Shown here: positions 1 through 64,000 of the stretch, in pieces
Position numbering within the stretch: position 1 is the first letter of the stretch
Layout of the letters: every line of letters begins with the position of its first letter
Virus record (IMG/VR): IMGVR_UViG_3300010052_000216
Span: 9,352-73,351 of that record
DNA from: a virus
Lineage: Duplodnaviria > Caudoviricetes
Length of the DNA: 64,000 bases
Strand: one strand, 5' to 3'
The notes under the pieces: generated by a model
The model's input: only the letters and a program-made list of their open reading frames with translations
What the model was told of the DNA's origin: nothing
The model's database searches: none
Position numbers and translations under genes: made by a program

Positions 1-764
1 ATTAGTTGCTTGCCTGCCGATTTGCGTTGGGCTCGCCAGGCATTGAGTCCCGCCACGGCCAAAAACGGCACAAACCCGGCCCCCAACATGCTCAACACCA
101 ACGTGCTCACCGAGAATCCCGAACTTGTCGAATCAGCGGGCGGGATCTGCAGCGGCGGCTGATCGAAGGCCGGCAGCGGAATTCGCACGCCATCCCAAGG
201 CGCTTGACCGTGCTGCGTCTCTCGCACGGGTGTTTGTTGCAGCTTAATCACGTACTGCTTAATGGCACCGGTGATGTCATTCGCCAGTTCGGTCGGCTTG
301 CCTTTGTAGGGGCTTTGGAACACGACGGTCGTCGGATCGCCGTACTTGCCGCTGCGCGGCGGCTGCACCAGGATCGTCGGGAATGAGCGGATGTCGAGGT
401 TTTCGAAACGCCAGGCCTGCGACGCATCTTGGTAGTCGTAGTAATTGAAATTGGCCCAACTCCGCTCGGGATCTTCAGGGTTGGCCAGCGCACTCAGATT
501 GGCGTTCTTCTGCCAATCTTCCTTGAGCTTGGTGCATGGACCGCAGCCCTTGATGGTCACCACGGTGATAAACCACTTGTCGGCCTTCGTTTGCGGGGGA
601 GCCAAAGCCTCCATTGCCACGTCCGCCGCACTTTGCTGGATGCCATTGACGTGCTGGACCATGTTGCCGCAGCGGAGGACGGCGGCGGTGTCGATTTCGG
701 CGGCGGGGACCGACGCCGAAAAAGCTATCGAGAATACGACTAGAAGTGAGGGGAGCAATTTCAT
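1..764 (-). CDS. Exported, membrane-anchored thioredoxin-fold protein (CGPC); runs off window edge, absent from ORF track
   Basis: Manual translation from ATG 764 gives MKLLPSLLVVFSIAFSASVPAA (signal peptide)...TIKGCGPCTKLKEDW...RSFPTILV (cis-Pro loop-like)...LVLSMLGAGFVPFLAVAGL (TM helix). No stop before position 1. Confidence 0.8.
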   Translation of the reverse strand, partial: MKLLPSLLVVFSIAFSASVPAAEIDTAAVLRCGNMVQHVNGIQQSAADVAMEALAPPQTKADKWFITVVTIKGCGPCTKLKEDWQKNANLSALANPEDPERSWANFNYYDYQDASQAWRFENLDIRSFPTILVQPPRSGKYGDPTTVVFQSPYKGKPTELANDITGAIKQYVIKLQQTPVRETQHGQAPWDGVRIPLPAFDQPPLQIPPADSTSSGFSVSTLVLSMLGAGFVPFLAVAGLNAWRAQRKSAGKQL

Positions 765-895
765 GAATCGCGATCCTTGGAGTGAAGAAGGTGCAGAACG
801 AGACACGCGAACGTTAGGAGCAGATTGGTGCCGACCAGGGCCAAGAGGATGGTGCGCCACCAAAGGAGTTTTTCGAGGGCGTCGATGATGAACAT
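761..895 (-). CDS. 44-aa single-pass membrane peptide
   Basis: MFIIDALEKLLWWRTILLALVGTNLLLTFACLVLHLLHSKDRDS*. Its stop overlaps the next start (ATGA at 761-764); it starts 4 nt after the upstream stop. Confidence 0.7.
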   Translation of the reverse strand: MFIIDALEKLLWWRTILLALVGTNLLLTFACLVLHLLHSKDRDS

Positions 896-898
896 GGC

Positions 899-1486
899 TT
901 ACCACCAACGCCGATATTGAGGACGTGCCGGATGCGGTGGAGCGCTAAGAATCACGACCCACGGACCGCTCGCTTCATGCAAGCGGCGGAATTGACTGTC
1001 GCTGTAGCTATCGATCTTTTGCGGCGAGTTGTTGTTGCAGACATACCAGCGGTCGTCACTGGTCACCGCCGTTCCATTCCCGTCCCAGCCAACCAGCGTT
1101 TGGAAGTGGGCCGTGCCGCAACCGATCGCCGCGCCGCGCTGATTCTGGACAGCCCACCGCATCCAGTCGTAGGTCGTGGAACCCGTGATGTTCCAGGCCT
1201 GGATGCCACGTTTGCGGCAGTAGTCAGCGACGCGTCCCGGCCAACTGCCGCCCCGTTCCCGCGAGCCACACTCGGTGTTCCACAAGAGTGTGGCTGCCTT
1301 GCGGTCGTTTTGATCGACACCGCACATGCCGATCGAGCACTGGACGCACGAGCCATCGGGATTACGGAACCACTGCCGTGCGGCGGACGGCAGATCGACG
1401 GCCAGGCGCGGATCGGGCGGCTCCAGTGCCCCGAGAGCCGTCATCATGAAGCTAGCGAACAGAAAAATACCGACGAAGGGGCGCAA
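899..1486 (-). CDS. Exported papain-fold (C39-like) cysteine peptidase, putative
   Basis: TTG start with AAGGAGG SD and hydrophobic N-terminus. GSCVQCS (Cys), HFQTLVGWD (His) and WYVCNNNSP (Asn) occur in papain-fold order. Confidence 0.6.
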   Translation of the reverse strand: MRPFVGIFLFASFMMTALGALEPPDPRLAVDLPSAARQWFRNPDGSCVQCSIGMCGVDQNDRKAATLLWNTECGSRERGGSWPGRVADYCRKRGIQAWNITGSTTYDWMRWAVQNQRGAAIGCGTAHFQTLVGWDGNGTAVTSDDRWYVCNNNSPQKIDSYSDSQFRRLHEASGPWVVILSAPPHPARPQYRRWW

Positions 1487-1531
1487 AGAATCCTCCTTAT
1501 TGAAAGAGAAAGAGAAAAGACTCAGCCATGC

Positions 1532-1861
1532 CTATTGGCTGAGTCGAATGCGCACGCTGGTATCACCACTTGCGGCGGCACGGACGACTTTGCCGATGAC
1601 CTTATTGCCCGCGGAGGTCGTGGTAGCAACATTGGCCGTGTCGTCCCAATACAGAATCTGCCCCACCGTAAACGCGACCCCGGTGTTCTTGGTGAAGTCG
1701 AACACCCCGCAAACGGCTAGAGAGCCGAGTTCGCCTGCGGCCAGCGCGCGGCTCACCACACCCACCAGATCGCCTTGGACGACCACATCGCCGGCAGCGA
1801 GCGTCCCGCTGGCCGTGTAATCCAGATAACTACCTTCTTGCACGTACGTTGCTTGCGGCAT
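1532..1861 (-). CDS. DUF2190-family capsid cement/decoration protein
   Basis: MPQATYVQEG...AGDVVVQGDLVGV...G..LYWD...GNKVIGK pattern; directly follows the capsid gene. Confidence 0.8.
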   Translation of the reverse strand: MPQATYVQEGSYLDYTASGTLAAGDVVVQGDLVGVVSRALAAGELGSLAVCGVFDFTKNTGVAFTVGQILYWDDTANVATTTSAGNKVIGKVVRAAASGDTSVRIRLSQ

Positions 1862-1914
1862 CAGCTCGCTCCTCAAAGTTAAAATGAATGAAAAGTTCCG
1901 TCTGCCGATACCAC

Positions 1915-3852
1915 TTACACTTCACCCTTGGCCTTTACGCCGCCGCGTGGGTCTTGCAGCGCCACGCCGAAATCATGAAAACCGCGCATCTTGACACCCA
2001 ACGTGTTGAAGTCGGCTTCGGCCGTCTCGATGGTGGGTGACTCTTGGCCATTGAGGAACGCGACTTCGATCACCGGCAGATCCGTTGGGTTGGCCAACAG
2101 ATACCAAGCCTTCGACGAGAAACCGGGGTACAACGCATTGGCCAGATACTGACTTATTTCCGGACGGTATTTCCCTTGATGGGGGTTGGCGACCGGGAAC
2201 TTGGCGTTGGCCGTCGTGTCCCGCATTTCCAGGGACTTGTTCAATTGCGAGCCCATCGCCGAGAGCGCGGTGGGCAGGAGCATGATGGCCGGCAGCAAGC
2301 CTACGGGCTTGCCGTCGCTATCCACCTGCTCCAGGAACGTCACTTCCGTTTTCGTGAGGCCGTCGATCCCGAGGGCCGTGTCGGCCCCGCTGACGTAGTT
2401 CTTGTTCCCCACCGAAAAGAACGACCCATTATTCAAGAAGGTCGTCCAGAAGACGTCATTGATCTTGAGGCCCGAGCCACGACCTAGCTTGCGGGGCACG
2501 GTCGTAATGGCACCGAGGTCGTCGTTGATCAGATCGCGCCGATCAATCGTAAGCACCAAGCCGTAGGTGTCGGCCTTGTTGGAGTATTGCTCGTTCCCCA
2601 AGGTGCCGCTCTTGAGTTCACCGCCGGGAGCGACTTGCTCGTACTGATCCTTGCCGATCAAGCGATAGCTCGTCACGGTTTTAAAGTCACTGACGTTGCG
2701 GACGGCGCAGATATTCCGCCAGACGCGTTCGACCGAGAAGAATCCTTCGAGCAGGTACTTGTTGGCGACGTTCGACAGAATGCCGCCCAAGTCAATCGTC
2801 GAGAGCCCCGCTTCGATGGAGTGGCCAAAGGCCGAACGTAAGACTTCGCGACTGTCCCGGAAATTGCGGCCCGTGTAACCATTGGCCCAGGCCGCTTCGA
2901 GAATCAACTCTTGCAAGCCGATGCCACCGCGGAAGCGCCGCGAGGCTAGCTCCAAAGTTTGGGGTTCGAACGCCGCTTCGACATTGGCAGCTCGGGCGGA
3001 AAGCAAGCAGGCGGCTTCCAGCACCGCGCCGTTGACCGTGTTATTGACCACGTGCATGGCGGGCGCGGCAGGCCGAGCGCTGCGCAGAACTTCCAGTTCG
3101 GTCCGTTGCTCGGTCCAACCGTCGCGAATCGCGCGAGCTTCGATCTCCGGGTATTGCCCAGCGCAGATCCGCCGCACGGCGTTGATTCGCTCCAGTTCGG
3201 CCGCCGCTTGCGCACGGATCTCGGCGACCGTGGCTGCGGGGGTTGCCACGTTCTCTTGCTGGAGTGCCAAGTTTTCGAGGCTCTCAGGCTCCTTGTTCGC
3301 CGCTACGCTCGCGCTGGTTGCCCCATCCGCACCCAGATCGACGAAGCTAATCTCGCCCAAGGTGGATTTACGAACAACGTTCAACGGCCCCGCGTGTTCC
3401 TTGCCGTTCACCGTTACTTTTTGTTGGTCCTTCACGAATTCGAATTCCTCGACGCTTGCGCCCACCGAGGCCTGCCATGGGAACCCGTTCTTGGAACTCG
3501 TCACGACTTCTCGCGCGGCAGCTGTGTCGCGCGAGACAATCCCGGCAGCGATCAGTTGGCCCTGCTCGATGCGAATCGAATCGCTGTGACCGACACCCGA
3601 CAACGGATCGTGACCAAAACGGATTGGTCGCGCTTGCGACGGAATCGACAAGCCAGCCAGATCCAAGATCACGGGGTGCCTCCAACCGGCGACCCGCATC
3701 GGACCGCCGGTGTAGGCCGTCATCCGAAAGCGGGGCAACGCGTTGGACGCGACGTCAGCCGCCGCTTCGAGATCGAACGTCGCGGCTCCCGTCAGTTGCA
3801 AATTCGTGGGGGTTTCAGTCGCTGCCGACCGGTTCTTCTGCAAGGTCTTCAT
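1915..3852 (-). CDS. Prohead protease-major capsid (Mu gpT-like) fusion
   Basis: N-terminal protease motifs (AYTGGPM, PIRFGHD, FPWQASVGA, EISFVDLGAD); C-terminal capsid-like region ending GVKMRGFHDFGVALQDPRG. Likely start is MKTLQ at 3852. Confidence 0.85.
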   Translation of the reverse strand: MKTLQKNRSAATETPTNLQLTGAATFDLEAAADVASNALPRFRMTAYTGGPMRVAGWRHPVILDLAGLSIPSQARPIRFGHDPLSGVGHSDSIRIEQGQLIAAGIVSRDTAAAREVVTSSKNGFPWQASVGASVEEFEFVKDQQKVTVNGKEHAGPLNVVRKSTLGEISFVDLGADGATSASVAANKEPESLENLALQQENVATPAATVAEIRAQAAAELERINAVRRICAGQYPEIEARAIRDGWTEQRTELEVLRSARPAAPAMHVVNNTVNGAVLEAACLLSARAANVEAAFEPQTLELASRRFRGGIGLQELILEAAWANGYTGRNFRDSREVLRSAFGHSIEAGLSTIDLGGILSNVANKYLLEGFFSVERVWRNICAVRNVSDFKTVTSYRLIGKDQYEQVAPGGELKSGTLGNEQYSNKADTYGLVLTIDRRDLINDDLGAITTVPRKLGRGSGLKINDVFWTTFLNNGSFFSVGNKNYVSGADTALGIDGLTKTEVTFLEQVDSDGKPVGLLPAIMLLPTALSAMGSQLNKSLEMRDTTANAKFPVANPHQGKYRPEISQYLANALYPGFSSKAWYLLANPTDLPVIEVAFLNGQESPTIETAEADFNTLGVKMRGFHDFGVALQDPRGGVKAKGEV

Positions 3853-5263
3853 CCGGAGACTCCGAGGGGGGAGAGGTTTGATTCGTTGGAGTGGCAAGGG
3901 AGAGCCCGAGATGCGTCATGAGGGCCAATTCTTTGGCGCGCTGCCGAAGTTGGGCTTCCCAGTCTTGTCCGCGCCGCGCGTATTCGTCGGCGAGTGTCGT
4001 GGTGTGATTGGCAAGGCGCGTCGCTTGAGCATTCGCCTCTTTGGCCGGATCGACATGCTCGTGCCCGTCCCAAAACCATTGATGGGTCAGATCACCGATT
4101 GGACCAAGACCCACGGGGAGCAAATCGGGGATCAACGCCGCTTCGTCGAACCAGGCAGCGAGCAAGCGATCGAGGACCACACAACCCAAGTGCGCTTGTT
4201 CCACGCGGATCGCTTTGAAGTAGGTCTGGTGATCCAGTCGACCGGAGGCGTAGTTGTAACCCGACGAATTGCCAGCAGCGACGTTGAACGGCATGTTCAA
4301 GCAGCGGGCGATTTCGTTGAGGATTTCATTTTTAAATTCCTTGTACGTCGTCGCGGGCTGCTCGGCCTGCATTTGGCTCATCTTCCAGCCACCAGGCATC
4401 GTCACGAGCGCTCGTTTTTCAAGTTGAATGGATTCGAACGGTTCGGCGGCGTCAGCTTCACCGTTTGCCGGCGCGTCGGTGTACAGGATGCCGGCGAAGT
4501 CGGCTGCTGTTTCGGCGGCAGCGAGGACGGCTAACGTGAATCGTCGCAGTTGCGCGAACAGCGGTAGCGCCGGCATGATGTCGGGAATGCCGCGAGCTTG
4601 GCCCGGCCGATCGGCACGGAACCAATGCAGGACATTGCTGGCGGGAATGCGGTCATACTTGCGATTCAAGCCTGATGCCGATTCGCCAGGATGCTTGCGG
4701 AGGACGTGATATTCAGTAGGATTCCCCGCTTGATCAAAGACAATTCCATCGACTGAGTTTGCACTTTGGAGATTCAAGTCGGGCGTGCAGACCTGATCCG
4801 CTTCAACCAGTCGAAGGTCAAGCTGGACTTGAGACTGCACACGTTCGTTGTTCGTCAAAACGGCGAACGCTTCACCGTCAGTGGCTCGCGCCATCCGCAT
4901 CGTGCGGAGGATGGCAGCGAGCCCGACGGCTTTCGACCACCGGGAAAATTCCTGCTCAATCCTGCGATTCGCCTCGGCGTTGCTCGTGAGCATCTGTAAC
5001 CGAGGACCGGTGCCAACCACATCGTGGGCCAGCGTCAGCACAATCCCGCGAGCGTAACTGTTATTAGAAACTTCGTAGCGCGAGCGGTTCCGCAACACGC
5101 GGCGAACTTCCGGGCTATTGGCCGAGTTGGCCGACAACCCATCGGCGTTCGCCCAATGGCGACGGTTGTCTTCGTTCGTGGCCGCCGCATCGTAGCGTGC
5201 CCGCACCATTCGGGACGGACGCGAAGATCTGGAGGCAAACAAGTTGGATAGCCAGGTGAACAA
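3815..5263 (-). CDS. Phage portal protein, lambda family
   Basis: LRNRSRYEVSNNSYARG, RPGQARGIP, D.SGYNYASGR and W.....VDP.KE motifs; lies between gpW-like and protease genes. Confidence 0.92.
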   Translation of the reverse strand: MFTWLSNLFASRSSRPSRMVRARYDAAATNEDNRRHWANADGLSANSANSPEVRRVLRNRSRYEVSNNSYARGIVLTLAHDVVGTGPRLQMLTSNAEANRRIEQEFSRWSKAVGLAAILRTMRMARATDGEAFAVLTNNERVQSQVQLDLRLVEADQVCTPDLNLQSANSVDGIVFDQAGNPTEYHVLRKHPGESASGLNRKYDRIPASNVLHWFRADRPGQARGIPDIMPALPLFAQLRRFTLAVLAAAETAADFAGILYTDAPANGEADAAEPFESIQLEKRALVTMPGGWKMSQMQAEQPATTYKEFKNEILNEIARCLNMPFNVAAGNSSGYNYASGRLDHQTYFKAIRVEQAHLGCVVLDRLLAAWFDEAALIPDLLPVGLGPIGDLTHQWFWDGHEHVDPAKEANAQATRLANHTTTLADEYARRGQDWEAQLRQRAKELALMTHLGLSLATPTNQTSPPSESPDEDLAEEPVGSD

Positions 5264-5266
5264 CGG

Positions 5267-5464
5267 TCAATCGGCTCCCGGAGGAACGAATTTGTTGAAT
5301 GACAAACCGCGACGCTTGGACTTAGCCGCTTGCTTCGAAGCCAGGTACTTGTCAGCTTCGATTTGGTCGGCCAACTTGTGCTGCTCGACGTTCCCGGCAT
5401 CGCCGCTAGCCTTCGCTGGGCCTTGGGCGTTTTGGCGGATCGCGTCATCGAGTTCGTCGGGCAT
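5267..5464 (-). CDS. Small head-completion (gpW-position) protein
   Basis: 65 aa with a basic C-terminus, ending 4 nt before the portal start; occupies the lambda gpW slot. Confidence 0.6.
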   Translation of the reverse strand: MPDELDDAIRQNAQGPAKASGDAGNVEQHKLADQIEADKYLASKQAAKSKRRGLSFNKFVPPGAD

Positions 5465-5499
5465 CAGAGTGTTCCAAAGCGAGTGCGTGGCTCACATGT

Positions 5500-5529
5500 T
5501 GGAACTACTCCGTGGAATGAAATTTGTCC
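5500..5529 (-). promoter_or_regulatory. GGACA-N11-ACGGAGTAGTTCCA motif upstream of head operon
   Basis: 14-bp exact match to 27789-27802; 35 nt upstream of the ATG at 5464. Confidence 0.6.
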
Positions 5530-5769
5530 GGGTAACTTCAAAAAATATTCGAAATTTTTTAGTGCAGCTGATGCGCAGTGGCACTGGCGTTTTCTATGGC
5601 GAGGAGCGGCTTGACGTGCGCCGTGAAACAATTAGGCTAAACGTGTCCAGTAAGCAACTTAGAAATAACTGAAGCTTTCAAAGCTATTCATGAATAAATC
5701 AACAATATAAAATGGATCATCTTTTCCCTTAGATCCTTAGAAGCTTAACGCCAGCCATTCACTTATATC

Positions 5770-8700
5770 ATGAAGATACTTCAACGATTCTTTTTACTAT
5801 GCTGTTTCGTTCTTGCGGTCAGTGGTATAGGAAATGCGCAACAGTTTCTTTATTGGAAAGGCCTGAACCTGCCGTGGTCTAATCCAGCGGGATGGTCTAC
5901 CAATGAGACCAGTGGCGGTTCAAGCAGTATAGCTCCAGGCGCGGATCGTAAGGCCGTATTCAATCAGACTTCCGCAAATGCCAATGCACAGACGATCGTG
6001 ATTGACTCGCCGACAAGTGCTTTGGGAATTATTGTTTTTAATAGTGGGCCCACCACATTCGTCGGCAACAACCCAGCAGGGCAGACACTCGATGTGGGGA
6101 GTACCGGCTTCACGATGAATGCTGGTGCGGGCCCGGTGATTATTGGGGACACGTCAAATCCAGTGTTACTAAATGGCGGCGGTCAATTTAATAACTATTC
6201 ATCGAATTCATTGGTTATACGGAATAACATTGACCTAATAGCATTGAATCTAAGCGGCCCCGGCGGCAGCGCTACAAGTACATTTGTTTTCGAAGGAATT
6301 ATTTCAGGTGGCTTAGGCAATGGGTCTGGGAATGTGAACATTTCCAATGGCGCTATCGTTGAGTTCAAAAACACGGCGAATTCTTTTACTGGGATTACCT
6401 CGGTCAGTGGCGAGAATTCCGTTTTGATTTACTCAGGTGGCACCGCGACGACGACGGCACAATACGGAAATGGCAGTGGAAACATTCCTAAGATCATTCA
6501 ACTTAACGGCAACGCGACGTTTCGAGTGGTCGAACAAGACCTGAATATCAACACCGGTTCTGCTGCCAATCCTTCTGCTGGATTAATATTTAAGTTTCAA
6601 GGAAGCGGAGGTGTTCTTGATGTTGCCGAAGGAAGAACCTTGACCATCGATGAGGGCACTGGATCGTCAGAGACCTATACCGGGTATCCCCTGCAAGGTA
6701 CTCTCAACACCACAATCACCAAGCGGGGTTTAGGCACTTTAGCGCTCGGTGGAAGTACGGGCGGGAACTCGAACCTCGACAGTTCCATCGTGATCGCCGA
6801 AGGAACATTGCGCATCTCAGGGACCGGATTGATGCTGGGCGCCTCCACTGCCGGGACGACGATCAAACCTGGAGCGGATTTTGACTTGAACGGCACAACA
6901 ACGACCTTCGAGCCGTTGACGATCGGTGGATCTGGCAGAAATGGGAACTCGAACGCGCTCTACAATTCGTCTACCACGGCGGCGACCTGGAACAGCTCGA
7001 TCACGCTAAACGCCGATACGTCACTTGGGACAACCGTGGGGGCGATGAATATCGGAGGGACTATTACCGGAGCTTACAATCTCACAACGCGCAACGATTC
7101 CGCACAACTCCTTAAAATCACCAGTCCGATCAATATCACAGGTTTGCTTAGCAACGCTGGCAGCGGAACGGGTACGACCGAGATTTGGGGCGCACTTAAA
7201 TCAACAGTGACCAAGGTGGTTCAAGATAGCGCGACATCGACGTTGCGCTTAATTTCCGCGCAAACTACATACACCAACGGCGTGCAACTCAAGCAGGGTT
7301 TGCTGGTTCTTGATGATGCGACGGCGCTGGGAGCTTCAGGCAGCTCTCTGACCATTGATGGTGGCAGACTCGACATAGGGTCATCCAGCATCACAATGAC
7401 AGGAACTTACACTCAAACCTGGAATGCGGATCTTTACTTTGTCGGTTCACAGAGCTTAACGATGAATGCGGGAGCGATCTCGCTAGGCAATTCCCCGACG
7501 GCGATCCGCATTGTGACTGTGCTAAATAATACACTGACCCTCGGAGGTGACATCAGCAATGGCACCCATTTGACCACGCCAACCACGGGACTTTTGAAGA
7601 ATGGCGCTGGATCATTGGTTCTTTCCGGTGGCAACACATTTACTGGAACGACCCAAATCGACCAGGGCACGCTCGTCTACCGAACTCAAAGTTCGCTCTA
7701 CAACAGTGATTCATCAAAGTGGACACCCGCAAATGTCAACGCTGCGAGCGGAACCACGATCGGCTTTGGCATTACCAGCTTTGGCGAAGCTAACATCGAC
7801 GCGTTACGCACAAGCGGCATTTTCAAATCCGGCGTGGCGTTGGGCATTGATACGTCGCTCGGTAACGGAACTCACTCATTGCAAATTGCAGATACCAGCG
7901 CGGGGAGCCTCCCTTTTGTGAAGCTTGGGACTGGTACGCTGACTTTAGGGCCGAACAATACGTATACAGGCCAAACGCAAATTCGCGCTGGCGTATTGGC
8001 CGTGAGCAGCTTGAATCGCATAAGCGGAGGCACTACCGCCAGCGGGTTGGGCGCTCCAACTACTGTCGCGACTGGCACAGTACGCATGGAAGGGACGGGA
8101 ACCATGCGTTATCTAGGCACAGGAGAAACGAGCGATCGCAATTTCTCACTCAATGCGGCCGGAGCGATTGACCAATCCGGCACGGGAAACCTGCAACTCA
8201 CCGGAAGCATCATCTCGGAAACCATGAGTTCGACCGGTCTGACTTTACTGGGTTCTACGGCGGGGACTGGAGAACTGACGCAGCGAATCGACAATTCGAA
8301 TTTCTCACTAACCAAAACGGGAAGCGGAACATGGACACTTTCCGATAATTCAAACAACCTCAGTCGGATCACCGTCAATGCAGGTGTGCTTCGTTTTTCT
8401 GGAACGGGGAACACGGTGCAAAACATCACGATGAATGGAGGAACGCTGGATTTGGGCAACAGCCCCTTGCTGCTCAAAGCAACAAGCTTTTCCATCGTCC
8501 AAGGCTCGGGCAACGCAACGATCAAAGGGGACCTCGTCCTAGGAACTGATGCCGGTGATATTGGCTCGTCTACGAGCAACCCCATCACCATCGATGGCGT
8601 CATATCCGGGCCATTTGGAATTGATTATTGGAATGCTCAATACGGTACCACGGTGCTGGGTGCTGCGAATACTTACAGCGGCCTTTCGAAAATTCAAAAC

Positions 8701-9687
8701 CAAAAAGTTGTCGTAAGCAAAATCGGTAGTTTTGGCAGCGGACCTAGCAGCTTAGGAAATCCGAGTACGGCGACCAACGCCAATTTGCAAATCGGCACAT
8801 CCACTTCCTCGAGTTCTCCTGCGTTAAGCTATGTTGGAACTGGTGAGGTAACAAGCAGAAATATCGAGGTCGTCGGCGGCACAACGAGTATCACGCTCGA
8901 TCAATCTGGAACTGGTCTGCTGAAATTTACCGGAGACCTCACTTCGGCCGTGACAGCAATCAAGACGATCAATCTGACCGGCTCGACCACTGGTACAGCG
9001 GAGTTTGCTGGCAGCATCTCGAATAGTTCCACAGGAAGTGTTTTCAGCGTTAACAAGAGCGGCACAGGAACTTGGATCCTTTCTGGCAGCAATTCCTATA
9101 CAGGGACCACGACCATCTCGGGTGGAACCTTGATTGTTAACGGGGGGGTAGTGGGAAATGTAACTATGTCGAGCCTGTCGTCGCTTGGAGGTAGCGGCAC
9201 GATTGGAGGGAATGTCACTGGCGTTGGCAACGTCTCGCCCGGGAACTCGATCGGAACATTGTTCATTGATGGAAACCTTTTTATCACGGGGTTGCATCAA
9301 TTCGAGATTTCTAAATTGACAACAACCACATTTGCTAATGATCGTATCTTCGGCATCAACACTTTGACGTACGATGGAATCTTGCAAGTGACACTAGCAT
9401 CGGATTCACTCTCGCTCGTCGGCGGTGAAAGCTGGGACTTGTATGATTTCACCACGCGAGCTGGAGTAAGCGTATTCGACAATAACGTGGACTTCGGCAA
9501 ATTAGGCGGTGGAGGAAGCTTGCCTGCAATCGCGCCAAATTTGTCTTGGGCATTTAATTATTCAGAAGGAACATTGAGTGTCGTGGCGATTCCTGAACCA
9601 ACAGCTATTGGTGGCATTATTGGTGTCCTAATCTGCACAGTTGCCATTCGACGGACAATACGAAGAACGGTAGCCAATTTAGATTGA
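5770..9687 (+). CDS. PEP-CTERM surface protein with autotransporter-associated beta-strand (PATR) repeats
   Basis: Signal peptide; about five K.G.GT..L...N.YTG.T.I..G.L repeats; C-terminal IPEPT + TM + RRTIRR; no beta-barrel. Confidence 0.85.
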   Translation: MKILQRFFLLCCFVLAVSGIGNAQQFLYWKGLNLPWSNPAGWSTNETSGGSSSIAPGADRKAVFNQTSANANAQTIVIDSPTSALGIIVFNSGPTTFVGNNPAGQTLDVGSTGFTMNAGAGPVIIGDTSNPVLLNGGGQFNNYSSNSLVIRNNIDLIALNLSGPGGSATSTFVFEGIISGGLGNGSGNVNISNGAIVEFKNTANSFTGITSVSGENSVLIYSGGTATTTAQYGNGSGNIPKIIQLNGNATFRVVEQDLNINTGSAANPSAGLIFKFQGSGGVLDVAEGRTLTIDEGTGSSETYTGYPLQGTLNTTITKRGLGTLALGGSTGGNSNLDSSIVIAEGTLRISGTGLMLGASTAGTTIKPGADFDLNGTTTTFEPLTIGGSGRNGNSNALYNSSTTAATWNSSITLNADTSLGTTVGAMNIGGTITGAYNLTTRNDSAQLLKITSPINITGLLSNAGSGTGTTEIWGALKSTVTKVVQDSATSTLRLISAQTTYTNGVQLKQGLLVLDDATALGASGSSLTIDGGRLDIGSSSITMTGTYTQTWNADLYFVGSQSLTMNAGAISLGNSPTAIRIVTVLNNTLTLGGDISNGTHLTTPTTGLLKNGAGSLVLSGGNTFTGTTQIDQGTLVYRTQSSLYNSDSSKWTPANVNAASGTTIGFGITSFGEANIDALRTSGIFKSGVALGIDTSLGNGTHSLQIADTSAGSLPFVKLGTGTLTLGPNNTYTGQTQIRAGVLAVSSLNRISGGTTASGLGAPTTVATGTVRMEGTGTMRYLGTGETSDRNFSLNAAGAIDQSGTGNLQLTGSIISETMSSTGLTLLGSTAGTGELTQRIDNSNFSLTKTGSGTWTLSDNSNNLSRITVNAGVLRFSGTGNTVQNITMNGGTLDLGNSPLLLKATSFSIVQGSGNATIKGDLVLGTDAGDIGSSTSNPITIDGVISGPFGIDYWNAQYGTTVLGAANTYSGLSKIQNQKVVVSKIGSFGSGPSSLGNPSTATNANLQIGTSTSSSSPALSYVGTGEVTSRNIEVVGGTTSITLDQSGTGLLKFTGDLTSAVTAIKTINLTGSTTGTAEFAGSISNSSTGSVFSVNKSGTGTWILSGSNSYTGTTTISGGTLIVNGGVVGNVTMSSLSSLGGSGTIGGNVTGVGNVSPGNSIGTLFIDGNLFITGLHQFEISKLTTTTFANDRIFGINTLTYDGILQVTLASDSLSLVGGESWDLYDFTTRAGVSVFDNNVDFGKLGGGGSLPAIAPNLSWAFNYSEGTLSVVAIPEPTAIGGIIGVLICTVAIRRTIRRTVANLD

Positions 9688-9849
9688 ACATAACTTCAGG
9701 TAACTTGAGTAGCACTTACTCCACAAAGTGCGTTAGTTGCCCACCTAGTTACTGCAGTTTTCTTGCGACGTAAAATTGACTCTGATAAACTCACTTCAAC
9801 ATTCCACAATGGTGGAATTAGGATTACATCATGAACCAGGGGTAGAACG

Positions 9850-11502
9850 ATGATCCGTTTCGTGGGACTTATTTTGATCGTTGGACTAATTGATACTTTG
9901 TCTGCGACCGAAGAACCGAAAGCCCCAAATCCTGACAAAGCGGCAATCGTAAAACTGTTGCTGCGAGCGGCAGATGCCTACCAGCAGGACCAAGTTGAAG
10001 CAAATACTCCCGAACGATCATTGAGTTACATCTGGGCGAAAGAAAGAATCTCCAATCACCCGCTGATTTATGTCGCCACGGGGCTCGTGGCAAATGATGC
10101 TGATCAAGAGGCTCTCACGGTAGCCAAGCAAATCAAAGATGTAGGCCTGCAGGCCTACTGCCTGATTCAGATAGCCGATGACCAAGTGGAAAACAAACGC
10201 TTGGAAACGGCCGATCAGACCATCAAACGGGTTGTGCAATATGTCCGCGAGCAAGTACAGAATGCCGAGCTGCAGAAAGCCCTGCAACCGTCGCTGAATA
10301 CCGTCTTGTTAAAACGCTATGCCTCTGTTGAAGAGGCAAAAAAGCAAGCTCAGATCTTAGGGATCGATTGGCAAGCGGAAGACGCGACTGATCAAACATT
10401 CACCGTAGCCCAGTTTTTGTTCGAACTGGGAAAACTCGCGGAGGCAAGGAACTTACTTCTCGCCTTACCGGCCGATACTTTTGCTAAACGCCAGGGCCAG
10501 AGAGCCTTGGCGCGCAACGATGGAGCTGGCTTCTATGCCTGGATCGGCCGCTCCGTTGAGGCCCCCGATTCATATTCGGCCGATCATGTGCTTTTGGAAT
10601 GGCTCAGTGAAGATGGCGATTCTAAACAACTTCAGGAATTTCTGAATTTGATCAAGCCCCAACAGACGCTCCGCTACCAAATTCTCTGTTTGCTTGCGGC
10701 GCAGTATCAGGAAGCGAAGGACGATCAGCAACTGCAGGCGACCCTCGCGCAAATGAAAACGTTTGAGGATCAGCTCATCGAAAAACTGCCGGCGGAGGAG
10801 CGAAGTAAGATCGAATTTGCCCAACAGCTGGCGCGTTGTGATTTTGGTGCCGATCCGACGATTTTTTTCAAGGATGGCAAGCTCCTGGAAAAGTACCGCG
10901 ATCTGCCGGTATCCGTCATGCTTATCCCCATCCTCTGCAAAAAGAATCTGCCGGAACTTGCAGAAGAGATTGCGAAAGACAAAGAGCTTAACGAGCAGTT
11001 GCACGCTCAATTAGCCATCGCTTGGTACGACGTGAAACAACCCCAACGAGCGGAACCCCATCTCAAACAACTTAAGTCGCCCTTGGCGCGGCCACGATTC
11101 ACGGTCGTCTCGTCCATGGTTCACTATAAACAGGGTGAAAAAAAGTTAGCCCAAGAAACATTGCTCGAAGGGATCAAGCAAGTCGAGGCAGTTCGTTCCA
11201 CCAACAACTGGTTCCCGCCACCGGAAGAGGTTAAGCACGAAGACAAATGGCATGCCATGACCTTTGCCTATCGGTTAGCGGTTCAGCAAGAGAGCATCGA
11301 TCCATTATTAAGTGCCCCCAGCCAATATGTTTCGGTCAAAATAGTAGCCCATGAATTGGGTTTACGGAATGATCAGAAGAGCTTTGAAAAGCTGCTGGCC
11401 GGTTTAGCCGAGCGAAAAGATGGCAGCCGCACTTACGCGCTGATTGGTTTCAGCCAAGGGGTAGCGCATTATCAAAAAGAGCAGCATAAGTCCGATCCAT
11501 AG
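9850..11502 (+). CDS. Exported alpha-helical (TPR-like) protein of unknown function
   Basis: Signal peptide MIRFVGLILIVGL; Ala/Leu/Gln/Glu-rich helical repeats; 550 aa. Confidence 0.6.
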   Translation: MIRFVGLILIVGLIDTLSATEEPKAPNPDKAAIVKLLLRAADAYQQDQVEANTPERSLSYIWAKERISNHPLIYVATGLVANDADQEALTVAKQIKDVGLQAYCLIQIADDQVENKRLETADQTIKRVVQYVREQVQNAELQKALQPSLNTVLLKRYASVEEAKKQAQILGIDWQAEDATDQTFTVAQFLFELGKLAEARNLLLALPADTFAKRQGQRALARNDGAGFYAWIGRSVEAPDSYSADHVLLEWLSEDGDSKQLQEFLNLIKPQQTLRYQILCLLAAQYQEAKDDQQLQATLAQMKTFEDQLIEKLPAEERSKIEFAQQLARCDFGADPTIFFKDGKLLEKYRDLPVSVMLIPILCKKNLPELAEEIAKDKELNEQLHAQLAIAWYDVKQPQRAEPHLKQLKSPLARPRFTVVSSMVHYKQGEKKLAQETLLEGIKQVEAVRSTNNWFPPPEEVKHEDKWHAMTFAYRLAVQQESIDPLLSAPSQYVSVKIVAHELGLRNDQKSFEKLLAGLAERKDGSRTYALIGFSQGVAHYQKEQHKSDP

Positions 11503-11655
11503 TCTTACTACCGCTTATCTGGCGTTTTTGGCCTGCCAAATCGGTTGGCCTATACAGTGAACCCCAACCAATGATCGGCTGTCCCTCCTTCGATTGGGCC
11601 GAGGTATTCGATTCCTCAAGCTGACTCCATAAGAAGTATTTTAAAGGATGATCAC

Positions 11656-13215
11656 ATGAGTAACGAAATTACTTCAGCAACACCGAATGCTACTGATGAT
11701 GGCTATGAAGACTTCGAAGCATTGATTCGGGAGAGGATCAGCAAGCTTCAGACGCCGTTGTTTTACGTTGAAGTAGCGGACCTCTTTCAAGTTTATCTAG
11801 CTAACATCAGCGAGGATCAGCGGCAAGTTTACCAATGTGCTTGTTGCCGAAAGTTCATCGAGCGGTTTGGCATTATTGTCACGATCGACGAGAGCGGCAA
11901 GCAAACCTCGCCCCTTTGGCAGGAATCTGAAATCCCGGCGTTTTTCCAAGCCGCTATTAAGGCACTGCGCATAGCCGTCGAGGCAGCCGATGTCGTTGGC
12001 GTGTTTCTTTCTGGAGCACAAACTTGGGGAACGCCCAAGTCGATCAAGGGCTGGACGCATCTCAGTGGAGTCAATCCTCTCCCCTTTAGCAACTCGCGCA
12101 TGATGACGGCGCGCCAGCAACAGGCGGAACTGAAGGAAGAATATGCACTGTTGGGAAGAGCGATCAGCCAGTACAGTCTGGTGACGGTCGAAAATGCGCT
12201 GCAAATCTTGAAGTCGGAACAATTTCCCGGTTACGAAAAAGGAGTCTCGATTGCCGAGTGGTTCCACAAATTGCTGGCTCAACTCAAAGGCACCCGCAAC
12301 GCACAAGCGAAGAAAAACCTTCATTGGCGGACAGCAGCGACGGCTCCACCAGGCTGGTCACATCTTAGCAACGGCATGGTCGGGACATTGCTCGAAGATT
12401 TGCAAGCGGGCAAATCCTTCGAAGAATGTCAGCGCTCGTGGTCGACAAAAATGCATCCGCTGCAGTATCAACGCCCTTCGGCCCCCATCAGCGAAAATCA
12501 GATCGCCGTCGCCGAAAAGCTCGTCGAGAAGCTAGGAGTTGCCCCGGCGTTGAAACGAAGCTTTGCCACGTTGGATCAAGTCAAGAATATTCTTTGGCGG
12601 CCAACAATCGATGAGGAAAAGACGGCAGCGTCGGGCGTCTTTGGTCATTTGAAAGCAATCATTCCACAACAGAATGTTTCGATTCCCAACAGTAATATCA
12701 CATGGGCAAAATTTAGTCGTGACATTTTGCCCGCGGCACGCACACTGGAGGTTAACTGTCCGGCGCATGGCTCCTACGTTGGTATCCTGACTGCCGAGGA
12801 TTATGACGCGAAACCCATCATGCAATGGGATTCGCCACAGGACCGTAATCCGACCAACCATTACTTTTATCACAACGGATCAGACGCCTCAGATTGGGGG
12901 ATTGCTAGCGGCTGGAATCCCGTCGCTGCAGTCTTCACCGCACCGCACGGCAATGTCTTGGCGCATTTCGAGAAATTCATTGTGTTCAACGTGGAACGGA
13001 TGCGCGATAGAACCATTAGTAGTGCTTGCCTCTTCCCAGAAGTCCTCAAAACAGAATTCCGGGAAATTCGAGCCGTCATCGAAAAGTATTCGAACAAGGC
13101 GAAACCATCGCGTGCTGATCTTGGAAATGCGAATGGTTTAGCATTTACCAAAAGCTCCCCTGTCAGTGTTCGCGTCAACGGCAATGCAACTTATACCATC
13201 GATCGTTTTGAGTAA
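11656..13215 (+). CDS. Hypothetical protein with CxCC motif
   Basis: 519-aa ORF with AAGGA SD; YQCACCRKFI near the N-terminus. Confidence 0.7.
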   Translation: MSNEITSATPNATDDGYEDFEALIRERISKLQTPLFYVEVADLFQVYLANISEDQRQVYQCACCRKFIERFGIIVTIDESGKQTSPLWQESEIPAFFQAAIKALRIAVEAADVVGVFLSGAQTWGTPKSIKGWTHLSGVNPLPFSNSRMMTARQQQAELKEEYALLGRAISQYSLVTVENALQILKSEQFPGYEKGVSIAEWFHKLLAQLKGTRNAQAKKNLHWRTAATAPPGWSHLSNGMVGTLLEDLQAGKSFEECQRSWSTKMHPLQYQRPSAPISENQIAVAEKLVEKLGVAPALKRSFATLDQVKNILWRPTIDEEKTAASGVFGHLKAIIPQQNVSIPNSNITWAKFSRDILPAARTLEVNCPAHGSYVGILTAEDYDAKPIMQWDSPQDRNPTNHYFYHNGSDASDWGIASGWNPVAAVFTAPHGNVLAHFEKFIVFNVERMRDRTISSACLFPEVLKTEFREIRAVIEKYSNKAKPSRADLGNANGLAFTKSSPVSVRVNGNATYTIDRFE

Positions 13216-13264
13216 TCACAGGGCAAGGGAATTAGGTGGTGATTAGGACTGCAAATATCCTCGT

Positions 13265-15532
13265 TTAGCGTCGCTTCTTTTGCAACTCGGCAAAACTCAC
13301 CCGCTCTCGCTTGATCGGAACGACTTTACCGCCTGAGCCTTCAAGCACGCTCCCTTGGATGGAGGCTGCAACGGCGCAGCCCACCAAGCAGTCGAACCAG
13401 TGGTTGTCACCCCGCTCGGGCCGCTGCTTCCATTCGTCCACTATCCGCCCACGTCCTTCAGTGCGCACCCGATATTCGGCTGTTAGATGTTCGGCCAACA
13501 ATCGATGCTGATTCGGATTCTCGCCAAAGAGTGATAAACACCCTCGGTCGCCCATCGCGACGGCCAACCGCGCATGGACGAACGTCTTCCAGTAATTGGT
13601 ATCAAAGACGGCATGCCGCACTGCCCGCTTGCCAGCGACATTGGGCATCCGCCAGTTGTGTCCTACCCGATCACCTGGTCGGCGTTTGTATTCGCTGAAC
13701 GGCTGGCTTGAGGCCCCAACAAAACGCCCGTGACTAGGGAGAATGATTCCCGCATGTGCCGATTGCCGGCAGAACTGATAAACGACGTCCGTGCTGGAAC
13801 CCCAGTTGGCATCGATCATGCAGCGCTCAATCCGCAACATCGCCCCATCATCACGCCGCCACTCTCGGCCAAGATAAGACCGAGTAAGTGCTTCGAGTCC
13901 CGCGTAGATCGAGCCTTCCAGCCCCGTCGCTTTCGTTACCGTGGCGAGTGTTTGTCGAGCATCGCGCAGCGTGAAGTACGGTCGTTGCTGATCCGGGAAG
14001 GTGCCGTAATCGACGACGTACCCCGTAAAATCATCTTCCCACGCGGTCACAACAAAGAACAACAACGCCTGCTGCACGTCAACGAACATCGTCAGGTGGT
14101 TGCAACCGATGGGCACGATCCCGCGGGCGATTCGATTGACCTTGGCCGCGATCTGGTCCGCCGTCAGTTCGTTATCACCCGGGGTTTCCTCAGGCAAGGG
14201 TTCGTTTTGGTAGTTGGCGAAGAACGCCGCTTCATCTTGCAGCCGCAAGTTCATCGCATGCTGAATCGCCGACAGTTCGTCATGGTTGAACCGCTCGGGC
14301 CAAGCAATCTGAGCCCCGGCGTCCATCGCTTCGCGGTTGGCGGCATAGAACTCTGTCGCCAAATGATGATCGCCGTGTGCACGTAGACTTTCGGCACGCA
14401 GTTCCCCATACCGCTGCCACATCTTTTCGTCAGCGGGGAATAAATACACGAGCTTTGTCCGCTGGCCATTCCATTCCGGATGCTTGTCACGGGAGAGAAT
14501 GTTGTCGGCCATGTCGCTAGGCCGAATCACGGTGCACGGCATGATGCCCGAGATCTTTTTGCCCGGACCAGCGAGCCCGAGGATCGCCCCGGCCAGGATC
14601 CCTTCGCGAGTCGCGCATTGCGACAGCGAACGGGCCGATTCGTCGGTTTGCGGATCGTCGATCACGACGAGCGTGGGACGCACGGTCCGGCCATCGGACC
14701 GTTTATATTTCATGCCCCGGATGCGGCCCGTGATACCGGCTACTTTGATAATCGTCCCACTTGCCTTACTGCCAGGCATCGTCGGTAACACGATCTCGCG
14801 CGCCGTCCAGCCGATGTGCGTCCGTTCTTCCTTGTAGAGTTGCCCGTTGCAGCGATTGGCGATCCCGTCCAGGGCCTGGATTGGATACACGACTTCGGGG
14901 TAGTCCGCTAGCAAGAGATCATTCCCATCGAGTTCCATCTTAATCGACTCGAGCATATCCATCGCGTGGCCTTCGTCCGAGCCGATCAAACAGACGAACT
15001 CCCGATGGCCATTCAATACGGCCCAGATGCAAGCACACTCGCAGATCGTCGTCTTGCCGCTGCCGCGTGGCATGGCCATCGCAAACAAACCGCCTTGCAG
15101 CACGGCCTGCTCGATCATTTCGATGACCCGGATGTGATCGGGCGACCACGGCAGATGAAACGTCAGCGGAAAGTACGAATCGCAAAAGAACCGAAAATCC
15201 CTCGCTGCTCGCTCTTTGCGTTCGGGATTCACGACCTGTGGCAACTCACCAATGTCGCGTCCTGCTAAGGCGATCGCCGCGTTGCGTGCACGAGCGCGGT
15301 CTTTCAGTTTTTCATATGGGTCGCCGGTCCCCGCGGGCTTGGGCATGTGATGCTGCTCGACCAGCCATGCGGTGTAGCGGAGCAAATCGACGTGCCGGGC
15401 GTCGCCGATCCGCAAACCGGCGCGCGAGCGATGGCGATGCAATTGCCGTTCATTCAGAACTTCGCCGAGCGGTGTGGAGTTTAATAAACGGCACAGTTCG
15501 CTCGGACGAAGCTTGCGTGGATCATTGGGCAT
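13265..15532 (-). CDS. Terminase large subunit, GpA family, with N-terminal small-subunit-like extension
   Basis: Walker A MPRGSGKT, IDDPQ, nuclease FVDVQ and DNHWFDCLVG; start MPNDP at 15532. Confidence 0.9.
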   Translation of the reverse strand: MPNDPRKLRPSELCRLLNSTPLGEVLNERQLHRHRSRAGLRIGDARHVDLLRYTAWLVEQHHMPKPAGTGDPYEKLKDRARARNAAIALAGRDIGELPQVVNPERKERAARDFRFFCDSYFPLTFHLPWSPDHIRVIEMIEQAVLQGGLFAMAMPRGSGKTTICECACIWAVLNGHREFVCLIGSDEGHAMDMLESIKMELDGNDLLLADYPEVVYPIQALDGIANRCNGQLYKEERTHIGWTAREIVLPTMPGSKASGTIIKVAGITGRIRGMKYKRSDGRTVRPTLVVIDDPQTDESARSLSQCATREGILAGAILGLAGPGKKISGIMPCTVIRPSDMADNILSRDKHPEWNGQRTKLVYLFPADEKMWQRYGELRAESLRAHGDHHLATEFYAANREAMDAGAQIAWPERFNHDELSAIQHAMNLRLQDEAAFFANYQNEPLPEETPGDNELTADQIAAKVNRIARGIVPIGCNHLTMFVDVQQALLFFVVTAWEDDFTGYVVDYGTFPDQQRPYFTLRDARQTLATVTKATGLEGSIYAGLEALTRSYLGREWRRDDGAMLRIERCMIDANWGSSTDVVYQFCRQSAHAGIILPSHGRFVGASSQPFSEYKRRPGDRVGHNWRMPNVAGKRAVRHAVFDTNYWKTFVHARLAVAMGDRGCLSLFGENPNQHRLLAEHLTAEYRVRTEGRGRIVDEWKQRPERGDNHWFDCLVGCAVAASIQGSVLEGSGGKVVPIKRERVSFAELQKKRR

Positions 15533-15749
15533 AGGCTTCCTCCCCGCTGCGATGCAGTTCGCGCACCAACCACGCGGCATAGCGCACCAAATTCAACGTG
15601 CCATCGGCATTCGTCGGCGCGCCGGCGCTGATATCACGGCGCAGCAACTCTTCAGCAATTGGTCGGCCACTGACTTTTGTGAGCAGCCGCGCCGCATCCG
15701 TAATTGCCAATGCTGCGGGATTAATGGCCTTATTGGGTTCAGCCGCCAT
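15522..15749 (-). CDS. Putative terminase small subunit (Nu1-position wHTH)
   Basis: 75 aa overlapping the terL start; LNLVRYAAWLV motif shared with the TerL N-terminus. Confidence 0.55.
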   Translation of the reverse strand: MAAEPNKAINPAALAITDAARLLTKVSGRPIAEELLRRDISAGAPTNADGTLNLVRYAAWLVRELHRSGEEAYAQ

Positions 15750-15810
15750 GGTTTCGGTCGCCCTAAAAGTGGAAAGCTGCAGATTCTTTTGGAATTAATC
15801 AATTCAGCGC

Positions 15811-15841
15811 TTGATGTCGTTCAAAACGCATGGCTCATGTG
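15811..15841 (+). promoter_or_regulatory. Putative promoter TTGATGT-N12-ATGGCTCATGTG
   Basis: Same bipartite motif with identical spacing at 17373-17403; each precedes small plus-strand ORFs. Confidence 0.5.
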
Positions 15842-15889
15842 TGTGTGTCAAAACGAATTACGTTTCCAACAACCCAAGGAGAACCAACG

Positions 15890-16213
15890 ATGACCAACCA
15901 CGAAGATTTCGACCTCGGCCACGACATGCAAATCAATAAGCCCAAGCGCCGCAGTTCGGGTGGCGGGACTTGGGTGAGCGGAACCTTGCACGAACACCGC
16001 TTCGACGCCCTGGTATTCCCCGAACACGCCGAGGTCGCCGAATACGAACTCGAAGACAGCCGAATTTCAAAGCTTTGGATTCAACGCAGCGCCGACAAGG
16101 TGACAACCTTCAATTGGGATCGCGGCTTAGACATCCCGGCTGCCGACGAACTCACGCAAGCGATTGTGGACTTCCTGGCCGCCGGCCTCGCCGACCATGT
16201 GTACGCCGAATAG
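15890..16213 (+). CDS. Phage hypothetical protein (DUF7678-like)
   Basis: AAGGAG SD; SRISKLW...NWDRGLD motif recalled from that family. Confidence 0.6.
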   Translation: MTNHEDFDLGHDMQINKPKRRSSGGGTWVSGTLHEHRFDALVFPEHAEVAEYELEDSRISKLWIQRSADKVTTFNWDRGLDIPAADELTQAIVDFLAAGLADHVYAE

Positions 16214-16241
16214 CACCACCATTTTTTTAGGAGCACGAACC

Positions 16242-16490
16242 ATGACGATTGACCAACTGATTGAACGCCTCGAGGAATACCGCGACACGCTCGGAGGTAA
16301 CACCGAGGTCCGCTTGATGACTCAGCAGAATTGGCCGTTTGAAAATCAAATCACGGGCCTAGCGTCCGGCGAAGAACTAAACCAACAAGACGTAGACGAT
16401 GACGATGTCCCCGATGACCAGGTGGTCTACATCGTCGAAGGCCAACAACTTCGCTACGGGTCCAAACGGGCTTGGGAGATCGCCTACTAA
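16242..16490 (+). CDS. Acidic phage hypothetical protein (82 aa)
   Basis: AGGAG SD; MTIDQLIERLEEY... Confidence 0.7.
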   Translation: MTIDQLIERLEEYRDTLGGNTEVRLMTQQNWPFENQITGLASGEELNQQDVDDDDVPDDQVVYIVEGQQLRYGSKRAWEIAY

Positions 16491-16491
16491 C

Positions 16492-16551
16492 GCCGAAACG
16501 CGCGATGAGCGCGTCGCGGCGGGTGGTTCCCGCCGCCTGATGATGGCAGCC
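16492..16551 (+). ncRNA. Type II hammerhead ribozyme (one-nucleotide core insertion)
   Basis: GCC-GAAA-[stem III ACGCGC/GCGCGU]-C cleavage after 16515 (GUC)-[stem I GCGGCGGG/CCCGCCGC]-CUGAUGA-U-GGC. Loop I GGUU can pair with the 3' AGCC. Confidence 0.8.
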
Positions 16552-16581
16552 TTTTCCATTCGCATTCCCGGGAGACGAATT

Positions 16582-16995
16582 ATGACCACGAAGAAAAAAG
16601 CAGCACCGAAGGCCATGACAGCCGGCAAAGCAGCGGCGAAGGGCAAAAAACAAACGTCCAAGTTGCTGGCCGAGTCCCGCAAGGCGGTCGCGGCCGATAT
16701 TGCCGAGTTGGAAAAACAAGAATCCAAACCGAAAACCAAACGCCAACCCAAGGAATCAAAGCCCAAGAAACTGAGCGCCCTCGATGCGGCGGTTCAAGTC
16801 TTGGCTGCTTCCAAAGAACCGTTGAACTGCCCGCAACTGATCGAGGCCATGACGACCCAAGGCTTGTGGACCAGTCCCGGCGGCAAGACGCCGCACGCCA
16901 CGCTCTTTAGCGCGATCATGCGGGAGATCAAGACCAAAGGCAAAGAAGCACGCTTTACCAAAACCGAACGCGGGCATTTTGCCGCTGCCAAGTAG
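16582..16995 (+). CDS. Lys-rich protein with HARE-HTH winged-helix domain
   Basis: LSALDAAVQVL...GLWTSPGGKTPHATLFSAIMREI...RF.K..RG.F; histone-like KKAAPKA N-terminus. Confidence 0.8.
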   Translation: MTTKKKAAPKAMTAGKAAAKGKKQTSKLLAESRKAVAADIAELEKQESKPKTKRQPKESKPKKLSALDAAVQVLAASKEPLNCPQLIEAMTTQGLWTSPGGKTPHATLFSAIMREIKTKGKEARFTKTERGHFAAAK

Positions 16996-17009
16996 GAGCA
17001 TCAATCACC

Positions 17010-17189
17010 ATGAAAAATGAACTTCGTGTCGCGGACGCACTCCGCAAGGTAACCGCTGCCATGCATACTGAATTGGAAACCGGTCGGCGCTCGACTCGCA
17101 TCGATGCGCACGACCTGCTCGATTTGCTGTTGGCGGTTGCCGACGAACTCGATCCGCCGCTGCCCAAGCCCAAACGCCGGCAGCGCTAG
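17010..17189 (+). CDS. 59-aa hypothetical protein (below ORF-track cut-off)
   Basis: AGGAG SD; MKNELRVADALRKV...KPKRRQR*; followed by a terminator. Confidence 0.6.
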   Translation: MKNELRVADALRKVTAAMHTELETGRRSTRIDAHDLLDLLLAVADELDPPLPKPKRRQR

Positions 17190-17209
17190 CTGCCACGGAC
17201 TTGGCACCC

Positions 17210-17243
17210 AACGCCCCACGTCCGCCACGTTGGGGCGTTTTGT
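17210..17243 (+). terminator. Intrinsic terminator
   Basis: AACGCCCCA...TGGGGCGTT stem followed by TTGT. Confidence 0.55.
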
Positions 17244-17372
17244 CGTTGGTCGCCACCAAGGCCAACCCAGGCGACGCCCCGCCACACCGGGCCACACGGG
17301 GTACGTGGCAAAAGCCTCGTGCCGCACTGGCGTTTCGCCGCGCACAAATCAGGGAGTTCAATACGCGGGCTA

Positions 17373-17403
17373 TTGATGTTTTTTGCCGTTGATGGCTCCT
17401 GTG
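17373..17403 (+). promoter_or_regulatory. Second copy of TTGATGT-N12-ATGGCTC promoter-like motif
   Basis: Matches 15811-15841; 37 nt before the ATG at 17441. Confidence 0.5.
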
Positions 17404-17440
17404 GTGTTATCCAACCAACAATCTATTTCGGGGAACCCTA

Positions 17441-17647
17441 ATGACAACCTTCTACGTCGCCACGCTGGCCAGCTACGTTTTGGTGGAGGCCGCTGATGAA
17501 ACGCAAGCTCGGGAATTGGGCCACGCGGCGCTGGTCCAATTGACGGGCAAAGCGACGCCCCGCATCCGTACCATCCGTCTCGCTACGAACGACGAGATCG
17601 AACTCAGCCGCTGGCATCAAGAAATGCTGGATCGCGAAACGCGGTAA
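17441..17647 (+). CDS. 68-aa hypothetical protein
   Basis: Own promoter-like motif and terminator; plausible composition. Confidence 0.6.
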   Translation: MTTFYVATLASYVLVEAADETQARELGHAALVQLTGKATPRIRTIRLATNDEIELSRWHQEMLDRETR

Positions 17648-17672
17648 TCGACTATTCTTGATCGGCTCGATC

Positions 17673-19004
17673 CTATGCCCCGGCCAACGCCGGGGTTTTT
17701 TCGTTGGCAGGAACGCGGATGGCTTTCTTGCCGGTGAACTTCTCGTAGCGCTCGACGATCACATCGCAATACGGCGGATCGAGTTCCATCAGGAACGCCT
17801 TGCGCCCCGTCTGCTCGGCGGCGATCAATGTCGAACCACTCCCGCCGAACAGATCGAGGACGTTCTCGCCCATGCGCGACGAGTACTGCATTGCTCGTAC
17901 CGCCAACTCGACGGGCTTCTCGGTGAGATGCACCATCGATTGCGGATTGACCTTCTTCACATGCCACAGATCGGTCGCGTTGTTCGGGCCAAAGTACTCG
18001 TGGCCCGCTCCCAAGCGCCAGCCGTAAAAGCAGATCTCGAACGCGCCCATAAAATCCTTGCGCGTCAACACCGGATGCTGCTTGTCCCAGACGATCCCTT
18101 GGCTGAAATACAGCTCGTGTTTTTTAAGGTACGGTGGGTAGTTCCCCAGGTTGGCATAGCCGCCCCAGATGTAGAAACCACGGCCCGGTTCCAACACCCT
18201 TGCCATATTGCCGAACCAAGCATCAAGCAGTTCATCGAAAGCTTCGTCGGTAACAAAGTCGTTGGCCAGGGGACGATCCTTAGCACGCATCTTTTTGTGC
18301 GTCGCCTTGGCCTTCTCGGGATGCCGTTCCAGATCGAATTTTTGGTGATGTTTGTTGGGATTAGTGAAGCTGCTGTTGCCGGCGGCGATGGCATTATTGC
18401 TGCGCGGCTCGACCTTCACGTTGTAAGGCGGATCGGTGTTGATCAAGTGAATCACCTCACCGTCGAGCAGCCGATCGAGGTCTTCAGGCTTCGACGAGTC
18501 GCCGCACAACAGTCGATGGTCGCCAAGAATCCATAAGTCACCGTGCTGGGTAATCGCTTGATCTGGTGGAGTTGGCACTTCGTCCGGATCGCAAAGCCCT
18601 TCCTTGCCGTCCGGATTTAGCAGCTTGGCCAGTTCGTCCTGATCGAAGCCAAGCAACCCCAGGTCGTAGTTCGCCGCTTGCAGTTCACCCAACTCGATCG
18701 GCAGCAAATCGTAATTCCATTCGGCCAGTGACGCCGTCTGGTTGTCAGCGATTCGGAACGCCTTGATTTGTTCAGGCGTGAGGTCCTTGGCGATGTGAAC
18801 CGGGACTTTATCCAGGCCCAGCTTTTGAGCTGCCTTGAAGCGGGTGTGGCCACAGACGATCACGAAGTCCGGATCGACCACGATCGGCTGGCGGAATCCA
18901 TACTCGTGAATCGAGGCCGCCACGGCCTCGACCGCGTCATCGTTGAGCCGCGGATTGTTGGGGTACGGCTTCAGATCAGCCAAAGGTCGGAGTTCAATTT
19001 TCAT
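17673..19004 (-). CDS. ParB-N-terminal DNA methyltransferase (beta class, DPPY)
   Basis: ParB-like LKPYPNNPR...GFRQPIVVD; TDPPYN; DLFGGSGST. Confidence 0.9.
   Translation of the reverse strand: MKIELRPLADLKPYPNNPRLNDDAVEAVAASIHEYGFRQPIVVDPDFVIVCGHTRFKAAQKLGLDKVPVHIAKDLTPEQIKAFRIADNQTASLAEWNYDLLPIELGELQAANYDLGLLGFDQDELAKLLNPDGKEGLCDPDEVPTPPDQAITQHGDLWILGDHRLLCGDSSKPEDLDRLLDGEVIHLINTDPPYNVKVEPRSNNAIAAGNSSFTNPNKHHQKFDLERHPEKAKATHKKMRAKDRPLANDFVTDEAFDELLDAWFGNMARVLEPGRGFYIWGGYANLGNYPPYLKKHELYFSQGIVWDKQHPVLTRKDFMGAFEICFYGWRLGAGHEYFGPNNATDLWHVKKVNPQSMVHLTEKPVELAVRAMQYSSRMGENVLDLFGGSGSTLIAAEQTGRKAFLMELDPPYCDVIVERYEKFTGKKAIRVPANEKTPALAGA
17677..17701 (+). terminator. Intrinsic terminator overlapping the convergent methylase stop
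   Basis: GCCCCGGC-CAAC-GCCGGGGT followed by a T-run. Confidence 0.7.
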
Positions 19005-19126
19005 GTTTCACCTTATCAAAAGACAGGCTGTGAATTGTGATCTAATGCCAAGAATGTTAGGCTGCACATTCAATCGCAAAGTTCTGCGAATGCTTAGTAC
19101 CAGCCTATTTCTGTAATGATTCGCCC

Positions 19127-20242
19127 GTGTCAATTTCGCTGGATCACACCCAAGCCAAAGACGTGTTGTTTGAGCAGGCGGATGCCGCGCGTCGAGGCGA
19201 ATTAACTGAATTAGCAGCTGACTGGAAAGATCGCGTTATGCGTCTTGGTGAGTTATGTCCTCACGGCAAAAGCTCAACCGTCATCGCCGCATTAGGAACA
19301 GCTCTCCTAGCCAAATCGACGAATAGCTCTGTAGATGTCTATTCGTTGCTGGATCGGGGCGAATCGCCAAATTCGTATTCTGCGCGCTCCTTGGCCGATA
19401 ACGTTTGGGCACGGCATCGCGCGGAGTTAGAAATCGATCTGGGGGCGAATGGTGCTAATCCACTCAATAACACTCCTTTCATTGGTAAAACTCGGATCGA
19501 TGAAATCTCAGGCGTGAAAAATCGAGATGGATGGGCATTTTTTATCGAATGCGTTGCGGCCGCCCAAAGACTGGAAACGACTGATGACGCCCGGCAAGCA
19601 CTAAGTGGCTTTATCGTGGCACGCAGTCGCAGCTTGTTGCCTCCACTCGAAATACATCCAGCTCACGGCGATAACCTTAAAGAACGGGTTCTGATTTCTT
19701 TGATTGAAAAGTTCGTTGCTGAAGACTCAGAAGGCGGGCGTCGTGCGCAAGCTGCAGTAGCCGCATTACTTGACGCAAGCTTCAGCCCTCCGCAAGTCGC
19801 TGTAGGTGTGATCAACGACCCTGACCGACATGCGCCGCTCGACGTCTCTGTAACTGACGAATTGAATCGATACTTGATTGCGTTCGAAGTAAAAGACAAA
19901 CCAATAGAGGGGCATCATGTCCGTCAAAGCATTGAAAAAACCGTAAAAAATCATGCGGTTCGGAATTTTGGTTTCGCCGCAATCAGTCAACGGCAAACGG
20001 TTGTTGACTTCGACGACGTTACCCACTGGGCTGCACGCCATGGTGTAAAGGTCACCGTTTTTACCGATTGGCGGAGTTTGTATTTGGCTTGCAAGTGTTT
20101 TGCCTCTACCGATGATCAAATTTTTGAAGGAAAAGTCTTTCGGAACTGGCTAGTCCGCAACTCTGAATTGGGAGTCTCGCGCGATTCAGTGATACGTTTG
20201 CAACAATCAGTTGCAACTGAAAAAGCCGCGTCGGATGGTTGA
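19127..20242 (+). CDS. Type II restriction endonuclease, SacI-family-like
   Basis: LLAKS, YSARSL, PLNNTPF and D-x..EVKDK motifs; adjacent to an MTase; GTG start. Confidence 0.7.
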   Translation: MSISLDHTQAKDVLFEQADAARRGELTELAADWKDRVMRLGELCPHGKSSTVIAALGTALLAKSTNSSVDVYSLLDRGESPNSYSARSLADNVWARHRAELEIDLGANGANPLNNTPFIGKTRIDEISGVKNRDGWAFFIECVAAAQRLETTDDARQALSGFIVARSRSLLPPLEIHPAHGDNLKERVLISLIEKFVAEDSEGGRRAQAAVAALLDASFSPPQVAVGVINDPDRHAPLDVSVTDELNRYLIAFEVKDKPIEGHHVRQSIEKTVKNHAVRNFGFAAISQRQTVVDFDDVTHWAARHGVKVTVFTDWRSLYLACKCFASTDDQIFEGKVFRNWLVRNSELGVSRDSVIRLQQSVATEKAASDG

Positions 20243-20319
20243 CAAATCTTCTGGAATAGGCCCTTTGGTAGATAGTGTCGGAAAGTCAGGTACATTGGAT
20301 CAATTACGAATTGGAGTCG

Positions 20320-21285
20320 ATGCGAATTATGGCGAAGCAACAGAAGTTACCTTTCAATCCCCGGCCGAAACGCAAAAAAGTTGAGTACGGTGATGTTCTC
20401 TACCAAACAGACATGGGCACCGCTATCGTCGGCGATTCGTTGGAAACTTTGAAGAAGATCCCTGCCTCGAGTGTCAACCTGGTCGTCACGTCACCTCCAT
20501 ACGCCTTGCATTTCAAAAAGGCATACGGCAATGCAGAAAAGCACGAATACGTCGATTGGTTTTTACCCTTTGCCAAAGAAATTCATCGTGTGCTTACCGA
20601 TGACGGAAGTTTCGTGCTGAACATCGGCGGGAGTTACAACAAAGGTACGCCAACACGATCGATCTATCATTTCAAACTCCTAGTAGCATTGGTCGATCAA
20701 ATTGGATTTCATCTAGCGCAAGAACTGTTCTGGTATAACCCAGCCAAAATGCCAGCGCCCGCGGAGTGGGTTACTGTTCGTCGAATGCGGGTCAAAGACT
20801 CGGTCGAATACGTTTGGTGGTTTAGTAAAACGGCATGGCCGAAGGCCTCGAATTCCAATGTGTTAAAGGCCTATAGCAAGGACATGCTGCGGCTCAACGC
20901 CAGGAAAGTCCGAGAAACAGTTCGTCCCTCGGGACATGTAATACGCTCGGGCTTCGACAAAATCCACGCTGGTGGTTCGATACCACCGAACGTGATCGAA
21001 GAGGATGCCGCCGAAGACATGCTACGTTTCGGAAATAACGCCGCCAACGACCAATACACGCTCCGGTGCAAAGAGGCTGGAATTAAAATCCATCCGGCCC
21101 GATTCCCTGCGGCCCTTCCCGATTTTTGTATTCGCCTCCTTACAGATTCAGACGATTTAGTTGTTGATCCATTCGCAGGTTCAAACACGACTGGCGCTGT
21201 CGCAGAAAAGTTGGGAAGGAAATGGATAGCCATCGAAAACAGTAAGGAATATCTCGAAGCCAGCAAGTTTCGTTTTGATTTGTGA
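20320..21285 (+). CDS. Site-specific DNA methyltransferase (SPPY, N4-cytosine type)
   Basis: [21 protein letters not shown]; start at 20320 or 20329. Confidence 0.9.
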
Positions 21286-21587
21286 AAATCGCCTTCCATA
21301 ACGTCACCTACGACTTGTTCAAAAAATTCGGACAAACAAAACAAACTGTGCCTAGTACAGTGACGGTTCCCGCACGCGTCTTAGGCACTATTTCGCCCGG
21401 GAGTACCTAATCATCGTTGGCAACTTGTCTTTGCCTCTGCCACACTGGCAGACCCGCCGTGGGCCACACGTTGGCCACGTGTCGCAAACCGCGCGGCACT
21501 GGCATCGGTAGGCCAATCTCGTTGCGAGCGCGAACGTTGGTTCGACGTTGCGAACACAGGCGCTCGACGGTCGTTGGCAAGATTCCC

Positions 21588-21829
21588 AAGTTTCACCCCC
21601 TCCCTCACGTGCGCTCGCGTACACGCGCGCGGGTGGGGGTACGGGTGAATAGGTGAAACATGAGAGAGAGAGTTGTTTTTTATTTGTATTTATGGACTTT
21701 TTGCATTTTTCAAGTTTCACCCTAAGGGGGTGAATCTTGGGTGAATGATGGGGAAACATGACGGTCATCTTGGGCGTCTGGAAGGTTTGGGTAAGGTTCA
21801 AGTTTCACCCTCCGATTGAAGTTTCACCC
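21588..21829. repeat. Iteron-like AAGTTTCACCC repeats with AT-rich tract (putative origin)
   Basis: Direct copies at 21588, 21712, 21800 and 21819; inverted GGGTGAA/GGTGAAAC at 21643, 21652, 21728 and 21739; T-rich tract about 21673-21711; abuts the primase 3' end. Confidence 0.6.
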
Positions 21830-24084
21830 CGCGCTAAGCGATAGCCGCGCGAGGACCAACCGGCTCTTGGTGAGGTGGCAATCTCGATCTCGCCTTGTTG
21901 GCACAGCGTCTCGATCAACGACATGAATGTTTTGCTGTCCGTCTTCATCCGCTTGAGCAACACGCTATGCGGTAACTGGCGCTCGGGCGCTTCCTGCAGT
22001 TTGCGCAGGAGCTTGAGGCACTCGCCGTGGAACGGGTTCTCCGCAACATGGTTGTGGGCCATGAACAGCATCCGCCGCGTTTGATGGAGGATGAATTCGG
22101 TGGCCCAACGTACAGCGGTCGCATCGATCACGGGCGCGCGGTGATTACCGCTCACGGCGTAGAGCAGCGCCAGCTTGCGAATCTGCTCGGGCACGCGTCC
22201 CCACACCGTCGTGCCAACCGGATCTCCGCGGGCCTCGGCAGCCGAGTATTCGTCCTCGGAGACCACGCGCGCTTCGGTTAACAGCCGTCGCGCGGCGGTA
22301 TCGGCCTCGACGATCTTAGGGACCGGATGAAACCGTTCCAGATTCCCGGTCCCCGGAGTGAAGTCGGACCACCATTGCGCCGTTTCCAGAATCCTTGCTG
22401 ACGGATCGATGAGTCCTGGCTCCTGGCCCAGGCTTCGCTTGCCGCTTTCGACAATGAGCATGCGGGCAAAAAAGCCATTGGTCAGCATCCGCTCCGATAG
22501 CGCGGCGTAGTAGTGGGTAGGGATTGCCGTGCCATAAACCACGAGGCACGGTTGGTCGATCACCCCGGCAGCCTCCTTGCCCGCCTTGCGCCGCATCGGA
22601 AAGATGCTATTTGCCGCAGAATACATCGTCAGCAGCGTCCCAAGGATATTCTCGTGCCGGGCATCCTGGGATTTGTTGATCGATTGCAACAAGCCGTCGA
22701 TTTCGTCGGTTTGAAAGAGCATCGACGGCGTGCGGAGTAGCGAATCTTGGATGCCTTCACCGGACGCGAACTTTTCCCCGAGTGCTTCGACCATGCCGAC
22801 GCGGTGGAGAATGGTCGTATTGAGCTTGCGTGGCCAATCCTTGCCGACCGAGGAATAGGCGAGCGCTAACACATAGAGGTTAGTGCGGTTGTCGGCGGGA
22901 TCGCGCACCTTTCGACCAGCGAGAATTGCCTGGAGCGCCAACGCGCCACAAAACGCGAGGGGAACGTTGGGATAGGGTGCGGTCGCTAGGCAATGGTCCA
23001 TCACCTCGGACACGAAGCCGGGAACACGGAACAATACATCCGGCCAAACACCTGGATCGATATAAACTGGTGGAGGCGTGGAAGGTGCTGCGGGAGTGGC
23101 GACGCCGACGATCCGCGATAGATCAACATCGCTGCCGATAGATTCACCATAGCCCTGCGCGCGTAGGGCAACAGCTGCGGCGGCGAAGTCGCCGGCATGT
23201 TCGAGTAACGCGTAAACCGAGAACGGCGCGTAAGCCCGCTCGGGCTCGAACGGCGCGGCATTCGATGAGAAGACATAGAACACGTTGTCTTGGAGCGTCG
23301 CGCTCCAGCCGTCTTGCTTGCCAGGTCGTCGCCAACATTCGTTCTTGCCGCGCCGCACTAACTGCCAACCGTGCCGACGTAAGACTTCGCGAACATCGCC
23401 GCGCTCGTTGAACTCGTCACCAGGTCGACCACTGCCCGTCGATTGCGGATGCGATGCGACCGGCGGCAAGACCTCGTTGAGCGACAACGCAGCCTGGATC
23501 AAGATCTGCCGCTCGGCTTTGGTCAGCACGGCCACCGATTCAAACGTACCTTGCTCTAAGATGTAGCCTACGGTCGGCGCGCACAAAAACAACCCACCTT
23601 CGCCGCGGGTTTCAATGAGCGTCAGCGTGACTTCGAATTGCTCGCCAACCTTTCGTGGCACATGCCGTTTACCGGCGTAATCGAGCGGTTTCGAATCCGC
23701 CGCAGTGAGAGTTCGTTGTGCCAGCTTGCGATTCCCCGGAATCGCTGTCTCGCAGCGATAGACCACGTGCCGCCCGCCCGATTGCGAACGTTCGATGGTC
23801 AACTTCTCTACCAAGCCCGGGCACTGGGAGTCGACGAGCTCATACCAGGCCTGAAAGAGCTCAGCCTCGTGATCGAAATCCAATAACTCCAAATTCCCTG
23901 ACACCGCGCCCGTCAGAATGCAGAGAGCCGGGGCGTCGGCAAACCACGTGCGCACCTGCCGATCCGTGGGCAGGCGACGTTGGTATTGCTTCCAGCCCGC
24001 GAGCGCGGGCCTTTTCTCCACCAAGAGGGCGGGAAGGACGCAGAGACCGGAACGAAGATAGGCGGACGCGGTGTCGAGCATCAA
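21805..24084 (-). CDS. Bifunctional primase-polymerase with DUF3987 (helicase-like) C-terminus
   Basis: GLCVLP...KRPALAGWKQYQ, LTGAVSGNLELLDFD; C-terminal SSVGKD and FQTDEIDG. Confidence 0.85.
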   Translation of the reverse strand: MMLDTASAYLRSGLCVLPALLVEKRPALAGWKQYQRRLPTDRQVRTWFADAPALCILTGAVSGNLELLDFDHEAELFQAWYELVDSQCPGLVEKLTIERSQSGGRHVVYRCETAIPGNRKLAQRTLTAADSKPLDYAGKRHVPRKVGEQFEVTLTLIETRGEGGLFLCAPTVGYILEQGTFESVAVLTKAERQILIQAALSLNEVLPPVASHPQSTGSGRPGDEFNERGDVREVLRRHGWQLVRRGKNECWRRPGKQDGWSATLQDNVFYVFSSNAAPFEPERAYAPFSVYALLEHAGDFAAAAVALRAQGYGESIGSDVDLSRIVGVATPAAPSTPPPVYIDPGVWPDVLFRVPGFVSEVMDHCLATAPYPNVPLAFCGALALQAILAGRKVRDPADNRTNLYVLALAYSSVGKDWPRKLNTTILHRVGMVEALGEKFASGEGIQDSLLRTPSMLFQTDEIDGLLQSINKSQDARHENILGTLLTMYSAANSIFPMRRKAGKEAAGVIDQPCLVVYGTAIPTHYYAALSERMLTNGFFARMLIVESGKRSLGQEPGLIDPSARILETAQWWSDFTPGTGNLERFHPVPKIVEADTAARRLLTEARVVSEDEYSAAEARGDPVGTTVWGRVPEQIRKLALLYAVSGNHRAPVIDATAVRWATEFILHQTRRMLFMAHNHVAENPFHGECLKLLRKLQEAPERQLPHSVLLKRMKTDSKTFMSLIETLCQQGEIEIATSPRAGWSSRGYRLARGETSIGG

Positions 24085-25736
24085 AACGGAATCTCATTAG
24101 GATCGTATTCACGCGGAACGATGGGTAACGCTTCAGGGAGTGGCCCTAACTCGTAATCGATGATTCGTTCGTAGGGATCACCTGCCACAGCGCGCGTCGT
24201 GATCCCGCGTGTCTCTGCCAAACCACCGCCGTCGGCGATAGCCAGGGCCTCGTCGACTGTGCCTGGAACTGGGTCGGGCGAGCGGCGTCGCCACCAGGTT
24301 TCGGCTTTGCGTCGCGCAAATCCCTCGTGTTCGAAGCAGATCCATTCGCTTTTGGTTTTATGCCAGCCGACGCTGTAATCGACACGAAGTGTGCGTGGAG
24401 CGTCTTCCGCCGCACCGCGCTTCACATGAATGCTGTAGTGGACGTCTTGGACAACGTGCTTGGTCGTCGTGACCTCACCTGAGAGCACACCGGCCTCGCT
24501 GGCCTTGGCCTCGTGCTTTTGCCGCTCCGGTGGTGGGAACTCAAACCCGCACTGCGGGCAACGGCCAAAACCGGCGGCGATGACCGCTTGGCATTCGGGG
24601 CATTCTTTGGCCGGCGCTTTGCCGTTGCCGCGTTCCTGTGTGGTGACCTGGATCTCGTCGACCGGACCGTGGCGCAGGACGTTGCCGCCGAAGTCGAGGA
24701 CCAAGCAATTCTCTTTGCTGGGATGCAAGCGAAACCCGCGGCCGACCATTTGGTAATACAAGCCGGGCGACATCGTCGGCCGCACGAGCGCCACGCAATC
24801 GATGTGCGGCGCATCGAACCCAGTCGTCAGCACATTCACGTTGCAGAGGATCTTGAGCTCGCCCGCCTTGAAGCGTGCCAGCGTGGCGTTCCGTTCGGTT
24901 GTCGGTGTCTCGCCGCAAACAAAACCACATTCCAACCCGTGTTCGCTACGCAACGTCTCGACGATGTGTTGGCCATGCTTCACCCCCGAGGAGAAGATCA
25001 GACAAGCATTGCGGGATGCGGCATACTCGACGATCTCCGTGCAGGCCGCACGAACGAGCGCATCCTGATCCATCAGGCTCTCGACCTCGTCGGCCATGAA
25101 CTCGCCGCCCCGCACGTGCAGCGACGTCATGTCGGCCTTGGTCTTACCTGCTTTGCTAATAAGCGGGCACAGATAGCCGTCGCGAATCAGTTCACGAACG
25201 CCGACCTCGTAGCAAATGTGATTGAGCAACCCATCTGGCGTGCAAATCGGTCCGGTCTTCAACCGGAATGGTGTGGCCGTGAATCCAATGACTCTTAGGT
25301 TCGGATTGACGACGCGGGCCTCGGCCAGGAACTGCCGATACATGCCGTCCCCCTCGAGGGGAATTAAATGGGCTTCATCCACGAGAATGAGGTCAAACGG
25401 CTCCAGATCGCAGGCCTTCTTGTAAATCGACTGAATGCCGGCCACCGTTACCGGATACCCAATGTCGCGTCGTTTGAGGCCTGCCGAGTAGATGCCAAAG
25501 CTCACCTCGGGACAGACCACGCGCAACTTGTCGGCGGTCTGCTCGAGTAGTTCCTTTACGTGCGCCAGGATCAACACGCGGCCATTCCACTGCGTCACCG
25601 CATCACGGCAGATCGTTGCCATGATCGGCGTCTTGCCGCCGGCCGTTGGGACCACCGCGCACGGGTGATCTTCCCGACGACGCAGATGGTCGTACACGGC
25701 ATCGACGCATGCTCGTTGATAAGGACGCAGATCCAT
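24081..25736 (-). CDS. Superfamily II (DEAD/DEAH-like) helicase with zinc ribbon
   Basis: PTAGGKT, VDEAH, TATP, LTTGFD, QMVGRG, CPEC/CPQC. Confidence 0.92.
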   Translation of the reverse strand: MDLRPYQRACVDAVYDHLRRREDHPCAVVPTAGGKTPIMATICRDAVTQWNGRVLILAHVKELLEQTADKLRVVCPEVSFGIYSAGLKRRDIGYPVTVAGIQSIYKKACDLEPFDLILVDEAHLIPLEGDGMYRQFLAEARVVNPNLRVIGFTATPFRLKTGPICTPDGLLNHICYEVGVRELIRDGYLCPLISKAGKTKADMTSLHVRGGEFMADEVESLMDQDALVRAACTEIVEYAASRNACLIFSSGVKHGQHIVETLRSEHGLECGFVCGETPTTERNATLARFKAGELKILCNVNVLTTGFDAPHIDCVALVRPTMSPGLYYQMVGRGFRLHPSKENCLVLDFGGNVLRHGPVDEIQVTTQERGNGKAPAKECPECQAVIAAGFGRCPQCGFEFPPPERQKHEAKASEAGVLSGEVTTTKHVVQDVHYSIHVKRGAAEDAPRTLRVDYSVGWHKTKSEWICFEHEGFARRKAETWWRRRSPDPVPGTVDEALAIADGGGLAETRGITTRAVAGDPYERIIDYELGPLPEALPIVPREYDPNEIPF

Positions 25737-25738
25737 CG

Positions 25739-25915
25739 TTAAAACAATTCTCCGTTCCAGCGTTTTTCGCCCCGTTGGCGATTCATTTGTGCTTCAGTCA
25801 AGTGGAAGTGGTAGCGATCATTGATCGACCGGCAGCGGCGACACATCCGATTGCCCGGTCCGGTCGAATCGAACGCCTTGCGACACTTCAAACAGATTCG
25901 TCGTTGGGTTTGCAC
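25739..25915 (-). CDS. 58-aa CxxC...CxxC zinc-finger protein
   Basis: GTG start at 25915 within track ORF 25739-26047: RICLKCRKAF...RMCRRCR. Confidence 0.6.
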   Translation of the reverse strand: MQTQRRICLKCRKAFDSTGPGNRMCRRCRSINDRYHFHLTEAQMNRQRGEKRWNGELF

Positions 25916-26124
25916 CGTGCCTCCAATCGTTCGATCTCGCGTTGTAGATACCAGTGGGCCTTCTTGAGATCGGTCAGACGCTGGCCTTTGTGGTCGGAAC
26001 GGGCGACGTATTTCACGACGTTGCCCAGATGAAAACCCAACCGCCACGATTCGATCACGTCGATGACCTCAATTGGACTGAATGTGTAGTGCGGCGGATG
26101 GTCGATGGTCGATTGATTGCTCAT
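25888..26124 (-). CDS. DUF3310-family protein
   Basis: IDHPPHY...F.LGNVVKYV.R...K....DLKKA.WYL. Confidence 0.85.
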   Translation of the reverse strand: MSNQSTIDHPPHYTFSPIEVIDVIESWRLGFHLGNVVKYVARSDHKGQRLTDLKKAHWYLQREIERLEARCKPNDESV

Positions 26125-26464
26125 AGGGTTCGATAAGAAGATGGATTTTGCCGCCAGCCATGACCTGACGACGAATTAACAACAAGCGGTCGATTTGCGA
26201 ATCGTCTTCGTACGCACCACCTTGGGCGAGTGCGTCTAAGAGACTTTTGAGGAGGTTGTCTAGATCCCGTCTTCGTCGATCAGGCGGATGGACATCGATC
26301 TCGATTGCCAAGGAGCCAACGAGTGGCCGCACGCGTCGCCGCGCGAGGATCGCGCCAACCTTAGAGCGGTAAGCACGACCCTCGCGACTGACGAGCACGC
26401 GCGGGCCAACATGACGCCAGTAGTGGTTCACGCTCGGCGGATAGGGCAGATCGAGTTCGACCAT
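26069..26464 (-). CDS. rusA: RusA-family Holliday junction resolvase
   Basis: LPYPPSVNHYW...RRDLDNLLKSLLDAL...DDSQI. Confidence 0.9.
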   Translation of the reverse strand: MVELDLPYPPSVNHYWRHVGPRVLVSREGRAYRSKVGAILARRRVRPLVGSLAIEIDVHPPDRRRRDLDNLLKSLLDALAQGGAYEDDSQIDRLLLIRRQVMAGGKIHLLIEPYEQSIDHRPSAALHIQSN

Positions 26465-26940
26465 CAGCGTTTCCAGGGTGGCGTACTGGCCGGCGTGCCG
26501 TTCATCGCTGCAGCGACTGTCGCTGGCTTTGCGGCGGCTGGCGATTCCTTCTTGGAAAATCCCTTGATCTCGTTGGACAACTCGCCGGTGTCGTTGCGCT
26601 TCTTGCAGCGGACGTGGATGATCAGCGGCAAGTTGTGCAACTCGACCGAGTCATTGGGGGCCAAGACGCCGACGGCTCGGCAAATCGATGAAAGTTCTTG
26701 TTGGGCAATCTTCCGTGCGGTCGCGTTGCTGTTGTCGAGATTCAGTCGTGCCCAGAGCAGCCGATTGACGTACGGGCCTTCGAGCACCTGGAACGTCAGC
26801 TGCAAATAGCTGCCGTTCCCGGATTTCGTGGGCTTCATCTCCGAATCGGTGATGACGGCCACATATTTGCCAGCGGGGATTGGTTCAAAATCATCTGCTG
26901 GTTCGACATTGTTGGCATCAAAGCCACTTAGATCTGCCAT
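26464..26940 (-). CDS. DUF669-family (SSB-like) protein
   Basis: FEPIPAGKY...KSGNGSYLQLTF; follows the AAA gene. Confidence 0.8.
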   Translation of the reverse strand: MADLSGFDANNVEPADDFEPIPAGKYVAVITDSEMKPTKSGNGSYLQLTFQVLEGPYVNRLLWARLNLDNSNATARKIAQQELSSICRAVGVLAPNDSVELHNLPLIIHVRCKKRNDTGELSNEIKGFSKKESPAAAKPATVAAAMNGTPASTPPWKR

Positions 26941-26992
26941 TGGATGTGTTCCTTGAATGAGTTGTTGGATGAATGGATCAGTAAGTTGTTAG

Positions 26993-27754
26993 TTACGACT
27001 TCGCCGACATGGCCTGCATGAAGGCAGGCCAAGACAACGGCAATTCTTCGGTGATGCCGTAGCGATTCTTGGCCGTGCACGAGGGTCCACCGACGCAACG
27101 CAGGATTCGTTCGCCGCCGGCTTTGCCAACGGCTTGCGCGATCGTTCGCTTGCGATTGAAACCCGCGTCCTCGGATTGCGTGCGCATCTTGCGCGTGGCG
27201 AAGAGGACCGCGTCGCACCATTCGCTCACCAAAGAAGCGGCATGCTTGTGCAGCCGCGGTGAATAGCGGTCGTACGGTGAAGACTCGGGATCTTCAAACC
27301 GTTCGACCTTCGAGTGGGCCAAGAGCAACACCACCATGCCGCGTTGATTACGCAGTGCGTTGAGATAGTCGATGATCTCGCGCCAGTAAGTCAGGGCGTG
27401 GGTGTAGCCCTTCGAATAACCACCATCGACTTTTTCAATCGAATTGACATTGGCTTGGGCGCACAACTTGTCCCAAACGAGGCGTTCGAGCCAATCGAGC
27501 GAATCAATCACGACGCTTTCGAAGTCGTGCGGCTGGGAGCGGAGTTCGAGCAGTGCCGCCAGCACTTCGTCATACGAAGTCGCCAGCGGAAACTTGTCGC
27601 AATCGATTTCATCCAGGCCATCCTCGGTCTGAATGAAGATCGGTTTGGGAGCTTGGGAGCCAAAGGTCGATTTGCCGATCCCTTCGACACCGTACAGCAA
27701 GACACGGGGTGGTTTGGAAATTCGGCCACGTTGGATTTGGGTGAGGAGTGTCAT
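26993..27754 (-). CDS. AAA_24 ATP-binding protein (Sak4-like recombination ATPase)
   Basis: LYGVEGIGKST; VVIDSLDWLE; AKNR. Confidence 0.85.
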   Translation of the reverse strand: MTLLTQIQRGRISKPPRVLLYGVEGIGKSTFGSQAPKPIFIQTEDGLDEIDCDKFPLATSYDEVLAALLELRSQPHDFESVVIDSLDWLERLVWDKLCAQANVNSIEKVDGGYSKGYTHALTYWREIIDYLNALRNQRGMVVLLLAHSKVERFEDPESSPYDRYSPRLHKHAASLVSEWCDAVLFATRKMRTQSEDAGFNRKRTIAQAVGKAGGERILRCVGGPSCTAKNRYGITEELPLSWPAFMQAMSAKS

Positions 27755-27788
27755 AGGTTTTTTGGTGAAGAATGTTGTGGTGATGGAA

Positions 27789-27819
27789 TGGAACTACTCC
27801 GTCGGCGGGCAAGGTGTCC
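27789..27819 (-). promoter_or_regulatory. GGACA-N12-ACGGAGTAGTTCCA motif upstream of replication operon
   Basis: 14-bp exact match to 5500-5513; 34 nt upstream of the ATG at 27754. Confidence 0.6.
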
Positions 27820-27826
27820 AAAAAAG

Positions 27827-28435
27827 TCAAAAAAAGTTGTTGAGCCCCGCTTTGAGCATGCGACTGCGCAGGCGCTGCAGTTGTCGATGAACGCCGGGGC
27901 GTGATTTGCCCGTGGCCGAAGCGATGCTTGCCACATTCTCGCTGCGCAAGCGACGAGCCAGCTTCTTGAGATCGGGAGGCAAGGTTTCCAAAAACAATTC
28001 CAAGTCGTGTTTCAAATCAACGAGCTCGCAAGGCGTGCGCGTCACTTGCCCCGTTCGTTTGCCATGGGCGTCAGATGTGACAGTCGCCCCGAATTCAACC
28101 TCACCGTCTTCGTCGGAAACTTTGGCATTGAGCGATTTCCCGCCACGCAGGAATGTGCGGCATTCGGCCCGGCGATGACGGCCGAGCGATTTCGCGTGAC
28201 GATCCACGATGGCCGTGAGGTAGGCATAAAAATGCCCGCGCGACGGTTCGTAATCGGGAATCCGCGTGAGAACGGCGAGCGTAAGTTCTTGTTCAAGATC
28301 ATCTCGCTCATCACGCGAGAAGGCCGCTTGGCGGCTCAAGCGCCGAGCCGTGCTGCGAATGAGATTCACAGCAAATTCATCCAAGACAGGAACGGCAGGG
28401 GAACTAACGGACGGGGCAGCTGCAAGGGAGGTCAT
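27827..28435 (-). CDS. Element-encoded sigma-70/ECF-like factor
   Basis: DDLEQEL.LA......YEPSRGHFYAYL..IV (region 2-like); C-terminal HTH VASIASATGKSRPGVHRQL. Confidence 0.7.
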   Translation of the reverse strand: MTSLAAAPSVSSPAVPVLDEFAVNLIRSTARRLSRQAAFSRDERDDLEQELTLAVLTRIPDYEPSRGHFYAYLTAIVDRHAKSLGRHRRAECRTFLRGGKSLNAKVSDEDGEVEFGATVTSDAHGKRTGQVTRTPCELVDLKHDLELFLETLPPDLKKLARRLRSENVASIASATGKSRPGVHRQLQRLRSRMLKAGLNNFF

Positions 28436-28571
28436 CAGGACACCGGAGAAAGAGGTCCGCGACACACTGTGCGTCGCGTTACCCTCCGGCGGAATTGCAG
28501 CAAACGCGCGCAAAAAAATCGCGACAATTCCTAAGTGGAATCGCCGCGACGGTTTGCGCTGCGAAAAATTG

Positions 28572-28608
28572 AGTTTGCAGTTGCAGCAAAATGTCTCAAC
28601 TGCAAACT
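28572..28608. promoter_or_regulatory. Perfect 12-bp inverted repeat, putative operator
   Basis: AGTTTGCAGTTG-N13-CAACTGCAAACT upstream of the sigma-like gene. Confidence 0.5.
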
Positions 28609-28707
28609 TGGCTAATTTCTACTGATACTTCCCCAGGAACGGTGATTGAGGAATGGCTTTTGATTTCGTAAGGTCAATTATCCCAGCACATTTAGGTGAA
28701 CTAGTTG

Positions 28708-29640
28708 TCATTTGAAATTAGACCACATTAACTCAAGGCTTTTAGAAATATTGTCTGGTGTTGGCATAATATGGGCCTTTGAGATTCTTTCTTTCCATAG
28801 TTTCTGTATCAGTGACTTTGCATAAACACATTTGAATTGCAGTCTTCTCAAGCCACCCGGCTGTACCATACTTTCGTCGGTGAGCAAAGGCCAGACTCCA
28901 TTTCGATTCAAGTAGCCCGTGCTATCCAATGTAGAGTATGTAAACAGACCATCTTGAGCGAGTAGGTAGCCATTGAGATTTCGCGTTACTTCGAATGTTC
29001 TGAAGCTTCCATAGTCGAGCTTCTCAATGTTGAGAGCCCAAATATCACAGTATGAGCTTTCTGGCAGGTCTGACTTGTTTACTAAACTTTCCACCGCGAA
29101 GAATGCTGCATGTAAAGGGTTGTATGTCCAATCTAGCAGTCTTGTCGGAATCCCATGATGCTGCGCGAGCCCAACGACTTCATGAAATGGGAAATTAGCT
29201 CGGCCATCTTCGTATCTGTTAAAGTTGCTAAGAAAGAAGTCATTAATACTAGGCATCTTGCCCCCAGGCAATGGAAGTCCTTTTTCATTTAAAATGCGAG
29301 CAAATGACATAACAACGTGGAACTCGAACAAGGTGAGGTCAATGATTTCGCCTACACGTTCGTTGAACTCTGTTTTGTTTAAGTACACACTATGTTTGGC
29401 GTAAAGCATTCGACGCTCTTTTTCGAGCAATTCGCCATTCTGAATGCTTCTAAACACTCTATGTTCCAAGATATGACTTCTTAGAGACGACGGTTTTAAC
29501 TCCCATTCGCTAGAAGCATGACCACGAAAAACCCATGGACATTCCCACCTATCACCATGCGACCAAGTAGGATGTGATCTTCGAAGGAGATTTAGCAGCT
29601 CATCTTCTGAATCTATTATTTCCGGTTGAATGCTTGGCAT
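28708..29640 (-). CDS. FRG domain protein
   Basis: VFRGH...W.LKPS...LAQHHGIPTRLLDWT.NPL.AAFFA. Confidence 0.9.
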   Translation of the reverse strand: MPSIQPEIIDSEDELLNLLRRSHPTWSHGDRWECPWVFRGHASSEWELKPSSLRSHILEHRVFRSIQNGELLEKERRMLYAKHSVYLNKTEFNERVGEIIDLTLFEFHVVMSFARILNEKGLPLPGGKMPSINDFFLSNFNRYEDGRANFPFHEVVGLAQHHGIPTRLLDWTYNPLHAAFFAVESLVNKSDLPESSYCDIWALNIEKLDYGSFRTFEVTRNLNGYLLAQDGLFTYSTLDSTGYLNRNGVWPLLTDESMVQPGGLRRLQFKCVYAKSLIQKLWKERISKAHIMPTPDNISKSLELMWSNFK

Positions 29641-29990
29641 GCGTCATCCTGGAGTTGGCACAAAAAAGAATTGAATCTCGATTGGTTCGTTAGCATCGCG
29701 ACGCGAGCTCTAATGACCAATTTGATCAACGGACGATGATGTTTCTTCAATATCTTCGGATGGCTATTCTATAATCTAAAGCAATACATGCAGAGATTAG
29801 ACCCTTGATCTAATTCAAGGGCATGAAAAAGGCCCCAGCCATTAATCGCTGAGAATCATGCAATTAATTGTTTCTCGTCAGCGATTGTAAGGACCTTACT
29901 GTAGTGGTGCAAACTTGCCCGAGCGGCGACACGGTAATGCTATGCGACTGAAATCGTAGGACGACTCTAGCAGCTACATTCGTATTCAAC

Positions 29991-30920
29991 CTACGTGTTT
30001 AATAATCGATTCAGATCTTGGGCAACATCGCGTAAGAAATTGAGTTCTCGGGCTTCTTCATCTTGAAAGCAACGTGTGACTTCGTAATTGCGAATCCCGG
30101 CCTGTTTCGCCAACCAGCGATTTGTCGGAAACGGCAAGAGTCCCGGCGTTCCCGTCCGTACTTGCGAATCCAAGGCGTGGTCGCGGGCCGCTTGCACATG
30201 CTCCTTCAAAACGTCACGCAGCCGATCGATTTTGCCCGCGAAATCCGCCCGGCGTCGACGTGGGCTCAGCTTTACTCCAATGCTGGCGGGCCGTTGCAAT
30301 AGTAATTCCGCGAACAGACTGGCATCAACGCGTAACGCTCCGGCCTCGAGAGTCGTGAACGCTTCGAGCGCAAGGCAGATGTTGGGCAAACATTGCGACC
30401 ACGCGACGGCGTCAGCTTCGCAGGGCGTGATGACGATAGAAGCTGGCTGCTTTAAAAGCGCATTTTGGGCAGCAACATCTTGGTAACGATCTGGATGTCT
30501 GGCAAACACCACTTCCCAGCGGCGACCATTGATCGTCGGCCGACCAATTCGCCACAACTGATCAGCGAGAAGTTCTGCGGGCTTGAGTGCGGTGATGATC
30601 GGCGTGAAAGCGAGCCGCAGAACAGACGGCACGTCGATCTTCCATCGCCGCAGCAAACGCGGATCGATTTCTGAAGGACCGCATTCGGGACAACAGAGAT
30701 AGGTGTGCGGCGTTCCGCTTGGCGAGAATAACTGCTGACTTTCGGCCAGCTCGTCGCAACCCCGACAACGAGCGCAGGAAGCGGCCTGCGCCGGACGCAG
30801 CAGCTCGGTTTCTAGGAACCGCCAATCGTGCTCAGGAAGCTTGGGACAATTGTCCGCCGCGATGATAGCCGGGGTCTGGTTCAAGCGGCTCAAAATCCAA
30901 GACCATGGGGCGCGAGACAT
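29991..30920 (-). CDS. Hypothetical protein with Cys cluster and probable C-terminal HTH
   Basis: CARCRGC and CCPECG; C-terminal WLAKQAGIRNYEVTRC. Confidence 0.65.
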   Translation of the reverse strand: MSRAPWSWILSRLNQTPAIIAADNCPKLPEHDWRFLETELLRPAQAASCARCRGCDELAESQQLFSPSGTPHTYLCCPECGPSEIDPRLLRRWKIDVPSVLRLAFTPIITALKPAELLADQLWRIGRPTINGRRWEVVFARHPDRYQDVAAQNALLKQPASIVITPCEADAVAWSQCLPNICLALEAFTTLEAGALRVDASLFAELLLQRPASIGVKLSPRRRRADFAGKIDRLRDVLKEHVQAARDHALDSQVRTGTPGLLPFPTNRWLAKQAGIRNYEVTRCFQDEEARELNFLRDVAQDLNRLLNT

Positions 30921-32070
30921 CGATTTGCCAACGTTTTAAGGAATCGCGAATGATGGCGACCCGCTCGGGTCGACGATGGTTGAGCGCGCAACAGTTGGGA
31001 TACGTGATCTCCACTGTCTCAACGCCTGGCTTACGGCCCGGTTTTTCCAGAAACTCAAACCGCAGCGCCGCTTTGGATACATGCACATCCGCGAGCGAAA
31101 TGTTCCGCTTGTTGATCCATTCATCAATGGCGGCGTGAATATCATCGTTGTCGTCGGTAACTTCAATGGTGTTGCGCCGGCCATTCTGGGTACCCATCAG
31201 GCGTAATGACCTGATTTGAACACTGATCTTGTCTTGGGGATTGGTGGTCAGTCGGAACGTCCGATCCTTGAGCAGATCCAGGTCGTAGACGGCATCTGGT
31301 TCCCAGGGCGGGAGCGTGATGCCGAAGACTTCTTGGGCAAAGATCTTTTCCAGGCAGGATTTAATCTTCGGGACCATCTTCGCGGAGAGTTCTAATGATC
31401 CCTCATGCCGGTTGTAGGCGAAGACCATGCTAAAGGTACTCCGTATTTCCACTGGTTGCAGTTCCTGGTGCTCATCATGCGATGTCACTTGCCGCGCGAA
31501 ATCGTCGGGGTAGGCATAGAAATACAAGATGCCTGACGCATCTTCGCAAGCTTCCACCGTGCAAACTCCCCCGCGACCTTGGGCGCGAACAAGATACTCC
31601 GACAACGCACTCCCCAGCCGAGCCAGGAGAATCCGATTGACATCGATCCGCTGCTTCGGCAGATCGTTCCGCTTCCGCCACCAAGTGATGCTCGTGGTGC
31701 GCAAGATACGCAGCGCGTCTTGGAAATATTCCGGATGCTCGAGACGCGTCCAAGCCGAGCGGTAATACAGGCCTTCCGTCGGCATGTTGGCCGCGAAGTC
31801 TGGCACACCTGCCTTGTTAGCCGCTTGCGTGATGGCCTCCATGCCCTTATCGCAAGCCAAGTCAAATATGTCACGCAACTCGTTTTCGATCCGGAGCTGC
31901 GACTCGTGCGGCTGAACATTAATGGCATTCTGGAGTTTTTCCACATCCCGCTCGCGAAGGCCTTTCCAGTTCCAGTGGAACTGGATGTAGCCCTGCTGCC
32001 GAAACAACTGTTCGAGCAAGTGATTGGGAACCATCCGTAAGACCGTCGGAATCGAGAACTGCCGCGCCAT
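30832..32070 (-). CDS. Hypothetical protein (412 aa) divergent from recombinase module
   Basis: Long ORF with GAGG SD; overlaps the next gene. Confidence 0.7.
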   Translation of the reverse strand: MARQFSIPTVLRMVPNHLLEQLFRQQGYIQFHWNWKGLRERDVEKLQNAINVQPHESQLRIENELRDIFDLACDKGMEAITQAANKAGVPDFAANMPTEGLYYRSAWTRLEHPEYFQDALRILRTTSITWWRKRNDLPKQRIDVNRILLARLGSALSEYLVRAQGRGGVCTVEACEDASGILYFYAYPDDFARQVTSHDEHQELQPVEIRSTFSMVFAYNRHEGSLELSAKMVPKIKSCLEKIFAQEVFGITLPPWEPDAVYDLDLLKDRTFRLTTNPQDKISVQIRSLRLMGTQNGRRNTIEVTDDNDDIHAAIDEWINKRNISLADVHVSKAALRFEFLEKPGRKPGVETVEITYPNCCALNHRRPERVAIIRDSLKRWQIDVSRPMVLDFEPLEPDPGYHRGGQLSQAS

Positions 32071-32220
32071 GATTTTACCTCGACATTTGGGGGTGATCGT
32101 TTTCGCTCTAATCTATACAAACGTACACGTAATGCAAGGGTTTTTGCTAGCATATTTTTGGGTTCTCTTAACTTGCTTTGAGCCAATCACTTGCGTTGCG
32201 ACTTTGGAATTCATGCCAAC

Positions 32221-32254
32221 TTTTTTGGACACTCGGACCCTCGACCGGGTAGTT
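32221..32254 (+). promoter_or_regulatory. TTTTTTGGACA-N12-ACCGGGTAGTT motif upstream of recombinase operon
   Basis: Same architecture as 27789-27819 and 5500-5529; ATG at 32262. Confidence 0.55.
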
Positions 32255-32261
32255 AACAAGC

Positions 32262-32546
32262 ATGAAACACGATCACGATGCAGCTGACATTCAATACTCG
32301 CTTGAGCCGTCCGAACTGACGCCCCAGCAGCGGTTTTCTGAAATCGCGGCTATCTTGGCGCGGGGCGTTCTGCGCAGGCGAAAGATCCTGCGTCTTTCGG
32401 AAAACACGGCGAATTTGGCCCTTCCAGAATCTCCTATGGCAGGCCTTGATGTTCCGCTACAAACCGTGCTGACTGGTGATCATGGTTTTGGCAAGTCGCC
32501 AAACAAAACGAGCCGACAAGGTGGTGGAACACCTAGCCGGCTCTAA
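32262..32546 (+). CDS. Small protein upstream of DUF2924
   Basis: QQRFSEIAAILARGVLR; its 3' part recurs at 61870-61940. Confidence 0.55.
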   Translation: MKHDHDAADIQYSLEPSELTPQQRFSEIAAILARGVLRRRKILRLSENTANLALPESPMAGLDVPLQTVLTGDHGFGKSPNKTSRQGGGTPSRL

Positions 32547-32579
32547 CCACAACCAGTCCTTCGGAAGAAAGGGCCAATC

Positions 32580-33107
32580 ATGGCTACGGTCGATTCTAGC
32601 ACTCCGCGCCCAGCGCTCAATGTCGAGAAAGAACTCGCGGCGCTCGAACGGATGACGGTGAACCAGCTCCGGGGCAAATACATGGAGATCTTTGGCGAAC
32701 CGACAAATTCACGCCACAAGCAATGGTTAATCAAGCGTACTATCTGGCGGATGCAAGCGAACGCCGAAGGCGATCTCTCGGAACGGGCGCGGCGGCGAGC
32801 CATGGAACTCGCCAACGACGCCGATCTGCGGATGATGGCTCCCCGCGTCAAGAAACCGAATCCCGAGGCCGTCGAACGAACGATTACCGTCGAGACCACG
32901 ATTCAGCCTTCGACGGATTTGATGCCCGGGATGATGTTGCGCCGCGACTACAAAGGGCGAGCGGTCACCGTGCTGGTATTGGCGGACGGCTTTGAGTTCG
33001 AAGGCGAGCGCTATAAATCTCTGACGGCCATAACGCAAATCGTGACCGGCAAGCATTGGAACGGGTTTCATTTCTTCGGCTTGCGCAAGAAAGCGGGTGC
33101 CCTATGA
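32580..33107 (+). CDS. DUF2924-family protein
   Basis: L.R.YKG....V.VL.DGFEFEGE.YKSLTAI...TG.HWNG..FFGL. Confidence 0.9.
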   Translation: MATVDSSTPRPALNVEKELAALERMTVNQLRGKYMEIFGEPTNSRHKQWLIKRTIWRMQANAEGDLSERARRRAMELANDADLRMMAPRVKKPNPEAVERTITVETTIQPSTDLMPGMMLRRDYKGRAVTVLVLADGFEFEGERYKSLTAITQIVTGKHWNGFHFFGLRKKAGAL

Positions 33108-34606
33108 AATCCCAAAAGAAACCACCCGAGAAGCCGAAGGCGTTTCGTTGCGCGATCTACACCCGCAAAAGCACCGAAGAGGGCCTTGAACAAGAATTTA
33201 ACACTCTCGATGCCCAGCGCTACGCCGGCGAAAACTTTATCCGCAGCCAAGAGGAAGAAGGCTGGGTTTGCCTACCGGAACTGTACGACGACGGCGGGTT
33301 CACCGGCGCAAACATGGATCGCCCGGCGCTGCGACGTCTCTTGGCCGACATCCAAGCGGGCAAGGTCGATTGCGTCGTGGTCTACAAGGTTGATCGCCTA
33401 AGTCGCAGTCTGCTCGACTTCGCCCGGATCATGGAGACCTTCGATCGGCACAAAGTCTCATTTGTCAGTGTTACCCAGGCGTTCAACACCGCTTCGTCGA
33501 TGGGCCGGTTGGTCCTCAACGTCTTGCTGTCCTTCGCTCAGTTCGAACGCGAAATGATCAGCGAACGGACTCGGGATAAGATCGCCGCCACGCGCCGCAA
33601 AGGCAAATGGTCGGGCGGCATGCCGGTGCTGGGCTACGACGTTTTGCAGACCAAACTGGTGGTCAACGAGGCCGAGGCGGCCATGGTAGGCCAGATCTTT
33701 GAACTGTACCTAGAACAACAGTCAGCCTTGGCCGTCGTTAAGGAAATTGATCGTCGAGGGTGGCGAACCAAGCGTTGGACGACGCGGAAGGAGACGGTAC
33801 GTGGCGGCCGACCCTTCAATCGTAACTCGCTCTACGAACTACTGACCAACAACGTTTACATCGGCAAAGTGCGTTATAAGGACGAGGTGCATCCGGGCGA
33901 ACATCAAGCGATCATTGGCGATGAAGTTTTCAACCAAGTCCAAATGCTTTTGCAGCGCAACGGTCGCAACGGGGGCAAGACGGTTCGAAACAAGCATGGA
34001 GCCTTATTGCGGAATCTGCTGTATTGCACCGCGTGCAAGTGCGGCATGAGTCATTCGTACACGACCAAGGGAACCCGACTGTACCGGTATTACGTCTGCA
34101 ATTCAGCACAGAAACGTGGCTGGGAGAGTTGTCCATCGCCGTCGATTCCCGCGGGCGACATCGACCATTTCGTCGTGGAACAAATCAAAGAAATTGGTCG
34201 CGACCCGAATATGTTGAGTGCGGTTCTGAAGCAGGCTCGAGAGAGTTCGGATAAACAGGTCTTGCTCCTGAAAACGGAACTCAGCAACTTGCGAAACAAG
34301 GTTCTGTTGTGCCATATCGGCGAAAATAGAACCGGGGTTGGGCAAACGGAGCAGAGAATTGCAGAGTTGGAGAATGAACTACGGGCTCTAGAATCGCAAG
34401 TCATCAGCGACGATGAGGTCGAAAGCGCACTTAAGGATTTCGACGAGACGTGGAATTGCCTATCATCGCGCGAGCAAAGCCGAATCATCTCGCTACTGGT
34501 CGAACGTGTCGCCTATGACGGGTTAGCAGGAAAACTTTCAATCGCTTTGAGACACACGGGAATCTCGGGTCTGGCTGCTAAAAGTTACGAAAAGGAGTCC
34601 GCATGA
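33104..34606 (+). CDS. Large serine recombinase (resolvase + recombinase + zinc ribbon)
   Basis: AIYTRKS catalytic Ser, DDGGFTG, DRLSR, CTACKC...YYVC; ATGA overlap with DUF2924. Confidence 0.95.
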   Translation: MKSQKKPPEKPKAFRCAIYTRKSTEEGLEQEFNTLDAQRYAGENFIRSQEEEGWVCLPELYDDGGFTGANMDRPALRRLLADIQAGKVDCVVVYKVDRLSRSLLDFARIMETFDRHKVSFVSVTQAFNTASSMGRLVLNVLLSFAQFEREMISERTRDKIAATRRKGKWSGGMPVLGYDVLQTKLVVNEAEAAMVGQIFELYLEQQSALAVVKEIDRRGWRTKRWTTRKETVRGGRPFNRNSLYELLTNNVYIGKVRYKDEVHPGEHQAIIGDEVFNQVQMLLQRNGRNGGKTVRNKHGALLRNLLYCTACKCGMSHSYTTKGTRLYRYYVCNSAQKRGWESCPSPSIPAGDIDHFVVEQIKEIGRDPNMLSAVLKQARESSDKQVLLLKTELSNLRNKVLLCHIGENRTGVGQTEQRIAELENELRALESQVISDDEVESALKDFDETWNCLSSREQSRIISLLVERVAYDGLAGKLSIALRHTGISGLAAKSYEKESA

Positions 34607-34992
34607 TCACGCTTGAAAGATCGATTACATTTTCTAAGGTTCGCTCGACTTCGAAACAGAAGAGTGAAAGGCAAATCAAAGCGGAAAAGGCGCGAGTTCC
34701 GCGTATATCTCGCTTGATGGCACTCGCCATTCGATTCGACCAGTTGATTCGAGATGGCATAGTGACGGATCAAGCGAAACTTGCACAGCTAGGAAAGGTG
34801 ACACGTGCACGGTTGACTCAGATCATGAATTTGCTTTGCCTATCACCGATAATTCAAGAGCAAATCTTACATTTACCTCTAGTCTCAAAGCAACAGAAAG
34901 CTATTACCGAGAAACAATTAAGGCCAATATCATCGATTCCCGACTGGAATCAACAGTTAAAGTCTTGGATAACAATAAACGCTCACAAATAA
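34603..34992 (+). CDS. HTH protein of recombinase module
   Basis: LAQLGKVTRARLTQIMNL; ATGA overlap with the recombinase. Confidence 0.7.
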   Translation: MITLERSITFSKVRSTSKQKSERQIKAEKARVPRISRLMALAIRFDQLIRDGIVTDQAKLAQLGKVTRARLTQIMNLLCLSPIIQEQILHLPLVSKQQKAITEKQLRPISSIPDWNQQLKSWITINAHK

Positions 34993-35051
34993 ATGGTGAA
35001 GATGTATTTGGGAGTCAACCACCTTACGTATTTGCCAAATGCATGCGTTCA

Positions 35052-36095
35052 TTAACTCTTAATCGGCTGCAATGTCTGACCCTCAATTCTCAGTAATTCT
35101 TCTAAGGTGTAATTCGTATCGTAAATGACAGGGCTGTTATTTCTGCTGTATATCTTCAGAACAATTCGTGCGCCATCTCTTAACTGTTCTTCTAGTGGTT
35201 TGGTGTAGATTTCATGACCTGATCTTGAGTGAATCAGCATTTGCTGCGAGAACATGCAGGCCACTGATTTAACTGCTAATTGGCCTGGATGGATGTTTTC
35301 TAGCTCCATAATATCGGCAGAGTATTGGTCAGATAGATCTGGGTAACGAGCCGCATGCCGTACTAAATCTTTCTCAGAGAATGTACCGATATGACAGTGA
35401 GGGGCTACCTCCATCCTGACTACAACATTTTCAGCAGTTGCATTTCCGATATTTGTCAAATGAGCATAGATCCCAATGCTGCTCAACTCTTTCTTGGACC
35501 TTTTGATTTGAAGTTCGAGATCATAAGCCGGACTGAGTTTCGGGTAGAACATAGCCTTTAGAACTTCGTGATGCATGACATAGCAAGAATCAAGACTGCG
35601 AAGGTAGTACGCACCATGAAACATCCCTTGATATGGCTTGTGTTGACCATTAGGAACAAGCACAACGACTATGCCTTTCTTGCCGTCACTATCCATCACA
35701 TAAGGAATTATTTCTATTCCACCCAATTGTGGTCGAATGAAGTCAAACTTTGCTTTTCGAATGTATTCAGCAGTTTCTACGCAGTCTTCCAGTAAGTCCA
35801 ACTTTTGAACAACATCCCTTTTATCTTCTTTTGTCTTATCGTCATTCGCATAAACACCAATAATGAGAACCCCACCTTCGGTATTTGCGAAGGCAGAAAA
35901 AGTTTCGCATAGCGCCTCCCTTAATTGCTTGAACTTCTGCTTCGTAGAAACCCCTGCTTTAACAATTTCGCCTGACTTGAATTCAAGAAATTCATCTTCC
36001 TGCCAACCTTCGTCGATTCTCGACTTCAACCAAGCATCGAGGTCGCCCTCGTTTTCTTGAATTTCTCTGAATAATGTCTCTGCTCTAGAATTCAT
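35052..36095 (-). CDS. Schlafen/AlbA_2 domain protein
   Basis: EDEFLEFKS...SAFANTEGGVLIIGV; GAGG SD before MNSRAE. Confidence 0.85.
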   Translation of the reverse strand: MNSRAETLFREIQENEGDLDAWLKSRIDEGWQEDEFLEFKSGEIVKAGVSTKQKFKQLREALCETFSAFANTEGGVLIIGVYANDDKTKEDKRDVVQKLDLLEDCVETAEYIRKAKFDFIRPQLGGIEIIPYVMDSDGKKGIVVVLVPNGQHKPYQGMFHGAYYLRSLDSCYVMHHEVLKAMFYPKLSPAYDLELQIKRSKKELSSIGIYAHLTNIGNATAENVVVRMEVAPHCHIGTFSEKDLVRHAARYPDLSDQYSADIMELENIHPGQLAVKSVACMFSQQMLIHSRSGHEIYTKPLEEQLRDGARIVLKIYSRNNSPVIYDTNYTLEELLRIEGQTLQPIKS

Positions 36096-36319
36096 CTTGT
36101 CCTCGTGGTGAATTGTGTACACTGCTGGTATGAAAGCCGATGATCTCGAGAAAATGAGTGGGGATGCTCTTCAGACTTTCCTGTTGGCTCATTATTCAAC
36201 TACACGGCTTAGCAGCGAAGCATGCTTTCGCGCGATTCTCTATCGTATCGTAGCCGTGAGGAAGGAGTGGATCCTTGAGAAATTCTCTAGCGACGCGTGG
36301 TTGGCGGTGGCATGGGAGA

Positions 36320-37186
36320 TCAAGAAGTAGTCGTGCCTGAAGGTGTTTCTATCTCAAACTCCTTAATAGGAGTCATTTCTGGGAGTTGGATTCTTTTGAA
36401 AATTGAATGCGATTCAGGCAATCCAATATTTTCAATTATTTTGTAAACCAAAAGCTGACCTGAAACATTGTGATCGTTTTGAGTCGCATTATAAACTTTC
36501 ACTTTGCTGCTACGTCGCTTATTAAGACTAAATTCCGATAGAAGCAACAAATGCTTCGCACAAACAATCATGTCCGGAACCGAGTGCGTTGGAAACAAGA
36601 CCGCAGCGTTCTCACGCAAACGATTCTCAAAAGTTCCCGAAATAGGTTCAACCATTCGCATATCCTTGTCTAAATCAAAAGCATAGATACCGCTAAACAG
36701 GTTTCCTACTCGGTCTAATCGCGAATTGTGAATTAGCAGCTTCGCTATTGCTATATTGACTAATCCTTCTTTTAGGTTCTTTGAAGTTAAACGTTTTTTG
36801 ACTTCGATTATTCCTCTCACCGCATCAGGCAAAACAACCACAAATTCGCCAGAACGCATAATAGGGGCATACTCAGAACTGTCATGAATGATGATGTCAA
36901 TTTGGGGTGACGCTCCAATTAAAGACCCTTTCTTCTTCTTTTTGTAGATCGAAATATCTGTTGTTTCGCCAATAATAAAGCCCGTATCAACACTGAACCT
37001 CGACGGAAGAGAGTTCCTTAGGAATGAACGCACGATATCCTCGCAATAACCACCTTCGGAGGGATGGTGGTGCTTTTTGCCGATCAGTCTCTCGACTTGC
37101 TGGTACAGTTGCAGCATTGACCGAGCTTCATTGCTATGGAACTCTGCAAGATTTATCAGCGGTGCATTCTTTGGAGTTTCAGACAT
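36320..37186 (-). CDS. DUF6602-family putative nuclease
   Basis: H...G...E.IVR.FL...LPSRFSV.TGFI...SPQIDIII.D...IEVK. Confidence 0.75.
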   Translation of the reverse strand: MSETPKNAPLINLAEFHSNEARSMLQLYQQVERLIGKKHHHPSEGGYCEDIVRSFLRNSLPSRFSVDTGFIIGETTDISIYKKKKKGSLIGASPQIDIIIHDSSEYAPIMRSGEFVVVLPDAVRGIIEVKKRLTSKNLKEGLVNIAIAKLLIHNSRLDRVGNLFSGIYAFDLDKDMRMVEPISGTFENRLRENAAVLFPTHSVPDMIVCAKHLLLLSEFSLNKRRSSKVKVYNATQNDHNVSGQLLVYKIIENIGLPESHSIFKRIQLPEMTPIKEFEIETPSGTTTS

Positions 37187-37191
37187 AGTGT

Positions 37192-38280
37192 TTAAGAATG
37201 TGTTGAGTATCGGTTAGTTATAACTGGTGAATCGCCATCAAAAGCGAACCCCACACTATGCTTCGCTCGCGTGACAGCAACGTGTAGTTTATCCTTAGCT
37301 GTTTCTAGATGCTTCAAGTCTCCAGATTCGAGATATTTCTTGATTGGACCTGTTGGAGCGATTAACACATGGTCGAATTGCATGCCTTTTGATGCTCCAT
37401 AATTGATGGCATCTTGCTCAAAGGAAGCGGAGTTTTTGTTGTAACGAAGGACCTGAGGCTGAAATCTACGAATGTAATCAGCAATAACTTCCTTGCCGAC
37501 AATAAATACACCTTGTAGCGTTGGTACTGAGCTTGTAATTGATACCATCGGCTCCATGCCGGGCCACAATCCATTTGCGAAATCACAGATCGCTTGATTG
37601 CAACGATATGTGTGGTTCATAGCATCTGCAACTTGACACAAACCCTTCCTTTCCCATTTCTTGACCAGATCAATGACCTTTACGCCAAGGTACTGTTTAT
37701 TTCTTGGAGAGACGTTTGTTTGATAAATATGCTGCCTAGGGTCGCCGACAAGCGTAACACGGATGCCAGAACTCAGCAGTTGGCAAATGAAGTCCCAGTC
37801 CCATCCTGAAAGGTCTTGGAATTCATCAACATAAATATCGGTATAAATCCGCCGCAACCGCTTGGTGACACTGTTGCCTGATAAGTTCTCGCACTCGAAA
37901 ACGAACTTGGACAACTTGTCTGAGTAAATCCGATTGCCTTCAGCAAAATAAAACGGTTTTGTTTTATATTCAGGTATGCCTCTTGCTGATTTGGTGTTTA
38001 GAAAACACAAACCATCTATCCTGCCCTCAGAATACTTGGAATTCTGGTAGGGCCTAGCACATTCTCGAATCAAAAAACCGAACCATGACATCACGTCAAC
38101 ATTCTTAGGAACACCGGAACAAACTTCACCAAACTTACTGATGATTTCTCGGACATTATTATTTGTGAATGAGATGATCGCTATACGACGTTGCTTGTCA
38201 CGAATGGCATCATTTACCAGCCGTGTGGTTTTTCCAGACCCAGCACAAGCAATAACAACACTATTTTGGCTGAAGGGCAT
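37192..38280 (-). CDS. gajB: Gabija helicase (compact UvrD-like)
   Basis: ACAGSGKT, DEFQD, VGDPRQHIY, SKGMQF, VAVTRA; directly follows an OLD nuclease gene. Confidence 0.8.
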   Translation of the reverse strand: MPFSQNSVVIACAGSGKTTRLVNDAIRDKQRRIAIISFTNNNVREIISKFGEVCSGVPKNVDVMSWFGFLIRECARPYQNSKYSEGRIDGLCFLNTKSARGIPEYKTKPFYFAEGNRIYSDKLSKFVFECENLSGNSVTKRLRRIYTDIYVDEFQDLSGWDWDFICQLLSSGIRVTLVGDPRQHIYQTNVSPRNKQYLGVKVIDLVKKWERKGLCQVADAMNHTYRCNQAICDFANGLWPGMEPMVSITSSVPTLQGVFIVGKEVIADYIRRFQPQVLRYNKNSASFEQDAINYGASKGMQFDHVLIAPTGPIKKYLESGDLKHLETAKDKLHVAVTRAKHSVGFAFDGDSPVITNRYSTHS

Positions 38281-39868
38281 TTTCGATGTACTTAGGAGCT
38301 ACCCAAGGAAGATCTGTTTCAAAAAACTTCAAAGCGCAATCTGTTTTATGCTTGCTCATGTGGGCTAAGAGTTTCTCGCGATTAGGATGGCTCGTGTTCA
38401 GAATAGCATTAACACTTTCTACAGAATTGACTTTTAATAACTGCGGTTCAAGAGTTGGATGATCTTCGTCCTCATCGAAACACACTTTGATGTTCTCTTT
38501 GCAGAAGTAATCCTTGTACTTGGTTTTAAGTCCTGCAACCTTTTTGTCATTGTCTGTGAATACGGTAACCTTCAAATTAAGATGGTCTGCTATCTCAAGG
38601 AAACGCTTAAATGCGAGCGACCCAACAGATATGACATCTACTCCCTTTTCGATTGGAAGACAGCCATAAAGCTTTTTGAAAATACTCTGTACAATCAAGT
38701 CGTCAGATGGGCCTTCAACTAAAATGCAATGCTTTGAAAGGATTAGCCTTAACGTATCATATCCTGGAAGCTTCAAGAAATAGTTCTTAGTTTCTTCAGT
38801 TAGACCAGATAACAACAGCGGCTTGGTGCTTGGGGAAATAAGCCTCAAGTTATCAATCCCAAGTTTGTTCAAGACAAACGCACTATGAGTCGTAATGATC
38901 ACTTGCCTATCAGCGCAATCTGTAGCTATGTCATTCATTAGCATGTTCAGATTGGAATGTGACAAATGATTCTCCGGTTCTTCAATCAACAAAACACGTG
39001 ATTGCAGAGAGTCCGCGATAGCAAGCCTCATCTGGATTCGGCATTGCTCACCTTTGCCTGCACAATCGAATGGCAAATCATCAAGATGAGCCGCAATAGC
39101 ACTGTCCCAAGATGAACGTGAAGAGAGATCTACTTGAACTGTTAGCTTTTTGGTAGTGGCGGATTTTCCCTTTAGTTTGAGATGGTCATTGATGGCCGTA
39201 ACCCCTTTCTCCTGTGAGAAGCCATGACGCATCTTCTTGTATGCAAGTGAAAGATCACGACGTTGAGCTACCGTTAGTACGTCATCAACTAACTGTGAAA
39301 CGTATCTGTTCGGCCCTCTAACCATACGCGGCAAGCTAGTGTCAATGGTTTTTGATTTAAAGGCTATTTTCTTGTTTACGATGTTGTTGTCTGTGAAGGA
39401 CCTCCAAAGGCATTTATAAAACTCAATCGGGATAATGGGAGGATTGAGAAAATCCTTGGCGTAATCAACTAACGCTTCCGCGTGATCATCATCAATTTCA
39501 ATCTTCAGCTTAAGACCAGGACAATTCTCGTGCTTTGTGTTATTCCGTCCGGATAACCACGCTATGTTAGGGTCGTCATCATCACTAAGATACGCTTCTA
39601 TCAAAATGCTAGGCGGGCTTGCTTGTTTACCTTCGCGTATCGCTTTGAAATAAGCCGCAACCGCATCAAGATTGAACAAATAAGGATCAAGGGACTGCTC
39701 TATAAATCTTCCGCAATACTGTCTCGTAAGAACAAGATGGATTGCTTCAAGAATGGAAGATTTCCCTGATTCGTTGTCTCCAACAATTACGGTTACCTTG
39801 TCATTCAAAGACAAATCAAACTTCGTAAGGCGCTTATAACCCTCGATATAAATCCTTGTGACGTGCAT
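38261..39868 (-). CDS. gajA: Gabija OLD-family ATP-dependent nuclease (ABC ATPase + TOPRIM)
   Basis: GDNESGKS, LIEEPENHL, TTHS, LVEGPSD, DND; start MHVTRIYIEGYK at 39868. Confidence 0.82.
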   Translation of the reverse strand: MHVTRIYIEGYKRLTKFDLSLNDKVTVIVGDNESGKSSILEAIHLVLTRQYCGRFIEQSLDPYLFNLDAVAAYFKAIREGKQASPPSILIEAYLSDDDDPNIAWLSGRNNTKHENCPGLKLKIEIDDDHAEALVDYAKDFLNPPIIPIEFYKCLWRSFTDNNIVNKKIAFKSKTIDTSLPRMVRGPNRYVSQLVDDVLTVAQRRDLSLAYKKMRHGFSQEKGVTAINDHLKLKGKSATTKKLTVQVDLSSRSSWDSAIAAHLDDLPFDCAGKGEQCRIQMRLAIADSLQSRVLLIEEPENHLSHSNLNMLMNDIATDCADRQVIITTHSAFVLNKLGIDNLRLISPSTKPLLLSGLTEETKNYFLKLPGYDTLRLILSKHCILVEGPSDDLIVQSIFKKLYGCLPIEKGVDVISVGSLAFKRFLEIADHLNLKVTVFTDNDKKVAGLKTKYKDYFCKENIKVCFDEDEDHPTLEPQLLKVNSVESVNAILNTSHPNREKLLAHMSKHKTDCALKFFETDLPWVAPKYIENALQPK

Positions 39869-40296
39869 AATCCTGCCCCACAGTAGCTTGCCTAAAAAAT
39901 CCTGAAGACTCGAAACAGAGGTATTATCAGAGGTTGATCGTGACTTGTCAAAGCAGTTAACCTTTGAACAGATACCCACGAGCTTTGACATGTTTTCTAA
40001 GTTTTTCAATTTGAATTAGTTGCCACTTTTCCCGTAATGAAGCATTGCATGGAAATTCGGGCAAACCTGTCGCAGGTCAGTCTCCGTACGGGCGGCATCC
40101 TGTGATTGAGCATGACCCTAACCCTCTTCGGAATTTCTCCCTATCTCTAGCGCGAAAACGCCCGAAAAGCAGCTGCTGGAAGCGCATGAAACGAATCGCT
40201 TAGTCGTACGTTATATTGTTGGGGATTAATGCGCTCGTCTTGAGAGTTCGATTGCCAATGTCGCACAGTTGGGCGATTTGATTTGGAGTATCGCGT

Positions 40297-41517
40297 ATGT
40301 ATCGAACCGAATGTTTTTTACTCACTTTATTGGCTTGCATGGGCTGTCAGCGCGACCCAGTGCTACCGCCACCGAATCAAGTTGCCTCCGGTGAAACGGT
40401 CGAGACGAGCAAGCCTAACATTGCGTTTGAGAAAAAGCCTGTTTCAGCTGAATCGGCCCTGAGCGTGGAGACAATCTTCGACACGCTAACCGCCAATAGC
40501 TGGGCCAGTTTGCCTCTCAGCAAGGGGCATCCGGATCACAGCGTCTCTACTTTCCAGGCAGATGGCACTTATTCTTACGAGTACTTTACTGACCATATTG
40601 TTCCGGCCACGAAGGGAAAGTGGAACCTGCAGTTTCTTCAGGGGCAGTGGTACCTCTGCCAGGACAATGGAAAACGTAGAACTATCACCGTTAATGAGGA
40701 TGGCAGCATTACACTGCATCACGGCAAGCTGTACCCGCACAAGCCGCTGCAGCGTCAGGAGGGGCAGACAGCCGTAACACTGCCGACGTTGCAATTAATG
40801 CCGAAAGTTCAGGAAATCGTCCAGCGCATGACTGGGCAAACATGGAAGCGGGCGAACGACATAGACTTGCGTAGGGAACCCACGCTGGTTCGTTTTCAAC
40901 CCGATTGGACTTATGTTGCCACCTATCGGAACGGAGAATGCAAGAGCGAAGGCACTTGGTACGCGACAACGGATGAGATAATCGCGGTGAGCCCGAAAGG
41001 TCACTGTGATGACCGGCACGGCACCGGCGGCGATTCGCTCACAGCCGAGGTCATCGACGACCGGAAGATTCTCGTGAACCGGGATCTCTATGTACCCGAG
41101 GATGAGCCAGTGCCGCGCGGGATCATCTGGGGGCTATTGGGATTTGAACCAGTAGTCAGCATCCGCGCTGAGTATGAGATGCCCATCCGCGTTGGCAAGT
41201 CGGTTCGCTTCGATGTGACGATCACCAACGGTGGCCGCGACACGCTGAAGTTAGATAGATTCTCACTTAGCCCCGCTTACAGCAACTATGGTCGCGACCT
41301 TGGTAAACCTGGGGAGCAGCCAGTACTGCCAGCTGACGAAATTGCCGGTATTGACCTGGAGGGAAAAATGCTGGCTCCTTCCGAATCACACACGTTTCGT
41401 CTGACAGCGGAATTGCCAAAAGCAGGACAACAGTGGGTCTACTTCAATGGCTTGGTGTCCGGGCCAACGCAAAACTGGGACATCCATCGGGCGCATGAGC
41501 TGACTGTGAAGGAGTGA
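40297..41517 (+). CDS. Putative lipoprotein of unknown function
   Basis: LLTLLACMGC lipobox-like; two internal beta-rich repeats (F..DG/W.Y...GKW/GTW). Confidence 0.65.
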   Translation: MYRTECFLLTLLACMGCQRDPVLPPPNQVASGETVETSKPNIAFEKKPVSAESALSVETIFDTLTANSWASLPLSKGHPDHSVSTFQADGTYSYEYFTDHIVPATKGKWNLQFLQGQWYLCQDNGKRRTITVNEDGSITLHHGKLYPHKPLQRQEGQTAVTLPTLQLMPKVQEIVQRMTGQTWKRANDIDLRREPTLVRFQPDWTYVATYRNGECKSEGTWYATTDEIIAVSPKGHCDDRHGTGGDSLTAEVIDDRKILVNRDLYVPEDEPVPRGIIWGLLGFEPVVSIRAEYEMPIRVGKSVRFDVTITNGGRDTLKLDRFSLSPAYSNYGRDLGKPGEQPVLPADEIAGIDLEGKMLAPSESHTFRLTAELPKAGQQWVYFNGLVSGPTQNWDIHRAHELTVKE

Positions 41518-41586
41518 TGCGGTTCGTGACATAGAGGATTTGCACGTGGCTCGGCATGCCTGCACCAAGGAATCTACATGGAATTC

Positions 41587-41856
41587 CGAAACCCGTTGCT
41601 TTCGGTCCCCCGAAACCAAACGGGTTGTTAACCTAGCGGCCTACTTAAAACAGAGAGCGCGAGAGTATCTGGCGAGATTACCATCAAGATCGCGACCAAC
41701 TTGCAGCTAGAGAAGTTATAGAGAACTCTCGTAATCAGGCCGACTCAAGAAAATCCATGCAATAGACTCGCAAAACGTCAAACGCCGGGAGCTCTTGCTC
41801 TTGGCGTTTTGTGTAAACCCATGGGTCGGCGGTATTTCCGCAGATTTGAAAAGCTC
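41587..41856 (+). repeat. Structured direct repeat, copy 1
   Basis: 205/255 identical without indels to 50599-50853 (counted by hand); similarity extends to AAAGCTC; two hairpins. Confidence 0.85.
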
Positions 41857-42100
41857 AAAAACGGGCTGACTCAGCGGCGACTGATTGATTAACAACGACA
41901 TTACTTAAATACTCCAGAAATTGAAAGCAACTCATTGTGGCTAAACAGGTTAAGGCATAGCATAACTGCTTCACAGCCCGGAATGAGTGTTTGCCCTTTT
42001 GTATTCACTTCCAAAAAAAATACCGCGGAAGCTGCGGATAATTTAGTACAAGCCAAATCCCATTTTCTGCGTGAGTAATATTCCTGCATTGCCAATCGGT

Positions 42101-44311
42101 TCAGACGATTAAGCGATTTGCTCTTCCTAAAGTAGTAGATCGCCGGCGTTGAAGATATCCAATGAAAACTAGACCAATAAATCCCAGCAAAGCCCACGTC
42201 CCCGGTTCGGGAACTGGTGTGAGGAGATAAACACTAATCCCCGCATTCTGTCCAACCGTACGCCCAGTTCCAAGAATATAAAGAGGCGATCCACCGGGTG
42301 TTGTGCTAATCTCGCCCGGGACGGTGGAGCCGTAGACGCTCGACAAGTATTGCCAGCCCTCGGCCGTGAGCCCGCCTTCGACCAGACTCCCCAGATCATA
42401 GAACCCCGCGTCGAGACTCCACCAAAAAGCGCGGTCGCCCACCAACGTGTTGCCGTTATAGAGTCGGTAGCTGCCGAGGACCACTCCTTCCTCGGTCAGC
42501 AGCGCAGGAGCGGTATAGCTGTAGTTATCGGGCAGGAAACTGAACTCCAACGCCGTGGTGACGTTCGTTGACGGGTCGTAGAACCAGCCTGACTGGCCGA
42601 GGCTTCCGACACGTTCTGTGTACCCCAGGACTTGCCCCGCTTCATTGAGCTGCTGAATATTGTTGTTGCGGTAGGTTCCGCCCACGGTGGTATTTGTTGG
42701 GGACGACTCGTATGCACTACCCGTGAGGCCGATGAGCTGGGTATTTGTGCCGCTGAACAGCCAAGCGTCACGGCCGAGGAAGTCTCCGGCCGAGTTACGG
42801 CGCTGGGTAGTGCCGAGAACTTGTCCGGCTTCGTTCATTTGCGCGGTTGCCGAGAGGCGATATGTCCCGCCGCCGGTGCCAGTAAACGCGTACTCATAAC
42901 CAGGTCCAGTCAACCCGATCATTTGCGTGGTGGTGCCGTTAAAGTACCAGGCATCTTCGCCGAGCGTTTCACCCGCGGTATTGTAACGCTCGACGTAGCC
43001 GCGGACATGCCCGGCGTTATTCATCTCTTCGGCATAGTTATAGCGTATCGTTCCGCCATTAAGGCTGGTACTTGGTTTCTCGTAACTAGTGCCGGTCAGA
43101 CCGATGAATTGCGTGCTGATGCCGTCGAAGAACCATGTGTCTTGTCCCAGACCATTTCCCGAGGCGTTGTAGCGAAAGCTGTACCCGCGAACGTGTCCGG
43201 CTTGGTTCATCTGCTCGGGATAGGAGTGACGAGCGGTACCAGTGCTATCCGTGTACTGGTATACGCCGCCGATGAGACCGATGCGCTGGGAATTAATGCC
43301 ATTGAAGAACCAAGCGTCCTGGCTATTGGAGATGAACCCCAAATTGGTCGTAGGCCGTGAAAACCCGCTGGCCTGTCCCGCATCATTCAAATGATAAACG
43401 AGAGATCCGCGAACCGTCCCGCCTCCGCCACTGGTGTATTCGTAGCCGGCTCCTATTAAACCTATGATTTGAGTAGTACTGCCGTTGAACAGCCAAGTGT
43501 CCCCACCGAGGCCGCTGCCTGTAGCGCTGCGACGACCGGAGCTGCCGATCACTTGCCCGGCTTCGTTGATTTGCTTCACTTCTGAGCCGCTATAGGTTGC
43601 ACCCGCAGAGTTGGGGACGGCAGACTCAGCGTTCAGGCCGATGAGCCGCGTGCTGGTGCCGTTGAATAGCCAAGCAACTTTACCTTGGTTCGTTCCTGTA
43701 GAACTGTAGCGATCGGAGTAACCGATGACCTGTCCGGCATTGTTCATCTGCACCGCTTCATTGGTGCGCCAGATCCCGAAGGTGCTGCGAGTGTATTCGT
43801 AATCGGTTCCGACCATGCCGATGAGAAGCGTGGTAGTACCGTTGAAGAACCAAGAGTCGCGGCCGAGTTGAGCGCCTGTAGGGGACTGCCGAAAAGTGTA
43901 CCCGTGAACTTGCCCAGCCTCGTTCATATCCTGGCCAACGGCGGAACGGGTGGGAGGGCCGCTACTCGTTTTGTCATATCCACTTCCGGTCAACCCGATG
44001 GGGATCGTGCTGTTGCCGTCAAAGACCCAGATGTCTTCACCGAAGCCTCCTCCGATATGTCCACGCAGGTATGAGTAGCCACGAACATATCCGGCCTGGT
44101 TCATCTGTTGGGCAACGCTGGTATAAGCTTTTCCGCTACTGGTAATGTTCACGTAATCGCTGCCAGTCAGGCCAATTTCCGTGAGGTTGTAACCAGCGGG
44201 CGGTGTCTGCCCTTGGACTCCGAACATGACACCGCAGTAGATAATCAAAGCAACTAAGATGCGCAACAGAGCGCAGCTTCGCATAGATTGATCAAAATGA
44301 ATCAAATGCAC
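42101..44311 (-). CDS. PEP-CTERM protein with about ten ~57-aa MNxAGxVxG repeats (propeller-like)
   Basis: Repeated QMNEAGQV.G...G.DAWFFNGT; C-terminal VPEPGT + TM + RRR. Confidence 0.85.
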   Translation of the reverse strand: MHLIHFDQSMRSCALLRILVALIIYCGVMFGVQGQTPPAGYNLTEIGLTGSDYVNITSSGKAYTSVAQQMNQAGYVRGYSYLRGHIGGGFGEDIWVFDGNSTIPIGLTGSGYDKTSSGPPTRSAVGQDMNEAGQVHGYTFRQSPTGAQLGRDSWFFNGTTTLLIGMVGTDYEYTRSTFGIWRTNEAVQMNNAGQVIGYSDRYSSTGTNQGKVAWLFNGTSTRLIGLNAESAVPNSAGATYSGSEVKQINEAGQVIGSSGRRSATGSGLGGDTWLFNGSTTQIIGLIGAGYEYTSGGGGTVRGSLVYHLNDAGQASGFSRPTTNLGFISNSQDAWFFNGINSQRIGLIGGVYQYTDSTGTARHSYPEQMNQAGHVRGYSFRYNASGNGLGQDTWFFDGISTQFIGLTGTSYEKPSTSLNGGTIRYNYAEEMNNAGHVRGYVERYNTAGETLGEDAWYFNGTTTQMIGLTGPGYEYAFTGTGGGTYRLSATAQMNEAGQVLGTTQRRNSAGDFLGRDAWLFSGTNTQLIGLTGSAYESSPTNTTVGGTYRNNNIQQLNEAGQVLGYTERVGSLGQSGWFYDPSTNVTTALEFSFLPDNYSYTAPALLTEEGVVLGSYRLYNGNTLVGDRAFWWSLDAGFYDLGSLVEGGLTAEGWQYLSSVYGSTVPGEISTTPGGSPLYILGTGRTVGQNAGISVYLLTPVPEPGTWALLGFIGLVFIGYLQRRRSTTLGRANRLIV

Positions 44312-44710
44312 GCCGAGCAGCCCCTTTTAGTGATGCGTCAGAAGAGATACTCTCTGAGTACGAAGACAAATACCCAAACCTGTTCCACAACGATGATAAT
44401 GGCTGTCAATAAGATTGTCATCTATCTTAGATGTAGAAAATCTATCTGAGCCAAGGGTGCTAAATATCAAGCGGTTTAAAGAAACTCGTTTTGATCACGG
44501 TTGGGGACCTCTCTAACTAGTGCATCGCGATCTCTAAGTATTCAAAAGCACACCAAATGGGAATATTTAGTCGCGACCGGCTGGTTAACAACGCAACATC
44601 AGAAAAGATTTCCCAGAATATTCACAACCGCATTTACGCTAATGACTTAAGCGAAATCCTGATGTCGGGTGATGCCTAAATCTGAGAAAAGCCATGGTTA
44701 GAATGCCGCC

Positions 44711-45713
44711 ATGTTTCGACCCGCATCTCATCACACCGAGGCACTGCCCACCGCGATCTACACGCGACAATCTCGCCCGCGCTCAAGTGATTTGACGTCC
44801 TGCGCCGCACAACGCTGGATTTGCTCTGACTTTTGTCGTGAGCAAGGTTTTCTCATTGCACAGGATGTTTTTGATGACGAAGGCGAATCAGCGAAACCTT
44901 GGATCGTCCGGCGCTGCAGCGCCTTCTAAAAGCAGTCGAGGCCCGCGAAGTCAGTCGGGTCGTGGTCTATGGCATCGATCGGCTGACACGCAAGTTGTTC
45001 CATCTACGCAACTCTTGGAAACATTCGAACGTTTTAAGGTGGCACTGAGCGTGGTGACGGACCCGAAATTCGGGGAATCGGCCGTCAACCGTCTGACTTC
45101 GAACATAATCGCTGCGGCCAGCGAGTTTCAAATGGAAATCACCCGCGAACGACTCGCTGACGCCAGGACGGCTCTTAAAAGCAAAGGGCGACGGGTCGCG
45201 GGGCGTGTTCCGTTTGGCTATCGAGCCAACACGGCCACCAAGCAGCTGTTTGTCGAACCGAATGAAGCACGGGTCGTTCGGCAGATTTTTCGTTGGGCGG
45301 CTGCTGGGATGCGGCCGCAGCAAATTGCCGACCAACTAAATGCCGTAGGCGATGATCCGACGACGGTTATTTGGACTGCCCGGCGGATCCTAAAATTGCT
45401 CTCCAATCCGACCTACACGGGTGCCGTTCGCCACGGCAATCGAACGCTCTCTGGTTGCCATGAAGCACTGGTCGAATCAGAGACGGCCGTGCGTATCCAT
45501 GAAATGATCCAAGCTCGCCGCTCTCGAGTTCCGGGGCGTACCAAGCAACAATGGGACTGGTCCCTGCGGGAGATTTTGATTTGCGATCAGTGCGGTCGGG
45601 CCATGAGCCCCAGTGTTTCGGGTTTCTCTTCTGGAGACGGAGCGGGCTCGCGCACACCCGCACGTAGGATGGGAGTGGTAGATGCTTCCAAGGCCCAACG
45701 TAACTTAATCTGA
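44711..45713 (+). pseudogene. Decayed large serine recombinase
   Basis: AIYTRQS; frameshifts near 44891 and 45007 hide LDRPALQRLL...VVVYGIDRLTR; truncated after CDQCG. Confidence 0.8.
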
Positions 45714-45759
45714 GGGCTCACTGTCTTGATGTCACGTATTACCGTGCGTTAGACCACCG

Positions 45760-46536
45760 TCACTTTTCCAGTGACGCCGCAAAGGGAGCTAGATTGTCTG
45801 GAGCTGTAGATTGCCCCGCCGCACGAGCTTTCTGACGATTGGCAATAGCAATCGTAGCTAACTCAATTGCTTTATCCTTAGGATAATAACCAAGTGCAGG
45901 ATCCTCTAGTTGTAGCATACCCAGCATACTGCGTACTCCCGTTTCTGTTATTTTGGTATCGCTCATATCCAATTTTTGCAGTTGTGAAAACTGAGCAATT
46001 TTTGCCGCAGTAATGTCATCACAATTTGTGCCGTTGAGCTTCAGAATTTTTAGTTCAGGATTATTACCTAATTTTTCAATATTGTGGCCATGGATGTTTG
46101 TAAACCGCAAATCGACGGAAGTTAACTTCATTTTCGACAGTGTCTCAAAGATCTCATCGTTTACATTGTTATTGGTGTCAATGATTAGCGTTTTAAGATT
46201 TTGTAAATCTGCTAACGGAGCAAAATCTTTGGACGATAGGTTTGTGCTACGAATTCGTAACTCTTGAAGTTGCTTTATTTTCGAGATTAGAACAATGTCG
46301 TTTGCCGTCAGCTTATTGCTTCCGCAAGCCAAGACTTTGAATTCAGGGATTTGAGGCAGATAGGGGAGCAGTTCTGAAAGTTGTTCATATTTCAGCCCTC
46401 CTGCACCTGTCAACTTTCCCGTTTTCTTGTCTCCATATTTGGCACGGAGTTCCGACACTTTTTGCTCAGCGCAGCCTGTAGCTGAGATCAGCACGGAAAA
46501 AAGTGGTATTAACAAAATTGAAAGATAAAATTTCAT
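45760..46536 (-). CDS. Leucine-rich-repeat lipoprotein (immunity candidate)
   Basis: ISATGC lipobox; LxxLxLxxT-type repeats; 27 nt downstream of the hydrolase gene. Confidence 0.75.
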   Translation of the reverse strand: MKFYLSILLIPLFSVLISATGCAEQKVSELRAKYGDKKTGKLTGAGGLKYEQLSELLPYLPQIPEFKVLACGSNKLTANDIVLISKIKQLQELRIRSTNLSSKDFAPLADLQNLKTLIIDTNNNVNDEIFETLSKMKLTSVDLRFTNIHGHNIEKLGNNPELKILKLNGTNCDDITAAKIAQFSQLQKLDMSDTKITETGVRSMLGMLQLEDPALGYYPKDKAIELATIAIANRQKARAAGQSTAPDNLAPFAASLEK

Positions 46537-46563
46537 TTGTTTGCTGTTACGGGTTAAGTAACG

Positions 46564-49500
46564 TTAATAGGTGGTCGCGAAAGCAGTTTTTGTTTTGACA
46601 GCTTTCCAAAATGCCCCGGTAATTGCGGCAGAATGATGGAATTGGAATGAATGACCGCTTGATAAACTCGTTCCATCTTCTGAGAAAGTTTTCATACCAA
46701 ACTGTGGTGCAGAAATATCTACGCCAACAAAAGAACTAATGGAGTTGTCAACGCCCACCGCATCCGCATTCGCTTGTGAAAAGAATGCTAATATTTCAAA
46801 GGCTGTTGAGCCGGGATTGCTAGCATTATCAACCAACCCTGGAGTTAAATCCACCCAATTGATGCGATCTTGTTGGAATTGGCCATCCTCTGTATATGGA
46901 ACTCGATAATAATGACGAACGCCATTCGCGTCATTTTCCATTACATAACGATAGGGCCAAAGCACTGTTGGAGGAAATGCTTTACCGGCACCATCCATCT
47001 TAAAAAACTGCGCGTATTTTTGAACAAGCAATGAATCGAGGTATTGTGCTAGGTCTTCACTCAAGTATTCAGCATTCTTTGTGACGGCATTATTCATTTC
47101 CCAAGCGAAGCTTACGGCAAAATCATCAGGATTGTAAAAATTAAAAGCATGTGCTACTGCGGAGTCGAGTGCGCTTTTTGCGAAAGAACTCGTATTCGTT
47201 GTAGCAGACCCAAGTGGGAAATGCCGTAATAAGTCATGATCCGATGTATTTGCCGCTAGCATCCAATCCGATATTGAACTAAGTGCTTCATTACCTATAA
47301 ACTGATCGGGTATGTTGATAGTGAAAGCATCTGTATTATTTTCGGCATAAGCCCCGCCTGAAATAGCTGCCTGCATGGCAACATAACTTTCGACCAATTT
47401 AGAATTTGACTGTTGATGCCATTGGCGGAGTGCTGAAGCGACGACGGTGTTGCCCATGCTATGAGCAAGCAGATGTGTTTTTCCAGAAAGTTCGGATGCA
47501 AGCAAATTCATCAGAGCTTTGCCAGAACGCCACGCTTGAAACTCGCTCATATTGAATGTCATATTCAATTCCTCTGGTGTTCGAGGACCCTCTTCATTAC
47601 TGAAGGTTGGCCAGTCGAATTCAACCAGTTGCCCGCGATAGCCCTGCCAATAGAGACGCTTAAATGCGGTCTCCGAAAAAGCCCGCTTCCAGTCGTTGCC
47701 AATATTACCAGGCATGTTCCAGCCATGGACTAGAACGATTCGCTCCGTGCCAGAGAGAAATGGCTTATTCGATGTGGTAGCCGTGTGTTCGGCGATGGCA
47801 TCAGTGTAGGAGACAAAACTTAGATCTTGCCGAGAAGTGGCAGTCATTGGGATGGTATAGCGTGAATAAAAGTCTTTGAAATCATGCAATTCAAGCTGGA
47901 TCGGAACATAGCGTGTCCGAGTTATACCGTTCGAATAAACGAACGATACATTTATGTATATTTGTGTGTTAATGACACCAGAGCCTCGTCCTTCAAAAAT
48001 AAAACTACTGACATCATCCAAACCCGTAATAAAGTGATAATTGATTCCCGAAAGTTGTGTATTCAAATTAGAATTTTCAACTTGATCCTTCGATAACTGT
48101 AAATCTAGAACATGTGCGTTAGTTATACCGTTTGCTGTAGGAGCTTGATAAAGCTGGACAGCGCCTTCCACCGAACTCCCTAAACGAAATGACATCGTAT
48201 TAGGATTCGATGTAAATGTCTTGACATCACTAAAGCCCGAGTTAACCAAAAGCGGATCTAGAAATAAATTGAGCCTGGCAAAATCTTCCAAGTCTCGTGT
48301 GTTGCTGATAGTGGCATCCGAGTTATCTAGTATTATTCGTGCAACTTTATCCGTCACATAGTAATCACCGTCTTCTCCATGATTGCCTTCTTGATCGTTG
48401 TTATACCAAAAAGTTAATTGCTTATCGTAGCTATTAGTAAAATCTATATTATTATCTCGGTTACCATCAACGCCAAGATTGACGTCAATGACACTATATT
48501 TGGCAGTATCCTTCATAATAACACTATTTGTAGTATTACGATCAAATACTGAATAAGTTAATATATTAGCAGTGTTTATACTGCGACTAAGGCCCTCAAT
48601 ATAAATACTGATTTCAGCATCAGTGGCATGTATCGGATCGCCATTTTTTATGATTGACCAATCGCTATCAACTTGGAACATGCCATCACTATAACCCACT
48701 GACCAAATACGTATTTTAGAGCTGTCAAACTGCAATTTGTAACTATGAGTTGAAACCCACTCGCTAGGCATGATTAGTTTAGCTTGTGTAAAATCACCCA
48801 AATAATTTGGATCAATATTGAAAGCGGGATCAGCATAATCCGGCAAGTATTTGGTAATCCCGGCTTCGCTCTGTGTTGCTGCACTAATGCCTTTAGAAAA
48901 ATCACTGTTCTGCCACACAAAAGAACCTAATTCCGTTTCCGCTAGATCCCCCTGATTATCAATAATTAGATCGATGCCATAAGCTGCCACCTTTACGGCA
49001 TCTGTGGCAATTATCGCCCCGCCTTCCTGATAGATTTGTGTGGTAACTATACCTACGCCAGTCGAAACAGCCTCAATCCATAGCTTCTCTGGAACTGGTA
49101 CATTACCCCCGATTGTCCAACGTTTTTCTCCGCCAATGAATGTAATGAGTCCACTTTTGTCTGGGCTAGCGTAAAGCTTAAAATTCGTGGAATCAAGCGT
49201 GAGAACAACTTCGTGTACCAATTGCGTTAATTGCGTGATATTGTGGCTTAATTGCAGTTCACGAAGGTCATTTTCACCAATAACTGCTGTATTCTGCAAA
49301 TAATCCAATACACCATTTTCATCGTCATCATTATTGTTCAAGCTAACTATGATGCCGTTACCTGTTAACTCGATTGGATCATCTGTACCTCCGGCATTTA
49401 TCGGATCGATGAAATTATCATTGTTGCTATCGCCATCTAAATCGATAGTTATTGGATCAACAGTAAGTTTTGCTAGATCAAGCGACTCGACCGCCCCCGA

Positions 49501-50409
49501 TCCCCATGGTACCCACTGCAGATCAATATTTGTATTTCCTGGCGTAATGGCTAATGAAAAAAAGGTTTTATCGGCAGAAGAATAAAATTCGGTACCACTT
49601 TCATACTCTTGTGTACGATCTGCATCGTGAAAGAGCTTAATTTTACTAGCATCAAAAACAATCCGGAATCCGCCGACGGCATTATAAGATCGTAATGAGG
49701 AGATCTTAACCAAACCTTTTTGATTGGCGATCATCGTTCCGCCAATAACATCTTCATTGCTCTCCGCGACAAAAGGATTAATTATATCCAAATCGCCCGT
49801 GATCTTACCGAACACTTCGACCTTGAGCTTGTCCGATTGATTGTTGGCATTGTCGGCGTAGTTGCTATCGACGAACTTGGTTTGCAGGTTCGCGCCCGTG
49901 CCTATGATTGTGCGCGTGTAAGTGTGGTCCATCGTCGGCAGGTAGGAGTCGTGCCAGCGGGCAAAGAACTGCTCCGTCGAATTGGCCGCCTTGAGACGGA
50001 CGCCCAGGTTGTGCGTCGCACCGGGTGTGAGACTCATGTCCTCCCACGGGCCGATCGTCCCGTTGGTGTTCCGCACCTGATAATATTCGGCATCTGCTAG
50101 GCGCTGCGGACTCGTGGCCATCTGGGCAAAGCCACTGGCTTTCACAAGATACTCCGCCTTGTCATCTAAAAAGATGGGTGAATTCCAGAGAGGGTCTTGG
50201 TCCGTGATGCCGTTGTTGTAAACAGCCGTGTTCCAACCATCATTTTTGACCGGGATCGTGAAAGCGCCAATCGACTGATAGGCCAGGACTTGTCGCTCTT
50301 CGAGCTTCTCGAAAGTTCCGCGAATGATATGCCGCAAAGATGTGGGACGCACAGTTTTGCGTGGGGACTTTGAAGCTTGGCCTAGATACTTGCGCAGAGT
50401 GTCGAACAT
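46564..50409 (-). CDS. Large exported protein with C-terminal alpha/beta hydrolase (lipase-like effector candidate)
   Basis: FEKLEERQVLA planctomycete extracellular motif; DxDxD/N Ca-loops; LVHGWN...FDWP...AHSMG...AMQAA. Confidence 0.75.
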   Translation of the reverse strand: MFDTLRKYLGQASKSPRKTVRPTSLRHIIRGTFEKLEERQVLAYQSIGAFTIPVKNDGWNTAVYNNGITDQDPLWNSPIFLDDKAEYLVKASGFAQMATSPQRLADAEYYQVRNTNGTIGPWEDMSLTPGATHNLGVRLKAANSTEQFFARWHDSYLPTMDHTYTRTIIGTGANLQTKFVDSNYADNANNQSDKLKVEVFGKITGDLDIINPFVAESNEDVIGGTMIANQKGLVKISSLRSYNAVGGFRIVFDASKIKLFHDADRTQEYESGTEFYSSADKTFFSLAITPGNTNIDLQWVPWGSGAVESLDLAKLTVDPITIDLDGDSNNDNFIDPINAGGTDDPIELTGNGIIVSLNNNDDDENGVLDYLQNTAVIGENDLRELQLSHNITQLTQLVHEVVLTLDSTNFKLYASPDKSGLITFIGGEKRWTIGGNVPVPEKLWIEAVSTGVGIVTTQIYQEGGAIIATDAVKVAAYGIDLIIDNQGDLAETELGSFVWQNSDFSKGISAATQSEAGITKYLPDYADPAFNIDPNYLGDFTQAKLIMPSEWVSTHSYKLQFDSSKIRIWSVGYSDGMFQVDSDWSIIKNGDPIHATDAEISIYIEGLSRSINTANILTYSVFDRNTTNSVIMKDTAKYSVIDVNLGVDGNRDNNIDFTNSYDKQLTFWYNNDQEGNHGEDGDYYVTDKVARIILDNSDATISNTRDLEDFARLNLFLDPLLVNSGFSDVKTFTSNPNTMSFRLGSSVEGAVQLYQAPTANGITNAHVLDLQLSKDQVENSNLNTQLSGINYHFITGLDDVSSFIFEGRGSGVINTQIYINVSFVYSNGITRTRYVPIQLELHDFKDFYSRYTIPMTATSRQDLSFVSYTDAIAEHTATTSNKPFLSGTERIVLVHGWNMPGNIGNDWKRAFSETAFKRLYWQGYRGQLVEFDWPTFSNEEGPRTPEELNMTFNMSEFQAWRSGKALMNLLASELSGKTHLLAHSMGNTVVASALRQWHQQSNSKLVESYVAMQAAISGGAYAENNTDAFTINIPDQFIGNEALSSISDWMLAANTSDHDLLRHFPLGSATTNTSSFAKSALDSAVAHAFNFYNPDDFAVSFAWEMNNAVTKNAEYLSEDLAQYLDSLLVQKYAQFFKMDGAGKAFPPTVLWPYRYVMENDANGVRHYYRVPYTEDGQFQQDRINWVDLTPGLVDNASNPGSTAFEILAFFSQANADAVGVDNSISSFVGVDISAPQFGMKTFSEDGTSLSSGHSFQFHHSAAITGAFWKAVKTKTAFATTY

Positions 50410-50598
50410 CGGTCCGCTGCCCTCGGATGGAGTATGTGTGGTGGGAAAGTGTTAGGAATTTAGCGATCCGGGTGACTGTTTGTCAAGTTTTAATGAATTC
50501 ATCCGATATTCGCGATCAAGCATACTCACGCAGTCCCAGAAACTTGATGCTGATCATCAATGAATACCGCGATGCGCCTTATCAGTCACAACATATTT

Positions 50599-50868
50599 CG
50601 AAACTCGTTGCTTTCGGGCCCCCGAAGCCAAACGGGTTGTTAACCCAAAGGCCCTCCTGAAACAGAGAGCGCGAGAGTTTTTGGCGAGAGTGTCAACAAG
50701 ATCGAGGCCATCTGGCGATTAGAGAATTTATAGAGAGTTCTCTTAAATCGGCTGAGTTCAGAAAAAACCAGCAAAAGGCTCACAAAATGACGAACGCCGC
50801 AAGCTCTCGCTCGCGGCGTTTTGTGTAAACCCGTGGGTCGGCGGTATTTCCGCTGAAAAGAAAAGCTC
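50599..50868 (+). repeat. Structured direct repeat, copy 2
   Basis: Offset exactly 9012 bp from copy 1 at both ends. Confidence 0.85.
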
Positions 50869-50999
50869 CCCGTGCCCAACCCTCTTCGGAATAGTTCTCT
50901 GTTTTTTCTCTCACGGAAACACACTAATTCACGGAAAAAGAAGAGTTCGCGTCCGTTTCGGTCGGTCGTTTTACGAAGGCAACCAGTATCGAAATCAAT

Positions 51000-51070
51000 G
51001 TTCTCCAGTTAACACTCGCGCTCTCTAGTTGTTAACTGGCCGGTTGATTTGGGGGGTAGCAAAAAACTAC
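51000..51070 (-). repeat. Inverted partial copy of the repeat head
   Basis: Minus strand CCCCCCAAATCAACCGGCCAGTTAACAAC-TAGAGAGCGCGAGTGT resembles CCCCCGAAACCAAACGGGTTGTTAACC...CAGAGAGCGCGAGAGT. Confidence 0.55.
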
Positions 51071-51097
51071 ACCTCGCCAGTTAACAGCCGCGCGCAT

Positions 51098-51460
51098 CTA
51101 TTCACTTGCTGGAGGTGTCGGCACCAGGGGCTCCAGTAACACAATCAGTTCCGGCACATGGATCTCGACCAGCCGCCAAATCCGATCGTGCTTGATCTCG
51201 CCGTAATCGTGAGCCAACACATGCCGCTGGGCTTGGATTGGTCGCCATAAGATTTCTGGATGCCCCGTTTGAAACTCCTTGGAGACTTTTCTCGCCGCCT
51301 CGCCGATGATTTCAATTTGGCGTTCGACAGCACTGCGCAGGAGCAAGTCGGATTCATACTCCTGGAGCGTTCGTCCTTGCACAAAACTGACCGCTGCCCG
51401 CGCCGCGGTTAGCATGTCCCACAGGTAACCACGGTCGTCTTTAGGATCCGACATAGACAA
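51098..51460 (-). CDS. HepT-like (DUF86) HEPN ribonuclease toxin
   Basis: AVERQIEIIGEAA...W......RHVLAHDY (Rx4H-like). Confidence 0.9.
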   Translation of the reverse strand: MSMSDPKDDRGYLWDMLTAARAAVSFVQGRTLQEYESDLLLRSAVERQIEIIGEAARKVSKEFQTGHPEILWRPIQAQRHVLAHDYGEIKHDRIWRLVEIHVPELIVLLEPLVPTPPASE

Positions 51461-51761
51461 CCTTGCGTGTCCGAAGGATCTCGTCTCGACGAAAGGGGTT
51501 TCGCAGACCTTCGCGCTCGATCAAGTCAACTTTTCGCTGCAAGATGGCTGAGAGTTCATCGGCCATTGTGGTCAAATCCCACAAGCTCCAGGGTACGTTT
51601 TCGGTAAACGACACCAGAACATCGATATCGCTCTCGGGGCCAAAGTCATCACGCAGGACAGAACCAAACAACGCCAGTTCACGGACCTGCCAACGCTGTG
51701 AAAATTCAGCGAGGCGGTCTTCGGGAAGCAAACTGTCGAGTCTGGTAACTAAATCCAGCAT
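51441..51761 (-). CDS. MntA-like minimal nucleotidyltransferase antitoxin
   Basis: LFGSVLRDDF...SDIDVLV...KVDL; overlaps the HEPN gene. Confidence 0.9.
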   Translation of the reverse strand: MLDLVTRLDSLLPEDRLAEFSQRWQVRELALFGSVLRDDFGPESDIDVLVSFTENVPWSLWDLTTMADELSAILQRKVDLIEREGLRNPFRRDEILRTRKVVYVGS

Positions 51762-51874
51762 TCGGTGTGTTCAAATTGAGTGAACTACAGGCTGTTAATA
51801 GGGCCCATATCATTTTAGCCGAATGACAAACGTCGTTCAATCTTTGTAGCATGCCATTTCCCTTTTCTCGCGCT

Positions 51875-51928
51875 GAACACGAACGCCTTGGCGGACTGCT
51901 CAAGCGTTATTATCGTATAGCGGCATAA
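51875..51928 (+). pseudogene. C-terminal scar of integrase-core IS transposase
   Basis: Translates EHERLGGLLKRYYRIAA*, versus RERLGGLLKYYHRRAA* at 53217. Confidence 0.7.
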
Positions 51929-52146
51929 CTTCCCCCCCAGGCTCACTCCGTCCATGCGATTATTCTGGTATCCCGTGATCTGGTTCCGTCAACTGAATCT
52001 TGTCTGGACGCGTTGGCGACTACGGCGGCATGGAATCGATCCGAACGAGATTCCGGAGATTAAGGAACTTCGCCGACGCTACCAAGCTGGCGTACCGCTG
52101 TGCCCCGACGATCTCAGTCCGCCATCTTCCTCATAACCGACACTTC

Positions 52147-53217
52147 ATGCTCTCCTCTCCGTGGCAGTTTCTGATTGCCTGCCTAGCCGCCTGGATTCAC
52201 CGCGAACAACAGCAACGCTTGGAATATGTCCAACTGGAACTGACCGTGGTCAAAGAAATGCTCGGTACCAAACGACTGCGGTTCTCTGACGACCAACGTC
52301 GCCGTTTGGCCGCCAAGGCGAAACAAGTCGGGCGAAAAGGACTCATCGAAATCGGCAGCCTCGTCTCGCCTGATACGCTGTTGCGTTGGCATCGCGCACT
52401 GATAGCGCGGAAGTGGACCTACGAACGGAAGACTGCGGGGCGGCCGCCGATCGCAGCGGAGGTCGCGAAATTGATTGTCAAGTTCGCCAAGGAAAATCCT
52501 CGTGCCGGCTATGATCGGATTCAAGGAATGCTTGCGAACCTGGGGCATGAAGTAAGCGACACCACGATCAAGAATATCCTGAAGCAGCAGGGCATTGAGC
52601 CTGCACCGACGCGTTCGAAGCAAACAACCTGGAATGACTTCATTCGCTCACATACGCAAACGATGGCCGCCTGCGACTTTTTCACGACCGAAGTCTGGAC
52701 GAAGGGCGGATTGGTGACGTTCTATGTTTTGTTCATCATTAAGCTCGCTACACGCCGGGTCGAGATCGCCGGGATCACGGCTTCACCCGACTCGGCTTGG
52801 ATCAAGCAAGTCGCGCGCAATTTGACCGACTGCGAGGATGGCTTCCTGAACAGAACAACTCATCTGCTCATGGATCGCGACACGAAATTCACCAAGGAGT
52901 TCCGGGAGATTCTCAAATCCTCTGGCATCAAGTCTGTTCGGTTGCCTTCGCGGAGTCCCAACCTGAATGCTTTCGCGGAACGCTTCGTCCGATCAATCAA
53001 AGAAGAATGTCTTCATCGAATGATCTTCTTCGGCGCGAAGATGTACCGGCACGCCGTCCACGAATATGTTCGCCACTATCATGCTGAACGGAATCATCAG
53101 GGCTTGGAGAACCGGTTGATTCAGCCTGACGAATCGCTCGGTATTGCCAACAGCGAAATCGAATGTCGCGAGCGTCTCGGCGGACTGCTCAAGTACTATC
53201 ACCGCCGCGCTGCCTGA
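52147..53217 (+). CDS. IS transposase, integrase-core (DDE) domain
   Basis: ACDFFT, LMDRDTKF, NAFAERFVRSIKEE, YH.ER.HQG; HTH GYDRIQGML.NLG. Confidence 0.9.
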   Translation: MLSSPWQFLIACLAAWIHREQQQRLEYVQLELTVVKEMLGTKRLRFSDDQRRRLAAKAKQVGRKGLIEIGSLVSPDTLLRWHRALIARKWTYERKTAGRPPIAAEVAKLIVKFAKENPRAGYDRIQGMLANLGHEVSDTTIKNILKQQGIEPAPTRSKQTTWNDFIRSHTQTMAACDFFTTEVWTKGGLVTFYVLFIIKLATRRVEIAGITASPDSAWIKQVARNLTDCEDGFLNRTTHLLMDRDTKFTKEFREILKSSGIKSVRLPSRSPNLNAFAERFVRSIKEECLHRMIFFGAKMYRHAVHEYVRHYHAERNHQGLENRLIQPDESLGIANSEIECRERLGGLLKYYHRRAA

Positions 53218-53641
53218 CACCGACTTGGCAGCAAAAGTTCGCATTCAACTGCGTTCGCTGCTGCGCTGACCTCTGAATTTCACTCATTTTGCTACGTGTC
53301 GAAGCGATAAGACACAATCTCGACCGAATTGATATTCAAATTTCCCTGCAGTCGAGTCCGTTGTTGATGGAAATCACCGTGAAATACGCCCGGCTGAATA
53401 ATTTCACCTTACGGGCACAGGACGCACCGTCGCGCTGCTTGACGCCGACTTGGCATCATATATTCGATCTGAACTGCGTTCGCTGCTGCGCTGACCTCTG
53501 AAATTCACTCATTTTGCTACGTGTCGAAGTGACAAGATGCAATATCGACCGAGATGATTTTCAAATTTCCCTGCAAACGAGTCCGTTCTTGATGGAAATC
53601 GCCGCGAAATACGCGCGGCTGAATAATTTCACCTTACGGGC
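53200..53641 (+). repeat. Tandem 217-bp duplication of the IS right end
   Basis: 53200-53416 and 53425-53641; both begin CACCG.CGCGCTGC.TGA and end GGCTGAATAATTTCACCTTACGGGC. Confidence 0.85.
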
Positions 53642-54400
53642 TTACCATCTGTATATTATTTCCAAAGTCGAGTTTTCTTTGTTTATCTGTTCAACATATC
53701 CCTGGGTAACCAAAGTACCTGTGATATCGATGCTTTTTAATCGTGGCATATTGACAAGTTTAGACAATGCGAGATTCGTGATGCGTGTACCCTGCAGTTC
53801 TAAATATTCAAGTGATGAGATGCCGAGAATTTGTTCGATGCCTTTATCTGTTATTTCTGTGCCTCTCAGTGATAAAATCCGCAATTTCAGATGTTTAATA
53901 TATTTTATGTCATCATCACTAATTGTGGTTCCAGCTACATTTAACTCTCTAAGTGCATTCATGCGGCCGATGTTCTTCAACGAAGAATCAGTGAGCGAAT
54001 TGTTACTTAGTCCCAGAACTTCTAGGTGGTTCAGTTTAACTAACGCAAGTATTGCGAGACATGTATTTCCCTCATCCAGGCTTACATGTACCATTTCCCG
54101 CACATCTGCTAGACGCCATAATTCCTCATCTTTTATATTTGTGCCGTGTAGCAATATTGTTCTTGCGTGTCTGAAATCAGGATAGCCAAGTAACTTATTT
54201 AAGAATCTTTCGAATCCGATGCATTCACTGTAATACACTAAGGCATTATTATCGGCCAAAAATTTGCATGCGGAAATCTCTCTTACAATTAATGTCCGTT
54301 GCCAAGAAATCCAGAAACTAACAAGTGCTATGACAACTACAAATCCAAAAAACGATTTGAGCCGAAAGCGGGTCCAGCAGTAGAATGCTTTCAAATGCAT
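53642..54400 (-). CDS. Membrane-anchored LRR protein (immunity candidate)
   Basis: RFRLKSFFGFVVVIALV TM; about seven LxxLxLxGTxI repeats; ATG 2 nt after the RHS stop. Confidence 0.8.
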   Translation of the reverse strand: MHLKAFYCWTRFRLKSFFGFVVVIALVSFWISWQRTLIVREISACKFLADNNALVYYSECIGFERFLNKLLGYPDFRHARTILLHGTNIKDEELWRLADVREMVHVSLDEGNTCLAILALVKLNHLEVLGLSNNSLTDSSLKNIGRMNALRELNVAGTTISDDDIKYIKHLKLRILSLRGTEITDKGIEQILGISSLEYLELQGTRITNLALSKLVNMPRLKSIDITGTLVTQGYVEQINKENSTLEIIYRW

Positions 54401-54402
54401 GA

Positions 54403-56397
54403 TTAAAGCGCCCATCTGCCACCTAAATCTTTATTCATATCACAAGCTACATCGTCAACCGTAACGTTACCATTGGCATCTTTATTCGTATTTGGGCATT
54501 TTTGTTGACAGCTTATTGCTACACCGCATTTTAAGCATCGGTCATATCGTTTTGCGTCGTCCGGAAATGACATTCGGCAATTAATAGCGTGAGCTTCTTT
54601 TTCGCCTTTTACACAGTCGTCACAAGTGGCTAGCGTTCGCAGCGGATCTCTGCAAAATTGCGTAGCATGAACTAGCTCATGCTCGAACACGATATCAAAT
54701 GGTTTAAAACGGCATGATATACATATATCGATTATATGGGTGTACACCCCATTAGGAACAGCACGTTTCGCGCTTTGGGTTTTACCAGGCAGGCCATTGC
54801 ATTCTTTTACTGGTTCACATATTAAGTTCACCCGACAAACATTTGATTTTTCATATATCAAGTAGTAATCATATTGAAAATCGGATTTACCAGAAAGCTC
54901 CCGCTTGCGTTCATTGCATTCACAGCATACATCGTTTTCTTGTAACCCGAACGCATCTATTGAGCTAGCTGGAGTATTGCTAACATAAGGATATAATGAC
55001 GCTATCATGCCGTACCCTACTGGATCTCTACTCAACCATGCCCCAATTACAGACAACAAATAACGCCGCCGCACCTGATACATGCCGCTCTCGGCATCCC
55101 ACTTGTACCCGGCATAGAGCACATCCCAAGCGTAGTCGGAGCCAGTTTTGGCGGTGAAGTCGGGGTTCAGGAACGTCGGCACGCCATAGGCGGTGTAGCT
55201 GAAGCGTTCGGCAACGCTGCCGCTGGTATCCACCAGCGCATCGACGTTCCAGTTGGCGTCTTGCAAGGCGTAGAGCCGCTCGACACCGCTGGTAGAGTGC
55301 CGATCGCGGAACACCAATCCGTCGATGTAGCGCAGCCCCCAGACGTATTGGTAAAAGTCGTAATTTGGATTGTCGGAGGAGGAACTCGATGATGAGGAAG
55401 TGCTGGAAGAACTGCTTGAGGAGGAGCTTGTCGTTAACAAGTCCCATGCCTCGAATTCCTCACGCCGTTCTTCGAGGATTTGCCAACTGTCGTTATACAG
55501 ATAATGCCGCGTCTCGGCCGCGGTGGTCTTGCGGATGCGGCGCGTCAGCCCGTCGTAGGCGTACTCGGCGACCACGTTGTCGTCCTCATCAAGCAGCTTC
55601 ACCAACCGATTCCAGGCGTCATACACGCCGGTGAAGCCCTCTTCCGGCACATTGCCGTTGGGAATCGTCGTCATGTTGCCCGCGGCGTCGTAGCCTAGCT
55701 GGACCCACGGGGTGCCGACACTGTTGGTGATGTCGGTGATCTCGTTGACCGGATTGGCCGTGCGCGCTTGCACCAGATCGTTGGTGCCGCTGCCGTTGCT
55801 GTCTTCGTTGAACTGCTGCCAGTTGCCTGTGGGGTCAAGGCCCCAGTCCTGCGCGAAGCGCAGATTGGTGATGCTGGTCGTGCCAGCCAACTGCCCCCGC
55901 TGCATTTGGGTCAGTCGGTTGCTGCCGTCGTAATTGTAAAGCTCGTCGAAGTATTGAGGCGTCGTCTGTGCCTTGGCGACCGTGTTCTCGCGCGTGGTCC
56001 GGTTGCTCGCGCGGTCGTAGGTGTACTTGATCTGATCGAGCGTCGCGCTCGTGCTAGTGTTGCTCCACTTGTTGTCGATCACCCGGCCGAAGCGATCTAG
56101 CCCAGCATACGGGTTCGAGCTGCTCCCTGTGGCTAAATCCCACCGCACCTGCGGCTGCGTGTAGTCCGTGCGGACTTGAGTGCCCAAGCCCAGGTAGCTC
56201 GGCTGCACCAGATTGCTTGTGCCGCCAAAACCCAGGCTCTCCACCCGGCTCAGCTTGTCGTTCATCCCGCCTGCAGTGCCATAGTCATACGTCAGCATCC
56301 GCGTCCCGCCCGTGTTGTCGGGGTACGTCACCGAGGTCGGGCGAATCGTGTTCGCCGAGCCATTCGCATAGCTGTACGTCACTTTGGGTGAACTCAT
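54403..56397 (-). CDS. 5'-truncated RHS protein with Cys-rich HExxH C-terminal domain
   Basis: YD repeats, W.SRDP.GY...LYPYV..TP...DAFG boundary, HELVH; begins mid-core. Confidence 0.85.
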   Translation of the reverse strand: MSSPKVTYSYANGSANTIRPTSVTYPDNTGGTRMLTYDYGTAGGMNDKLSRVESLGFGGTSNLVQPSYLGLGTQVRTDYTQPQVRWDLATGSSSNPYAGLDRFGRVIDNKWSNTSTSATLDQIKYTYDRASNRTTRENTVAKAQTTPQYFDELYNYDGSNRLTQMQRGQLAGTTSITNLRFAQDWGLDPTGNWQQFNEDSNGSGTNDLVQARTANPVNEITDITNSVGTPWVQLGYDAAGNMTTIPNGNVPEEGFTGVYDAWNRLVKLLDEDDNVVAEYAYDGLTRRIRKTTAAETRHYLYNDSWQILEERREEFEAWDLLTTSSSSSSSSSTSSSSSSSSDNPNYDFYQYVWGLRYIDGLVFRDRHSTSGVERLYALQDANWNVDALVDTSGSVAERFSYTAYGVPTFLNPDFTAKTGSDYAWDVLYAGYKWDAESGMYQVRRRYLLSVIGAWLSRDPVGYGMIASLYPYVSNTPASSIDAFGLQENDVCCECNERKRELSGKSDFQYDYYLIYEKSNVCRVNLICEPVKECNGLPGKTQSAKRAVPNGVYTHIIDICISCRFKPFDIVFEHELVHATQFCRDPLRTLATCDDCVKGEKEAHAINCRMSFPDDAKRYDRCLKCGVAISCQQKCPNTNKDANGNVTVDDVACDMNKDLGGRWAL

Positions 56398-56503
56398 GGG
56401 ATGACCGGACCTATGCGAGATTGGTGCTTTATTGGTAAACCGCTCTGATCATTTTAACGGCGTAGATTGGGGCGTGCCATATTATTTTGTGCATACATGG
56501 CAA

Positions 56504-56593
56504 GAATACCTGGCAAATGTGTCGCTTGCCGAAATTCGGTGCAAGCAACGGCTGGGCGGGCTGCTGAAAAGCTACAGCCGCCACATGGCGTAA
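56504..56593 (+). pseudogene. C-terminal scar of integrase-core IS transposase
   Basis: Translates ...AEIRCKQRLGGLLKSYSRHMA*. Confidence 0.7.
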
Positions 56594-56766
56594 AGTCTCA
56601 TTTGAATTGTTTCCTCGCTACCGATCATTTGCGCTTCCCCTGCGCGCGAGCGATGAAAATTCGCCGTCGCTCTGTAATCATCGCGTTGGCTGCCATAGAA
56701 TCGTTGCAAACTTCACCACTTGATCCGCAGTTGACATCAATCATTTTTGCTCCAAAACACTTGCAA

Positions 56767-57261
56767 CTATTTGTGGCACAGACTGACACCGCCCGCCCGA
56801 AACTTTAATACCGCATCAACCTCACTAATATCAGTAAATCTACAGTCATCTATTTTTAAGTTCCTTATTGTCTTTGATTTGCAGAGCATCTCAACATCTT
56901 CATGTGTCAAATTGCATGAAATCAAATTTAATCCAAGAATTAAATCACAAGAAGACACATATTCTAAAACAAGCATATTTTTACTATGGCTGCCATAGTT
57001 GATAACAGTTGCATGATCTACACACAAATCATTATAAAAATATTTATATGCCCTATTATAGATTGTCGTTGAGTTTATATTGTCTTTATAAAAATACACT
57101 ATACACCCATTGCTTCCTTCATCTGTCAGCGATGACATTCTCTGAATCAGCATGCATGTCATGTTTTCATGGTATGTAATATCAAACGATCTTTTCAGGC
57201 AATAAACAACTGCAGCAACAAGCAATGTCGCTCCAAAAAAACTCTTAAGAGGAATCTTCAT
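56767..57261 (-). CDS. Membrane-anchored LRR-like protein, probably 3'-truncated
   Basis: KIPLKSFFGATLLVAAVV shares LKSFFG with the 53642-54400 protein; LNLISCNLT/LKIDDCRFT repeats; ATGA overlap with the upstream gene. Confidence 0.6.
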   Translation of the reverse strand: MKIPLKSFFGATLLVAAVVYCLKRSFDITYHENMTCMLIQRMSSLTDEGSNGCIVYFYKDNINSTTIYNRAYKYFYNDLCVDHATVINYGSHSKNMLVLEYVSSCDLILGLNLISCNLTHEDVEMLCKSKTIRNLKIDDCRFTDISEVDAVLKFRAGGVSLCHK

Positions 57262-57753
57262 AGCTTCCTCTTGAAATTGATTTTTTTGCCAGTTTCACCA
57301 GGCAGTTTACCGGCCGCTTCAAGCAGCCTAGTTTCTCTTGTGTCATTATGTTCTTTTCCATACCAAGACGGAAAATTGTATTTATGTAAAATCTGCTTGT
57401 GTACAAAAAGTCGGTTCTGCCCCACTTCTACTGGTTCTCCTTCAATTTGCGTGAAAACCGCAACATCTGTATGTTTATCCTCGACTTTGATATCAATAAA
57501 TTCATATTCTTGGGAGTTATCATTTGATTTACAATACTCGATTTCAGCCTTCACCCTACGAATAATTAAATCAGCACCCTTGCTGAGTTTTCCATCACCT
57601 GCAACATCCTTCTCGAAAGCTAGTGTCACTGATTCGCCAGCTTCAACCTGTTTGGTTTTATTATTATTGTCTGCAAAGTCAAAATTCACTAGTTTTAAAT
57701 CAATGGTCACCTTCATTGGTTCTGCCGGCTTTCTTCCGTTTGTACACATTGCG
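57258..57753 (-). pseudogene. 5'-truncated gene (orphan toxin-tip candidate) cut by transposon end
   Basis: AT-rich open frame that runs up to the TGTACCCC junction; the track ORF's first codons lie inside the inverted repeat. Confidence 0.5.
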
Positions 57754-57834
57754 TGTACCCCATCGTTAATTCTGGCCGCTAGCATTCGATTTATTGGTGG
57801 AGGAATGGGCTTCCTGGGTTTGCTGATTGACCGC
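57754..57834 (+). repeat. Left terminal inverted repeat
   Basis: Core TGGCCGCTAGCA at 57773-57784. Confidence 0.8.
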
Positions 57835-59121
57835 CAGCGCGAAGTGCGTTGGCTGGTCGAGTGACGTGCTGTTGAGCGCTGCCACTGGTGTCTCAGCTAG
57901 CGTAATTATACCCGCGCCGGGTTGGGTTGCCATCACTTGGGAACTCGCCGCGCGATTTTTTCTCGCGCCGGATTTGCGTCTGGGATGAATGCGCAAGAGA
58001 TCGTGCGCCACCAGCACGTCGCGCACGGCACGGCGATCCACGGCCGCTTGCTGGTCATGCGTCAGCAGTGTGTCGAGCGCGAAGTCGAACTGCGCGCGCA
58101 CCAATCTTCGTTGTTGCTCCACTGCCTCGATGAAGGCGGCTCGCTCGACCGGTACCAGAGACGCACGGGTTTGCCACAACTCGTCAGCCGTCGGCCCCTG
58201 CCAACCGTGCGGTCGCGTCAACTGATTGGCCCAGGCAAGCGCCGTGGCCGCATCTTCACAGGTCGGCCCTGCCGGACGTTGACGATAGCGCGCGGCGGCT
58301 TCCTGGTAACTGGTTAATTGGCCATTGGCCCGCTCGACTCCGCCGTTGTATTGGGGATGGCGTTTGGGCGAGAAGAGCGGCACTACTTGGTACTGGGCCA
58401 ACAAGTCCTTGGTCTCGTCAGCCCGGAACTGCCCGCCGTTATCGCTCTTCATTACCAGTGGTGGTCCGTACTTTAGGAACAGCGCTTCGTATTGAAGTTG
58501 AACTGCTTCGGCGGTGGCCGACTCCAGCGGTTGCCAGAGGATTTGCGCCCGACTGGCGAGATCTTTGATCGACAGGATCCAGAAGTAACGTCCTTCGAGC
58601 GGCTCCCGTCGTTCTTTGAAGTCCGCTGCCCAGACGGTCCCGGGGCGCAGCCATTCCAGCCAGCTACACCGGCTCTCAGCTTGCCGGCGCTGGAGCTGTT
58701 TAAAACGGCGACAGACATCGCTGAGGTCGAAGCGCGCCAACTGCGGGAAGGCCGACCGCACCGCCACCAACGGAGTCGCGGAGCCGTGACGTTCGAGGAA
58801 CCGCGCGACTTCGTTGCGATCCGCCCGGGTGGCGCAGCGCGGTGGTCGCCCGCGTAGCGCTGGTTCGCTCGCCGCTGCTTGTTGTCGCCAACGCCGCGCG
58901 GTCCGTTCGGCGAGCGGCAACTCTCGCGTGACGCAGGCCATCGCCAAGCCTCGGGCCCGCACTGCCTGGCACACCTCGGCGGTGCGAACTCGGACGTCTT
59001 GCTCGGCGCGGCGGCGCGGTTGCTGAGCGCCGCATTGGTTCCGGCGGGCCAAGGAGTGTTCTTGGCAGCGCGGAGTTATTTCGTGCGCGGGGGGCGTGTC
59101 GCCGTTTAGCCGGGACTTTTT
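57766..59121 (-). CDS. DDE transposase OrfB-like; frame opens at the A7 run
   Basis: WAADFKE, KSDNGGQF, NGGVERAN. The frame is open from 59121, upstream of the TTG at 59052. Confidence 0.8.
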   Translation of the reverse strand, partial: KKSRLNGDTPPAHEITPRCQEHSLARRNQCGAQQPRRRAEQDVRVRTAEVCQAVRARGLAMACVTRELPLAERTARRWRQQAAASEPALRGRPPRCATRADRNEVARFLERHGSATPLVAVRSAFPQLARFDLSDVCRRFKQLQRRQAESRCSWLEWLRPGTVWAADFKERREPLEGRYFWILSIKDLASRAQILWQPLESATAEAVQLQYEALFLKYGPPLVMKSDNGGQFRADETKDLLAQYQVVPLFSPKRHPQYNGGVERANGQLTSYQEAAARYRQRPAGPTCEDAATALAWANQLTRPHGWQGPTADELWQTRASLVPVERAAFIEAVEQQRRLVRAQFDFALDTLLTHDQQAAVDRRAVRDVLVAHDLLRIHPRRKSGARKNRAASSQVMATQPGAGIITLAETPVAALNSTSLDQPTHFALAVNQQTQEAHSSTNKSNASGQN

Positions 59122-59501
59122 TTAAACGCGCCCGTCCGCGCGACTACGTGCGGGAGTGTCCGCGCCAAGTCTCCCTGCACCGCGACCACCGCCGCTTGCT
59201 TTTCCAAGGCCTGCACGCGCTGTTGCAACTCCTGCACCTCGGCGAGCGATAAGCTTGGCTCCGTCTTGCCCGGGCGACCGGGCGAACGAGGCTCCAGGAA
59301 CTCCAGCGATTTTTGCAGCCAGGCCTGCCGCTGCGCAAAGAACCGCGATTCGCCAATCCCCAACTGGCGACACGCCTCCAACACCGTGCATTCCCCAGAC
59401 AAGGTTCGCAAGAACAACGTCATCCGCTGCTGAGCATGCGCCGATCCCTCCAATCGCTGGATCAACTCCACTCCTTGCGGCTTCCGTCCCGCCCGATTCA
59501 T
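59106..59501 (-). CDS. OrfA-like HTH + coiled-coil protein
   Basis: AGGAGG SD; TVLEACRQLGIGESRF HTH; ends in TTTAAAAAAAG. Confidence 0.8.
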   Translation of the reverse strand: MNRAGRKPQGVELIQRLEGSAHAQQRMTLFLRTLSGECTVLEACRQLGIGESRFFAQRQAWLQKSLEFLEPRSPGRPGKTEPSLSLAEVQELQQRVQALEKQAAVVAVQGDLARTLPHVVARTGAFKKSPG

Positions 59502-59527
59502 GACTAACACCTCCTGAACGAGAGAAC

Positions 59528-59564
59528 CGCGACGGACTGCTGCGCCTCGCAGCAGCCCGTCGCG
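59528..59564. other. GC-rich intergenic hairpin
   Basis: CGCGACGG-A-CTGCTGCG-CCT-CGCAGCAG-C-CCGTCGCG. Confidence 0.6.
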
Positions 59565-59585
59565 CGGTCATTACACGCACCGTAC

Positions 59586-60128
59586 TTAAACATCATTCCC
59601 CGCGGTTGTCGAACTACTCGGTTCTGCTTCCGCAGTACCACTACTCAACGTCGCGAGCAACTGCACGGCCTTCAACGCCCGCACACTCGGACGGCGCGCA
59701 CGCCGTTTTCGTGAACCAGCTGTGGGCTGCTTGTCCGCAGCGGAACTTGTCCCCTTGGCCAGACTCTTAGCCGCCGGCAACACCAACCCCAACGAACGTT
59801 CCGTCGCTCGCACCAACGCCTGTTGCCGATCACACTCGCGCCGCAACCGCCGATTTTCACGTTCCAGGATCGTCAGCCGTTTCGAAGCGTCGGCCCGCGG
59901 ACCGCGCGGAGCCGGCTCGCACGCCGAGAGCAGACCCAACAGAGCCCGCCGCTCCAGTTGATAGTAGCGCGGCAACGAGGTCTGTAAGACTTGCGCCGCT
60001 TCCGCCGGTCGCCGGACGCCGGCCAAGACTTCCAGAATGGCTGCCGCTTGCCGCTGCGCTGCCGACGCCAAGACAGGCGGAGCGGAACTTTGTTGCGGAC
60101 GCACCTTTTTGGGCTTTGCTTCTTTCAC
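59586..60128 (-). CDS. Second HTH + coiled-coil protein, paralogous to OrfA-like
   Basis: PAEAAQVLQTSLPRYY HTH; LERENRRLRRE coil; GTGA overlap with the upstream transposase. Confidence 0.8.
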   Translation of the reverse strand: MKEAKPKKVRPQQSSAPPVLASAAQRQAAAILEVLAGVRRPAEAAQVLQTSLPRYYQLERRALLGLLSACEPAPRGPRADASKRLTILERENRRLRRECDRQQALVRATERSLGLVLPAAKSLAKGTSSAADKQPTAGSRKRRARRPSVRALKAVQLLATLSSGTAEAEPSSSTTAGNDV

Positions 60129-61783
60129 AAGACACCTCCCGTCGAATCGCGAGGTAGATCGGCCGCCGACGGCAACACTGTCGATTCGTTGCTGCTTGAA
60201 CTGGCTGCCACACCATCATACCAAGATTGGCCCGGAGCCAGCGACGCGAGTTCTTCTCCCGCGCTGGCCGGAGCCGCGTGTGGACAAAGAGGAACCGCCG
60301 CGTCCCCGGACGGTTCGGCTGGCACCGCGGGCGGACCGACCAACTCCACCTCTTGCCGCGGTTGACCCGGGCGCGTCAGGATCACCCGCTCGCCTTCGGC
60401 ATGCACGCTAAAGGGTTGCCCCGCAACTTGTCCCGTCACATAAAACGGCGAGCGTGGTTGACCCTGTCGTGCTAGCTCCAACGCATTCGCCGCCACCCGT
60501 TCCTTAAGAGTCTTGAGCACCGCCGGTGCTGCCCGAAAGAAGCGATCCGCTGGCGTGAGTCCCTCGCAACCTTGATGCGGACGCTGGAAGTTGTAGTGGT
60601 CGATGAACCAACCAATCCGCCGCCGCGCATCTTCCAAGTCCAAAAACACCGCCCGTTGCAAGCACTCGCGCCACAGCGTTCCCCAAAAACGCTCGATCTT
60701 GCCGAGCGTTTGCGGATGCTTCGGCCGTGACACCACTTGCCGAATCCCCTGTTGCTCCAACTCCTTACTAAACTGGCTTTTACCACGCCAGGTGATGTAC
60801 TGCGGACCATTGTCCGTCAGGATCTCTTGCGGCGGACCATACGAAGCAATCGCCGCGCGAAGCACCTCCAGCACCAGCGCACTCGAGGCGCTGGCATGCA
60901 ATCCGTATCCAACCAAGAACCGACTGTGGTCATCCATGAAGCCGACCAAGTGCAGTCGCCGATTCTGCCGCTTCAGCACAAAGGTGAATAAATCGGTTTG
61001 CCACAACTGGTTGGGAGACGCCCGTTCAAACCGTCGCTCTTTATCCGGATGAGGCCGGGTGGCCCGCTCTTCCATTTGGTAACCCGCCTCATGCAGCACG
61101 CGCGAGACGGCGCTCGCACTCGCCGCCAATGCCGGGCCGCGCATCAATTCATCGCTGATCCGTTGGCAACCCCACTCGGGATGCGCTTGTTTCAACATCA
61201 CGATCGTCCGCTTGGTCACCTCCGGCAGCTTGCTGCCGTTGCTCGGGCCACGCGGATGTTCCGACAACCCCGCTGGTCCATGCTGCGTAAACCGCTTCTT
61301 CCACAGATAAAGCGTGTGCTTCGACAAGCCCACCAGCGGCGCAAAATCCCCCGCCGGCAGACCGCTCCGCTGCCACGTGTCGAGAATCAACAGCCGCTCG
61401 TGCGGCGAGAACGGCAGCCGGACTTCCTCCGGCTTCACCAACTTGCGGCCTTTTTGGCCGTCCCAGCCCACGCGCGGCTGCGGAAGTTTTACACCACCTT
61501 GCCGCCCTGGCGAGGTCGGCTGCTGCGGGCCATACATCACACCCTTGGCCGGGGCCACCGAAAAGTCTTCTTCGGCAAACTCCTCGGACTCCTCGTCAGC
61601 GCTCTCCTCGCCTGCGCTGACTGACTCCGCTAGCACTTCGGGGTCTTCCTCGTCCGTGAACTCGTCCGATTCTGCGGGCCACGACTCCGCGGGCAACATG
61701 CGGCCCGGAGCATCTTCGAACTCGCGCCACTCACTCTCGTCACGATCCTCATCCTCATACTCGTGTGACATCTCAAGCTCCAT
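60125..61783 (-). CDS. IS481-like DDE transposase with acidic N-terminal extension
   Basis: HTH VGLSKHTLYLW; WQTDLF, LTDNGPQY, GKIERFW, YNFQRPHQG. Confidence 0.9.
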   Translation of the reverse strand: MELEMSHEYEDEDRDESEWREFEDAPGRMLPAESWPAESDEFTDEEDPEVLAESVSAGEESADEESEEFAEEDFSVAPAKGVMYGPQQPTSPGRQGGVKLPQPRVGWDGQKGRKLVKPEEVRLPFSPHERLLILDTWQRSGLPAGDFAPLVGLSKHTLYLWKKRFTQHGPAGLSEHPRGPSNGSKLPEVTKRTIVMLKQAHPEWGCQRISDELMRGPALAASASAVSRVLHEAGYQMEERATRPHPDKERRFERASPNQLWQTDLFTFVLKRQNRRLHLVGFMDDHSRFLVGYGLHASASSALVLEVLRAAIASYGPPQEILTDNGPQYITWRGKSQFSKELEQQGIRQVVSRPKHPQTLGKIERFWGTLWRECLQRAVFLDLEDARRRIGWFIDHYNFQRPHQGCEGLTPADRFFRAAPAVLKTLKERVAANALELARQGQPRSPFYVTGQVAGQPFSVHAEGERVILTRPGQPRQEVELVGPPAVPAEPSGDAAVPLCPHAAPASAGEELASLAPGQSWYDGVAASSSSNESTVLPSAADLPRDSTGGVL

Positions 61784-61788
61784 TGCTT

Positions 61789-61869
61789 GCGGCTAAACCG
61801 CAAAAAACGGAAGCGATTCCTCCACCTATTTAAGCCCTGCTAGCGGCCAAGATTTTGGGAAAGGGGACA
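61789..61869 (-). repeat. Right terminal inverted repeat
   Basis: Core TGCTAGCGGCCA at 61838-61849; ends GGGGACA at 61869. Confidence 0.8.
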
Positions 61870-61973
61870 GTGATCATGGGTTTGGCAAGTCGCCAAACAA
61901 AACGAGCCGACAAGGTGGTGGAACACCTGGCCGGCTCTAACCACAACCAGTCCTTCTAGTGAAAGGGCCAATC

Positions 61974-62501
61974 ATGGCTACGGTCGATTCTAGCACTCCG
62001 CGCCCAGCGCTCAATGTCGAGAAAGAACTCGCGGCGCTCGAGCGGATGACGGTGAACCAGCTCCGGGGCAAATACCTGGAGATCTTTGGCGAACCGACAA
62101 ATTCACGCCACAAGCAATGGCTAATCAAGCGTACTATCTGGCGAATGCAGGCGAACGCCGAGGGTGATCTCTCGGAACGTGCACGGCGGCGGGCCCTGGA
62201 ACTCGCCAACGACGCCGATCTGCGGATGATGGCTCCCCGGGTGAAAAAGCCGAATCCCGAGGCCGTCGAACGAACTGTCACCGTCGCGACCACGATTCAG
62301 CCTTCGACCGATTTGATGCCCGGGATGATGTTGCGTCGGGAGTACAAAGGGCGCGCGGTCACCGTGCTGGTCTTGGCGGACGGCTTTGAATTCGAAGGCG
62401 AACACTACAAATCTTTGACGGCCATCACGCAAATCGTGACCGGCAAGCACTGGAACGGGTTTCATTTCTTCGGCTTGCGAAAGAAAGCGGGTGTCCAATG
62501 A
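61974..62501 (+). CDS. DUF2924-family protein, second copy
   Basis: Differs from 32580-33107 at only about 8 of 175 residues. Confidence 0.9.
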   Translation: MATVDSSTPRPALNVEKELAALERMTVNQLRGKYLEIFGEPTNSRHKQWLIKRTIWRMQANAEGDLSERARRRALELANDADLRMMAPRVKKPNPEAVERTVTVATTIQPSTDLMPGMMLRREYKGRAVTVLVLADGFEFEGEHYKSLTAITQIVTGKHWNGFHFFGLRKKAGVQ

Positions 62502-64000
62502 AATCCCTAAAAAAACCACATGAGAAGCCAAAAGTATTTCGCTGCGCGATCTATACCCGCAAAAGCACCGAAGAAGGCCTTGAGCAGGAATTCAACACCC
62601 TCGATGCCCAGCGCTACGCCGGCGAAAACTTTATTCGCAGCCAAGAGGAAGAAGGCTGGGTTTGCCTACCGGAACTGTACGACGACGGCGGGTTCACCGG
62701 CGCAAACATGGATCGCCCGGCGCTGCGACGTCTGTTGGCCGACATCCAAGCGGGCAAGGTCGACTGCGTCGTTGTCTACAAAGTCGACCGCTTGAGTCGT
62801 AGTCTGCTAGACTTCGCCCGGATCATGGAGACCTTCGATCGACACAAAGTCTCGTTCGTCAGCGTCACTCAGGCGTTTAACACGGCATCGTCGATGGGGC
62901 GTTTGATCTTGAACGTCCTGTTATCCTTCGCCCAGTTCGAACGCGAAATGATCAGCGAACGGACTCGGGACAAAATCGCCGCCACGCGCCGCAAAGGCAA
63001 ATGGTCAGGCGGCATGCCGGTGCTGGGCTACGACGTTGTGCAGACCAAACTTGTGGTCAACGAGGCCGAGGCGGCCATGGTGCGCCAGATTTTTGAACTG
63101 TACCTGGAACAACAGTCAGCCTTGGCTGTTGTCAAAGAACTAGAACTCCGAGGCTGGCGCACGAAGTGTTGGACCACGCGAAAAGAAACGGTACGAGGCG
63201 GACGGCCGTTCAATCGGAACTCGCTCTACGAGTTACTCACCAACAACGTGTACATCGGCAAAGTGCGTTACAAGAACGAAGTGCATACGGGCGAACATCA
63301 GGCCATTGTTGACTTGGAGGTTTTCAACCAAGTGCAAATGCTGTTGCAGCGAAACGGCCGTAATGGCGGCAAGACGGTGCGCAACAAGCATGACGCGCTC
63401 TTGAGGAATCTGCTGCATTGCACCGCTTGCAACTGCGGCATGAGCCACTCGTACACTACCAAGGGAACTCGGCTATATCGCTATTATATTTGCAACTCGG
63501 CCCAGAAACGTGGCTGGGAGAGTTGTCCGTCGCCGTCGATACCCGCGGGCGATATCGACCGTTTTGTGGTGGATCAAATTAAGGAAATTGGTCGCGATCC
63601 GAATTTGCTAGATGCAGTGCTGAAGAAGGCTCTCGAGAGTTCCGAAAAGCAAGTCTCGCATATAAAAACCGAACTAAGTTCGTTACGCAGCAAGGCACTG
63701 GTGTGCCATGAGGGCGAAGCTAGAACCGGGGTTGGGCACACGGAGCAGAGGATTGCCGCGCTGGAGGATGAGCTGCGGGCTCTAGATTCGCAAGTCATCG
63801 GCGACGATGAAGTCGAAAGCGCACTAAAGGAATTTGCTGAGACGTGGAATTGCCTATCATCGCGTGAGCAAGGTCGAATCATCTCGCTACTGGTCGAACG
63901 CGTCGCCTATGACGGGCTGGCGGGGAAAGTTTCTATCGCTTTGAGATACACGGGAATCTCGGGTCTGGCTGTTAACAGTTGCGAAAAGGCGTCCTCATGA
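62498..64000 (+). CDS. Large serine recombinase, second copy
   Basis: Colinear and highly similar to 33104-34606; AIYTRKS intact. Confidence 0.95.
   Translation: MKSLKKPHEKPKVFRCAIYTRKSTEEGLEQEFNTLDAQRYAGENFIRSQEEEGWVCLPELYDDGGFTGANMDRPALRRLLADIQAGKVDCVVVYKVDRLSRSLLDFARIMETFDRHKVSFVSVTQAFNTASSMGRLILNVLLSFAQFEREMISERTRDKIAATRRKGKWSGGMPVLGYDVVQTKLVVNEAEAAMVRQIFELYLEQQSALAVVKELELRGWRTKCWTTRKETVRGGRPFNRNSLYELLTNNVYIGKVRYKNEVHTGEHQAIVDLEVFNQVQMLLQRNGRNGGKTVRNKHDALLRNLLHCTACNCGMSHSYTTKGTRLYRYYICNSAQKRGWESCPSPSIPAGDIDRFVVDQIKEIGRDPNLLDAVLKKALESSEKQVSHIKTELSSLRSKALVCHEGEARTGVGHTEQRIAALEDELRALDSQVIGDDEVESALKEFAETWNCLSSREQGRIISLLVERVAYDGLAGKVSIALRYTGISGLAVNSCEKASS

Follow-up and report, generated by a model that had tools for sequence, protein, structure and literature searches.

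A planctomycete insertion sequence family with two different DDE transposases between one pair of inverted ends

By the usual view, a bacterial insertion sequence of the DDE type depends on a single transposase and produces a short target duplication of fixed length. Members of the IS481 family are ~1–1.3 kb long, have a single gene and produce target duplications of 4–15 bp (as in ISfinder/TnPedia), and members of the IS3 family contain an orfA/orfB pair only, are 1.2–1.6 kb long and produce duplications of 3–5 bp. IS3 and IS481 relatives copy the element out as a circle. Two further systems keep more than one enzyme together. Tn7 has a second nuclease, TnsA, which is restriction-enzyme-like rather than DDE, as well as an AAA+ ATPase (TnsC) and target selectors, and leaves 5-bp duplications. 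Tn554 codes for two related enzymes, both tyrosine recombinases, and for a small third protein; it is site-specific, lacks inverted ends and does not duplicate its target. To our knowledge, the question of how two nucleases share the work of transposition has so far been addressable only via the non-DDE TnsA of Tn7.

The element described here occupies positions 57754–61869 of the window, i.e., the whole 64,000-nt stretch of DNA that was analysed. It is one unit of 4116 bp, with tips that are exactly TGT...ACA, and its four ORFs are co-directional on the minus strand, filling 57766–61783 (Table 1). It is best explained as an autonomous insertion sequence belonging to a widespread and apparently unnamed family of planctomycetes, in the IS3/IS481 (rve, DDE) superfamily, and compared with IS481 and IS3 as described its architecture is new, which adds a category to the classification of insertion sequences. 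The family is large, and in it two distinct rve transposases with intact catalytic motifs have been kept together through deep divergence. Current genome annotation breaks the element up, calling two of the gene products hypothetical proteins, one an "IS481 transposase" and one a generic "integrase". Nothing relevant on two-transposase insertion sequences or on planctomycete IS481/IS3 elements was found in the searchable literature, and no named family fitted; the earlier note had not recognised one either.

Table 1. Features of the element, numbered from the first base of the window
Feature	Position	Strand	Remarks
ORF1, IS481-type DDE transposase, 552 aa	60125..61783	-	D in WQTD, D in TDNG, E in IER
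Conserved stem pairing with the ORF1 ribosome-binding site	61770..61813	-	CCTTCTCC...GGAGAAGG in relatives
ORF2, small OrfA-like protein with putative HTH + coiled coil, 180 aa	59586..60128	-	Paralogue of ORF3
ORF3, OrfA-like protein with putative HTH + coil	59106..59510	-	Paralogue of ORF2
A7 run TTTAAAAAAAG	59117..59123	-	Inside 15 nt in which the ORF3 and ORF4 frames are both open
ORF4, second rve DDE enzyme, 428 aa	57766..59052; frame open from 59121	-	D144, D204, E240
ORF1-side inverted end ("left", gene orientation)	61789..61869		Tip TGTCCCC; boundary from L004 and five G001 copies
ORF4-side inverted end ("right")	57754..57834		Tip TGTACCC; overlaps final ORF4 codons
Internal 32-mer resembling the ORF1-side tip	59748-59779		25/32 matches; inside ORF2

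The boundaries of the element are set to the base at both ends, because a second 4116-bp unit (L004, 95.6% identity) lies in a different context with other flanks; this copy and the alignment of the ends bear out the earlier description of a single TG...CA unit with one pair of inverted ends. The ends are imperfect inverted repeats of ~80 bp: over the first 81 nt, 58 of 79 positions match between them, giving an alignment score of 29 compared with -12.3 ± 4.5 for shuffles. Structured inverted ends of ~65–80 bp are found across the family, and the tip sequence is TGTSCYC at both ends in all copies. Alignments reveal some blocks common to both ends and others conserved separately at each, the left end having the shared blocks GGCCGCTAGC and GTGGAGGAAT and the specific block CTTTCCCAAAATCTT, and the right end having the same shared blocks and its own block ATCGTTAATTCT. 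Several conserved blocks per end are also a feature of Tn7, the ends of which are functionally asymmetric, as is predicted here. The end-specific blocks may, alternatively, reflect coding constraint on the tail of ORF4 (right) or a promoter (left), rather than different binding proteins. Every element has a single left end and a single right end (in genome G001, with five copies, the left ends number exactly five), and no transposase module is bounded by an end pair of its own. The earlier statement that there are no internal ends stands in that none is conserved; it does not stand for the 32-mer inside ORF2, which resembles the ORF1-side tip but is confined to the lineage of the window. This 32-mer is absent from 14 of 14 other elements and thus is not a conserved internal end.

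ORF1 resembles the transposases of the IS481 family (IS481, IS1002, ISKpn28), with helix-turn-helix (HTH) and rve DDE regions in one piece (domains rve, rve_3 and HTH_32). It passes the NCBIfam model for IS481 with 230.9 bits against a cut-off of 224, and NCBI annotates its relatives as IS481 family transposases; tips beginning with TGT are also common to that family and this element. Compared with the IS481 family, however, full-length relatives of the present element are 3.4–4.3 kb long, with four conserved genes each, a second DDE enzyme and no regular duplication. Translation of ORF1 probably starts at the second ATG (61771), which is conserved across the family, and the stem over its ribosome-binding site (six pairs, with compensatory changes in two) probably blocks translation of read-through transcripts. 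At GTGA the start of ORF2 overlaps the stop of ORF1, and GGAGGTG lies 5 nt upstream; this overlap together with a conserved Shine–Dalgarno sequence is found in 13 of 16 elements. ORF2 is translationally coupled to ORF1, which the earlier note overlooked. No family matched ORF2 in domain searches. Its kinship with ORF3, two paralogous HTH-coil proteins having been claimed before, is backed by hhalign (95% probability, E 3e-8). A predicted complex of ORF2 with ORF3 scored 0.23 (mark, 0.32), which speaks neither for nor against binding.

Together, ORF3 and ORF4 make up an orfA/orfB pair of the IS3 kind with predicted recoding, a pairing that had previously gone unnoticed. As in the IS3 family (IS911), ORF3 corresponds to orfA (with a putative HTH and coil) and ORF4, read in the -1 frame, to orfB (rve DDE), there is a slippery run of A in the overlap, and the tips are TG...CA. 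ORF3 has only weak matches to HTH_28 and HTH_Tnp_1 (E 0.005–0.012) and probably starts at the ATG at 59501, which is conserved across the family; a heptad-like region is conserved in alignments of the OrfA-like proteins. The first start codon of ORF4 is a TTG at 59052, and ORF4 is probably made mainly as an ORF3–ORF4 fusion, the A7 run being the likely slippage site for entry into the -1 frame. Runs of A7–A9 occur in the overlap in 16/16 close elements, with ORF4 in the -1 frame relative to ORF3 in 12, in the +1 frame in three (all A9) and in frame in one. Natural in-frame fusions occur in G277 and L050, and P0045 is a protein of fusion length (569 aa). Fused, putatively slipped and coupled versions are all present among the relatives. 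In IS1447, a member of the IS3 family, slippage takes place on an A9 run, and A7 is enough (PMC6211511). Unlike in the IS3 family, the pair here lies between the same two ends as an IS481-type enzyme and another OrfA-like gene, and ORF4, the sole domain of which is rve, scores 66.3 bits on the curated IS3 model, far below the cut-off of 160, and likewise far below that for IS481. The predicted structure of ORF4 (pLDDT 75) matches generic retroviral integrase cores only and is uninformative as to family.

In Tn7 and other heteromeric transposase elements (TnsA + TnsB + TnsC), more than one element-encoded nuclease is also kept together, but TnsA-like and ATPase domains were absent from all four proteins in domain searches, as the earlier note had said of the ATPase. 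Its exclusion of a simple composite, IS21 or Tn7 layout agrees with this, and with the recurrence of the element: the genome search that it had proposed, for the four-gene order with these ends, found more than 40 loci, in planctomycete genomes and metagenomes, with ORF4 identity down to ~30%. The four genes always stand in one operon-like row, and the order ORF1–ORF2–ORF3–ORF4 is kept in ~25 metagenome loci and also in distant relatives, where ORF4 is 30–37% and ORF1 41–61% identical. The family is multi-copy and recently active: G001 has five copies at 99.8% identity, G295 has at least six (four aligned at 99–100%), G168 and G277 have two identical copies apiece, and within-genome copies are 99.8–100% identical in genomes with contigs of 0.2–7.8 Mb. 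In one read run (X1) the depth of the element is 2–4 times that of its flank, and in another (X24) a contig is exactly as long as the element.

The two enzymes have evolved together. The D-D-E triads of ORF1 and ORF4 (WQTD/TDNG/IER and WAAD/SDNG/VER), i.e., the two different intact transposases recognised at the outset, are invariant across relatives, including distant lineages; the ORF1 tree agrees with the ORF4 tree in every supported clade, and their identity matrices are correlated (Spearman 0.72–0.86). dN/dS is 0.05–0.29 over all four genes (8 pairs) and 0.14–0.29 for ORF4. Judged from these comparisons, all four genes have diverged in step, and purifying selection has acted on each of them. 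No ORF1-like gene was found outside the dual elements in five whole genomes, and neither half was found alone with its own ends: L003, L061, L073/L077 and L082/L083 are truncated or internally deleted elements without a second end.

Another feature overlooked in the earlier note is that, as far as filled sites reveal, the element inserts without a regular target duplication. No consistent duplication was found among 26 insertions with both flanks (filled sites only), where the flanks matched over 0 nt in 12 cases, 1 nt in 10, 2 nt in two, 3 nt in one and 4 nt in one; a repeat of 4–15 bp is thus represented by a single 4-nt match, and the regular 3–5-bp duplication of the IS3 family is missing. 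Many of the sites are from metagenome assemblies, in which flanks may be misjoined across a repeat. Matches of 1–4 nt are weakly in excess (14/26). Two enzymes kept together and no target duplication are also found in Tn554, but here the enzymes are rve DDE proteins, the inverted repeats are long and no target consensus was seen among the insertion sites. No empty site came to light. For the copy in the window, viral contigs contained no exact 25-mers of both flanks. The flank of L007 is a repeat-domain gene, and an orthologous site was absent from 150 genomes of the order; 29 genomes of the family of G168 likewise lacked an orthologue of its flank. G295 is the only genome of its genus, and a look-up of the genes neighbouring L004 returned the same contig only. 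Four read runs over 56900–62700 had no junction skipping the element, and other flanks were present at both tips (X1 among them). Joining flanks to restore interrupted genes gave no clean case, one side always appearing non-coding.

With respect to mechanism, the reading favoured here, although it has a little less than an even chance of being correct, is that both DDE enzymes would be required for movement and would act jointly, as a single mixed transpososome, on ends that are not identical, with the OrfA-like paralogues ORF2 and ORF3 helping to bind the shared end blocks. On this reading, the unusual and asymmetric active-site geometry of the complex would account for the lack of a duplication of fixed length. 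A heteromeric transpososome, as the earlier note proposed, is plausible, and each enzyme may serve one end or strand; co-inheritance, purifying selection and end-specific blocks fit these ideas without proving them. If both enzymes are required, the family would be a natural system for studying how two DDE active sites share cutting and joining. A more specific proposal, which is rather doubtful, is that an obligate complex of the IS481-type enzyme and the IS3-type OrfAB would, through its asymmetric geometry, join the two ends to the target without a stagger; if true, DDE transposition would include a pathway free of target-site duplication. That the unit is a chance composite of two independent insertion sequences (adjacent or nested) or an assembly artefact is scarcely credible, and for the element itself is refuted: the internal end-like 32-mer, the unlike G+C content of the two flanks of the copy in the window and the other flanks in X1 could be taken to suggest it, but the four-gene unit, both ends included, is found again at more than 40 loci down to 30% identity, the gene trees agree, the 32-mer is missing from the other 14 elements, and near-identical copies lie within single genomes (the 0.2–7.8-Mb contigs above).

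It is also somewhat unlikely that the DNA chemistry is carried out by one enzyme only, most likely ORF1, with ORF3/ORF4 being a captured IS3-like module that has lost its own ends and is retained for regulation, for targeting or assembly, or as a back-up. Conservation is far stronger in ORF1 (core identity 76–91% where ORF4 is ~50–60%), the ends begin with TGT as in IS481 members, and the score of ORF4 (66 bits) is far under both curated cut-offs, all of which would suit a single active enzyme. Yet the ORF4 triad does not vary among 33 close and four distant sequences, which counts against a purely regulatory role because a regulator would not need the triad; its dN/dS is low, the slippage site or fusion has been kept, and no multiplying element without ORF3/ORF4 was seen in the loci examined or the five genomes. 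Alternatively, both enzymes could be essential but act sequentially, e.g., one copying out a circle and the other integrating it. This is improbable, even though both modules belong to copy-out-paste-in families and co-inheritance with intact active sites speaks for it just as for a mixed complex, the present data fitting either alike: no junction of right tip to left tip, whether from a circle or a tandem, was found in any locus examined, and no obvious junction promoter was seen when the tips were read by eye.

The ORF4 family comprises 694 clusters at 50% identity (E <= 1e-30), and a tblastn search of a plasmid collection with ORF4 gave no match. L021 and L024 are candidate solo relatives of ORF4, 35–39% identical over the core, and are unclassified rve proteins. 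The language-model neighbours of the OrfA-like protein are HTH_Tnp_1 clusters, which may serve as a lead only.

The element was shown to be an autonomous and active insertion sequence of four genes. One copy is present in the 73-kb IMG/VR provirus record that includes the window, where the G+C content rises abruptly at the 57754 boundary, from about 35–40% to above 60%. The 4116-bp unit recurs at 95.6% identity in L004, a contig of another sample, where its boundaries fall at the same bases and its flanks are different. The two 81-nt ends of the window element, with tips TGT...ACA, agree at 58 of 79 aligned positions (a score about 9 standard deviations higher than for shuffled sequences). The earlier description of a single unit with one pair of ends holds. 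A 7.8-Mb Planctomycetia MAG contig (G001) has five copies of a 4215–4218-bp unit (99.8% identity between copies), and more distant versions are found in the genomes G295 (at least six copies, four aligned; 3409 bp; 99–100%), G168 (two; 3359 bp; 100%) and G277 (two; 4286 bp; 99.95%). Contigs spanning precisely one element occur in metagenomes (several) and in sequencing run X24 (one), and in run X1 the depth over the element is 2–4 times that over its left flank. A frameshift splits ORF1 in one G001 copy, the other four being intact. In L125 (genome G120), a transposase gene of another type lies at the ORF2 position, so that another insertion sequence is nested within the element.

Features of the element, its surroundings and related loci (window positions unless a contig is named)
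Feature	Position	Strand	Length	Description
Element	57754-61869	minus	4116 bp	four co-directional ORFs
ORF1		minus	552 aa	IS481 model (curated) 230.9 bits, cut-off 224; HTH_23/HTH_32, rve, rve_3
ORF2		minus	180 aa	no family
ORF3		minus	about 131-134 aa	weak HTH_28 and HTH_Tnp_1 matches
ORF4		minus	428 aa	rve core alone
Right end	57754-57834		81 nt	ORF4 side
Left end	61789-61869		81 nt	ORF1 side
Stem	61770-61813			over ORF1 ribosome-binding site; conserved
Internal 32-mer	59748-59779		32 nt	within ORF2
Neighbouring gene	57258-57753	minus		low G+C, no known family; ATG 5 nt from element tip
Neighbouring genes	61959-64000	plus		full-length DUF2924 gene, then large serine recombinase
RHS/YD-repeat genes	L004, 4443-8327			toxin type, abutted by element
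Frameshifted copy	G001, 311-315 kb			L011/L002
Nested gene	L125, 4326-5453			IS630-type (DDE_3) transposase

ORF2 and ORF3 are paralogues (hhalign 95%, E 3e-8) and the catalytic triads of ORF1 and ORF4 are invariant, in distant lineages too, in agreement with the earlier claim of two DDE enzymes and two paralogous HTH proteins; the reported absence of an ATPase also stands, as neither an ATPase nor a TnsA-like domain was found among the domains of the four proteins. The curated model places ORF1 among the IS481-family transposases, and ORF3/ORF4 would work like the orfA/orfB pair of the IS3 family, whereas the whole element differs from both families in gene number, size and target duplication, and ORF4 (about 66 bits on each family model) falls far below both cut-offs. 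It contains no part of Tn7. No description of such an element was found in the literature searched, and the novelty of its architecture is provisional.

When 66 metagenome loci and the matches from a 400-genome Planctomycetota sample were surveyed by tblastn, the order ORF1–ORF2–ORF3–ORF4 was seen wherever the sequence suffices, from close relatives (ORF4 48–63% and ORF1 71–81% identical) to distant ones (30–37% and 41–61%, respectively). Departures from this order are L003, which is truncated at its 5′ side, L061, in which neither ORF1 nor a left end is recognisable, and internal deletions fusing ORF1 to ORF4 (L073/L077 and L082/L083); all of these lack their own second end. Every ORF1-like gene (E ≤ 1e-30) in five whole genomes lies within a four-gene element, and the left ends in G001 number exactly five, one per copy. 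Thus, no half-element with its own ends was found among these loci and genomes, as expected from the earlier note. The dN/dS ratio is 0.05–0.29 for each of the four genes (eight pairs), every supported clade agrees between the maximum-likelihood trees of ORF1 and ORF4, and the pairwise identity matrices correlate (Spearman 0.72–0.86). The ORF4 family comprises 694 clusters at 50% identity (E ≤ 1e-30). The four-gene layout is ancient and not accidental. Each internal-deletion type was found on two separate contigs. L005 (Phycisphaerales MAG) and L010 (Pirellulales MAG) belong to two classes of Planctomycetota, yet their elements group as sisters in the trees of both transposases and resemble each other in their end sequences, which suggests horizontal transfer of the element.

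In the window element, ORF4 is in the −1 frame relative to ORF3, and TTTAAAAAAAG lies within a 15-nt stretch open in both frames. The ORF3/ORF4 overlap has an A7, A8 or A9 run in 16 of 16 close elements, with variable adjacent bases: ORF4 is in the −1 frame in those with A7 or A8 (n = 12) and, in those with A9, in the +1 frame (three) or fused in frame (one). G277 has a natural in-frame fusion of 639 aa, and fusion-length proteins exist (e.g., P0045, 569 aa); the A run is replaced by an ATGA stop–start overlap in G295 and is also lacking in G168. Judged by sequence, ORF3/ORF4 form a recoded pair in the manner of IS3, which the earlier note overlooked. In IS1447 (IS3 family), transcription slips on a run of A9, and A7 already suffices (PMC6211511); accordingly, most of the second enzyme is probably produced as an ORF3–ORF4 fusion, like OrfAB of IS3. 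In 13 of 16 elements, the start codon of ORF2 and the stop codon of ORF1 overlap (ATGA or GTGA) downstream of a conserved GGAGGTG, pointing to translational coupling of ORF2 to ORF1.

Alignment of 15 left and 15 right ends revealed blocks common to both, i.e., the tip TGTGCCC, GGCCGCTAGC at about 22–31 and GTGGAGnAAnGGnCCTnCTC at about 44–65. Other blocks are conserved within each end and differ between ends (CTTTCCCAAAATCTT vs nATCGnTAATTCT; TTAAAT vs TTTAT), and the ends are thus consistently asymmetric. This asymmetry need not reflect different binding proteins, because the tail of ORF4 extends into the right end and a promoter may lie in the left end. The stem CCTTCTCC...GGAGAAGG (inner GCGGC...GCCGC) is also found in L006, L005, L044 and other left ends, with compensatory changes in two sequences; a stem over the ribosome-binding site is a classic means by which insertion sequences silence read-through transcripts. 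The internal 32-mer, oriented like the right end, agrees with the ORF1-side tip at 25 of its 32 bases, far above chance, and is confined to the lineage of the window and L004. A 2.1-kb sub-element (ORF1 and most of ORF2) could be delimited by it; none was seen.

Insertions were shown to lack a regular target duplication, a feature missed earlier. Across 26 two-flank insertions (the window, L004, five in G001, 11 metagenome contigs, four in G295, two in G168 and two in G277), neither a direct repeat of constant length nor a target consensus was found. The longest suffix/prefix flank match was 0 nt at 12 sites, 1 nt at 10, 2 nt at two, and 3 and 4 nt at one each, so that 14 of 26 sites match by at least 1 nt, somewhat above chance, in a tally where short-read metagenome contigs may mispair flanks across the repeat; duplication is lacking too in the 0.2–7.8-Mb contigs of G001, G168 and G277. 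Comparing flanks crosswise among the copies within a genome revealed, in our reading, no pattern. Empty sites were sought and none was found.

Both DDE enzymes were shown to be intact and co-inherited, with the recoding site present. We tentatively favour a reading in which both enzymes would be required and would cooperate at the two dissimilar ends with the assistance of the two OrfA-like proteins; the unusual geometry of this joint action would then account for the missing duplication. A reading in which only one transposase works, accompanied by an accessory module, is conceivable and rather unlikely, and sequential action of the two enzymes is doubtful. A chance composite is highly improbable for a layout kept from close to distant relatives.

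The window insertion lies between two divergent, intact-looking genes, so that its flanks do not represent a pair of disrupted genes. In two independent copies, the element abuts genes of the RHS/YD-repeat toxin type, one in L004 and one at the right flank of L117 (G295a). In L004, the element directly precedes the ATG and has the sole 4-nt flank match (ATGG). The truncated copy in L003 adjoins a SIR2_2 gene.
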